A stretch of 46,457 nucleotides of DNA. Source: Corallochytrium limacisporum Hawaii. Its lineage: Eukaryota > Protista > Pluriformea. The DNA lies in contig PDIP01000074.1 in NCBI GenBank assembly GCA_002811645.1, positions 1 to 46,457 on the forward strand. Reading direction: 5' to 3'. A program made the position numbers and the translations under genes. Position 1 is the stretch's first letter. Each line of letters opens with the position of its first letter. The notes under the pieces were generated by a model. That model searched no databases and was not told where the DNA came from. It worked only from the letters and a program-made list of their open reading frames with translations. This document shows, one piece after another, positions 1 through 46,457 of this stretch.

Positions 1-17
1 CCTCACCCTCACCCTCA
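1..17. repeat. (CCCTCA)n hexamer repeat at window start; variant telomere-like repeat or microsatellite
   Basis: Window opens CCTCA CCCTCA CCCTCA, one base off CCCTAA. It could also be the end of a PH/PS-repeat CDS, since both frames stop within a few codons. Confidence 0.5.
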
Positions 18-252
18 ACATGAGTAACTCCTGCAATGGCAAGTCAACTCGCCGTAGGAACAAGGTACCTTGGGTAGTCGTTTCCGCCCGATCTTGATTC
101 ATTGTACTTTTAACCTGATGCGATGACACATGAGTTTTAATTTGACGCCAATAGAAGTGTGTGTTTCAGTAGAAGTGCTGGTTATGCGGCTGGATGTGCT
201 GTTTGGCAATCTGATGACGTGCCATTAGATGGATGGCCACTAGGATGTGACT

Positions 253-1623
253 CTACTCTGTCTGCATGACAATTTGGATTGGCCCAAAGTCGGTGCCCAT
301 TGAGAGCGTTAGGAGACCGGTTGCATCATCGTATTGTCCAGTAGGGTCGTATATGTTCTCCATGGGCCAGTCGTTTTGGAGGTAGAGATCCAAGTCAGTG
401 ACCTCTCCAGTGGGGGTGATAGTCATCTTGAAAATATCGAATTGAGCCCAATGTTGACTCGTTAACATGATTCTGCCAAATCGGATGTATCCGTTTTCAT
501 CACGATAACCAAGCGCTGGTTCAGGCCACATGTCTCTGACGGTAGTACCCCAGAAACGTGACTGGGTGTAGTCAAGTTCAAAGACACTGATATCCTCAGA
601 AATTTCAAAGATTGCGTGTGCGCTCGTCTCCGTCTGCCAGGGGTCATCTTCATCCATGGCCACCACGACGGTGTAGCTGCCTTTGGTGCCGTCTGCCCAG
701 CTGACGAAGTTGCCAGTGGATTCGGGCTGGGCAAGTGCAACATAGCCTGTTTTTGACGTGTCGGACGGATCACTGGTAATCAATATGGTTACGCCTGGGT
801 CCATGACCCATGGTGATGGTTTGTTTAGGTATGACCCATTTTGGTACAGACGAAGCTTGCCTGGTCCGTCCGCAACTACCTTAACTGTGGCACGGTTGGG
901 TGGAGGCGGATAGTTATCTTCAAACCAATTCGCAACCGAGCCGTAGTTGGGTCGAGAGTTCACTGGGTCTAGGAGGTCCGTACGCCAGGCGCCATAGCCG
1001 TAAAATGTTGTTTGCACCGGCAAATATTTATATAAAGTGGAATCCCCGGTCAGCCAGCCGAAAACTGACCTCATGATAACGTTGCCGTACTCGTCGAAGT
1101 CGGCACCGACGGTGAAGTTGGACTTACCACCAAGAGCCCAGTCGTACTCGTAGTATCCGTCTTCGAGGACGGTCGTGTCGTATGAGCTGCGACTATATGT
1201 AAAGGCAACCTTGGTAAATTTAGCATCTGTGACCGTGCCGGTCATGCAGGCTTCTGTGTGCTGCTCGACTGTAAACACCACACCCCAACCATCAGTTCTT
1301 GTAGCCGTCTGCCAAATTTTGGCGCAGCCGTACCCAAGTTCTTCTTGCGCGACCGACTGCCCAGGGTCGGGTATTCTTTCGACAGTGGTTGACACTAGCA
1401 GAGTGTCGCCGTCAGGGGTATGGACAATCTCCGTTGTAATGCCGTCATCGAGTGTGCCCTCCATGGACACCGCGTTGGTCTTATGGACCAGACTCTCTAC
1501 CGTAAGTATGGCCGCCTTGTCAGCGCCGATCTGTCGACTATCTTCGGTAGGCATGCCCTGCACAGCGTCAAGCATGCTGCCGAGGCTAGCAAATAGGAAC
1601 AGAGTTTTTTCAACAAATTTCAT
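253..1623 (-). CDS. Secreted beta-rich protein of unknown function with a probable InlB B-repeat-like module
   Basis: Long ORF. ATG 1623 gives a signal peptide (MKFVEKTLFLFASLGSMLDAVQG); an in-frame upstream ATG exists at 1692. T/G/Y/W-rich composition. Confidence 0.8.
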   Translation of the reverse strand: MKFVEKTLFLFASLGSMLDAVQGMPTEDSRQIGADKAAILTVESLVHKTNAVSMEGTLDDGITTEIVHTPDGDTLLVSTTVERIPDPGQSVAQEELGYGCAKIWQTATRTDGWGVVFTVEQHTEACMTGTVTDAKFTKVAFTYSRSSYDTTVLEDGYYEYDWALGGKSNFTVGADFDEYGNVIMRSVFGWLTGDSTLYKYLPVQTTFYGYGAWRTDLLDPVNSRPNYGSVANWFEDNYPPPPNRATVKVVADGPGKLRLYQNGSYLNKPSPWVMDPGVTILITSDPSDTSKTGYVALAQPESTGNFVSWADGTKGSYTVVVAMDEDDPWQTETSAHAIFEISEDISVFELDYTQSRFWGTTVRDMWPEPALGYRDENGYIRFGRIMLTSQHWAQFDIFKMTITPTGEVTDLDLYLQNDWPMENIYDPTGQYDDATGLLTLSMGTDFGPIQIVMQTE

Positions 1624-2202
1624 CTTGATATTTACGGATGTATAAGGAGAACAGAAAGTGTGGACCTTGATGTGGCGTGATCTGATTCCCATGTTCTCTG
1701 TCGGTGGTTCCCTCTGTCACTTAAATACCTGGAGCCCTCAGGTTTGTAAATCATTGTACGGAGCGCAATTGCCAAATCGAGACTGCTTGTATCAGTCTAG
1801 CAAAATTCCTAGTGGTCAGTATAACCAAGAGCCATTGTCTGCTCTTGGGAGGATATTACCTTCGCTGGGTATTCTTACCACTTTGGAGCATGTTACCACT
1901 TCGGAGATGAAGCCGATTGTGTACCTTAATTTTAAGAGGCGATAGCCTTGTCTTGCTCAGAATTGCTATGATGCCCTAGTGCATCATGTCAGGCTCACAA
2001 TGTTGTTCGCGTAACATGTTGACGCTCATTCTTAGCTTGACAGTGTTTTGTTAACTTTGGTATGGGAACCATTATCTTTAGGCATAAACTCAGGGAAAGT
2101 ATGACACACTTGCTCAGTGCACACATGAAACTCAGCCAAACGTGTCCGTGGCTGGTACTCAAATAATTCTCTTCGACTAGGATAAACGTAAGCGATTTGA
2201 CG

Positions 2203-2707
2203 TGGTATGGACACTAATTTGCAAGCGTCTACGGTGACCAGAGTGGTCCATAAACGGTAATTCTTCCTATGCTAACTCCTAAGAGATCACTCTATGTGAA
2301 CGGGGTGCATCATTGCGTCAACATTTCGAAACCGAAACCTGAATGAAAGGCGTAGTATTTGTAGGAAGACACTGGAAGGAGGCCAAACACCACCCCTTTG
2401 ATAAGCACTGCCGCGGATCTACCAGTGCCAAACGTGCAACGGAAAGCCCGCCATGATGCCGTATGATCCTTCTGAGTTGACAGACTAGTGGGCACAACAC
2501 CACCGACCAGAAGCATGTCAGCAGGATTTTCCTTGCGAAAACGATCGAATAGGATTATTTCAAGTGATCGAAAGATATCAGTGGTATGCTCACTAAATTG
2601 CAATCATCTTCGGTGACCATAGCAGTCTATAACCGTTTGATTCTTCCGATTATGACACCTAAGAGATCACTCTATGTAAACAGGTGGTACCATTGCATCA
2701 CCATTTC
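2203..2707 (+). repeat. Diverged ~125-bp direct repeat (2203-2327 and 2581-2707), probably relic tandem protein domains
   Basis: Both copies share GTGGTATG..CACTAA.TTGCAA...CGGTGACCA...ATTCTTCC...CCTAAGAGATCACTCTATGT.AAC.GG...CATTGC.TCA.CATTTC. Confidence 0.8.
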
Positions 2708-3952
2708 TCCAGCTTTGAATTGAAACATTCTATGTTTGCTTACCCAGGCTTAGGGGATAGGCTGCTGACTTGCTTCTGCTCGGTGGTGAGGTGCCCACTA
2801 TTCTCTCAACCCTGAAGGTTCATGCATTCTTCGTTCATGGGATGGAAAATGTATCGGGCTTTCCGGTGCACGTTTGGCACTGTTAGATGCCCTGAAGTGC
2901 TTATCCAACTAGTGGTGTTTGGCCTCCTTCCTGTGTAAAGACGAATACCATGCCTTTCATTGGGGTCGTACAGGAAAGGAGAAGGAAACCACAGTTCGCT
3001 AGCACCAGTGAAATCTGTCCATATGTTTGTATTTGCTCCGAATTGACGTGTCCCTTCCTTCCGACTATTGAAAGGAAAGGACAAATTCGCAGACTTTCAG
3101 TTGCGACCCAGTGGAAATCCTGCCAGGCTTCGAATTTCCCCAAGGGATCAAAAATAGGGAGCATATCAGTTCCAGGCCAATTCACCTTTTTGTGACTCTG
3201 GGCAAAAGCGAAAAATTGAATTCTCCGCGATTTTGGACTCTCTCACGGTAGAATTGACTTCCGGCTGTCGAACGGGTAAGACGAGAGGGAATCTTGGTTA
3301 TGTAAGCGTCATGAACTCTGACTACGAGTCCCAGCGAAGCGGCGCAACAGCGCGCCCGTCGCCCGACATGAGCCTTACTGATCACAACAGGGTTTGTAAA
3401 AGCAATAATTTTAGTCAAGAAACTGAGCACGTGGTTTTATGGAAGAACTCCGACAAACCAGTTTTTCGCTTTCCGATGGAGATATCGCAGAGAATCCTCC
3501 AGCGGTTCCGCGATCACTAAGAAAGTAGTTCGTACTGAGTACTTTGATTTCTTCATCTGTTCAATAGGGATCGGTAGCACCTATGAATACTTAGATGGAA
3601 CGATATGATTCAGATATGTCGAACACGAGGGACACACAGCACAAGCTAAAGTGCCTGTGCTTGGCAAAGGTATGGAGAACGACGATATGTCCCCAAGGAA
3701 ATAGCTTAGGGAATTGGAAGTGCCTACAGGGACATATCACCGCTAAACGATTGCGTTCCCGAACCTACTTCTGATTAAGTGGACTTCGTAATCATTGTCC
3801 ACGATTCTATGGTCTTCAGTACCATGATCTAAACAATAGTCTAATCGGTAAAGCTTGTATTGTGGTGTCAATTGATGGTACCACGGAGTTGTGCTAATCG
3901 AAAAGCGAGGCGATGACGAGGACTCTACTCAGGTTCAGCTGGTAAATCGGAA

Positions 3953-3965
3953 GGTTAGGGTTAGG
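3953..3965. repeat. Interstitial telomere-type sequence GGTTAGGGTTAGG
   Basis: About two TTAGGG units in an ORF-poor region. Confidence 0.5.
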
Positions 3966-4340
3966 TGGTACATGCGTTTTGCTATCTGAGAAGCGAGAGC
4001 GAGACCTCGGTTTTCCTTCCTTGTCTAAGCACATATTATACCTTGCATATTCACGGCCGTGAATTTGACCTTACAGGGAGCGGAGAAAATTCACTGTCAA
4101 TCCGATGGACTCTCTGGTCAAGGGCATTCCGGCCCATAGTCGAGGACATTTTCCGGAGATCGGATAAGTATTGTGTTCTTTCCTTATAGAGTAATATTGC
4201 CTTCAGGACCGTCTTGTGTCTACCGATCACATGAAATGATTCTAGCCTTCAGCGTGGTCTCGCAGATTCTCGCAATGAAAAGGGAGAAGGTGGGAAGAAA
4301 CTTTTCTCAGGTTCAGGTTGGTTGATCGGAACTGCCTCTT

Positions 4341-5408
4341 TCATCGTATGCGTATGGTGGAGGGAGGTTGGGTGATGCTTGAGATTCGGGCTGCGACTTG
4401 CTTGTCGATGTTTTCGTGTGCTCTGGCGGGGCAGATGTGTTTGGAACTTGGTTATTCACAAAACTTGCTGGTGGTAAGTTGGGTACTCCGTACGCTTCCC
4501 AATGTTTGTTCCAGCTGTTGTAAGGCTTGGGGATCCATCTCCATAACGTTTATCATCTTCTTCCCTAGGTAAGTGATCCGTGCTTGTATGATGGCAAGAG
4601 GGACATCAGTAAGGGGTACACTTTCTGGACCACTGGTGCTTGCGGATAACGCAATTGTTAACTGGCGAGTCACTCTCGTACCATCTATCTCCATAAGTTT
4701 TTGTGGGCCTGAAAGACGCACTGAATTGCCGACTGCTACGAAGTTCAAAGAGACATTGACACCGGCAGGCTTCAATTGTGTGTTTAAAGCGTTGGCGAAC
4801 TCATACATTCCTCGTCGAAGGATTCCCGCGTTTTGTTGCCATTCTGAGTGGCTTCTGTCACAGTCGGAAGGAACGCACGGTGTAACTAGGAAGCAAGATC
4901 AGAATAGCGCGAACGTCCTCGATGTTCCATTACCATGTGCTCGACAATGAAGCTGCCAATATACACTCAGATACACATTAAAGGCATTCATCATGTGCTG
5001 GTAGAATAGGGGGATACTGTATCCTGGAAATGGATCATCCCGTGATTTGGGTTAAAGCCCCCCTGAGTTTGCACCTGCGCTCTGTCGCGGATTAATCCTG
5101 ACGGTGTTAGGCTGAGTCTCCATCAGGTCTGCTGTTACTTTGGCATTGCTAGAGTTTGGACTGGATATGTTTTCAATGAGCATGCGAGTTAACGTCGCTA
5201 CAAAATCATCGCAGACATTGGAGTACGTGTCGTGGATTTCATAGGTGGGGCAATTTCCAGGAAAGTCGTCCTGGCGAGCATCAGAAGACACAGAGAAGAA
5301 AGTAACGCCGTAGGCGTGCATACCATGATACCTGCTGTGGTCGCCAAAGTGATGTCCGCTGTGATGGGCCCCATTTTGACCAAAGTTTGCATACTGTGCA
5401 GAGCGCAA
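4341..5408 (-). pseudogene. Probable decayed gene: one frame of ~1.07 kb broken by three stops
   Basis: ORFs 5052..5408 and 4452..4808 are in the same frame. Manual translation finds stops only at 5054-5052, 4901-4899 and 4454-4452 before the TGA at 4343-4341. No family recognised. Confidence 0.4.
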
Positions 5409-6293
5409 ACTGGGGGTTTGGAACGAGAGGAACCGTTTCGCAACAAATATGGGAATCCAGGTTCCTAGGCACCCAGCTTGACTCCAATGTTGTAGCCACG
5501 ATCAGCGGCGGGTGCGCAACAGAAAAAGGATTCCATCTCGCTCCCCAGCAGATTTACCACTTCCTTTGGTACCAGGTTGTGCAGCCCAAGGCTTTGACCG
5601 AGAGGAATGAGCAGATTTTTCTCTGAAGATCTATCGATAGTTTGTGATGGATGGAGAAAGAAAAATCTTTGCGCACTCAGCCCGGGGCACCGTAGGCCGT
5701 CAACGCCTATTTACTGCTGCATTTCTGCTTTGCACTTGCCATATAAAGTAGGAAAAGCCAAGGGAATCTTGCAATATGACGGGACTCTTAACTATAATAT
5801 ACGGTACGTTTTAAAAATATTGTTAACGAGATAGTCAAGTCATACCATTGTATTACTATTAAAACACATTTACTTATACCCAGATACCTTAATATAACGC
5901 ACTCGGCTTCGAAAATCTTCCCCTGCTGGATTCCTTTTCTCGGGTCAGTCCCGCTCGGTCCCGTGTCCGCGATTTCCGGAGTTCCGAATACTAGAGTCAT
6001 AGATGCACAGAGTCATTCTGCTCCAATGGTCACCGAAAACGGTTGCACACATAAAGCGCCACCTGTGACTCGCTCTCGTTCTTTTGGAGCTTTTGCGCAG
6101 ATGGAAACAACAACATTGGCCCTGTAACATGTGGGTACTTAAAGATCACACAAACTCACACACAACAGGGTACAAGGAGTGGAATGGCAATAGACCAAGT
6201 CAACGCAATAGGCTGATATCAGACATCTTGGCCGTTAAAGAATTCCAAAAAGACAGCAGTTTAGAGACACAGACAGAAACAGAAAAGGAGATA

Positions 6294-6656
6294 ATGCAGA
6301 TCTATTTCGTGATCGTGATTCTGCTGTCCGCTGGGACAGGCACCTTGGTACATGCTGCAACATTGGGCCGCCGTACAGGACAAACGTGCGAACAATGGCT
6401 CGAAACTACTATGTGTGCTGGGATTAATGATGGAGATGTGCAGCCACAAGCCCCTTATCCCAACACTGATGCCAGCAACACTCTTTGTGATTCTATTACT
6501 GAACAAAACTGCAATTCGACTTGCTGCATTAACCGATGGAAATGCTCGAACTATGCGGACTACTGTCCTTCAGGGACCGGCCTCAATGTAGCCAATGCGG
6601 ACCAAATAGTCTCTTTTTACACTGCCGCTGACACATGCTGCATTACATCAACTTAA
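6294..6656 (+). CDS. Small secreted cysteine-rich protein (120 aa, 10 Cys)
   Basis: Signal peptide MQIYFVIVILLSAGTGTLVHA, dibasic RR site, two modules each ending in TCCI. Confidence 0.8.
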   Translation: MQIYFVIVILLSAGTGTLVHAATLGRRTGQTCEQWLETTMCAGINDGDVQPQAPYPNTDASNTLCDSITEQNCNSTCCINRWKCSNYADYCPSGTGLNVANADQIVSFYTAADTCCITST

Positions 6657-7290
6657 AATACATCATGTAGTAGAAGAAACACATCGGTCGTCATAGAAGA
6701 CAGACTAAGAATCTGTTGAGCCTTTTTACAAGAAAGCTTTCGTTTGATCTTCCTGATCGACTGAATGCGTTCCCAGCTAACTGACGGGGAGACACTACCG
6801 TTCCACTTTTCTGTTCACCAAACCCGCCCTTAGGTGAATCTTAATCAGAGGCGACGGATTAACCGTGAGTGAGAGCTGAATTTGCAGAGGCGGACTCATG
6901 AGACCCGCTCCAGTCGTCACCAACACTTCCCTCCTCTATTTTCTCTTGTATTCCCTTCCCTCCGGAACGGGAACCCAGCCTATTCAACCGGGAACTGATG
7001 CCGCCATCTAGAATCAAGATTCCGATTCCGGGCGAAATTAGTCCCGCCGCCCCCCCCCCCGGGGGGTCAGGAGACCGCGGCCTATACAGTTGACTGATTG
7101 AGGAGGGTTTCGGCGAGCAGCGTTCTTTGTGGTTTTATGGACTTTTGTCAACAGGGTCATATCGTCATATCTAAGTGTATTTGACGGCAGTCATCCAGGT
7201 ACAAAATGGTTGGCCAGCATAGATGCAAGTACTGCTCCTGGGATAAGGCGTAGTCACATGTTTAAGTGGTCGCCTGATCTGTTGACAAGT

Positions 7291-8118
7291 ATGGTTTCTA
7301 AAGTGGCGCTTGTGTTCGGTGTGGGTGCTCGACGTGGCCTTGGTGGCGCTATTGCTGCCAAACTGGCCAAAGAATCATTTCATGTTGTTATGGTTGGAAG
7401 GACTGCGGAAAAATTGAAGGATACTCAAACCCAGATTGAAAATTCCGGTGGATCGGCCAGTTGGATCGCGATGAAGTGCATTGGACCCAGTCACGAATTC
7501 CAAATAGCTACTACTGATACCAAATTGATGGAAGAGGAAATAATTTCCGCTTTTAATTCTGCTGCCGATCATGGTAAATTGGAGCTCGTTGTGCAAAATC
7601 ACGGCCCAAACATGTTCCCTCCCACCGGGCCGGACATGCGGAACATGACCCTAGAGTTCAATCAGTACATGTGGGACAACAACTATGCAATCTCGTTCTT
7701 TGTGGGTCGCGAAACTGTACGGAGACTGCTTCCTCCAGAAAATGAGGAAGTAAGTGAACCATGCCAGGTTGGTACGCTGATTTTCACGGGTGCGACGGGC
7801 TCGGTGCGGGGCAAGCCGCCATTTGTGGCGTTCGCGCAGGCGAAGGCAGGGGTGCGAATGCTTGCACAGTCAATGTCACGGGAGTACGGACCAAGAGGCC
7901 TTCACGTTGCTCATGTTATTATTGATGCCGTGATTGCAGGTGAACGCATTGAAAAAGTCATTACCGCCATGCCACAACTTGGCATGACCAAGGAACGGAT
8001 CGACAAAACTGGTATGAATCTTGATGGCGCCGCTGAACTCTTTTATCACCTCCATACTCAACACCCGAATGCTTGGTCACATGAGACCGAGGTTCGGCCG
8101 TATTCAGAGAATTGGTAA
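7291..8118 (+). CDS. Short-chain dehydrogenase/reductase, atypical (FxxxK in place of YxxxK)
   Basis: Rossmann motif VFGVGARRGLGGAIA; FTGATGSVRG..FAQAKAGVRMLAQSMSREYGPRGLHVAHVIID is typical of a widespread bacterial/fungal SDR subgroup. Start placed at ATG 7291. Confidence 0.9.
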   Translation: MVSKVALVFGVGARRGLGGAIAAKLAKESFHVVMVGRTAEKLKDTQTQIENSGGSASWIAMKCIGPSHEFQIATTDTKLMEEEIISAFNSAADHGKLELVVQNHGPNMFPPTGPDMRNMTLEFNQYMWDNNYAISFFVGRETVRRLLPPENEEVSEPCQVGTLIFTGATGSVRGKPPFVAFAQAKAGVRMLAQSMSREYGPRGLHVAHVIIDAVIAGERIEKVITAMPQLGMTKERIDKTGMNLDGAAELFYHLHTQHPNAWSHETEVRPYSENW

Positions 8119-8313
8119 AGAACATCTGTAAACTCAGTCTCAGCCGGTGGAACCGAGTGTGAGCAGCTGCTTCAATGAGAGCATCTGACATGCATGGTGC
8201 AGGTTGTGTGATTCTATCAATGTAGCTCTTTCCTTCTTTGTCAAGTCTGGCATCAATTCCAAACCATTGTCCGATTTCAATGCTTACGAAGATGTCCAAC
8301 TGTACCTTTAATC

Positions 8314-9297
8314 TTAAATTGAGGCCGCAGTTACGCTGTGATTCGCAATAGCACCTCCCTGCATCCCTATATACAGATAGTCATTGCAGATGCCATTGTA
8401 CTCGACGAACGACGCATGCGGGCAGATGTCAAAACTGAGTGGGTAGCCAAGGACAGGGCCGAAATAGTCAAGTTTTGAAAATGAAACAACGTAGTCGCCC
8501 TCATCAGCCACAATATTTGTGAGAACGGAGTTGCAAGTTTGACCTTCGGATTCGACGTATAGGAGGGTCGCTTTGAAAGACCATACCGTGTTATCTGCAG
8601 TTGTTAACTTTGCAGTTAATTCTTGCGTCTTCTTTTCCGGGCACGTAAGTGTTGTGCTATTCCAAGTATACATGTAGTCGCTGTTCGCGTTAGTAATAGT
8701 TGCGTCCTTCAATGAAGGGACGTACATTTCCGCAATGGTATCATTTGACCATGTCAGGCTCAGAGTGGCATTAGGTAAGTCCCACAGGCCGAAGGAAAGG
8801 TACGGGAAGTACTGGTCCTGTTGCTGGCCAGGCGAGTATACCCATGCGCCTTGCATGTCAGCAACATCGATTGAGCCACAAGTGGATTTTTTTGTATAGT
8901 CATCCCCAGTGCAGACCGCAATCTCATCTTCGGACCAAACAACGAAGTCACTGACAAGGTTTGTTGGAGCCAGAATCCGTCCTTCACATTCGCCCGATTC
9001 TGTCGACATGGAATAGTCCATAGAGAAGTGCGCTGTGTACGAAGATGATTGAAGGGACATGTTGTCTGTGCCCTTACAATTCGCAGACGTTTTCGTTGTG
9101 GAGGTAGAAACTTCTGTGTTGTTCAGGAGAGTGTGGGGAAGCGTTGGATTCCACGTCGTTGCGCTCGAAGTGATGTTGATGTTGCCACCACTAGTGTTGG
9201 ACACAGTCAGTGTTGGCTTCGAATCGTCAACGGCTCTGGCCAATGCTGTTCCAGCAAGAGCCAGAGAGAGCATCATTGTATCAATGCTGCGAACCAT
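8314..9297 (-). CDS. Secreted S/T/N-rich glycoprotein of unknown function
   Basis: 327-aa ORF with signal peptide (MMLSLALAGTALA), many N-X-S/T sequons and spaced cysteines. Confidence 0.8.
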   Translation of the reverse strand: MVRSIDTMMLSLALAGTALARAVDDSKPTLTVSNTSGGNINITSSATTWNPTLPHTLLNNTEVSTSTTKTSANCKGTDNMSLQSSSYTAHFSMDYSMSTESGECEGRILAPTNLVSDFVVWSEDEIAVCTGDDYTKKSTCGSIDVADMQGAWVYSPGQQQDQYFPYLSFGLWDLPNATLSLTWSNDTIAEMYVPSLKDATITNANSDYMYTWNSTTLTCPEKKTQELTAKLTTADNTVWSFKATLLYVESEGQTCNSVLTNIVADEGDYVVSFSKLDYFGPVLGYPLSFDICPHASFVEYNGICNDYLYIGMQGGAIANHSVTAASI

Positions 9298-9404
9298 GAT
9301 TTTCCTGAAGAATGATATCAGTTACGTTCTGCCAGAAATATAAGAGTTTCTACGGGTAGCGGATATGCTGTTGGCTATCCCGATCAAAGAATGGTAGTGA
9401 TCTC

Positions 9405-9412
9405 CTTTTATA
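9405..9412 (-). promoter_or_regulatory. TATA box (TATAAAAG) upstream of the secreted-protein gene
   Basis: Perfect TATAWAWR about 110 nt upstream of ATG 9297 on the coding strand. Confidence 0.45.
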
Positions 9413-10373
9413 GGTGATCAATGAGACACGCACTAGTAGCACTCTGGATGCTTTACTTCCCAGGCCGAGGAGTTGATTCGCAGGAACTAAATCCCGTTTG
9501 ATCCTTCTTCTTAAACGCACACCATCCGCTCGAACAAATAAATTGTGACTTCCGCGAGGACCGCCTTACCGTCAATATCTTCCTTCTTTCCCCCCCCCCC
9601 AAGAGGATTCTTAGGTGCACAACCGTGACCCCTCCCTCCCCGCTCCCTCTCCTTCTCCCCCCCCCCCTTGGCATCCGTTCGCATGCCGCGGTTTTGAATA
9701 CTGGGGGTTCCATGTAGTGGGGACCCGGCGGCCTCTCCTGACTGGGCCGCCCCAGTACTCCCAGTACCGCAGCGTGGGCGATTTGTTGTTTTTGTTTAGT
9801 GGCTCTCTAGCCAAGCCACTGTGTACTGGGTCTTTTGCCGCCAGCAGTGAAAAGAGCAATACAAAAAGGGGGCCTACTTTTCCACTGCCCGCTTTGCGCA
9901 TACTGAAAGTACGGGAGGGCGGGTTTCACCTGCGAGCGGTAGTGAATGACCCGTTTGGCTGTGGATCTACGGTACATTGACTACCGCAGGCAAAGAAACG
10001 CACAGCCAAAAGGCACACGGTGGGAGGTGGGGGTGGTGGGGCCTGTGTGCTTATGGCTATGTCTCCCTCCCCAAAACACACACACACACGGAGCTCGGTC
10101 GGCCAGAGCCCGGAAGGGTGTGCACGTATCGGGGTCCGCTTGCTTTGCTTGGGTTCTCGTGATTGCCGTACGGCTGTTGCTAGCGTGATGGTGAAGGCGA
10201 CGAAAGAACTCGCCGTGCGTTTATGCAACCCAATATATTAAGTAATGTAATGTATGGCATGTAATCTGGTATTTACGAGGGCAAGGTTGAGCACTAAACA
10301 AATCAATCAGATTGAAAGGTATTGGGTTGTTTGTGTACCCCAGGGAACCTAGTAGAATAGAAAATTGTACAAG

Positions 10374-10598
10374 ATGGTTGCACGCAGCATCGTATCCCTT
10401 GCCAAGAAGAGCGACAGCAGCTGGAGGGCTGCCGGTATGAACTACCTGAACTACTCCAACGTTGCTGCTGCCGCTGTACGCCGCGGACTCAAGGCTGAGC
10501 ACGCCCCCAAGATGGCCGATCCTGCTCCCTTCAAGATGGTGGTGTACGACGAGAACGGTAACCCCCAGGACAAGAAGACTCTCGGTGAAGAGCAATGA
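10374..10598 (+). CDS. ATP5F1E: Mitochondrial ATP synthase F1 epsilon subunit
   Basis: Signature SWRAAGMNYLNYSNVAAAAVRRGLK; strongly biased codon usage. Confidence 0.92.
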   Translation: MVARSIVSLAKKSDSSWRAAGMNYLNYSNVAAAAVRRGLKAEHAPKMADPAPFKMVVYDENGNPQDKKTLGEEQ

Positions 10599-10810
10599 TT
10601 GAATAAGGAAGCTTGGTAACTAAAGCGAAACGTCGTCGGGTTCAAGTCTTTTGCATTCGGGACAGAATAACATTTTCGAACATATGTCCATAGTAGTAAA
10701 TCTCTAATTTTCAAACAACTGAAATTGCCATTTCCTATCTGTGCAGAAACCAAGCACACAACCATTTGGGTCATGTGTGCTTTTTCTAATGTACTTTATT
10801 CACACATGTT

Positions 10811-11206
10811 TTAGTTTACAGGCTTAGCCGGCAGAATTTTTCTCAGCTCCTTCTCGACGATTGCTCTTGCAAACTCGAGCTCCTGTGGCACACTTCCCGA
10901 CACAAAGATCTGCCATCCGGTCCGCATGGATAGTCTCTGAGCCAGCTGTTCCAGGTCTGCATCCACATTCCCTCCGACAACAGAGCTGCTCACTGGTGTC
11001 TGGCGGCTTCCTACGGGCGGCATGGCTGCAACCACAGACCCGCCAGCAGGCTGTGATCCAATCCAAATCTGGGCGCACTGGTTCATATAGATCACCTCCA
11101 CATAGACCATGCCTTCTCCCATATTGATACCCAGTCGAGTAATAGGGAATTGACCGTCACCATCAGAGGAAAGCTCCTCTTTTGTCACCTCTACCATGCT
11201 ATCCAT
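10811..11206 (-). CDS. PSMG4: Proteasome assembly chaperone 4 (PAC4)
   Basis: IWIGS...VVAAMP...SSSVVGG...LAQRLSMRTGWQIFVS...VEKEL matches the PAC4 pattern. First ATG is at 11206. Confidence 0.8.
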   Translation of the reverse strand: MDSMVEVTKEELSSDGDGQFPITRLGINMGEGMVYVEVIYMNQCAQIWIGSQPAGGSVVAAMPPVGSRQTPVSSSVVGGNVDADLEQLAQRLSMRTGWQIFVSGSVPQELEFARAIVEKELRKILPAKPVN

Positions 11207-12032
11207 GGTGAATATTTTAGTTGCTTCTATAATCTTCGAACGGATACTGGGCAAGTGCTCCCTTTGTGGTATACTATCGGCCCAACTTCTTGTTATACCT
11301 CATCATGACACCTAGCGATGCTTCAGTGCCACGAAATAGAACACAAAATCAAACCACCAATGATTTGTTCACAACCTGCTCCACAAATTCAGGGACTGTG
11401 CCGATGAGGATAGTGGCTGTTTTCCTTCAAGTCGCCGGTCGGCGGACCCCCTCCGCACTCCTCTATCCGCAACTTTCAAAACAATCGCGGAAGCCTAGGA
11501 GGGAGAGAGTGTGCGTGGTGGGGAGACACCAAGCAAACCCATCCACGAAAATCCACTCGCGAGGCGGGGGGCCAGTTTGTGAAAGGGGGGGGGGGGGTGC
11601 GAAGCACGAAGAGACCAAGCGAGCGGAGGGGAGGCATGCGCAAATGGCGGGTCTCTGGGCGGGCGGCCTCACGGAAAGAGGAGGGGGCACGCGGTCCGAC
11701 ACGACGAGAGAGCATTGCCAGCCTTTTGGGGGCGAGCCCCTTTTTGATTTCAAAGTGACGACAAATACGTCGAGACAGTGTTGTGGTACATTATGAAAAC
11801 ATTAAAATAATGTAAACTGTACAGAAACATGTCCTTTAATTTGTTGACCATTCAGCTATTCATGAGCCCGTGTGGTCAATCCAGAACACGCGGAGTCCGC
11901 ACAAGTTCACCAAAACGTGACGTTCGAATCCGCGATCGGGAGCCCTTACGACTGCCTTGCGAGGACATTGGTGCAAATTATTGCACAATCTTATAGAACA
12001 TTAATAGGTACACATTTAGTAGATCGTTGACC

Positions 12033-14324
12033 ATGGCACCTCGCACCCGAAAGGCTGCGAATGCCAGTGCGGAGAAACGTCAGGCGCTCTTAGAGAAGGA
12101 ACAGGTGGAAGCCACCCTGCCAGAGGAGGTGGATGAGGTCGAAGACGTCGACGAGGACAGCAGTCAGTACTCTGGATTGGAAGACGAACCTGACACAGAC
12201 GAGGCTGATGATGAGGCGGAAGATGACAGTGACGATGACGTAGAGGAAGAGGATGATGACGATGAAGACGATGGCGGAGATGACGACGATGAAAGCGCTG
12301 GCGGGGATGACGACGGCGAAGAAGAGGAGGAGGAAGACGCAGACGAAATTGTCATTGAAGCAGCCACGAAGCTGTCCAATGGTTCCAAGGGACCCAGTGC
12401 AGTGGGAAAGCAAATCATGAACCTCATGGGTCTTCCTGGCTATGACAATGACTCCGACACCGACACAGACGATGACGACATCCATGTTCGCAATACCAGG
12501 GGCAACATTCCTATTGAATGGTACGATGACTTACCGCACCTGGGTTACGATTTGGCGGGTAAACCAATCGCTAAACCAGTCACTGGCGACAAGTTGGATG
12601 AATTCCTGGCAAAAATGGACGATCCAGACTATTGGAAGAAGTTCAAGGACGACAGTACCCAAGAGGATGTGAAGCTTACTGATGAGGACATTGAGATTAT
12701 CCGTCGTATTCAACAGGGTGCCTTCCCAGACCCGGAATTCGACCCCTATCCTGAATACATTGATTGGTTCACCAGGGAAAAGATGATCCATCCGCTGAAG
12801 AACGCTCCCGAGCCGAAGAGTCGCTTCCTGCCATCGAAGTGGGAGCACAAGACAGTCATGAAGCTGGTGCGGGCCATTCGCAAAGGTATTATCAAACCGC
12901 GGAAGCCTGCGGATAAGGATAGTGAGGTACAGCAGTCATACTACGATGTGTGGGAGAAAGAAGTGGGACAATTGCCGCTGGCCGGCAAACGCTTGGAACA
13001 TATTACGGCGCCGAAGCTCCGCCTCCCCGCCCACGAGGAGAGCTACAACCCTCCCCCCGAGTACCTGTTGGATGAGCAAGAGCAAAAGGCTTGGGAAGAG
13101 GAAGACCATCCTCTGGGTGCCATCATGCCGCAAAAGTACAAGTCACTGCGTGACGTCCCCGCCTATAACAAGTTTATCCAGGAGCGCTTCGAGCGCTGCT
13201 TGGATCTGTATCTCTGCCCTCGGGCCAAGAAGGTGCGCATGAACGTGAACCCAGAGGACCTATTGCCAGAGCTGCCCGACCTGGATGACTTGCGTCCCTA
13301 CCCTACCAAGATTGCCGTTACGTACGAGGGCCACACGGGCCGTGTGCGCAGCGTCAGTGTGGACCCCAGCGGTCACTACTTGGCCAGCGGTTCCGATGAT
13401 TGTACGATGCGCATTTGGGAAATCAGCACTGGACGCTGTCTGTCGACGAACCAGTACGACAGTGCGGTCAGTCGTGTCCAGTGGTGCCCCAACAGCAATC
13501 TATACCTGATCGTTGTGGCCACAGACCAGACAGTTCATGTGGTGATCCCGAAGATTGGGGTACCCTTCAGGAAGAAGGAGGCTCGCAAACTCCTGAGCAG
13601 TGGTGAAATTGCCGACTCCACTTGGCGCCGTCAGGAGCCTGAGGAGTCGAAGGATGACCTTAGCATCACAATCGACCACAACCAGTCCATCAAAGATGTC
13701 ACCTGGCACAAGAAGGGTGATTACATAGCCGTGGTTACCGATGACAGCACAGCCAGGAGCGTAGTGGTCCACCAGATTAGCGAAAAACGCTCACAGTTCC
13801 CCTTCGCAAAGCCGAAAGGTCTCGTACAGCGTGTCATTTTCCATCCGACGGAACCGCTCATTTTTGTGGCAACGCAGCAGCACATTCGGATTTACAACCT
13901 GGTCCACATGGAGATGGTCAAGAAGCTGAACCCGGGATCCAAATGGATCTCTAGTATTGCTATTCACCCCGAAGGTGACAACCTTATTGTATCGAGCTAT
14001 GACCGTCGCCTCAACTGGTTTGATCTCGAGCTGAGTTCCGAGCCGTACAAAACCCTGCGTTTCCACAAGGCTGCCATCCGTCGCGTCGCATTCTCCAATA
14101 AGCACCCACTGTTCGCTAGTGCAAGCGACGACTGCACAGTACAAGTTTTCCACGGCATGGTCTATGCTGACCTGATGCAAAACCCTTTGATTGTGCCCGT
14201 CAAGGTGCTTCGCGGACACGAGCCAGGTGAGGGCAACCTTGGTGTTCTTGATGTCACGTTCCACCCAACGCAGCCGTGGCTGTTCACTGCAGGGGCTGAC
14301 AAAAAGGTCTTCCTGTACACATAG
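12033..14324 (+). CDS. BOP1: Ribosome biogenesis protein BOP1/Erb1
   Basis: Acidic N-terminus, BOP1NT motifs (NTRGNIPIEWYDD.PHLGYD, ESYNPPPEYL, ERFERCLDLYLCPR) and C-terminal WD40 repeats ending FHPTQPWLFTAGAD. Confidence 0.97.
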   Translation: MAPRTRKAANASAEKRQALLEKEQVEATLPEEVDEVEDVDEDSSQYSGLEDEPDTDEADDEAEDDSDDDVEEEDDDDEDDGGDDDDESAGGDDDGEEEEEEDADEIVIEAATKLSNGSKGPSAVGKQIMNLMGLPGYDNDSDTDTDDDDIHVRNTRGNIPIEWYDDLPHLGYDLAGKPIAKPVTGDKLDEFLAKMDDPDYWKKFKDDSTQEDVKLTDEDIEIIRRIQQGAFPDPEFDPYPEYIDWFTREKMIHPLKNAPEPKSRFLPSKWEHKTVMKLVRAIRKGIIKPRKPADKDSEVQQSYYDVWEKEVGQLPLAGKRLEHITAPKLRLPAHEESYNPPPEYLLDEQEQKAWEEEDHPLGAIMPQKYKSLRDVPAYNKFIQERFERCLDLYLCPRAKKVRMNVNPEDLLPELPDLDDLRPYPTKIAVTYEGHTGRVRSVSVDPSGHYLASGSDDCTMRIWEISTGRCLSTNQYDSAVSRVQWCPNSNLYLIVVATDQTVHVVIPKIGVPFRKKEARKLLSSGEIADSTWRRQEPEESKDDLSITIDHNQSIKDVTWHKKGDYIAVVTDDSTARSVVVHQISEKRSQFPFAKPKGLVQRVIFHPTEPLIFVATQQHIRIYNLVHMEMVKKLNPGSKWISSIAIHPEGDNLIVSSYDRRLNWFDLELSSEPYKTLRFHKAAIRRVAFSNKHPLFASASDDCTVQVFHGMVYADLMQNPLIVPVKVLRGHEPGEGNLGVLDVTFHPTQPWLFTAGADKKVFLYT

Positions 14325-14553
14325 TCGACTGTTCCAATCAAAGGAACGCCAAATTTAAAGAAAAGATAGTCTTTTGGAAAACCCACATGTGTTTAACTTT
14401 TTGTTTAATCTGTTGGAAATGTTGGGAATGTTCGATGCAAGTTGAGAAACGTGAAAATGGAAAGAAAACAAGCACCTTATGGCCATCATTTGGATTGATG
14501 TCCCCAAGCCAAACAGAAGACCATCCTGATCATGCCATAGAAGTCCAGGTCCT

Positions 14554-15183
14554 TTAGCTCATCTCAGCCATAAGTTTGCTCAGCTCATCTTCGTCATCCT
14601 CCTTAACCACCTGCTGCTTGACCGGCTCCGTGGTAGGGACATCCGGCAGAGCAGTCATAGGCTCCGTAGCCAGCAGCTCCTCGTCCAGAGTCTCCTCCTG
14701 AAGTTCCTCCAATTCTGCCTCCAGCTCGTCGTCATCCAGTAGGTCGTTACCCAAGGGCTGTGCAATGGCATTGGAAATCTCGTTGGCCAGGTCCATCTGT
14801 TCCCGGATGTCATCCATGGTATCGTCGACCTTGTCAATGCTCATCTTGCCGTGGACCGACTTCATTGCCTGGGCTCCCTCACGCATGGCGGACAGAATTT
14901 CAGAGTTGGCCTTCATGTCCTCAAGGGCCATCATCTGTGTCTCCAGAGTAGTACGGCTCTGGCTGAGCTTCTCGATCTGTCCCTGGTACGCCTTCTTTCG
15001 CTTCAGGGCCATAAGAGCCACCCGCTTATTTGTCTTTGCATTTTTCTTGGCAATGGCATGCTCGGCATCAATCTTCTTCTCCAAGTATTGCTCACGCTTT
15101 TCCAGGAGCGCGCTGGCTTCCTTCAATTTCTGTAAGCTATCCTTTGGCTCAGGAGCTTTCTTGGCCTTTCCGAAGAGGTTCAT
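14554..15183 (-). CDS. CHMP4: ESCRT-III Snf7/Vps32 (CHMP4)
   Basis: LLEKREQYLEKKI...NKRVALMALKRKK...IDKVDDTMDDIREQ...EISNAI...DDDELEAELEEL and an acidic C-terminal helix. Confidence 0.95.
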   Translation of the reverse strand: MNLFGKAKKAPEPKDSLQKLKEASALLEKREQYLEKKIDAEHAIAKKNAKTNKRVALMALKRKKAYQGQIEKLSQSRTTLETQMMALEDMKANSEILSAMREGAQAMKSVHGKMSIDKVDDTMDDIREQMDLANEISNAIAQPLGNDLLDDDELEAELEELQEETLDEELLATEPMTALPDVPTTEPVKQQVVKEDDEDELSKLMAEMS

Positions 15184-15303
15184 TGTGTCTTATACTATGT
15201 GATTCAAAGCCTTTTGCAATTCTGCTTATATGTATGTTATGAAAGTTTCAAAGCACAGCCTACTTATGTCGACTGCCCCTCTTGTAGACCTTGCTACAAA
15301 AGA

Positions 15304-15482
15304 CTGTAAAAATTAGAAGTATGCAGGACCGATGTCAATTAGTCACTGCGTGTTGTTCGCAACGGGAAACGCCCGGGTTGCATAAAAATGTCAGTCGTGT
15401 ACAAACCATGCCTACAGATATATAAATGTAATGTACAAGTGACAGTGATCATGTTGTAGCTTTCTGTCTTCAAGAGGCTTAC
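15304..15482 (-). other. Putative 5'-UTR spliceosomal intron of SNF7 (179 nt)
   Basis: Minus strand TG|GTAAGC donor and TTCTAATTTTTACAG branch/acceptor. Splicing removes three upstream ATGs, and none remain between the acceptor and the start codon. Confidence 0.45.
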
Positions 15483-15981
15483 CAAGAAGGTTCTCCCGGG
15501 ACGACACACTGTGGGTAGCTACGTGCGTGCCTATTGTGTCGCTGTTGCTTCCCTAGGGAACCCCCGGGCCACCCCGGGGGGCCCTCCCTGGCCCAGGCAC
15601 AATAACGACCGAAGGGAAACCCAGCGGTGGTCTTGGCTTAGGGCCTCCAAAGAAGCGAGAAAGAAACCCGGGAAGGTCCAATCGACGACTGTCAAAACCC
15701 GGGAAGGCGGTTTGGGGTAGGGGGGGGGGATGTGCGCCGCCCTGCGCTTTGACACCGCTGGCTGCAAAAAATCGCCGGGAACGAATGCCACCATTGGCGG
15801 CGCGAGGTTCCAGCAAGGGTGGTGGTAGGGGGTAATCAGAAAAACAGCCAGCCGTGTCAAATAATGAAATGATGGCCAAGATGTGAACATTGGCTACGGA
15901 AGATGGTAAGGAAAATTGAATGAAAAAAATCTCTTCGTCAGGAACTATCATCTCTTCCCCTTTTTCCGAACCCGTTGGTAC

Positions 15982-16049
15982 GTGTGTGAGTGAGTGAGTG
16001 AGTGTGTGTGTGTGTTTTTCGTGTCTGTCCTCTGTGCGTGTGTGTGTGT
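15982..16049. repeat. Compound (GT)n/(GAGT)n microsatellite
   Basis: GTGTGTGAGTGAGTGAGTGAGTGTGTGTGTGTGT followed by a second GT run. Confidence 0.85.
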
Positions 16050-16258
16050 TGCCCAAGAACGCTCGCACGTTTGCATTGGAATAAAGCAAAAACAGTGAGA
16101 AAGAAAAAAGGGCAACTCCTCCCCCGGGTAATTAAAGAAAGAAAGGAGGCAGAAGAAAAAGAAATAAGAAAACAATGTCCGCCCGCCGCCAGTTTTCAAA
16201 CAAAAGCGCATGTATTCTTCCTGCGTGGTTGGGGAGAAGGTTGGGGGGGGGGCCCACT

Positions 16259-16259
16259 T

Positions 16260-16290
<31 letters not shown>

Positions 16291-16294
16291 TGGC
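16259..16294. repeat. (TGGC)n microsatellite
   Basis: About 9 units with one variant (TGAC). Confidence 0.9.
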
Positions 16295-17285
16295 CGGCCG
16301 GTCCTTGTGTTCCAGCGCCCCTGGGCCAGAGAAGGGTGGGCCGCAGGGAAGGGAAGGGGAGAGAGAGAGAGGGAGTCGAGTGCCCCTGGGTTCCCCGCTT
16401 GGCTGAGTCTCGAACATTTCTCTGTTCTGGCCCCGTAAATGCTCTGCCGATCCCCTACCTGCCTCGTTTTTGTTCGCCTGCTTTTGGCAAGGGTTGCTGG
16501 GATGATCACCGTTTCCCAGTGCTTTTTCCCTTTTTCTTTTTTTCCTTTCTCCTTTGGGAGCCCGGGCGCAGTCGCGGTAATGAATGTACGGGCGGTAGTG
16601 AAGGCAGCTGAGGAAACGAGGGTTAGCGGAAAAGGAAACGCCCCGGGGAGTGGAGGGGGATGATTTCAGGACGCGCACACTCCACTGTAAGCCAAAGGGG
16701 GAGGGGGGGCCAGCCACACTTGTCCGTCACTCTCAAGCGAAACAGGAGAAAATCGAAAAAATTCTCTTCAAGGCCTGAGACAACGGAGAAGGAGAGATAA
16801 GGGAACCCCGCCTAAGCCCCCCCCATTCCCGTAGTCTCAGTCACAACGACGGGCGACACACAGAGAGAAGATGGCGCGTACGCGGCGGTGATGGGGGGGG
16901 GGATGGGGTAGATAATCCCTGGGGGTATTGATTTGCAAGATGAACACAGTAACATTGAATGGTGCTGAACACGCTGCGAGAGATAGATTAAGACGAAAGA
17001 GTGAATGTATTGACTGCCAGCATCGAATTTTCCCTTTGGCAAAGCTTGATGGCTCGCATGGATCGAAGGCGCTGGTCAGAATGAGCAAGCACCTGGGAAG
17101 GGATGCGAACCCTTTGATCTGTCCCCGAGGCATTGTGGCCCCTGACTGTGCGTGAAGCATGTGCAAGATGATGCGCCTGCACAAAAACAAAGGTGGCACA
17201 ACACTTTCCCTCTGTTTCTTGCAAGAAACAGAAACAAATTCCCGACTTGTTCCCAAATACTAAGATATGTCAGAACGAACCGTGT

Positions 17286-17981
17286 TTAGGGCAGCAGAAT
17301 GCGGCCCATGGCAATACCAATGATGAATGCAAGGATGATGAAGAGCATGTTCATGTCACCGCCACTGCTGTTGATCTGCTTCAGGGCCTGAGGCGCAGGG
17401 GATGCCGCGGACTTGGAGACGGGCGCAGGAGAGGACTTTGCGGGGGTCTTCTTCTCCTCAAAGGCAGCAGCAGCAGCAGGAGCGGCCTGTGCAGGCACTG
17501 CAGTGCGAGCAGCGGATGCAGCAACAGGAGTCGCTGCTGTCTCTGTGCTGGTCTCCATGGCGTCGTTGTTCTCCTCACCACCCTTTGTGTCGCATCGGAG
17601 CTTTTGGTGCTTCACGATGTCCTTGTTGGATTCATTTTGCCGCCAAGTATGAGTAAGTTTTTCGACAAATTCGTCATCTGTGGGCGCACCGACGTCGTGA
17701 TTCTCCTGGAACATAGTCAGCACGAGGAACTTATCCCGACGCACATCATAGTCATCCTCCGGTGGCCGCAGAATCACGTCAATGTCTCTGGTTTCTCCCG
17801 CCGAGATCATACCCTGGTTCGGACGCACGCAGTACTTCTTAGGTTGTGTGGTCTTTACCTTGAACAGAATGTCCTTGCTTTCTTTGTTCTGAATGGTAAT
17901 TGTACCGCCAACAGGCTTCTCCCGGACTAGAGGAGTGGCGAAATAGATGGTCTCTGAGACCTCAGTGCTGGGATGTGGCAT
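17286..17981 (-). CDS. VAP: VAMP-associated protein (VAP/Scs2): MSP domain plus C-terminal TM anchor
   Basis: FKVKTTQPKKYCVRPNQG MSP signature, DKFLV, Ala-rich linker, C-terminal hydrophobic helix LFIILAFIIGIAMG. Confidence 0.93.
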   Translation of the reverse strand: MPHPSTEVSETIYFATPLVREKPVGGTITIQNKESKDILFKVKTTQPKKYCVRPNQGMISAGETRDIDVILRPPEDDYDVRRDKFLVLTMFQENHDVGAPTDDEFVEKLTHTWRQNESNKDIVKHQKLRCDTKGGEENNDAMETSTETAATPVAASAARTAVPAQAAPAAAAAFEEKKTPAKSSPAPVSKSAASPAPQALKQINSSGGDMNMLFIILAFIIGIAMGRILLP

Positions 17982-20102
17982 GGCTAGGAGAGTCGGCTTA
18001 GGTTCCGTTATGCTATATTATCGTATGTACAGTGCCTAAGCGTTCACAATGAAATGCGCATAACCTTGAAACTGTCGGTTCACACCACTTATCCTGTGAG
18101 CAGATTATCTCCCGGTTGTACCAAGGGTGTGTTGAATACCGTCCCGAGGTTAATTAATGTTTGGAATAGTACCGCACCCGACGATGTGGGCAATTCCACA
18201 AATACCAACACGTGATATCCAATAATTTAGATTAGAGTCCCAATTTTTCCACCGCAGTGCACGCGGGTGTGCAAAATCCAACCCTTCACGCACCGCTTCA
18301 TGTCTTGCTTTGGTTCCACGTAGCATCCACCGCAACCGATGCCAAGATTGAACCTCAAAGGCCACCTCCCAAAAAAAAAAACAATGCCAACCATCGCAGC
18401 TCAGCACGGCCCCGCAGTGGGCCCCCCGTTTTCCTCCCCTCTTGTCTGTCCTTCTCCTGACCCGGAGCTTAGTGCGCCAAAAATAATGCACGGGACAAAT
18501 TTTTTCCGTCGCTTAAAGGGGTAGGGACGAACGGGGGACCTGCCCCGTAAACACACACCACCACACACTTCGACAGGCGAGGGTACCGGACTCACTCAGC
18601 CCCACAACGGAGGGTGTCTCCCGGTGGTTGAGGTGATTTCAGTACTTCAGTACTGGATAAAAATTCCCCTCCGGTGAGGCGGGGAGGTTTGAGCGCCAGC
18701 AGAACAGGAAGGTTCCGGAGGGGGGGGGGGCCATAAACGCTCGCAAGCGCGAGCTCTTTCGGTGCGGAAGAGTGGACGCCACGCCAGGCTCCCATGTTCC
18801 ATATTGAAAGAACGGCTTAAAAGAGTCTCGACAGCATAAAACTGTGTCCCAGAACGGAAATGACGAACACACACCAATTTTCCCTGGTGGTCCCCCCGCC
18901 CCCCACAAGCCGTGCGCTGCCAAAAGAAAGCAAAAGATAAGGGAAAAATCCGCCCCCCCCCCCTCTCTTTTTTTCCAATCACCCACCCCATTTCAAAATA
19001 AGACCGGATATAAATATGCGAAACCGACAGCTTGCAGTGGATAGCTCCGTTACCCCCCCCCCCAGGGGGGTTCAGAGGCGGCGGGGGGAAGAGTGGAGGG
19101 AAGAAAACAAACGGATAACCGACTCCCGCGGAGCGGCTGGCCAAGGGTAAATGGGGGGAGTGACCGGATAGGTGGCTGGGTGATAGCTTGCGTTTGTCAT
19201 CGAATGGCTTGTATTGCTGCGAAGTGGCTTGTGTTTCGCGGATCCGTAGGGTATTTTATTCCTTCCCGTGGCATGCGGGGGGTGTTCTTTCAGCGGTGCT
19301 CTCTACCCATTTCAAGGGGAACGGAACATTGGCAGATTCGGGTCGGACGGTGAGAAAGTGCCCCGTACAACCCATATAGAAAAGATAACCTGAAGGGACC
19401 AGAAAAGGTTTTGGCTATGACAAAACGAAATCACCTGACCGGCAGCAAATTATCACTTGAGAGCGAGTACTATACTGCTGTGCCCAGCCCTTCCCTTCCC
19501 TACATTTCGTTCATCAAACCCGCCTCCTGTGCCACCTGGTTTGTGTTTAGTCCTGCAGTGTAATACTCTGAGGGGCACTGTGTATTTCTTCGTGTTCTTC
19601 ATCGTCAGCGGATGTACGCTATAATGGATATACTGTATTTTGGTCTGAGTTTTTGGATAGGTCGGTTTGGATATGTGGTGATACTTTCATTGGGCGGCGT
19701 GATTCTCGCCTGCCGGCTCTCGTTCGTTCGGACAGATCTTTCGGTGGGGGTGTGTGTCATATAAAGCAGGCAAACGGTCATCGGAACCTTGTGACGTGAG
19801 ACGAAGTTTTCATCGTAGTGAGGAGGACCACGGCTTCTCAACGCGGGTGTGGAATAGGTGTGGAACCTACAAGGTTTTTCCTTCGAATGGATCACGGACT
19901 AAAGTGTCCGGTACGTATGCAACCCGGCGAAGATAGGGTGAGAGAATTGCCACCCGACTGGTGGGTCTGTAGACCTGCGCACAGCGGGTACTACTGCACA
20001 CCGTACAATGCTGTGGGGACGGGCACTGGTGCAGCAGACGAGTAAAGGTCGCTGGCGTGTTCTAGTGCAGTATTTTTGACAGAGTTTGAAAACAACCCCG
20101 CG

Positions 20103-20798
20103 ATGGCAAGTCTGTTCCGACAACGACTGTCGAGCGGCTCGCGATGGGCAGCCAGTGTAGGACGAGGAGCACTGAAATCCCCGTCCAGCTACAAGAACGT
20201 CGGGTGTGGCGTAGGCACGTTTACATCCATTGGGTGGAACTCTCAGAATTTCATAATTCGTTGCGAGTCAAGTAAAACAGGCTTGACCGCCGAAGACATC
20301 GAAAACATGACTTTTTACGAATTTAAGTCGAAGACCCTCGAAGGCGAGGACTTCGACTTTGCCTCTCTGCAGGGCAAGACCGTTATTGTTGTCAACGTGG
20401 CCTCCAAGTGAGGCAAGACTGACATCAGTTACAAGCAACTCGTCGAACTTTATACCAAGTACCATGAGCATGGTCTGGAAATTATTGCCTTTCCCTGCAA
20501 CCAGTTTGGTGGTCAGGAACCCGGAACTCCCGCGGAAATTCGTGAGTTTGTGAAGGGCTACGGCGTTGAGTTCACCATGATGGAGAAGATCGACGTTAAG
20601 GGTAAGAACCAGGACCCTATTTACGCCTGGCTCACCCATGAGAAGAAGGGAATCCTTGGTACTGCTCTGATCAAGTGGAACTTTACAAAGTTCATTGTCG
20701 ATTCAAAGGGTACTGTTCTTAGGCGCCTCGGTCCTAATGAGGAGCCCAACAAGGGAGAGCCCTTGATCAAGGAACTCCTTGGCCTGGGTAAAGAGTAG
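20103..20798 (+). CDS. GPX: Selenocysteine glutathione peroxidase (GPx4/PHGPx-like), 231 aa, UGA=Sec at 20409-20411
   Basis: VNVASK-TGA-GKT continues in frame into AFPCNQFGGQEPG and IKWNFTKFIVD. The TGA is at the catalytic Cys/Sec position and a SECIS lies downstream. The N-terminus resembles a mitochondrial presequence. Confidence 0.95.
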
Positions 20799-21012
20799 GT
20801 CAATCACTAACTTTAGTGGACGGGGAATAGCACAACGCAAAAATGATTGAAAGCCCGCTGCAAGAGGCTGGTGTACTCACCACTGAGGACCGGGATCAGG
20901 TTTTGGAAACTGAAGGAATGCAACCTAAATGGGGCTGCAGTAAACGGGGTCACAATGAATTACGTGTTCGTTTGTAGGAATGTAGATCTCTCTGAAGCGG
21001 ACATTGTCATCA

Positions 21013-21089
21013 ATGCCTAGCTTCTTCCGTGACGAAGGTGGAGGAAACCTTACAAGGCTCCACTCTTCTGACACATTTGGGTCTGGTAT
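21013..21089 (+). promoter_or_regulatory. SECIS element (form 2, GUGA core) in the GPx 3' UTR
   Basis: GTGAC (21029-33); helix GAAG-GTGGAG pairs with CTCCAC-T-CTTC; unpaired AAA (21045-47); apical mini-stem CCT/AGG; 3' core TGAC (21069-72). Confidence 0.9.
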
Positions 21090-24000
21090 CTTTTTACGCT
21101 TTGAAAAGCAGCTGGAGCATTGAGGTTCACCGTTTTCTTTGACAAGTTGCTTGCGGTGCCTTGATTTGCTACCGGACTGTGAGTAAGACCCAAAGTTTTG
21201 CTGAGCTAAGTCTGAGATTCGTTGTCGACCATCATGGAAGACAATTTTTTCTATGTGCTCCCCTGACGGTGGAAGCAAAACGACATGAGTTCCGCAATGT
21301 CAGTTCCTTCATGTTCGCCGTTGCTGGGACAAGATATTTGCCTGTGCTTACAGTTGTTTCTGCGATCTGTTACATCATAATTCTCGCTTTCTAATCACTT
21401 CGGTTTTCAATCAGTGTCCCCAGCAGATCACACAGCAGAGACATCAAGAATAGCACGGCATCTTGTCTTGCAGCCTCGAGTACAATCACTCCATCTCGTA
21501 TGTTACTCAGCTGAGATAACTCTCTTCGTGACCTTTGCCCAATTCCACTTTGTTGAAAGAGTGTCGTTCACTCTAGGACCAGTCAACCACTTGGGGCCAT
21601 TTCTTGTATTAATAGAAATAGAAATACTAGAAACCAGTTTCCTGAGTCCCCTTTTGCAACACCCACCCCCGGGAGACCCGTGGTTCCTCGATCCCCAAAA
21701 TCTCCGCGGTGACCAGTCCGAGACGGGAAGCGAGAGAAGCCTAGGACCTGAGTGAAATCCATTAAAACCTGGCAGAGGGATAGACAAAATTCACGTGGTT
21801 CCGCAAACAGCCCGCGCAAGAATCCCCTCTCTATGGACCAGCAGAAAAAGGCAAGGTCGATTGCCGATGACATTTTGCTATACTTTCACTATGGAAAAGA
21901 CAAAGTGTGCTCTGACTGTGCACGACCGTAAAATGTACATTCCGCCGTAGCCATCTCGCACAACTCCAGGGCGCGCGGGTCGATGATCTCTCAGTGTACA
22001 TGCGAGGATGCTTATGGTGATGATCATGATGGTCTTAACGCTACTACTAAACAAATTGTTTTGATAACGTATCAGTACCCTCTCATATCCATTAGCACCT
22101 AACAGAAGTAAGAGTTTGTTGATGAGGGATGTATTACACAACACATACGCTGTCACGCTCCACAGGGATGGCGTGTTCGGTCCGGACGAGCTCTTTGGAA
22201 CTAACAGAGAACATCATTCGTGATGATTGTGATTCTTTACGTCAATAATAAAACCACCAGCAATCATGCCGGCCCCTTGGTTGGTCATGACGAAGAGAGC
22301 ACGCATGTTTAATACTTCATCCCCGCAGCTTTCTAAAGCACTGCGAGGAGGCCCGTCAGATTCACAGCCTGCTACTCCTTTTTGTCTGATGGCTCACTCT
22401 ATGGCCGGTGCGAGATTCTCAGCATCCACAAAAAGGGTGAGTTGTGGTGAACTTTGCAGGAGGGGGGCCAAACTTTAGAAGGGGCCAGAGAGTCACGGGG
22501 TGTTGACCATGCCTTGTCCTGCAGAGCCTGCCTCAACCCCCCCCCCCAACCCCACGGTGTGGTGTCTTCAGTAGAGATCCGGACCGAAATTTTGACACGG
22601 ATCTGGTATTCGATCACAGATGTCGATTTGTCCGCTTCCAAACGATGAAATACTTCTTGAGGTCGGAGATTAGACACTTTCCTCGCGTGGTCTACGTTTC
22701 TGACCTACAGGGTCCGCCAAGATACACCCTGCGCCTCCTCCCCCAACCCTCCAACACTCCCCATCAAGGTTTTGTGTTCTGGCTCGCCCAAAATCGTAGC
22801 AGTGAGAGGCGTACGGACCGCGCGGGGGTATTTTTAGACATATGTTTAGTACTGAACGAACAGACTGTTTTTCTTTCTTGCGCTTTTTTATCGATGAGGG
22901 GCTTTGGGGCGGGCATAACTAACCCACCCCTCCCGCTTACACATCACACTGTCGACACCATTTTGTGTGTAGGACTGCTTGCAGGTCTGTTATCCGTCAG
23001 TTATCCTTCAATTGTCCCTCATTGTCCGACGTTCCCAAACCAGCGTACAACCAGAGACACAACTGGTAGTGTACAACGCAACGCAACGCCACAACATCAA
23101 CACGCCCACTGACATTTGCGCGTACACGTATGCAGACACACTTAGTCACCTCAGCACCACTGCTTTGTTGGTAGCATGCCGAGTGCGGCACTGACTTGGG
23201 TGCTGGTGATCCGTGGTACGAAAGACAGTGGAGAACCATCTCCCGCCAGCGCTATGAATGCTGTACTATTGATAGGTGGGTAATCTTGGCCAGATTCCCC
23301 GACAAAACGCGCTACATGTTTGATGTCCATCTCATAATAACTCCCTTGCGGGCCTCACGTCAGTTTGCGCTCCTTCTTGCGTGGAGAATTGGGAACGCAC
23401 CATGCACAGTCGCACTAACAATCTCGCCTGTGCATCTCTCCCATCTTTCGTCCCTACACCGAGATCAGTGCCTAATTCTGCACTCGCTCCCCCTTTTCCT
23501 GTGATCAGAAAGATCAACCGCTATCAAAATCCTCCTCTGTGGTCACGACCGGTCTGATTTACTATAGCCGAAGTACTGGTTTTCGGGGAGCCGAAAGGCC
23601 TCAAAGGACCCGATCAAGTTTAGAACGATTTCGTTTCCTCCTTTCGCAGCCAAAGAAGAAGGAAAAGTAAAAACTCGAACCCCCACCTCGGGGGACCCCC
23701 GGGGGGGGGGCAGCGACGGGAACTGGGAAAAAAAGCCATTCGTGGAGGGCTGCGACAAACGCGGGAAGGGAGGGGGCCCAAGTATATCGTGCGCTGCATT
23801 TCCACGCTCCCCTTCCCTCGCCCACCAACAACCCCCCCCCCCCAAAAAAAAAATATCAACTAAAACTGTCTCATATGTTCAGAACAGGCCTTGGTCCATG
23901 GGAGAGGTTCACAGGCGCTTGGATGCGCTGGGAAAGCGTCGCGCAGCCACAGCAGCAGCAGCCCTTCCTCCCAAGCCTCCCCCTCGCGGGGACCGGGGGA

Positions 24001-24714
24001 ACGTTCTACCCAATTTTCTTAGTTGACACGTACCGTTCTATTGGCTTGTCACGGTGTAGTATTCGGCCGTTGAGGTTCCTATTCATCACCACAAAGCCAT
24101 CCTGCAAAAGAAGAACAGTGCACGCGGAGAAGTTATGATTTCCTTCCTCTTTTTGGCCAAAACTTGAGACAGCCATCCGCCCTTCGGGCGCTGACACAGA
24201 CACAGGACAGGAAGCGCGCGTTTTCCAGTACCACCTTTATGCTGCGGTGTTTCACTTCGAGCTGACTGTCCCATTGCACTCGGCGTGTGTGTGTTCGGAT
24301 TGGCATGTTGACCAATTTCTCTTTGGTCTTTTGGTGAGTGCAGCAAAGAAAACGAAAAAGCGTGTGATTACGGCACCGGCTGGCAAATAGGAAAACAGAG
24401 AGACACTGAGCAAGCGCAACAGGACGGGCGGCGGGCCACGATATCAAGTGCTGGCGCACTCGCGGGCACTCGCGAAGCAATGTGACTCTAGTCGAAAACA
24501 GTGCTATCGACTCTTGACTGTCTGTCGGACACATCGGTGCAGTTGGCACAGCTCAGGGGGAATCAGATCAATCGCGGTTGGTTCATGGATCGAAGAGGCT
24601 ATGACAAGACGATAAGGTGACGTCATAGGAAGTCGACCACCACAAAACACAACAGCAATCAGCTCGCACAAACCAGTCGCTAGTTCATTCACCCAGTCTC
24701 TTACACCAACAAGC

Positions 24715-25602
24715 ATGGAACAGTTTGCCACTGGTGCTCTTGCGGGGATGTCCGCCACCTGCGTCATCCAGCCCATCGATCTGGTCAAGACCCGGTTGCA
24801 GATCCAAAAGTCTCTTGGTGGTGAGATGCGGGGGCCCATCCAGACCTTTGTCGGTGTGATTAGGGAAGAAGGGTTCCTTGGTCTGTACTCCGGCCTTAGC
24901 GCTGCTCTGTTCCGCCAGCTTACGTATACGGGTACTCGTCTCGGTATCTTCACCTTCGGTATGGACAAACTCACCGCCAAGATGGGTGCTGACAACATCC
25001 AGTTCTATCACCGCGCCGGGCTTGGTCTGTTCGCCGGTGCCTGCGGAGCCATTGCTGGAAACCCTGCCGAGGTCGCTCTGGTGCGCATGACCGCCGATGG
25101 TCGCCTGCCGCCCGCTGAGCGCCGTAACTACAAGTCCGTTTTTGATGCCTTGATTCGTGTCGTAAGGGAGGAGGGTGTCCTGCGGCTGTGGCGTGGTGTG
25201 TCTCCCACCGTGGCCCGTGCTATGCTTCTGAACGCCGCCCAGCTTGCCACCTATTCACAAGCTAAGGCTATGCTCCAGCGCAAATTTAGCTTCCCCGAGG
25301 GTGTTCCCCTGCATCTGACTGCTTCCACCATGTCCGGCCTGTGCGCTTCCTTTGTATCCTTGCCCGCAGACATCGTCAAGACACGCGTCCAGAATGCCCG
25401 TGTCATCGACGGCAAGCCAGAATACTCCGGCAATGTCGACGCCGCCATGAAGATGATCCGCAAAGAAGGTTTCTTCTCCCTGTGGACCGGTTTCCCCACC
25501 TTCTTCGTACGTATCGGTGGTCACACCATCCTCACGTTCCTGTTCCTTGAACAGATTCGCGGATTCGTTAAAGCTCAGAAGGAGAAGGCCGCATCCAAGT
25601 AA
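24715..25602 (+). CDS. SLC25A11: Mitochondrial 2-oxoglutarate/malate carrier
   Basis: Three carrier signatures (PIDLVKTRLQ, PAEVALVRMT, PADIVKTRVQ), LYSGLSAALFRQLTYTGTRLG and DGRLPPAERRNYK. Confidence 0.92.
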   Translation: MEQFATGALAGMSATCVIQPIDLVKTRLQIQKSLGGEMRGPIQTFVGVIREEGFLGLYSGLSAALFRQLTYTGTRLGIFTFGMDKLTAKMGADNIQFYHRAGLGLFAGACGAIAGNPAEVALVRMTADGRLPPAERRNYKSVFDALIRVVREEGVLRLWRGVSPTVARAMLLNAAQLATYSQAKAMLQRKFSFPEGVPLHLTASTMSGLCASFVSLPADIVKTRVQNARVIDGKPEYSGNVDAAMKMIRKEGFFSLWTGFPTFFVRIGGHTILTFLFLEQIRGFVKAQKEKAASK

Positions 25603-26474
25603 ATGATATCTAAACTTCACCAGGGTCTGCTTTGGAAAGGAGACACCTCTTCCATCCATGAAGACGGTCCTCTTTGTGAAAGAGAGCCACGACCACCCGG
25701 AATTGATACTAACTAGGTTCCTTTAGTGCATATGTTTCGGGTTTCCATCGCATCCCCACAGAGGGGCAGACCATCGGGGAGGGTTGTGGAGGTACCCACG
25801 AAAGCCATCTGAGCAATACAAGCTGGCTCTACTGCTGCAACACAAGTACCCCAGGCTTAGTCCGTGCAGCGTTGCCACTCAGGGCATAATCCACGACAAA
25901 CCATCTCACCGCAAGCAACACATTCCCGCACCTTTCACCTCCTTTCCTTCCTTTCATGCACATCCATCATCATGGAAAAAAAAACTATGTGCCCATCGTA
26001 AGACAGTGTGCTTGTGAGGAGCAGTGGATGAGGCCGCCGGTAATAGCAGCAGGGGCATATCCCACGGGAAATGGAGCACTCCATGAACCAACCAGCGCGG
26101 ATTCAACCAGACACCTTCAGAACTGTGTACAATCATCCATTGGGAAATCAGTTGTCTATGCTACACAAACGGAAAAACATTTCGATGCATCCTGATTGTT
26201 CACGTCACCATGTTCATCACCACCAACACATCCACTTTATCACTGTTTTCCACTTTCTAAAAGCATTTCGTTCCTACCAGCCTTAGACACATCTTCCTTT
26301 CGAATGCCAACTAGTTCTGTCAACTTTGATTTTACGAGTACCCAGTTCAAGCCACAAGCAATTGGGAAGCTACTGCGTCAACCTTGATGGGGAATTTGTT
26401 TATAGGTAGTGCTATTGAGAATGGGTCCTATCGGACTAAAACGAAAAAAATCATGGGAGAAGATGTGCAGAAAC

Positions 26475-27671
26475 TTAGAGTCTCAGGTTCTCCAGGATGA
26501 TGGCAGAAGCGCCACCGCCGCCGTTGCAGATCGCAGCGCAGCCGAACTTTTCGCCCCGCTGCATCATGGCGTGCGCTAGAGTGCCGGTGATGCGGCAGCC
26601 CGAGCTACCGATGGGATGACCCAAAGATACAGCGCCACCGTTCACGTTTACCTTGCTGGCATCCAGGCCCAGCAACTTCAAGTTAGCCAGAGCGACCACA
26701 CTGAAAGCCTCGTTAAACTCCCACAGGCCAATATCCTCCTTCTTCAGGTTGAAGGTGGTCAGAGCCTTCTCGACGGCCAGAGCAGGGGCAGTGGGGAAGT
26801 CAATGGGGGCCTTCTCGGCGTTGCCATAGCCAATTATACGGGCAATCGGCTTCACGCCCATGGCATCGGCCTTCTCCCTACTCATCAGTACCATGGCACT
26901 GGCACCGTCGTTGATAGGGGAGGCGTTACCAGCAGTCACGGTACCATTCTTCTTGAAGACGGACTTGAGGCTACGGAACTTCTCCTTGTTCAGGTGCTTG
27001 TATTCCTCATCCTCATCAACGACAACTTCCTTGCCGCGCTTCTCAACGATAACCGGAACGACCTCTTCCTTGAACTTGCCCTCAGCCCAGGCCTTTTCGG
27101 CACGCTCATAGCTCATCAGAGCGTAGTCGTCCTGCTGCTCACGGGTGAATCCCATGACTTCGGCGGTGTTCTCGCCGCAAATACCCATGTGATACTGGCC
27201 GTAGACATCGGTCAGACCGTCCTTGAGGATACCGTCCACAATTCCAGTGCCACCGAGACGGAAGCCATCACGACCGTGCTCCATGTAATGAGGTACCAGG
27301 CTCATGTTCTCCATGCCACCGGACACGACAATGTCAAAGTTACCGAGGGCAATGTCCTGGGCACCGTAGATGATGGACTGCATACCGGAAGAGCAGACCT
27401 TATTGACGGTAATGCAGACAGTGGAATCCTCACATCCGGCGCCCTTAGCCGCCTGACGAGCAGGAGCCTGGCCCATGCCAGCGCTGATCACGTTACCCAT
27501 CACAACCTGCTGTACATCCTTGGGTTCAATGCCAGCCTTCTTGAGGGCACCGGTGATAGCAGCAGCACCGAGGTGAGGAGCGGGCACGCTGCTCAGGCTC
27601 TTCAAAAAGGAGCCGACGGGGGTGCGGGCAGCACTGGCGATAACCACTTCGCGGAGTCCGTGTAGAGCCAT
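26475..27671 (-). CDS. ACAT1: Acetyl-CoA acetyltransferase (biosynthetic thiolase, ACAT1/T2-like)
   Basis: NKVCSSG catalytic Cys, DGLTDVY..HMG.CGENTA, NEAF, GHPIG, ICNGGGG. First in-frame ATG is 27671; the frame stays open 28 codons further upstream. Confidence 0.93.
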   Translation of the reverse strand: MALHGLREVVIASAARTPVGSFLKSLSSVPAPHLGAAAITGALKKAGIEPKDVQQVVMGNVISAGMGQAPARQAAKGAGCEDSTVCITVNKVCSSGMQSIIYGAQDIALGNFDIVVSGGMENMSLVPHYMEHGRDGFRLGGTGIVDGILKDGLTDVYGQYHMGICGENTAEVMGFTREQQDDYALMSYERAEKAWAEGKFKEEVVPVIVEKRGKEVVVDEDEEYKHLNKEKFRSLKSVFKKNGTVTAGNASPINDGASAMVLMSREKADAMGVKPIARIIGYGNAEKAPIDFPTAPALAVEKALTTFNLKKEDIGLWEFNEAFSVVALANLKLLGLDASKVNVNGGAVSLGHPIGSSGCRITGTLAHAMMQRGEKFGCAAICNGGGGASAIILENLRL

Positions 27672-30119
27672 ATTGATTTCTGTTGGTTGTGCTTTCTTTG
27701 GAAATCCTATGAGGCAATTCCGTAAACGTAGCAATGTGCTCGCCAACAGCCCACTTTACGCAAGCGGTTAGTGTCCAAGTACCTTTCGATCGATCCCAAC
27801 TGCACAAAAGCGCTTTCTTGCTTTCTCATTAGAACAACCTGTTCTGTCGTGCGTGGACAGCATGTTCCCTACGTGACCTTCTTCCAGAAGAAACTCTTGC
27901 ACAGAGCGCGCCCCCACACAAACAACACAAGGGATACACCGGGCCATCTGATCCGACCATACAGTGCACAACCCGACGCACAACGAAATTGAAATGAAAT
28001 TGTGCAGAGAGTTTCACAATAAACGGCCCGCAGATACGACTGATGTCGAGGTGTTCTCGCCCTCCTGGTGTCGGGTCGGTGTGCCCCACCCACTCCCTGT
28101 GTGCCACTCCGAAGGGACATCTTAAAATGCCCCGTGGGACCCTCCCAAAATCGGTTCCGGGACTGGTACTGCTCCCATACTGAGTGAACACGAATACGTT
28201 GAACACTCTCGAGAAAACGAAGCGCACGAATTCTCAACTGCGCAATCGCCGTGCCCTCCGGCACCAACCAACGAAAATTCGTAAGCGAGTGGAAAATTTC
28301 ACGTTCGCCGCAACAATTAATTTTTTTTTTTTCATTCTTTCGAAGCGGTGTCGGTTACGGTTCTGGGGGGGGTTGGGGGGTGGGGTTTAGAGAGATCTTT
28401 GCCGCCTTCACCAAAAACTCTTACGTGTCCTTCGAAATCCCTCAAAATGGCTTACGATGGGGTCAGTTCTGTACCATCAAAATGTCGCCCTTCCATCAGA
28501 AGGTTTTCAGTCGTGCCATGCGACTTGGTTCGAAAGCCTTCTCAGCCCCCATTCGCACGGCACAGCTTATTCTCAAGTGTGCACGGCACTAAAGGATGGC
28601 ATTGTCGACGTTTCAAACACCATTGCGCCGTGCACTTACAGTGCACTTACACAGAGACAGACGCGTACCAACAACGGTCCATACAGCCATCCCGCTACCC
28701 GTTCGATACGCCAACACTGCGGATAATCTTTCTCTCCAATCGTCCTCCATTCGGCACCCTACCATCACAACTGGCGTGCGCACTACAGTACTTTTATTAT
28801 GGTGACAGACAGCTACATTTCTGCAGTACTACTAGTTCAACTGTGCGAGTCTCCAGTAGGTTTGGACTGATGGTGGGGCTCCCGACACGCCTGACCTGGG
28901 TGCCTTGCGCCGGCCGTTTGTTGGCCGGCCATTATTTCCTCCGACCCCTGACTCATCGTCGTACAGGGAAAGCAACAGCGTGAAAACCGGTGCAACGGTC
29001 GTGACTGTGGGAACAGGGGAGACTTTTGCAGCGGAGTCCAGAAATGCGCGTTCAAAAACACTTACTAACTCAGACCAACAGGCCCATATCCAGCAGCTTT
29101 TCTTCCCGAATCCTAACACTGCGTCCTGCGAGATGGAGCGGAGGGCAACTCTTTCAATAAAAAAGTTCCCGTTCCATAGTGTCCAGGCGTGTCTGCGTCT
29201 ACGCTGCAAACTACAGCAACAATTTCTCACGGGGGCCCCGTTGAGCATGGAGGGTTGGGCCCACGACACCGGCGCAAATAGATTTCGCTTCAACAACTAG
29301 ACCTCTCAGTGCGTGGGCCAAGTTGCTGAGCTTTGCGTGCCGTACGCGTGTGGGATCTCGAGACGAACTATTGTGACTAGGTCCAACCGGGCCGGCTATG
29401 TGCTTGTGGACGTCAGTTTCCGGAGGTGTCATCTGATGGTCCCTTGCACTGTGTGGTTTCCCTTTGGGCGGTTTGAATTCCGGACACGAGAGCCAAATTT
29501 ACAGAATTTTCAGAATCGGTACATTTACTATGAAATAAGGGGGGGCCTATGGCAAATAAATGATTGCAATATTTCTTAAGTTTTTGAATATATTCCATAG
29601 TGGTATGCTGGAAGACAGGCCAGTCAGTTACGGAGGGTTTGGAGTCGCCGGCCGAGGCGCAAATGGAGGTTCCTTAATATCTTGCCTCATTCGAACGTCG
29701 ACATCCGAATTGTTGGGACAGTACGATATCGGTGTGGCCCCTCTCACGGTTTTCGAGGGGAGCAGTGGCCGCGAATGAGCTGAAGCCTATCCTATGTGTA
29801 CTAGCGTGGTGGGAGCGCGAGAGCATTTGCGTTGGTGTGCTCAAAATCCTCCGGCGGTTATTTTCGTCTTAGAAGCGAAATAAAAAAAAGAGGGGAGGGG
29901 GAAGATTTGGAGGTTGACCAGATATTGCGGTTAGGTTTAGCAATGTTCTGAGTGCGGGAGCTGTGGATGGTAGTATATGCTATGTAGTATTTCAATTTTA
30001 AGTTAGGTGTTAAGTGCACCATCCCTGTGTGCATATTCTACTGCTTGTTGGCCAGGGATATAAGCCCTACTGAAGCGGGATCGCTTGTGGTCACATTGGC
30101 GATTGCCGTCATTGGGAAC

Positions 30120-31982
30120 CTAAGACTTATCCCTACTAGACGATGAAGACGCGTTGTCAGTGACCGAATCCTGCTTCGCTAAGTCATTGCCCTCGACGCT
30201 TGATTCCGCGCCAGTCGAATTATTCTGAACGGTTGACGCCACTGACGAGCCATTCATGCTAGCACAGCCATTATCCGCCTCGCTATTTGCTACGACACCT
30301 GTGTTCGACACCGTAGCTGAACTCCGGGTCAGCAGGGATTGCTGACCCTTAGTCTTGGCGTCCTCTTCCTGCTTCTCGTGCTTCTTTCGATGCCTGCTCA
30401 AGGTTGTAAGATCAGTGTAGGCCTTGCCACAGCCCTCGTATTGGCATTTGAAGGGACGCTCACCGGTATGAGTCCGTGCGTGCGATTTGAGCTGGGTCGA
30501 GGTCACGAAGCGCTTGCCGCAGCCTGCGTGTTCACAGTGGAAGGGCTTCTCTCCAATGTGGATACGTACATGACGCACTAGGTCGCCGGACGTGACGAAG
30601 GACTTGTTGCAGCCAGGATACTCACATTTGTGTGGCTTTTCGCCGGTATGGACACGCATATGCGTGATGAGATTGCTGGCCCCACTAAGACTCTTCTTGC
30701 AAACCTTACACACGTACGGTTTGATGCCTGTGTGGGAATGAATGTGGGCCGTCAGGCAATTCGAGTGCGCAAACCGCTTACCGCAGTTGTACGGGCACTT
30801 GTAAGGCTTCTCGCCTGTGTGACTGCGGATGTGAGCGGCCAAGATGGAAGCCTGGCTGAACCGCTGACCGCAATCACCATAGTTGCAGGCGTAGTTCTTG
30901 TTGCCGACATGTGTCTGGATATGACGCATAAGCTGCTGTCGAATATTGAACTTCTTCTTGGTCTTCTGACAACCTTCCCAGTGGCACACATAGTCACCAG
31001 GAACGACATGGTGGTCACGGATGTGATCACGCAGCTCTTGAACATTCTTAAATTCAGGACCAGAGCAACCGATCCATCCACAGAAAATTTGGGAGCTGTT
31101 TGCTGTCTTTTTTCGGCCTCCACCACCGACCGACGACATCGATGCATTACCGTTGGAAGCAGACCCACTACTGGACACATCTGGTCTTCTGTTAGCCGAA
31201 GGCTGCTGCTGCAGAGTGGGTCCCTGGGAATTGACGATCATAGGATTTCCACAGTTGACAACGTAGGCATCCTGGTCACTGGGAATGGCCCCGGTGGATA
31301 GTGGTTGTGGTTGCTGCTGACTCTGCTGATGGTGAGGCATGTAGGTCGCATTGCCTGCCGCGTTGTTTTGGTGGTGCAATGGATACTGGGCATTGACAAA
31401 GCTGATGATTTGGGGGTTGTTGCCATTGCCATCCTGTACACCGGGGAACTGTCCCTGTGGCATGTTTTGGCCATGCATGCTCATGTTAAGGATAGTAAAC
31501 CCAGGATGCATGATCAATCCACCAGGAGTATGGTAATACATTTGTTGACCTTGGTGGTGGTATTGTGTTGATGGGTTCTGTTGATGGTGTTGATGTGATT
31601 GGACAGCATGCTGCCCCATGGTCAACATCTGCTGCTGATACGGCTGTTGCTGAAATTGCTGTTGGAATGGGTTCATGTACAAACTATTTGAGTCACTGTT
31701 TCCACTACTTCCATACGTGTTTGGATGCATCACCTGGCCTGGTTGGGGCATGCCGTTGTATGATGGCATCATGTAGGTACCACCGGCAGTACTTTGCTCG
31801 CCCATTCCGTTCTCACCCTCTGTCACCTGTGGGCCAACTATTTGAGGTCCCCTTCCATTGCCTTGAGGATAAGTGGTGTACATGGGCTGCTCTGCTAGTG
31901 TCGGCTGGGTGAAGCTGGCCATGGCCTGAAGGTTGCCGTTCGACCCCTGCGGTGAGGTATCGAGACCAGTTTCACACGCCAT
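30120..31982 (-). CDS. C2H2 zinc-finger transcription factor, 8 fingers with tandem CWCH2 pair, Q/H/N-rich N-terminus
   Basis: CGWIGC and CHWEGC fingers followed by six more fingers, most joined by TGEKP-type linkers. Confidence 0.92.
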   Translation of the reverse strand: MACETGLDTSPQGSNGNLQAMASFTQPTLAEQPMYTTYPQGNGRGPQIVGPQVTEGENGMGEQSTAGGTYMMPSYNGMPQPGQVMHPNTYGSSGNSDSNSLYMNPFQQQFQQQPYQQQMLTMGQHAVQSHQHHQQNPSTQYHHQGQQMYYHTPGGLIMHPGFTILNMSMHGQNMPQGQFPGVQDGNGNNPQIISFVNAQYPLHHQNNAAGNATYMPHHQQSQQQPQPLSTGAIPSDQDAYVVNCGNPMIVNSQGPTLQQQPSANRRPDVSSSGSASNGNASMSSVGGGGRKKTANSSQIFCGWIGCSGPEFKNVQELRDHIRDHHVVPGDYVCHWEGCQKTKKKFNIRQQLMRHIQTHVGNKNYACNYGDCGQRFSQASILAAHIRSHTGEKPYKCPYNCGKRFAHSNCLTAHIHSHTGIKPYVCKVCKKSLSGASNLITHMRVHTGEKPHKCEYPGCNKSFVTSGDLVRHVRIHIGEKPFHCEHAGCGKRFVTSTQLKSHARTHTGERPFKCQYEGCGKAYTDLTTLSRHRKKHEKQEEDAKTKGQQSLLTRSSATVSNTGVVANSEADNGCASMNGSSVASTVQNNSTGAESSVEGNDLAKQDSVTDNASSSSSRDKS

Positions 31983-34900
31983 CGACTTGGGATATTGCAG
32001 GTCTGCGTGGGGTTTGAAGTATGCTGCTGACGTGTACAGTCACCAATGAATCGATGGCATGCCTGTTCTACACTGCATGCTTCTCTTTCAAGAGCGTGTT
32101 ATCGCTTTAGTACACTCGCTTTGCGTTGAATTCCCAGTCTTCTCTTTGGTTCCCGAAATACTTGACTACGATATGTTTGATTCTGTACCGGGTCTTAGGA
32201 TCTGGAATAGCTGAACGCTGTTAACCAACTTTTCACTGTTCAACATTCGCACCCATTACAACTGCCTTATAGACCTTCCGATCTCTTGGTGGCACTGTTC
32301 AACAGTAAAAAGCGCTCTACGTGTGGTGGAATAATTTGTGCTTTTCCTCTCCCCCGGTCTATCTGTTGACATCGGCTTGACAGGGGGAGGGCAACTTTGA
32401 TCAAGCCCTTTGCCCGAGAAACCGAGTCGGCGGGTAGCAAAAGCTGAGGGGCAGGCCGTGTCCTGCAAACACCGGCCCCAACCCCTGGAAGGGCTGGGGT
32501 GCGGGTTGGCGATTCAATGACAATGTATAACAAAGAGCCCAAGCAACCCTCAAACTTGCTTGACCCTTAATGGAAGGGTAAAGGTGATTTCGTTTTGACA
32601 CAATCCTTGTGATGGAAACGTTCCCTAAAGGTCTTGGGGGAGGGGAGGGAAGGGAAAGGAAACGGAGGCGGTACCAGATAGCGAATACAGTGGTACACAG
32701 CTGGGGCGCATACGAGGTTCCTGTCATCCGGCCCAGCACCACCCTCGCATGTGCGTCGGTGCTGGGGGCATGCGAGTGTAGGTGGTTGTTTTTGGGCACT
32801 TTAAAGCGTAATGAACAAAGCAGGTCCCTTGCTCTTCAACGAAGGATTAGTGAGGAATTGTGATCCAAATCAACTGACGAGCCACTGCTGCACAACGCAT
32901 TTCAGCTGCGGATGACAGGCTCTCCCTGCATCAGACCCATCACGACACGGTACCACAGGCTACGAGTAGGTTAGCTGTGAAGGAAAGGCGCAGGCGGGGC
33001 ACGAGTCAACCGAAGGAAAGAAAATGCTTCCGCTGAGATCAACAAAAAGGACCCTCCCCCATTACTGTCGTTCAAGGACGTCAAAGTTTCTCACATAACC
33101 ACTGCTCATTTGAAATATTGCCTACTGGGAGCATTGGCGCTGGGACTCCGTCTTCAACACCCACACCCCCTAGGGCATACTCAGACGGGCGCTGAAAGCA
33201 AAGTTCGACAGACTCAAGCATCTCTGAAAGAGTTGCGAGTAGTACGTCTATATTCGTAGCATAGGTATTGAAGCCAAAATTATCATACATATGAATAAGT
33301 TCAACTTGTCACCGCTTTCTTGGATACAATAGGTGCATCAGAACGAATACACTACGCCGAAGCAATGTAAAGCTATTTTCTGTTGATGTGGGGCGAGAAA
33401 ACTAAGTGATCCGACTTGATCAGACAGAGTACGACGTAAGCGACCCGCAGAAGTGTGAAATTGAAAGGTAACCTGTCAAACTTGAAGGGTGAAAGTTAAA
33501 AGGGATCCGCCCATTCACAATCTTCGCCTGTGTGTTTGTTTGGGTTCGCATGATCTGGAATGGGATGCTTACTGGTTTGCGCATATGGGATCGCCCATGG
33601 TAAAACAGTGATCTGGGAACGACGAAGAACTAATGCAGCTGCAACTTCCATAGGACGTGATGACGATGGTGATCAGCGAGGAATGCCGTTGCCTAACGGT
33701 ACCCACGTACAGAGCCTCACGAGCACAGCGGTGGGACACTCGTGATGGTCACTAGGTTCACAAACCTATGGCATGTATTCAGGCCCCTTGTTCTGCCGCG
33801 CCACAATCTACCCCAGGAGAACAGTGCTATGGCTTTCTGCCGAGTGCGCCTGAATTTGCGAACGCCACACCCCTCTCCTGTTTCTGCAACAGATATGACC
33901 ACAGTGTAGTAGTACACTGCATGAGAGTTTGGTAGGTGAATGGATAGCAATTGGTTATTGGACCTAAAACGGCGAGAAGAGGATATGGATCGTGCAGCGA
34001 GAGAGAGAGAGATGTCCTTGTCACTTCCTGTCTCCCGCTGTGCTCACCTCCTATGATTAACCCCTGTGTACGATGTCCCGCAGAACGAGAACCCTGTTGA
34101 GATCTGTGCCGCAGATGTTCTCGGCCACACTAAACAGAATCAATGTGGACGCAGAGCCAGTCTGAATCTTGAATTTATGTCTGCGGTTAGGAGGGTCTTT
34201 TCTAGCAGGGCGTGATCCTAACAAATTCTCCGAGTTATGGTGACGAAGACAGGTGGAAATATTCCACTTGTTCATTATTTCCACTGAGAGTCAATCACAT
34301 CGCTCTTGCAACCCTCAACCCAGCACGCTTTGGCCTCCCCTTTCATTAGGGCAACCAATTAAATCTTCTATGATCTCGGTGCAAAATGACTTGTCTGGTT
34401 AACCCACTCCCAGGATCAATCATGCGTCCCGAACATTTCGCATTGTAAATGTATGGATTGGCCGAAGGGGAGGGTCCTTTGCGAATGGGAAAGAGACCCT
34501 CCCCATCAATCACCACATCACAGATCTGCGGCAGCATTTGCTTCGTTAGCACTGCTTGCCGTCCATTCTTGTTGTGAACAATCTTGTGAGTTCGATTCCA
34601 AGACTCCACATTTGGTATTGAATATCAAAAAGAGGACCGGCCAGTGCAGCACTTCTCAAGGTCAGGTCTGTTGATGTGTATTGATGGTGGCATTCCCTTT
34701 CCTCTTTATTTGTGTCAAGTGCGGAGAACTGATGCTCATTCTATCCAGATCCGCGTGTGTGCTGACTGTGTGCTCACACAGCCAAGTAAAGGGAATCGTG
34801 GCATTAATTGGGGAATACAGTACTCCTACCGGTCAGGGTCTGAAAGGGAAGGTATGTGCAAAAAAGAGCCCGGGCATGGTGGACCAAAGGGTACCAGAGC

Positions 34901-35436
34901 GCCTCACCTGGGAACAAAACAAGAGGAAGGCAGTAGCGGCATTGACATCATCCTCTATGCTGCGACTTCTTCATGTGCAGATATTGAGTGAGGGTGTAAC
35001 GTGTGGATTGCGGCCATTGGGTTCTTGACCGGAAAGGATGGCGACAAGCCGAAATTGTTAATAGATTGGAAGAGCCCAATGGGAGTGGCAGTCTGCTGTC
35101 TAGGGTACGCGACCATAATACCAACACTAGAATCTTGCTCCGAACGGATAGTTTGTGTCTTGATATTCATATTCTTTTGTGATTTAAAGAATATATGGAA
35201 TATATTTCTAAACCCGTTTTGCCGTTGATCACCGGAAGAATGTGGTATGAACGCAATGGGACGAAGCGGGACCGGTGTACGAGGTGCGTCATGGGAACAA
35301 GTTCACTGTCGACTATGGGCTGTCCAAAGTCTAAGGACTTCGATGTGACCAGGTCCTTACGATGACAATGACAACTCTCCGCACGCTGGATCAACATCCA
35401 AAAACACAATCCTGAGTGTTCGGGGCGGATACAAGC

Positions 35437-36573
35437 ATGCCCAGGAGAGCATCGAAGAACACGACAGGAGCGTCCAACCAATACAAGGGTTTGCTTTGGA
35501 TAGTGCTTGCGATAGTTGTTCCTCTTTCAGCTTTCTTCGGAAGATACTATTATAGTACTCACATTGACGGTATGGCTGACAGTATTGGAGCAACACCGGA
35601 CAAGCCGTTGCCGACCCCCTTCGGCTTCAAATCCACCGCAATTCAAGTTGTGGATGCTTATGCATCCGAGATGGAGCTGAAGGATCGCACTGTTTTGGTG
35701 ACCGGAGCGAATAGTGGAATCGGACGGGAAACAGCTCGTGCGTTTGCACATGGAGGTGCAAAAGTGGTTATTGCATGCCGTTCCGTGGAGAAGGGCAACG
35801 CTGCTGCGGAGGAGATTCGCTCAACTGAGGAAGGCGCGGAAGTAACCGTTATGGAGCTAGACCTTGCGGATCTGAACAGCGTCAAGAAATTTGCGGATGA
35901 ATATACCAAATCCGGTCTTCCACTGCACTATCTCATTAACAACGCTGGCGTCATGGCGATTCAAGAACGTCAAGAGACTAAGGACGGATTCGAAATGCAA
36001 CTCGGCACCAATCATGTGGGCCACTTTGTGCTGACCAATCTTCTTGTGCCTGTTATTGCTAAGACTGCGGGGGCAAACAAGCGTATTGTCAATGTAAGCA
36101 GTGGTCTTCACAAGCGTGGTGTGAAAGCTTTTGACGTTGAGGATCTGAACTGCACCACACGTGCATATGGGCCCTTTGAGCAGTACGGTGTGAGCAAGAT
36201 TGCCAACATTTATTTCAGTCTTGGCCTGCAGGAACGGTTAAAGCAATCCAAGGCCACTGAAGACATTGAAACGTTCTCATTGCACCCAGGAGTGATCAAT
36301 ACGGAACTGACACGGCATTTAAACTGGTTCATCAACAAGGTTACTCCGGTCTTGTCCAGTATGGGATCCCTTGTTGGCTACAAGAGCGAGGCCCAGGGTG
36401 CTGCCACGACAACATTCGCTGCGATAGCACCCGGTCTGAACGGTAAAGGCGGCGGCTACCTCGCAGATTGCAACCTAACGGTTCCGAAACTAGGAAAGGA
36501 TTGGAAGGAGCGCGTCTCGGGACTGTGGGAGTGGAGCGTTCAGAGTACAGGAGTGGATTTTCCAAAGTTTTGA
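35437..36573 (+). CDS. Retinol-dehydrogenase (RDH11-14/WWOX)-like SDR with N-terminal membrane anchor
   Basis: TGANSGIG, LDLADL, NNAG, TNHVGHF, NVSS, YGVSK, LHPGVINTEL; TM segment LLWIVLAIVVPLSAFF. First ATG 35437. Confidence 0.92.
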   Translation: MPRRASKNTTGASNQYKGLLWIVLAIVVPLSAFFGRYYYSTHIDGMADSIGATPDKPLPTPFGFKSTAIQVVDAYASEMELKDRTVLVTGANSGIGRETARAFAHGGAKVVIACRSVEKGNAAAEEIRSTEEGAEVTVMELDLADLNSVKKFADEYTKSGLPLHYLINNAGVMAIQERQETKDGFEMQLGTNHVGHFVLTNLLVPVIAKTAGANKRIVNVSSGLHKRGVKAFDVEDLNCTTRAYGPFEQYGVSKIANIYFSLGLQERLKQSKATEDIETFSLHPGVINTELTRHLNWFINKVTPVLSSMGSLVGYKSEAQGAATTTFAAIAPGLNGKGGGYLADCNLTVPKLGKDWKERVSGLWEWSVQSTGVDFPKF

Positions 36574-36730
36574 TGATGCCGATTGTGCTTCTCTGGCATA
36601 GAATACATGCGTGCTAATCTTTGATTTTTACAAAATAGAAACGCAAACTTTGAGCGAAGATTCCATTCGTATGTCCTTTTGATATTGTTGAGTGAAATGT
36701 TTAATCGAACAGAGCAAACTCTTTCAGACC

Positions 36731-39202
36731 TTAAAGACGCTTCTTGGGAATTAAAACATCAGCGCGCAATCCATAGAATTGATGAGGCCAGTTGGCGGGA
36801 AGATCAGACCTCGCCGGTGTGAACAGCCATCCAATGTGCTCGCGACATTGACGGCATTCCGCGATGGTCCACGCGTAGCCCGGGAACCACGAATGCTCGC
36901 TGACAGCTTCTCCCGAAAACAGTAGATTTTGCGCGTCACGGAATGTAATGGTGGAGTGAATAACTCCACCTGAATTCACAAACACATTCTGGGGTCCTTC
37001 CTGGGTCATTGTAAACACATCTTTGTGTAACGCGATAACGTTATCACAGCGATGGAAATACGCTTCCGCCTCCTTGGCAAGGTTCAACAAGAAACGCAAT
37101 CTCTGAACTGGTTCCCCGAGGAGCAAAAAGTACATTCGTTCTCGATCGTTCATTCGCACGTGTCGCGCCAGCCAGTACGACAACGTCGTGGGATGTTCCA
37201 GTGGCATATCCCGCAATGACTGGGCATCGAATGATGGGCTCTCCCGTAGATAATTCATCAATTCGCCTACCAGATAGTTAAAGTCATATTCGCGGTAGAT
37301 GAAGGATGGCACTGGACTCAGAGACATCCGATACCATTTCTGGCGATCAATAACGGACTGGACGGACCGATTCAGACTCTTATCCCGCAGTGTACTTTCC
37401 CGCTCCCTTGAGGTCTGTCTGGTGTCCGGTACATTTGTGGGCATATACTTCCGGGATGACCCAGCAATTTCTCGTGGCAGCCGTCTCGGCAAGTGATCCC
37501 TGAGAGCTACTACACGCACAAGACGCTCACCATTCCCAGATACTCTCATACCAACCATATATACCCGCTGACGTACTGTGGTCACCACTCGCATCTGTCT
37601 GGTTCCATGGAGTGTTGCGTTTTCGTAGACCATCCCCTGGCTCATTGTCTGTGAGTCAAACTCTTCGCTATCGTTATGATCAACCGACGTGCGTCTGTCG
37701 CCATCCTGATCGGATAAAAAACTGTCATCATCGACATCTTCATCTCCGACTTCGGCGCTGGCCCCCGGGTTCCTATTGGTCTCACCTGGACAATCCTGTT
37801 CCTGACCGTCGACTTCGTTCAACGAAATTCTATGGTCGTGTTGCACACCATATTCGAGCTGTCTTGAGCGTGCTTCGATGGCCCGATTAAGAGGATGGTC
37901 CACGCCAGGGGATACGAAGAGATTCCGTCTCAAGAGCGCCAAGTTTAGTAGCACGTGGGTCCGAGAGCGAGTTGGGTTGTTACGCAACATCATCATTCCC
38001 TCCACTATTTCGTCCAGTCGAGTTGCAATCATTGACCGCTGATGAGCGTTGTACAAATCCTCTTGCTCCGGGTGACCGAAGATGTCTCGCCGGAGCGACC
38101 GGCGCATGCGAGTCCTTAAACGTCGCTCGCGTGCTCGCTGCTCTGGGTCTGGATGGAAAACACCTTGAAGTTCTAAGCTGACGCCCTGACGAACAAAAAT
38201 TTGGTGACTGTCCATGGGGTTTCGACGTCTACCAATTTGAGCGAAATATCTGTCATTTTCCACCATCTGCGTGTATTCGCTGTAGGGTTCAAGGTGGCGC
38301 CCGTTGTCGTTCATTTCCTGTACAAATTCAAGCTGCGATTGCTCATCGTTGATCAGGCTGGGAAGTTTTCGTTCACTGTGTTCCCACCAGAAAGGCCACC
38401 CAACATCAGTGTCGAGTAGAACAATGGTTCCCGACGGATTTCTGCACCGGTCCATGGCCATTTCCATGCGATCCATTAATGATCCCTCTGTCAGAATCAA
38501 CGGAAATGTCTGACCGGGAAGGGGCATTAGGATGCCACCCAGTTCGCTGGTGAGAAGAGCCGGCAATTCCATGGGTTCAGATGTAGGTATGATGCTTACC
38601 GTGCGGTCCAAAATCTCTTGCATCGTTCCAAGGTACATGTGTGGACCAGACCCCCGGTAAATGGGCCCGGTCAAGATTGGCAAGGGCGATGGTATTCGAG
38701 TACTGAGGTCACTATTGATGCCTTCGCGAGACGATGGCACTACTAAGCTCAGTCGATCTGCAGCAGTATGTGTGCTTGCCGCCCCACTACCCATCTCTTG
38801 GGCTGTCCTTGTTGCAGAATTTTGCCTAGACGCATCCCCTGTCATATCCTCGCGAATGGCGATCGCCCAGGATACAAGAGCCAAAATATCATTGAAACTT
38901 TGAGAGGTTATTGAGCGCTCTTGCCCGTTGTTTGTGTTCGTATTATTTCTGTGTCCGTTGCCGTTGTCATTGTCAGACATATCTGCGCGGGAAGATGGCA
39001 ACTGCTGTCCCACGGCCGAGCGTGACCAGAATATACTCTGCCAATCATCACGAGACGTGTCCTCCATTTCCTCTTCCATAAGATCTGCGGACAGCTCATC
39101 CGGCGCATCAACTAACTCTCCAGCAGAATTCGGGTCAGACGGACTAGACCTGGCGCTGCTAGCGTCGCGCAGCGGCTGTGGTTCGTCCTCATGGTGGACC
39201 AT
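36731..39202 (-). CDS. CRBN: Cereblon homolog (split Lon-N-like region plus C-terminal CULT domain)
   Basis: HMYLG..LMPLPGQTFPL, LSYWLA..L..QRLR, and CULT motifs FVNSGGVIH..EHSWFPGYAWTIAECRQCREHIGWLF..FYGL. Confidence 0.88.
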   Translation of the reverse strand: MVHHEDEPQPLRDASSARSSPSDPNSAGELVDAPDELSADLMEEEMEDTSRDDWQSIFWSRSAVGQQLPSSRADMSDNDNGNGHRNNTNTNNGQERSITSQSFNDILALVSWAIAIREDMTGDASRQNSATRTAQEMGSGAASTHTAADRLSLVVPSSREGINSDLSTRIPSPLPILTGPIYRGSGPHMYLGTMQEILDRTVSIIPTSEPMELPALLTSELGGILMPLPGQTFPLILTEGSLMDRMEMAMDRCRNPSGTIVLLDTDVGWPFWWEHSERKLPSLINDEQSQLEFVQEMNDNGRHLEPYSEYTQMVENDRYFAQIGRRRNPMDSHQIFVRQGVSLELQGVFHPDPEQRARERRLRTRMRRSLRRDIFGHPEQEDLYNAHQRSMIATRLDEIVEGMMMLRNNPTRSRTHVLLNLALLRRNLFVSPGVDHPLNRAIEARSRQLEYGVQHDHRISLNEVDGQEQDCPGETNRNPGASAEVGDEDVDDDSFLSDQDGDRRTSVDHNDSEEFDSQTMSQGMVYENATLHGTRQMRVVTTVRQRVYMVGMRVSGNGERLVRVVALRDHLPRRLPREIAGSSRKYMPTNVPDTRQTSRERESTLRDKSLNRSVQSVIDRQKWYRMSLSPVPSFIYREYDFNYLVGELMNYLRESPSFDAQSLRDMPLEHPTTLSYWLARHVRMNDRERMYFLLLGEPVQRLRFLLNLAKEAEAYFHRCDNVIALHKDVFTMTQEGPQNVFVNSGGVIHSTITFRDAQNLLFSGEAVSEHSWFPGYAWTIAECRQCREHIGWLFTPARSDLPANWPHQFYGLRADVLIPKKRL

Positions 39203-40214
39203 GTTGTGTATCGTCTAAGTCTTCGCTTTCAAAACAACCGTCCCGAAACATACACCGACATAGTGGCAACGAAGGTGACCACATCCTCAGCTCAAGGGTC
39301 CGGACGCTTGGATGTGTGCTTTCATTACATCTATTATAACGGGGAGTATCTCATTCGGGGTAGGTCGTGGTTGTACCTGCAGGTATTGTAGTAACCATCT
39401 AGATACCTGAACTTCCGTATATGACACGCCCCATGAACTGTTTCCCTGTTCCTTCGGACTACCGGTACAAACCCCGGTTTGCGCAGACACATCATTCGGT
39501 CGCATTATGGGACGTTAACAGGAATCAGATTCATTCGTTTCCCAAGCCTTGCGGCTGCTACCTTTCTATGACGTACATCCCATCTGGCAGCTGTGCGCGA
39601 TGCCAACCCTCTGCACAGTTGCGGCACCATGGAATTTCCCTTCTGTGTTCCTACGCAGACACACTTTCCATGGGTTGGCAAAAAGTTCGTGCATGTAGCA
39701 AAAGCACACACCTATGATCGTGGTATGCTGTGACGAGCTGGCGGGTGACCGATGAGGGTTTCTAAGAATTGCACAGATACCAGATACATTGCGAAGTCGA
39801 AGGAAAATCGTCCTATACTCTCAGTACTGCAGTGCGAGGAAACGAGGATGCGTCTCACTATCGCTCTGCCGGGACGTATTTTTCACTGCTGTTGTCCGCA
39901 CCCTGCAATCGGTCCCGCAAAACAGCCAAAACCCGGGGCCTACTTTGCACCGAAATTTGGCCGGTCCGGATGACCCTTGGAATCGTCACATTGTAAGGAG
40001 TAGGGGCGAGGAACCGTCCCAATAGTTCTGGTGACTTCAGGCGGAGCCACAACTATAGTGAGTATATTCTTTAACCGATAAAAATAACGAAATGATGACG
40101 ATATTTCATGCAATGCCCATTATAGAATGCAAAGGCATGAACAGTTGGCAGTCGCCCTTGCTCTTTGGAATACGTGTCAAATGGATTGTTGAGGATGTGT
40201 GACCAACAGCTGCA

Positions 40215-40763
40215 CTATGCGAGGTCAAAATCATCTAGTTGATCATTGTACTGCATTACGTGACGCTTAATCTTGGAAGTGTCTACCCATGTGATGAAGT
40301 CCTCTACCGCCCGAGGAACGAGATAGGCGGGGTCTGTTACTGTAGATGGGCCAATACGCACATGACCGTGCTGGACCAGAGTCACTGCCTCTTTCATGGT
40401 CTCTGCCATTTTCAGATGCACCAAAACTACGGGTAGGCGTCGACGGCAGAAAGATGAGGCAGTGATTTTACTTGCATCTACCATTGACGTGCGGTTATTG
40501 CTCAGACCCATGCGGTAGAGCTTATCGAGCATGGCAGTGGTTGTATGGATGCGAAACGGGTCATTTGTGTCGAGCCTCGACAGCAAGCTTACCATTTTCT
40601 TGATCTGCCCCACTAGCTTATTGTACTTCACATAGTCTTCTCGGTCCTGAATGTGATATCTTCGCAAAATCTTTACCTCCCGGAGGTTCTGGTCTCCCTT
40701 CCATTCATAAAAATCAATCTTCTTAAGCAACTTCTGCTCATGGTATTTCAGTTTCCGTACCAT
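40215..40763 (-). CDS. IMP3: U3 snoRNP protein IMP3
   Basis: MVRKLKYHEQKLLKKIDF, SSFCRRRLPVV, S4 domain, FITWVDTSKIKRHV..YNDQLDDFDL. Confidence 0.97.
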   Translation of the reverse strand: MVRKLKYHEQKLLKKIDFYEWKGDQNLREVKILRRYHIQDREDYVKYNKLVGQIKKMVSLLSRLDTNDPFRIHTTTAMLDKLYRMGLSNNRTSMVDASKITASSFCRRRLPVVLVHLKMAETMKEAVTLVQHGHVRIGPSTVTDPAYLVPRAVEDFITWVDTSKIKRHVMQYNDQLDDFDLA

Positions 40764-41391
40764 TATGTCCGTGAATGGCGAACTTTTCTACACTTGGAAG
40801 CATGCTACGTCTTCCACTGGGAAATTCACTGAGGACAACTTGTTTTTTCGCGATCATCTTGTTCGCGCACAAAATACCTTTTAGAAATGGACACATTTGT
40901 GCTCTTAGAACAATTCATGAGCTCCCAGGTACTTACTTTTCCGTCCCCAACTCTATCCAGTGCGGGACCCGCGTGGCTGGAAGACGGGAGGGAGATTTGG
41001 CAGCCTGCGAAAGGGGGGAGGGAGGCACTGTCTAGTCGCCCTGCCCTTCCCCAAGCACACGAACAGCGCCACCGAGGATCTCGTTGTCGGGGCCATAAGT
41101 CGGTTCTTAAGCTTTGGATTAACTTCGCGGACCTAGCACTACGTACACAGTTTTCACAAAACTAATTGCAACTTCCATTCTTTCTGATGATTGTTGAGGA
41201 AAGGTACCAATATGCATGGGTATTTATTTGGTGCAATTAACGATGTAGTTGCCGTATTTAAGCGAAATCACATTACTCGAGGACACAGTTTAGACGGGAC
41301 TGACATTGTTCCCATACTTGCATGGTATAGATTTAATATTCTACGGAGTCGCGCCCTTTTAATTCTTAGTTTTCGATTGCAAGTAATCATC

Positions 41392-41793
41392 ATGGCCGAT
41401 GACTACGAGGAGGGCGGTGTTGGTGGTTACGAAGATGAGTTTGGCGAGGACGAAGAATTCTATGCGGGCGACGACGACATCATTGCAGACGCTTATGATA
41501 ACAATGTAGTTACCAGTGGACAGGAGCCCAAAGACGGAGCACCCCGCCTTGCTACCACTCGTACGACAACAAAGTATCTGACAAAGTATGAGAGGGCAAG
41601 GGTTTTAGGAACTCGTGCATTGCAGCTCAGTATGAGCGCACCGCCAATGGTGCATCCCGGTTCGCTAACAGATCCTCTAGAGATTGCTATGCTCGAATTG
41701 AAGGAACGGAAATGTCCTCTGATCATTCGCAGGTATCTTCCCGATGGGTCTTATGAAGACTGGAAGGTATCAGAACTTTATTTTGAAGCGTAA
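41392..41793 (+). CDS. POLR2F: RNA polymerase I/II/III shared subunit RPB6 (RPABC2)
   Basis: [25 protein letters not shown]...[31 protein letters not shown]; acidic N-terminus from ATG 41392. Confidence 0.97.
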
Positions 41794-42404
41794 ACTGAAC
41801 ACAACGAACAGAACCGAAAATAGGAGTTAACATATTAGTTTTATTGCCTTGCCCTACAGTTTGGGCGTACTTCGTATCGACGTGAGCGCCTATCACGTCT
41901 TCCCGCTACTAGAACAACATATTATGCTCTGTGTAGGTGAATTTTTGGCAATCGATGCCGCATAACGAGGCCTACAAGGAACCAAGGGGCTGTTTAGCGG
42001 GAAAATGGTGCATTGTGCTCCTCGGTTGTATTGGTGCAGGTAACCAGTACTTGGGGGATACTTTTTGCATCGAGATCAGTGGCCATCGTGGATTTGAGGA
42101 TCGAAACCAGTCTAGTGCTGTCTGACTCTGAAGAAAACAAGTCTTATTTGCGATTTAATAGCGGAAGTATGGGTCCATGTTGATGTAAAGCACAGACCAC
42201 CACTCCGGACACATTTTCGTATATGTACGGTTGGTCGTAGTGTATACTGCTATGGTGGGCAATCTACAAGCGGAAAGTATTCCTCTGATATGTGAATCTC
42301 TGAACTCATGCCATTCGTACAGCAGTCCCAGACAAATCCCATCACATCTGGCGCATCGTTATAAGAAACAGGATCCCATTGTGTTCAAGATGATAAACAA
42401 GTGA

Positions 42405-43175
42405 CTAGGATTCTGTATCGACAGTTTTGAGCTGATGTGATTTAGACCGCGACCGACGTCGATTCGCCCTTTGCTGTTGAGCTTTGATGGGTGGATCTAC
42501 CACCTTGCGCACATGTGCATTTCTTTCGGCTAATTGCACCGCCTCTTGTTTAGAAGTGCCTTTACTGATCAGACGGGCCACCAGGCCCTCCCTATCGAGA
42601 ACCTCTTGCGCCTTCTCCACTTCGTGACGTGATGCCGAAATTGTGTTGAGTGCCTTTACTGCTCGGTTGATTGCTTTACGATCTGCATTGCTTGATAAAT
42701 CCAGAGCAAGTAGACTTCTTTCAGCGACGCCTGGAACTCTCTGCTTGTCGAATCCGTGCTTCGGGAGACTGTCCGCAGTGCCCCTGAGAATGCCAAGCGC
42801 TAAAGACGCCTTCTTCGTAATAGCCTGCCCACTTTTGTTTTGTCTAGTTTGCACTCCAGGATCCGGCTTGAAGGGTATATAGATTCTGTTTTGTTCCTGC
42901 CATGCCGGATGATCTGGAGGCAGTGTGGAGCTCTTGCCTTTCAAAATCTTGGTCACAGAACTTTGTGAAATTTGGAACTCATGGCTAAGACGCTCAACGT
43001 TGTAGACCCGTGGCAGTAATCTATGCAACTCTCGGATTTTCTCTCGCTGTGTCAATGGTAATAATTTTCTTACACCACCTTCATGTCGAAGCTGTTGTAA
43101 GCCCCAAAGACGCTGCACTGCTTGTAACCTCAAGCCTATACATTGTCTGCAGGTGTGCAACCACGGAATTGTCAT
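42405..43175 (-). CDS. NGRN: Neugrin/Rrg9-like mitochondrial protein
   Basis: EKIRELHRLLP..YNVERLSHEFQISQSSVTKILKGK matches the neugrin/Rrg9 helix-turn-helix-like motif; basic presequence-like N-terminus. Confidence 0.7.
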   Translation of the reverse strand: MTIPWLHTCRQCIGLRLQAVQRLWGLQQLRHEGGVRKLLPLTQREKIRELHRLLPRVYNVERLSHEFQISQSSVTKILKGKSSTLPPDHPAWQEQNRIYIPFKPDPGVQTRQNKSGQAITKKASLALGILRGTADSLPKHGFDKQRVPGVAERSLLALDLSSNADRKAINRAVKALNTISASRHEVEKAQEVLDREGLVARLISKGTSKQEAVQLAERNAHVRKVVDPPIKAQQQRANRRRSRSKSHQLKTVDTES

Positions 43176-43682
43176 AGTGTGTTCTATACGGACCGTACGT
43201 CATTTTGCATTACAGAATCACATGAGAGCAACGTAAAATGTCCTGGTGCTGCTGTTGTTGTTTTCCAGCGAGATCAGAGCCAGAACTGAATACCTATACT
43301 GCATGAAAGTTTCGTCCCGTCTATACTAGCCATTCCTCCCGCACATAACCCCACCCGGCTGTTTAAGCTTATTTCTGTGTAGGGGCTTCTTCCGATACGG
43401 TGGGTGCCATGGGGAATAAAAGTCCATCGGCAGCGAAATAAATTGACTCCCGTTTGTCTTAGACCCCTTGCCCCCCTCATTCCAACCCCCTCTGGGTTGA
43501 AACTTTTGGCGCCAAGAATACGAAAGTTCCGTGGTAGCAACAGATGCAACAGAAAGGCAAACGTTTTCACCTTACTTGTGGTGACCATGAGACCATGCTA
43601 GGGTAAAAATGAAACAGTTTCCATACTAGTTCTGAATTGCAAACTGACAAGATCAGTCGTCTAAGCTACAGTTTGTGCGGGT

Positions 43683-46322
43683 ATGGATTTGCTAAACATC
43701 CAATGCGCCCAGATTCCCGCCACCCCGGGCGAAGAGGAAGACGGCGTGCGCTTTTCGTTTTGGATTAACAACTATGCCACTATACTCGAAAATGAGGTCC
43801 GTCTAAATCCGTCAATGCTTGCTATGGTCGCTGTTCGGACAGCATATCAACAGGTTCATTCGGGTGCCAAAGAAGATCTGTTGGTAGTTCCGGCAGAAGG
43901 CTCAGCTGAGTCTCCACGGGACTCATTGCAACTGCATGCGAGCCATGCCGAATTTTTCGCACGTCTTTTAGTAATTTGGGATGCTACAGAAGTCGGCATT
44001 GATGACTGTAGGCAATCAATTGGGCTTTGTTTGGCTGAAATCCTAAAAATTTATGGCGAAACGCATCGGGATAGTGAAGATAATGCGGCAGAGTTCTTGT
44101 CATATGCCTCTGGCTTACGTGTTGCTCTCGAGAGCAGAGCGATCATGGAAGTACCAGTCCACCAGATAGTTTGTGAGCTCGAACGTAAAGCACTTCTCTA
44201 CGCAGAATGCTGTTCTAAACTACGACTGACACCGAAGCTGTCTGCACCCGACGTTATTGCGGCAAGTCACGAGGATATTATGGTTTCGTGCTTGCTGCAA
44301 ATGCCTGCCAACCTATGTGATAGTCAGGACTTCTTGCGTAACTTGCTTACAATGGTACGAGACTATGACATTGATCTACCTTCTCTTTTTGAGACCGTGC
44401 TGGTTAAAGATGATACGTGTTTGGCACCTTTGGTTGAGCCCTTACAATCTCTAGAAAACGTGAAGCTATTGATGGACGTCCTGACGGTATTTTCAAGATA
44501 TTTGCCGTGGGATAGGTTTCGGGCTCTCGATCGTGCATCACACTCGCTGCTTGAAAATATGAAGAAGAAGGGTCATACAGGACCAATGCCTGTGTGTATC
44601 ATTGCTCGGGCAGTGAGGGCACTGGCGGCAAAGTATGGGGTTTCAAATGGGCTTGTCTGGCATTCACGCCATGGACCACAGCGACTGGCACGCTTTATTG
44701 CCACACGTGGCCTTGGATGTGGGACCTGTCTACGAGATGCGGTTCGAGTTTTGCAATGGGCTGGTGTGCACTCTGCTATTGAATCAACTCTCCATGCACA
44801 TATCGCAGCCCTGATCTGGTCACCGCAGCATACAGAGCTGCGACCAGCTCTTTGGGAGTCTGTTAATTTGTTCCTAAAGACCACCGCCGCTGATGATGCC
44901 ACTGCATTAAATGAATTGCTGGGCACTGTAGACAGCACACTGGAGCAAGTCTTTACGCAAACGACATCCATGTACAGAGACTGGACTGTGACTGTAGGCA
45001 ACCTGGAGGTCCTTCTCTCCAATGTCGATGTTCAAGGTAACAAAAATTTCGTGGAGATGGTCGTTGGGCATATTCGCCGGTTCAAGTCCTTGAAATGGAT
45101 CTCGGAGGCCCCAAGTCATCACCAGATGCACTTGTGCATCCAAATTGCGCGCAGACACTACAGTGACGTACGAGCTCAAGACAAACCCTTTGTCTTCCCG
45201 GCCGCTGTGCTCCATATTTGGTTTAAGGACGGGCTATTTAGTAAGTACATCTACCACATGGCGATTGTCCTTGACTTGTCGCCCCTGCAGGCAATTGAGC
45301 TTATTCAAGCTACTTTACCCGGTGCTGTTAGTGCCAAAATGCCTCTCAACTATGCTACTGATGTTGTAGATTCACTGCTTGAATTTGAGGATCAAGCAGA
45401 ATATGTCGGAAAATCTGCTATAGTTCTTACCACGTTCATGTTCTTGTGTCACACATCAGGACGATCGGCTTCAGACATTAAGGCTATCCTGGATGATCGT
45501 GTAAAAGTGTTTTTGGCCCAAAATCTTGCGGAAAGGGATATGGAGCTACTCTGCCGGTTGTTGCGCCTTGAGGATCTTGAGGATGGTCATTTACGGACTG
45601 TTCTTGCCAGAGAAGCCCTAGAGACCATCGGCTACGAAAACCATGGACTCAAGGGCCATGCAGCAGAGGATGACAGTGGTCTGATTGCTATGATTTCAGC
45701 GCAGGAATGTTGCGAGTCAAGTCGTAGAATTCGTTATGCCATGCAAAGTATTTGGTCTGATTTTGTCTTCGCCCCCACGGGGCATGCCACTAAAAAAGTG
45801 CAGACTTTGCTGCACATGGCAACTGAAGAATCGGAAGAGGACTCAGTTTGTTTGCAGCATGTCTGGGTTCGCCTAATCCGAAGGCATTCAAAGGCACCAC
45901 TGGAAGACAGAATGGTTAAGTTTTTGTCCTCCATCACTGCAGACATGAATGCTCTACTTCATGAGGACAACAATCATCGTGAGAGCCGCACTCAGTACAG
46001 ATTGTATTTGAAACATCTGTGGCTCAACGAATTACTCCTCGCTGGACTTGTCACAGATCCGGAGAAAGGTATCAAACTGCTGTCACGGAAGCCACAACAA
46101 GCCATTTTGAAATTGATGAACACCACCATTTCACAGCGATCACAATTCTCTGATGTGCACGCCGATCTCTTCTCCGCTGGTGACCAGATTGTGCCGGCTA
46201 TTTCTTTTGAGCAAAACGCAGCGGATAAGGGTCGAACTCTATCGGATAATTTGGCGATGTACGTGTCATCTCTGTCACTGGATGCAGCAGTAGTACACAC
46301 TATCCTCCAACATAACTCATAG
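43683..46322 (+). CDS. Large Leu/Ala-rich, probably alpha-helical protein of unknown function (879 aa)
   Basis: 2.6-kb uninterrupted ORF; no family recognised. Confidence 0.8.
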   Translation: MDLLNIQCAQIPATPGEEEDGVRFSFWINNYATILENEVRLNPSMLAMVAVRTAYQQVHSGAKEDLLVVPAEGSAESPRDSLQLHASHAEFFARLLVIWDATEVGIDDCRQSIGLCLAEILKIYGETHRDSEDNAAEFLSYASGLRVALESRAIMEVPVHQIVCELERKALLYAECCSKLRLTPKLSAPDVIAASHEDIMVSCLLQMPANLCDSQDFLRNLLTMVRDYDIDLPSLFETVLVKDDTCLAPLVEPLQSLENVKLLMDVLTVFSRYLPWDRFRALDRASHSLLENMKKKGHTGPMPVCIIARAVRALAAKYGVSNGLVWHSRHGPQRLARFIATRGLGCGTCLRDAVRVLQWAGVHSAIESTLHAHIAALIWSPQHTELRPALWESVNLFLKTTAADDATALNELLGTVDSTLEQVFTQTTSMYRDWTVTVGNLEVLLSNVDVQGNKNFVEMVVGHIRRFKSLKWISEAPSHHQMHLCIQIARRHYSDVRAQDKPFVFPAAVLHIWFKDGLFSKYIYHMAIVLDLSPLQAIELIQATLPGAVSAKMPLNYATDVVDSLLEFEDQAEYVGKSAIVLTTFMFLCHTSGRSASDIKAILDDRVKVFLAQNLAERDMELLCRLLRLEDLEDGHLRTVLAREALETIGYENHGLKGHAAEDDSGLIAMISAQECCESSRRIRYAMQSIWSDFVFAPTGHATKKVQTLLHMATEESEEDSVCLQHVWVRLIRRHSKAPLEDRMVKFLSSITADMNALLHEDNNHRESRTQYRLYLKHLWLNELLLAGLVTDPEKGIKLLSRKPQQAILKLMNTTISQRSQFSDVHADLFSAGDQIVPAISFEQNAADKGRTLSDNLAMYVSSLSLDAAVVHTILQHNS

Positions 46323-46444
46323 ATGAACTGCAAGCAGCATTTTTATACAGGGCGCATCCACCTTTACGCGATCATGAGGTACCAGCCTCTTTCAATTACT
46401 ATCGTACGTGGCAAAAATTTTTAGTCTTCGTAAGGCAAAGGCAC

Positions 46445-46457
46445 TTAGGGTTAGGGT
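46445..46457 (+). repeat. Telomeric repeat (TTAGGG)n at window end
   Basis: TTAGGG TTAGGG T runs off the end, with the G-rich strand oriented outward as at a true chromosome end. Confidence 0.7.

Follow-up and report, generated by a model that had tools for sequence, protein, structure and literature searches.

A gene for a selenium-dependent glutathione peroxidase (GPx) is predicted in the unicellular holozoan Corallochytrium limacisporum, and its in-frame codon UGA 20409 is very probably decoded as selenocysteine (Sec). The gene lies on the forward strand of the window, i.e., the whole 46,457-nt stretch of DNA that was analysed (contig PDIP01000074.1, positions 1 to 46,457). The reading favoured with high confidence is that the gene has no introns and codes for a selenium glutathione peroxidase that is monomeric and GPx4-like; no other GPx was found in this organism. 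The features on which this reading is based are as follows.

20103..20306, + strand: 68-codon in-frame extension from ATG 20103, a candidate mitochondrial presequence by its composition, giving a long form of 231 aa.
20307..20798, + strand: core GPx coding sequence from the second ATG to TAG, short form of 163 aa, with Pfam GSHPx matches on both sides of the UGA.
20408..20428, + strand: GT...AG stretch cut as a 21-nt intron by the public model Clim_evm9s226 (model compared with the window translation).
20409..20411, + strand: predicted selenocysteine U35 (short-form numbering), the catalytic residue, from the in-frame TGA, translation, Pfam and homologues.
20514..20516, + strand: Gln70 of the catalytic tetrad, from translation and GPx4 alignment.
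20550..20552, + strand: Val82, 12 residues after Gln70, where thioredoxin-dependent Cys-GPx have their resolving Cys.
20676..20681, + strand: Trp124-Asn125 of the catalytic tetrad, from a KWNF motif aligned to GPx4 W136/N137.
21029..21072, + strand: predicted type II SECIS, core to core, from fold, Rfam and a pattern rule.

Positions 20076-20798 of the window translate as a single frame in which TGA 20409-20411 is the sole internal stop (VVNVASK*GKT, the asterisk marking the TGA, followed by FPCNQFGGQEPG), and which ends at TAG 20796-20798. In the first-pass annotation, two listed open reading frames, the second starting at GTG 20550, were taken to be one frame split only by a TGA at the catalytic site, and the translation bears this out. 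The TGA falls exactly on the catalytic position, since the pieces flanking it match positions 1-32 and 34-107 of Pfam GSHPx (PF00255) and position 33 is the one missing. Read through the TGA, the frame scores 133.5 bits against this family, over the curated cut-off, and a genome-wide family search gave no other GSHPx match in C. limacisporum. In comparison with homologues, the UGA is aligned to Cys or Sec, and its flanks are conserved. Most full-length matches carry Cys at this place. Three foreign homologues whose contigs were fetched (L057, L058 and L059) have a TGA at the equivalent place, each with a SECIS-like stem downstream of it.

The catalytic tetrad, defined as U/C, Q, W and N (PMC7409322), is complete in the translation and in its alignment to GPx4 (U35, Q70, W124 and N125). 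A resolving-Cys position has been described in Cys-GPx (PMC7409322), and thioredoxin-dependent two-Cys enzymes have this residue 8-12 residues after the catalytic Gln. The predicted protein is not of that type, with TGA and Val82 in the two places; for comparison, Cys occupies both the catalytic and the resolving site in 67 of 120 matches. Alignment to human GPx4 involves gaps of 2 and 1 residues only, and the protein therefore lacks an oligomerisation insert. Absence of both this insert and the resolving Cys is the anatomy of GPx4/PHGPx. Protein searches were run with the pieces before and after the TGA taken separately. The best natural PDB matches are to mammalian GPx4 (E 1.6e-37), with yeast Hyr1 at 1.5e-33 and GPx1 at 4e-11. 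Alignment to GPx4 orthologs had been proposed as a check on the Sec reading; in it, the U-G-K-T motif and Q/W/N align, and mammalian GPx4 is the closest solved natural protein. A quick IQ-TREE phylogeny, based on an incomplete tree search with few named references and uninformative on orthology or gene transfer, gave the protein a long branch within a mostly Cys-type group without resolution, and did not place it with animal GPx4. In a published tree, non-metazoan GPx are paraphyletic and one Monosiga sequence falls in the PHGPx/GPx4 group (PMC9925728). The predicted enzyme is GPx4-like by anatomy, and the tree leaves its orthology with animal GPx4 unproven.

As TGA is one base away from the Cys codons TGC and TGT, the gene could be a pseudogene with a mutated Cys codon, or the codon could have been mis-read in the assembly. 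Such an origin of the TGA is highly improbable, however. The GPx frame has no lesion other than the TGA, codon bias before and after it exceeds the average of the genome, and the lack of a resolving Cys is as fits a Sec enzyme. The SECIS, the Sec machinery and the UGA of the homologues also argue against it.

The protein shares 99% identity with EukProt Clim_evm9s226 from C. limacisporum, a public model of 156 aa that reads VASNYKQ. In this model, K-U-G-K-T-D-I-S of the translation is replaced by N, and the catalytic codon is lost. Misannotation by gene callers had been predicted in the first-pass annotation and has indeed occurred, with the TGA removed as a 21-nt pseudo-intron. If the intron were real, the product would be a GPx fold of 156 aa with neither Sec nor Cys at the catalytic site; alternatively, both forms could be made, splicing being a low-selenium bypass. 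The stretch does have GT...AG ends, a GTGAG 5′ site, CTGAC near its 3′ end and a length that is a multiple of three, and the public model includes the intron. But with its removal the only GPx would lose its catalytic residue and yet keep Q/W/N intact, and a SECIS lies downstream. In addition, the genome of C. limacisporum (24.1 Mb in 286 contigs) is almost intronless, with about 0.0 introns per CDS kb (PMC5560861). A genuine intron is accordingly rated very unlikely, if marginally less so than a damaged or mis-read Cys codon. Because positions 20408-20428 encode the conserved U-G-K-T motif in the alignment to GPx4, they are in all likelihood coding, and the intron would be a gene-caller artefact. 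This corrects a public model in which the sole GPx of the organism had lost its active site.

The predicted SECIS lies downstream of the GPx frame on the same strand, starting 231 nt past the stop TAG and 618 nt past the UGA. Its core consists of G21029 and UGAC 21030-33 opposite UGAC 21069-72, and is followed by a 10-bp helix II (21034-43/21058-68) with a bulged U21064, AAA at 21045-47 and a 3-bp apical stem (21048-50/21055-57). A weak helix I is found at about 21015-20/21077-82. The element thus has the type II layout of a 5′ UGAN, a 3′ GA quartet, a helix II of about 10-11 bp, an unpaired AA and an extra apical stem, and agrees with the form-2 SECIS with UGAC cores, AAA and mini apical stem that had been described from the sequence. 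The last base of its 3′ core is C, versus A/U in the KGAW consensus (PMC3753652). Of all 4227 Rfam families, SECIS_1 matches the 3′ region best, at 23.8 bits (E 0.051 across the families); its gathering score is 35, and at gathering score Rfam has no match in the window. The fold has a z-score of -2.75 for the element alone and only about -1 with its flanks. A TGAY...YGA rule, which fits ten other SECIS of the genome, is matched at 2 places in the 93 kb of the window (both strands), i.e., the GPx SECIS and one site without a gene. Across the genome, the core-AA-core pattern by itself is no more frequent than by chance (1330 matches versus 1494 in a control), so that the motif counts only in conjunction with position and fold. 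On these grounds, the predicted type II SECIS of the GPx gene is taken to be more than a chance stem-loop, and of a known kind.

The emphasis of the first-pass annotation on a “non-canonical” GUGA core was overstated. The conserved SECIS quartet is UGAN/KGAW (PMC3753652), and G21029 is the base preceding it. GUGA_AA predominates in Chlamydomonas and Ostreococcus and occurs in 12 of 21 sponge SECIS, Aq.Gpx included (PMC3473315). In Corallochytrium, the base before the core is A in nine of 11 SECIS, G in one (GPx) and C in one. GUGA is a known SECIS variant and not a new signal.

A complete Sec machinery had been held to follow from the reading of the gene, and most of its components were found. 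The genome encodes a tRNA-Sec with a UCA anticodon that is over the Rfam cut-off and has tRNA-Sec arms, SepSecS (E 3e-111), SPS2 with an in-frame TGA in KGUGCK and its own SECIS, eEFSec (E 4e-152 to the human protein) and SBP2 (E 1e-28 to the human protein, with both conserved regions). The PSTK candidate is weak: it has a P-loop and TIGR03575 as its sole family match (E 1e-12), at 48 bits versus a cut-off of 382, and had no match in PDB. In ten more genes, a UGA falls on a known Sec site and the stop is followed, at a distance of 51-335 nt, by a SECIS-like element. They are SPS2, SelW, two thioredoxin reductases (ending in GCUG), SelU, FrnE, a SelJ-like hydrolase, an AhpC-like gene, MsrA and SelK. 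The SelU, FrnE, SelJ and AhpC genes were found by family search. SelO ends in a CxxCSS-like Cys form without UGA. A search for Sep15/SelM gave no match; its control was silent too, and nothing follows from it. Taken together, the Pfam halves around the TGA, the SECIS and the decoding genes uphold the original reading of the gene as a Sec-GPx.

Two further observations concern related families. A second Rdx-family gene (L015:1429-1773; G000:C234) has CPGC in place of Sec and no SECIS, and resembles bacterial SelT/SelW/SelH-family proteins. At least seven DSBA/FrnE-family matches (L064-L070) are present, only one of which (L065) has Sec; several are in open frames of about 450 aa, and one frame has two such domains.

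The UGA might also be read in another manner, through genome-wide reassignment to Trp or Cys or through leaky read-through, with the stem-loop being incidental. A looser finder gave 8 other matches in the window, and with it SECIS-like stems occur by chance about once per 12 kb. Nevertheless, ordinary genes such as SepSecS and the peroxiredoxin-family genes end with TGA at their expected ends, family matches cross a TGA only at known Sec sites with a SECIS after each, and the UCA tRNA has the arms of tRNA-Sec. Like the pseudogene, this alternative is given very little weight, and decoding of the UGA as Sec is the preferred reading.

Only one tRNA-Sec gene was found (L002:1501-1644; G000:C110:371719-371862, +), on another contig than GPx. 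Its exons were paired by coordinates, and the unspliced precursor was folded. A contiguous reading breaks seven of the nine acceptor pairs; the true acceptor 3′ strand is 56 nt further on (L002:1635-1643), with eight pairs and a U.U mismatch, G73 and a T run. A U.U mismatch in the acceptor is typical of eukaryotic tRNA-Sec. The 56-nt insert (L002:1574-1629) is located at T-loop position 59/60, in a strict archaeal-type bulge-helix-bulge. Here, the T stem (1564-67/1631-34) is joined by a 4-bp helix (1568-71/1624-27), two 3-nt bulges (1572-74 and 1628-30) and an outer helix (1575-78/1620-23). In the minimum free energy fold of the precursor the acceptor ends pair, and the bulge-helix-bulge motif does not appear. 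Because eleven Sec genes are intact, it is argued that this predicted intron is spliced, provided that no intact tRNA-Sec copy was missed. Since the only tRNA-Sec gene found is split, GPx synthesis would then need bulge-helix-bulge splicing. Introns in tRNA-Sec are known from Lokiarchaeota, with 31 nt in the T loop (PMC4989117), and from Daphnia, in the anticodon loop (PMC5330540). The position in Corallochytrium matches that of Lokiarchaeota, whereas the host molecule here is a eukaryotic 9/4-fold tRNA-Sec, with an intron of 56 nt.

The SECIS elements of the genome share a further peculiarity. When ten pairs above the core were scored in each SECIS without a gap, with a 5′ bulge or with a 3′ bulge, pairing in nine of the 11 was much improved by a bulge of 1-11 nt placed in the 3′ strand, 3-6 bp up from the core. 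Scores for these nine (L005, L016, L018, L061, L065, L073, L075, L076 and window 21029-21072) were 15-20 with the 3′ bulge versus -1 to 11 without a gap, and were also higher than with a 5′ bulge. The GPx element is at the 1-nt end of the bulge range, and several of the nine also have long apical extensions. Of the remaining two, one has small bulges on both strands and the other symmetric mismatches. The three foreign GPx SECIS (L057, L058 and L059) pair best without a gap. At genome scale, Rfam SECIS_1 found no element of the Corallochytrium genome, and a MAFFT alignment of the nine other SECIS was too poor for a covariance model. Helix II tunes recoding in human SECIS (PMC2761289), bent helices are filtered out by SECISearch3, and lineage-specific SECIS forms are known in Ostreococcus and Toxoplasma (PMC3753652). 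The 3′-strand bulge of helix II is a candidate lineage trait, the foreign comparison comprising three GPx elements only. Tentatively, and with somewhat less than even probability, the bulged SECIS may be a lineage-specific form kept by selection, perhaps read by a divergent SBP2 or setting a recoding hierarchy, which together with the T-loop-spliced tRNA-Sec would constitute a Sec-decoding variant missed by standard SECIS models. In that case, GPx would serve as a simple reporter of the variant. Separately, a SECIS-like element of the second thioredoxin reductase (L026:562-632, - strand; G000:C233), whose gene ends in GCUG, has CUGA and an AAA placed unusually far up.

Upstream of the core GPx sequence, the first 54 aa of the extension include 5 R, 2 K and 10 S and no D/E. 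A comparable extension arises in 0.2% of shuffles, by criteria set after the extension had been seen. Its codon-usage score is intermediate and does not decide its coding status. In-frame extensions are also present in two of the foreign homologues, L057 and L058. The use of two starts, yielding a cytosolic form of 163 aa and a form of 231 aa with a mitochondrial presequence, is modestly favoured by these features.

The neighbours of GPx in the window are eukaryotic housekeeping genes, i.e., BOP1, SNF7, a VAP-like protein, a mitochondrial carrier and a thiolase. Elsewhere in the window, a gene-free stretch at 2330-2970 forms a long imperfect hairpin with arms of 82, 62 and 26 nt that are 81-87% complementary (-305 kcal/mol; z = -23 versus 20 shuffles). 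The hairpin has no match in Rfam; either a hairpin-RNA/siRNA precursor or a foldback duplication that has decayed could account for it. It overlaps a 125-nt direct repeat (2202-2327/2581-2707, about 80% identical, 380 nt apart), the second copy of which is in its loop. The two copies share an identical 20-mer, which has no further occurrence in the genome. The first copy resembles a SECIS, and the SECIS-like element at 2234-2300 was rejected as it has no Sec ORF upstream and lies inside this local duplication. Two long ORFs of 823 and 879 aa, at 36731-39202 (-) and 43683-46322 (+), have a weak C-terminal Yippee/Mis18 match only, or no Pfam match.

By analogy with established eukaryotic Sec decoding, SBP2 would bind the kink-turn of the SECIS, eEFSec would deliver Sec-tRNA-Sec at UGA 20409, and translation would continue to TAG 20796. 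As is usual in the family, the resulting selenol would be expected to reduce H2O2 and probably lipid hydroperoxides. Given the lack of a resolving Cys, glutathione or other thiols would regenerate it, and not the route via an internal disulfide and thioredoxin.

Sec-GPx and SECIS of this type are already well known, and a specialist would expect them. What the gene contributes is a GPx4-like enzyme of the Sec type from a holozoan lineage that branched off early; this fits, without proving, a pre-animal Sec-GPx4-like enzyme with cytosolic and mitochondrial forms. Less expected are the bulged SECIS and the T-loop intron of tRNA-Sec, which are genome-wide features located mostly outside the window and for which GPx offers an easily assayed read-out. 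A literature search of incomplete coverage found no work joining Corallochytrium with selenoproteins or selenocysteine, and a prior annotation is possible.

Among known systems, the gene is most readily compared with animal GPx4/PHGPx (human; PDB 6hkq and 5h5q). Both have the U/Q/W/N tetrad with equal U-to-Q spacing, the U-G-K-T motif and a type II SECIS, and neither has an oligomerisation insert or a resolving Cys. Lys and Arg are conserved at the places of human K48, K135 and R152, residues that, like K125, have a role in the human enzyme. Two in-frame starts are also a probable likeness, since mammalian GPx4 makes its cytosolic and mitochondrial isoforms in this way. In contrast to animal GPx4, the Corallochytrium gene is intronless, the loop with human K125 is two residues shorter, G rather than A precedes the SECIS core, and helix II is bulged. 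The Cys-GPx of yeast (Hyr1/Gpx3), plants and trypanosomes (PDB 3cmi, 2p5q and 2vup) score only somewhat below GPx4 and share the monomeric GPx fold and Q/W/N. They differ in having a catalytic and a resolving Cys and in using thioredoxin, whereas Sec and Val are found here. Finally, sponge Aq.Gpx likewise represents a Sec-GPx with a GUGA_AA SECIS in an early-branching holozoan lineage (PMC3473315), although most SECIS of the sponge and of the two algae named above are of the GUGA form, which is the exception in Corallochytrium.
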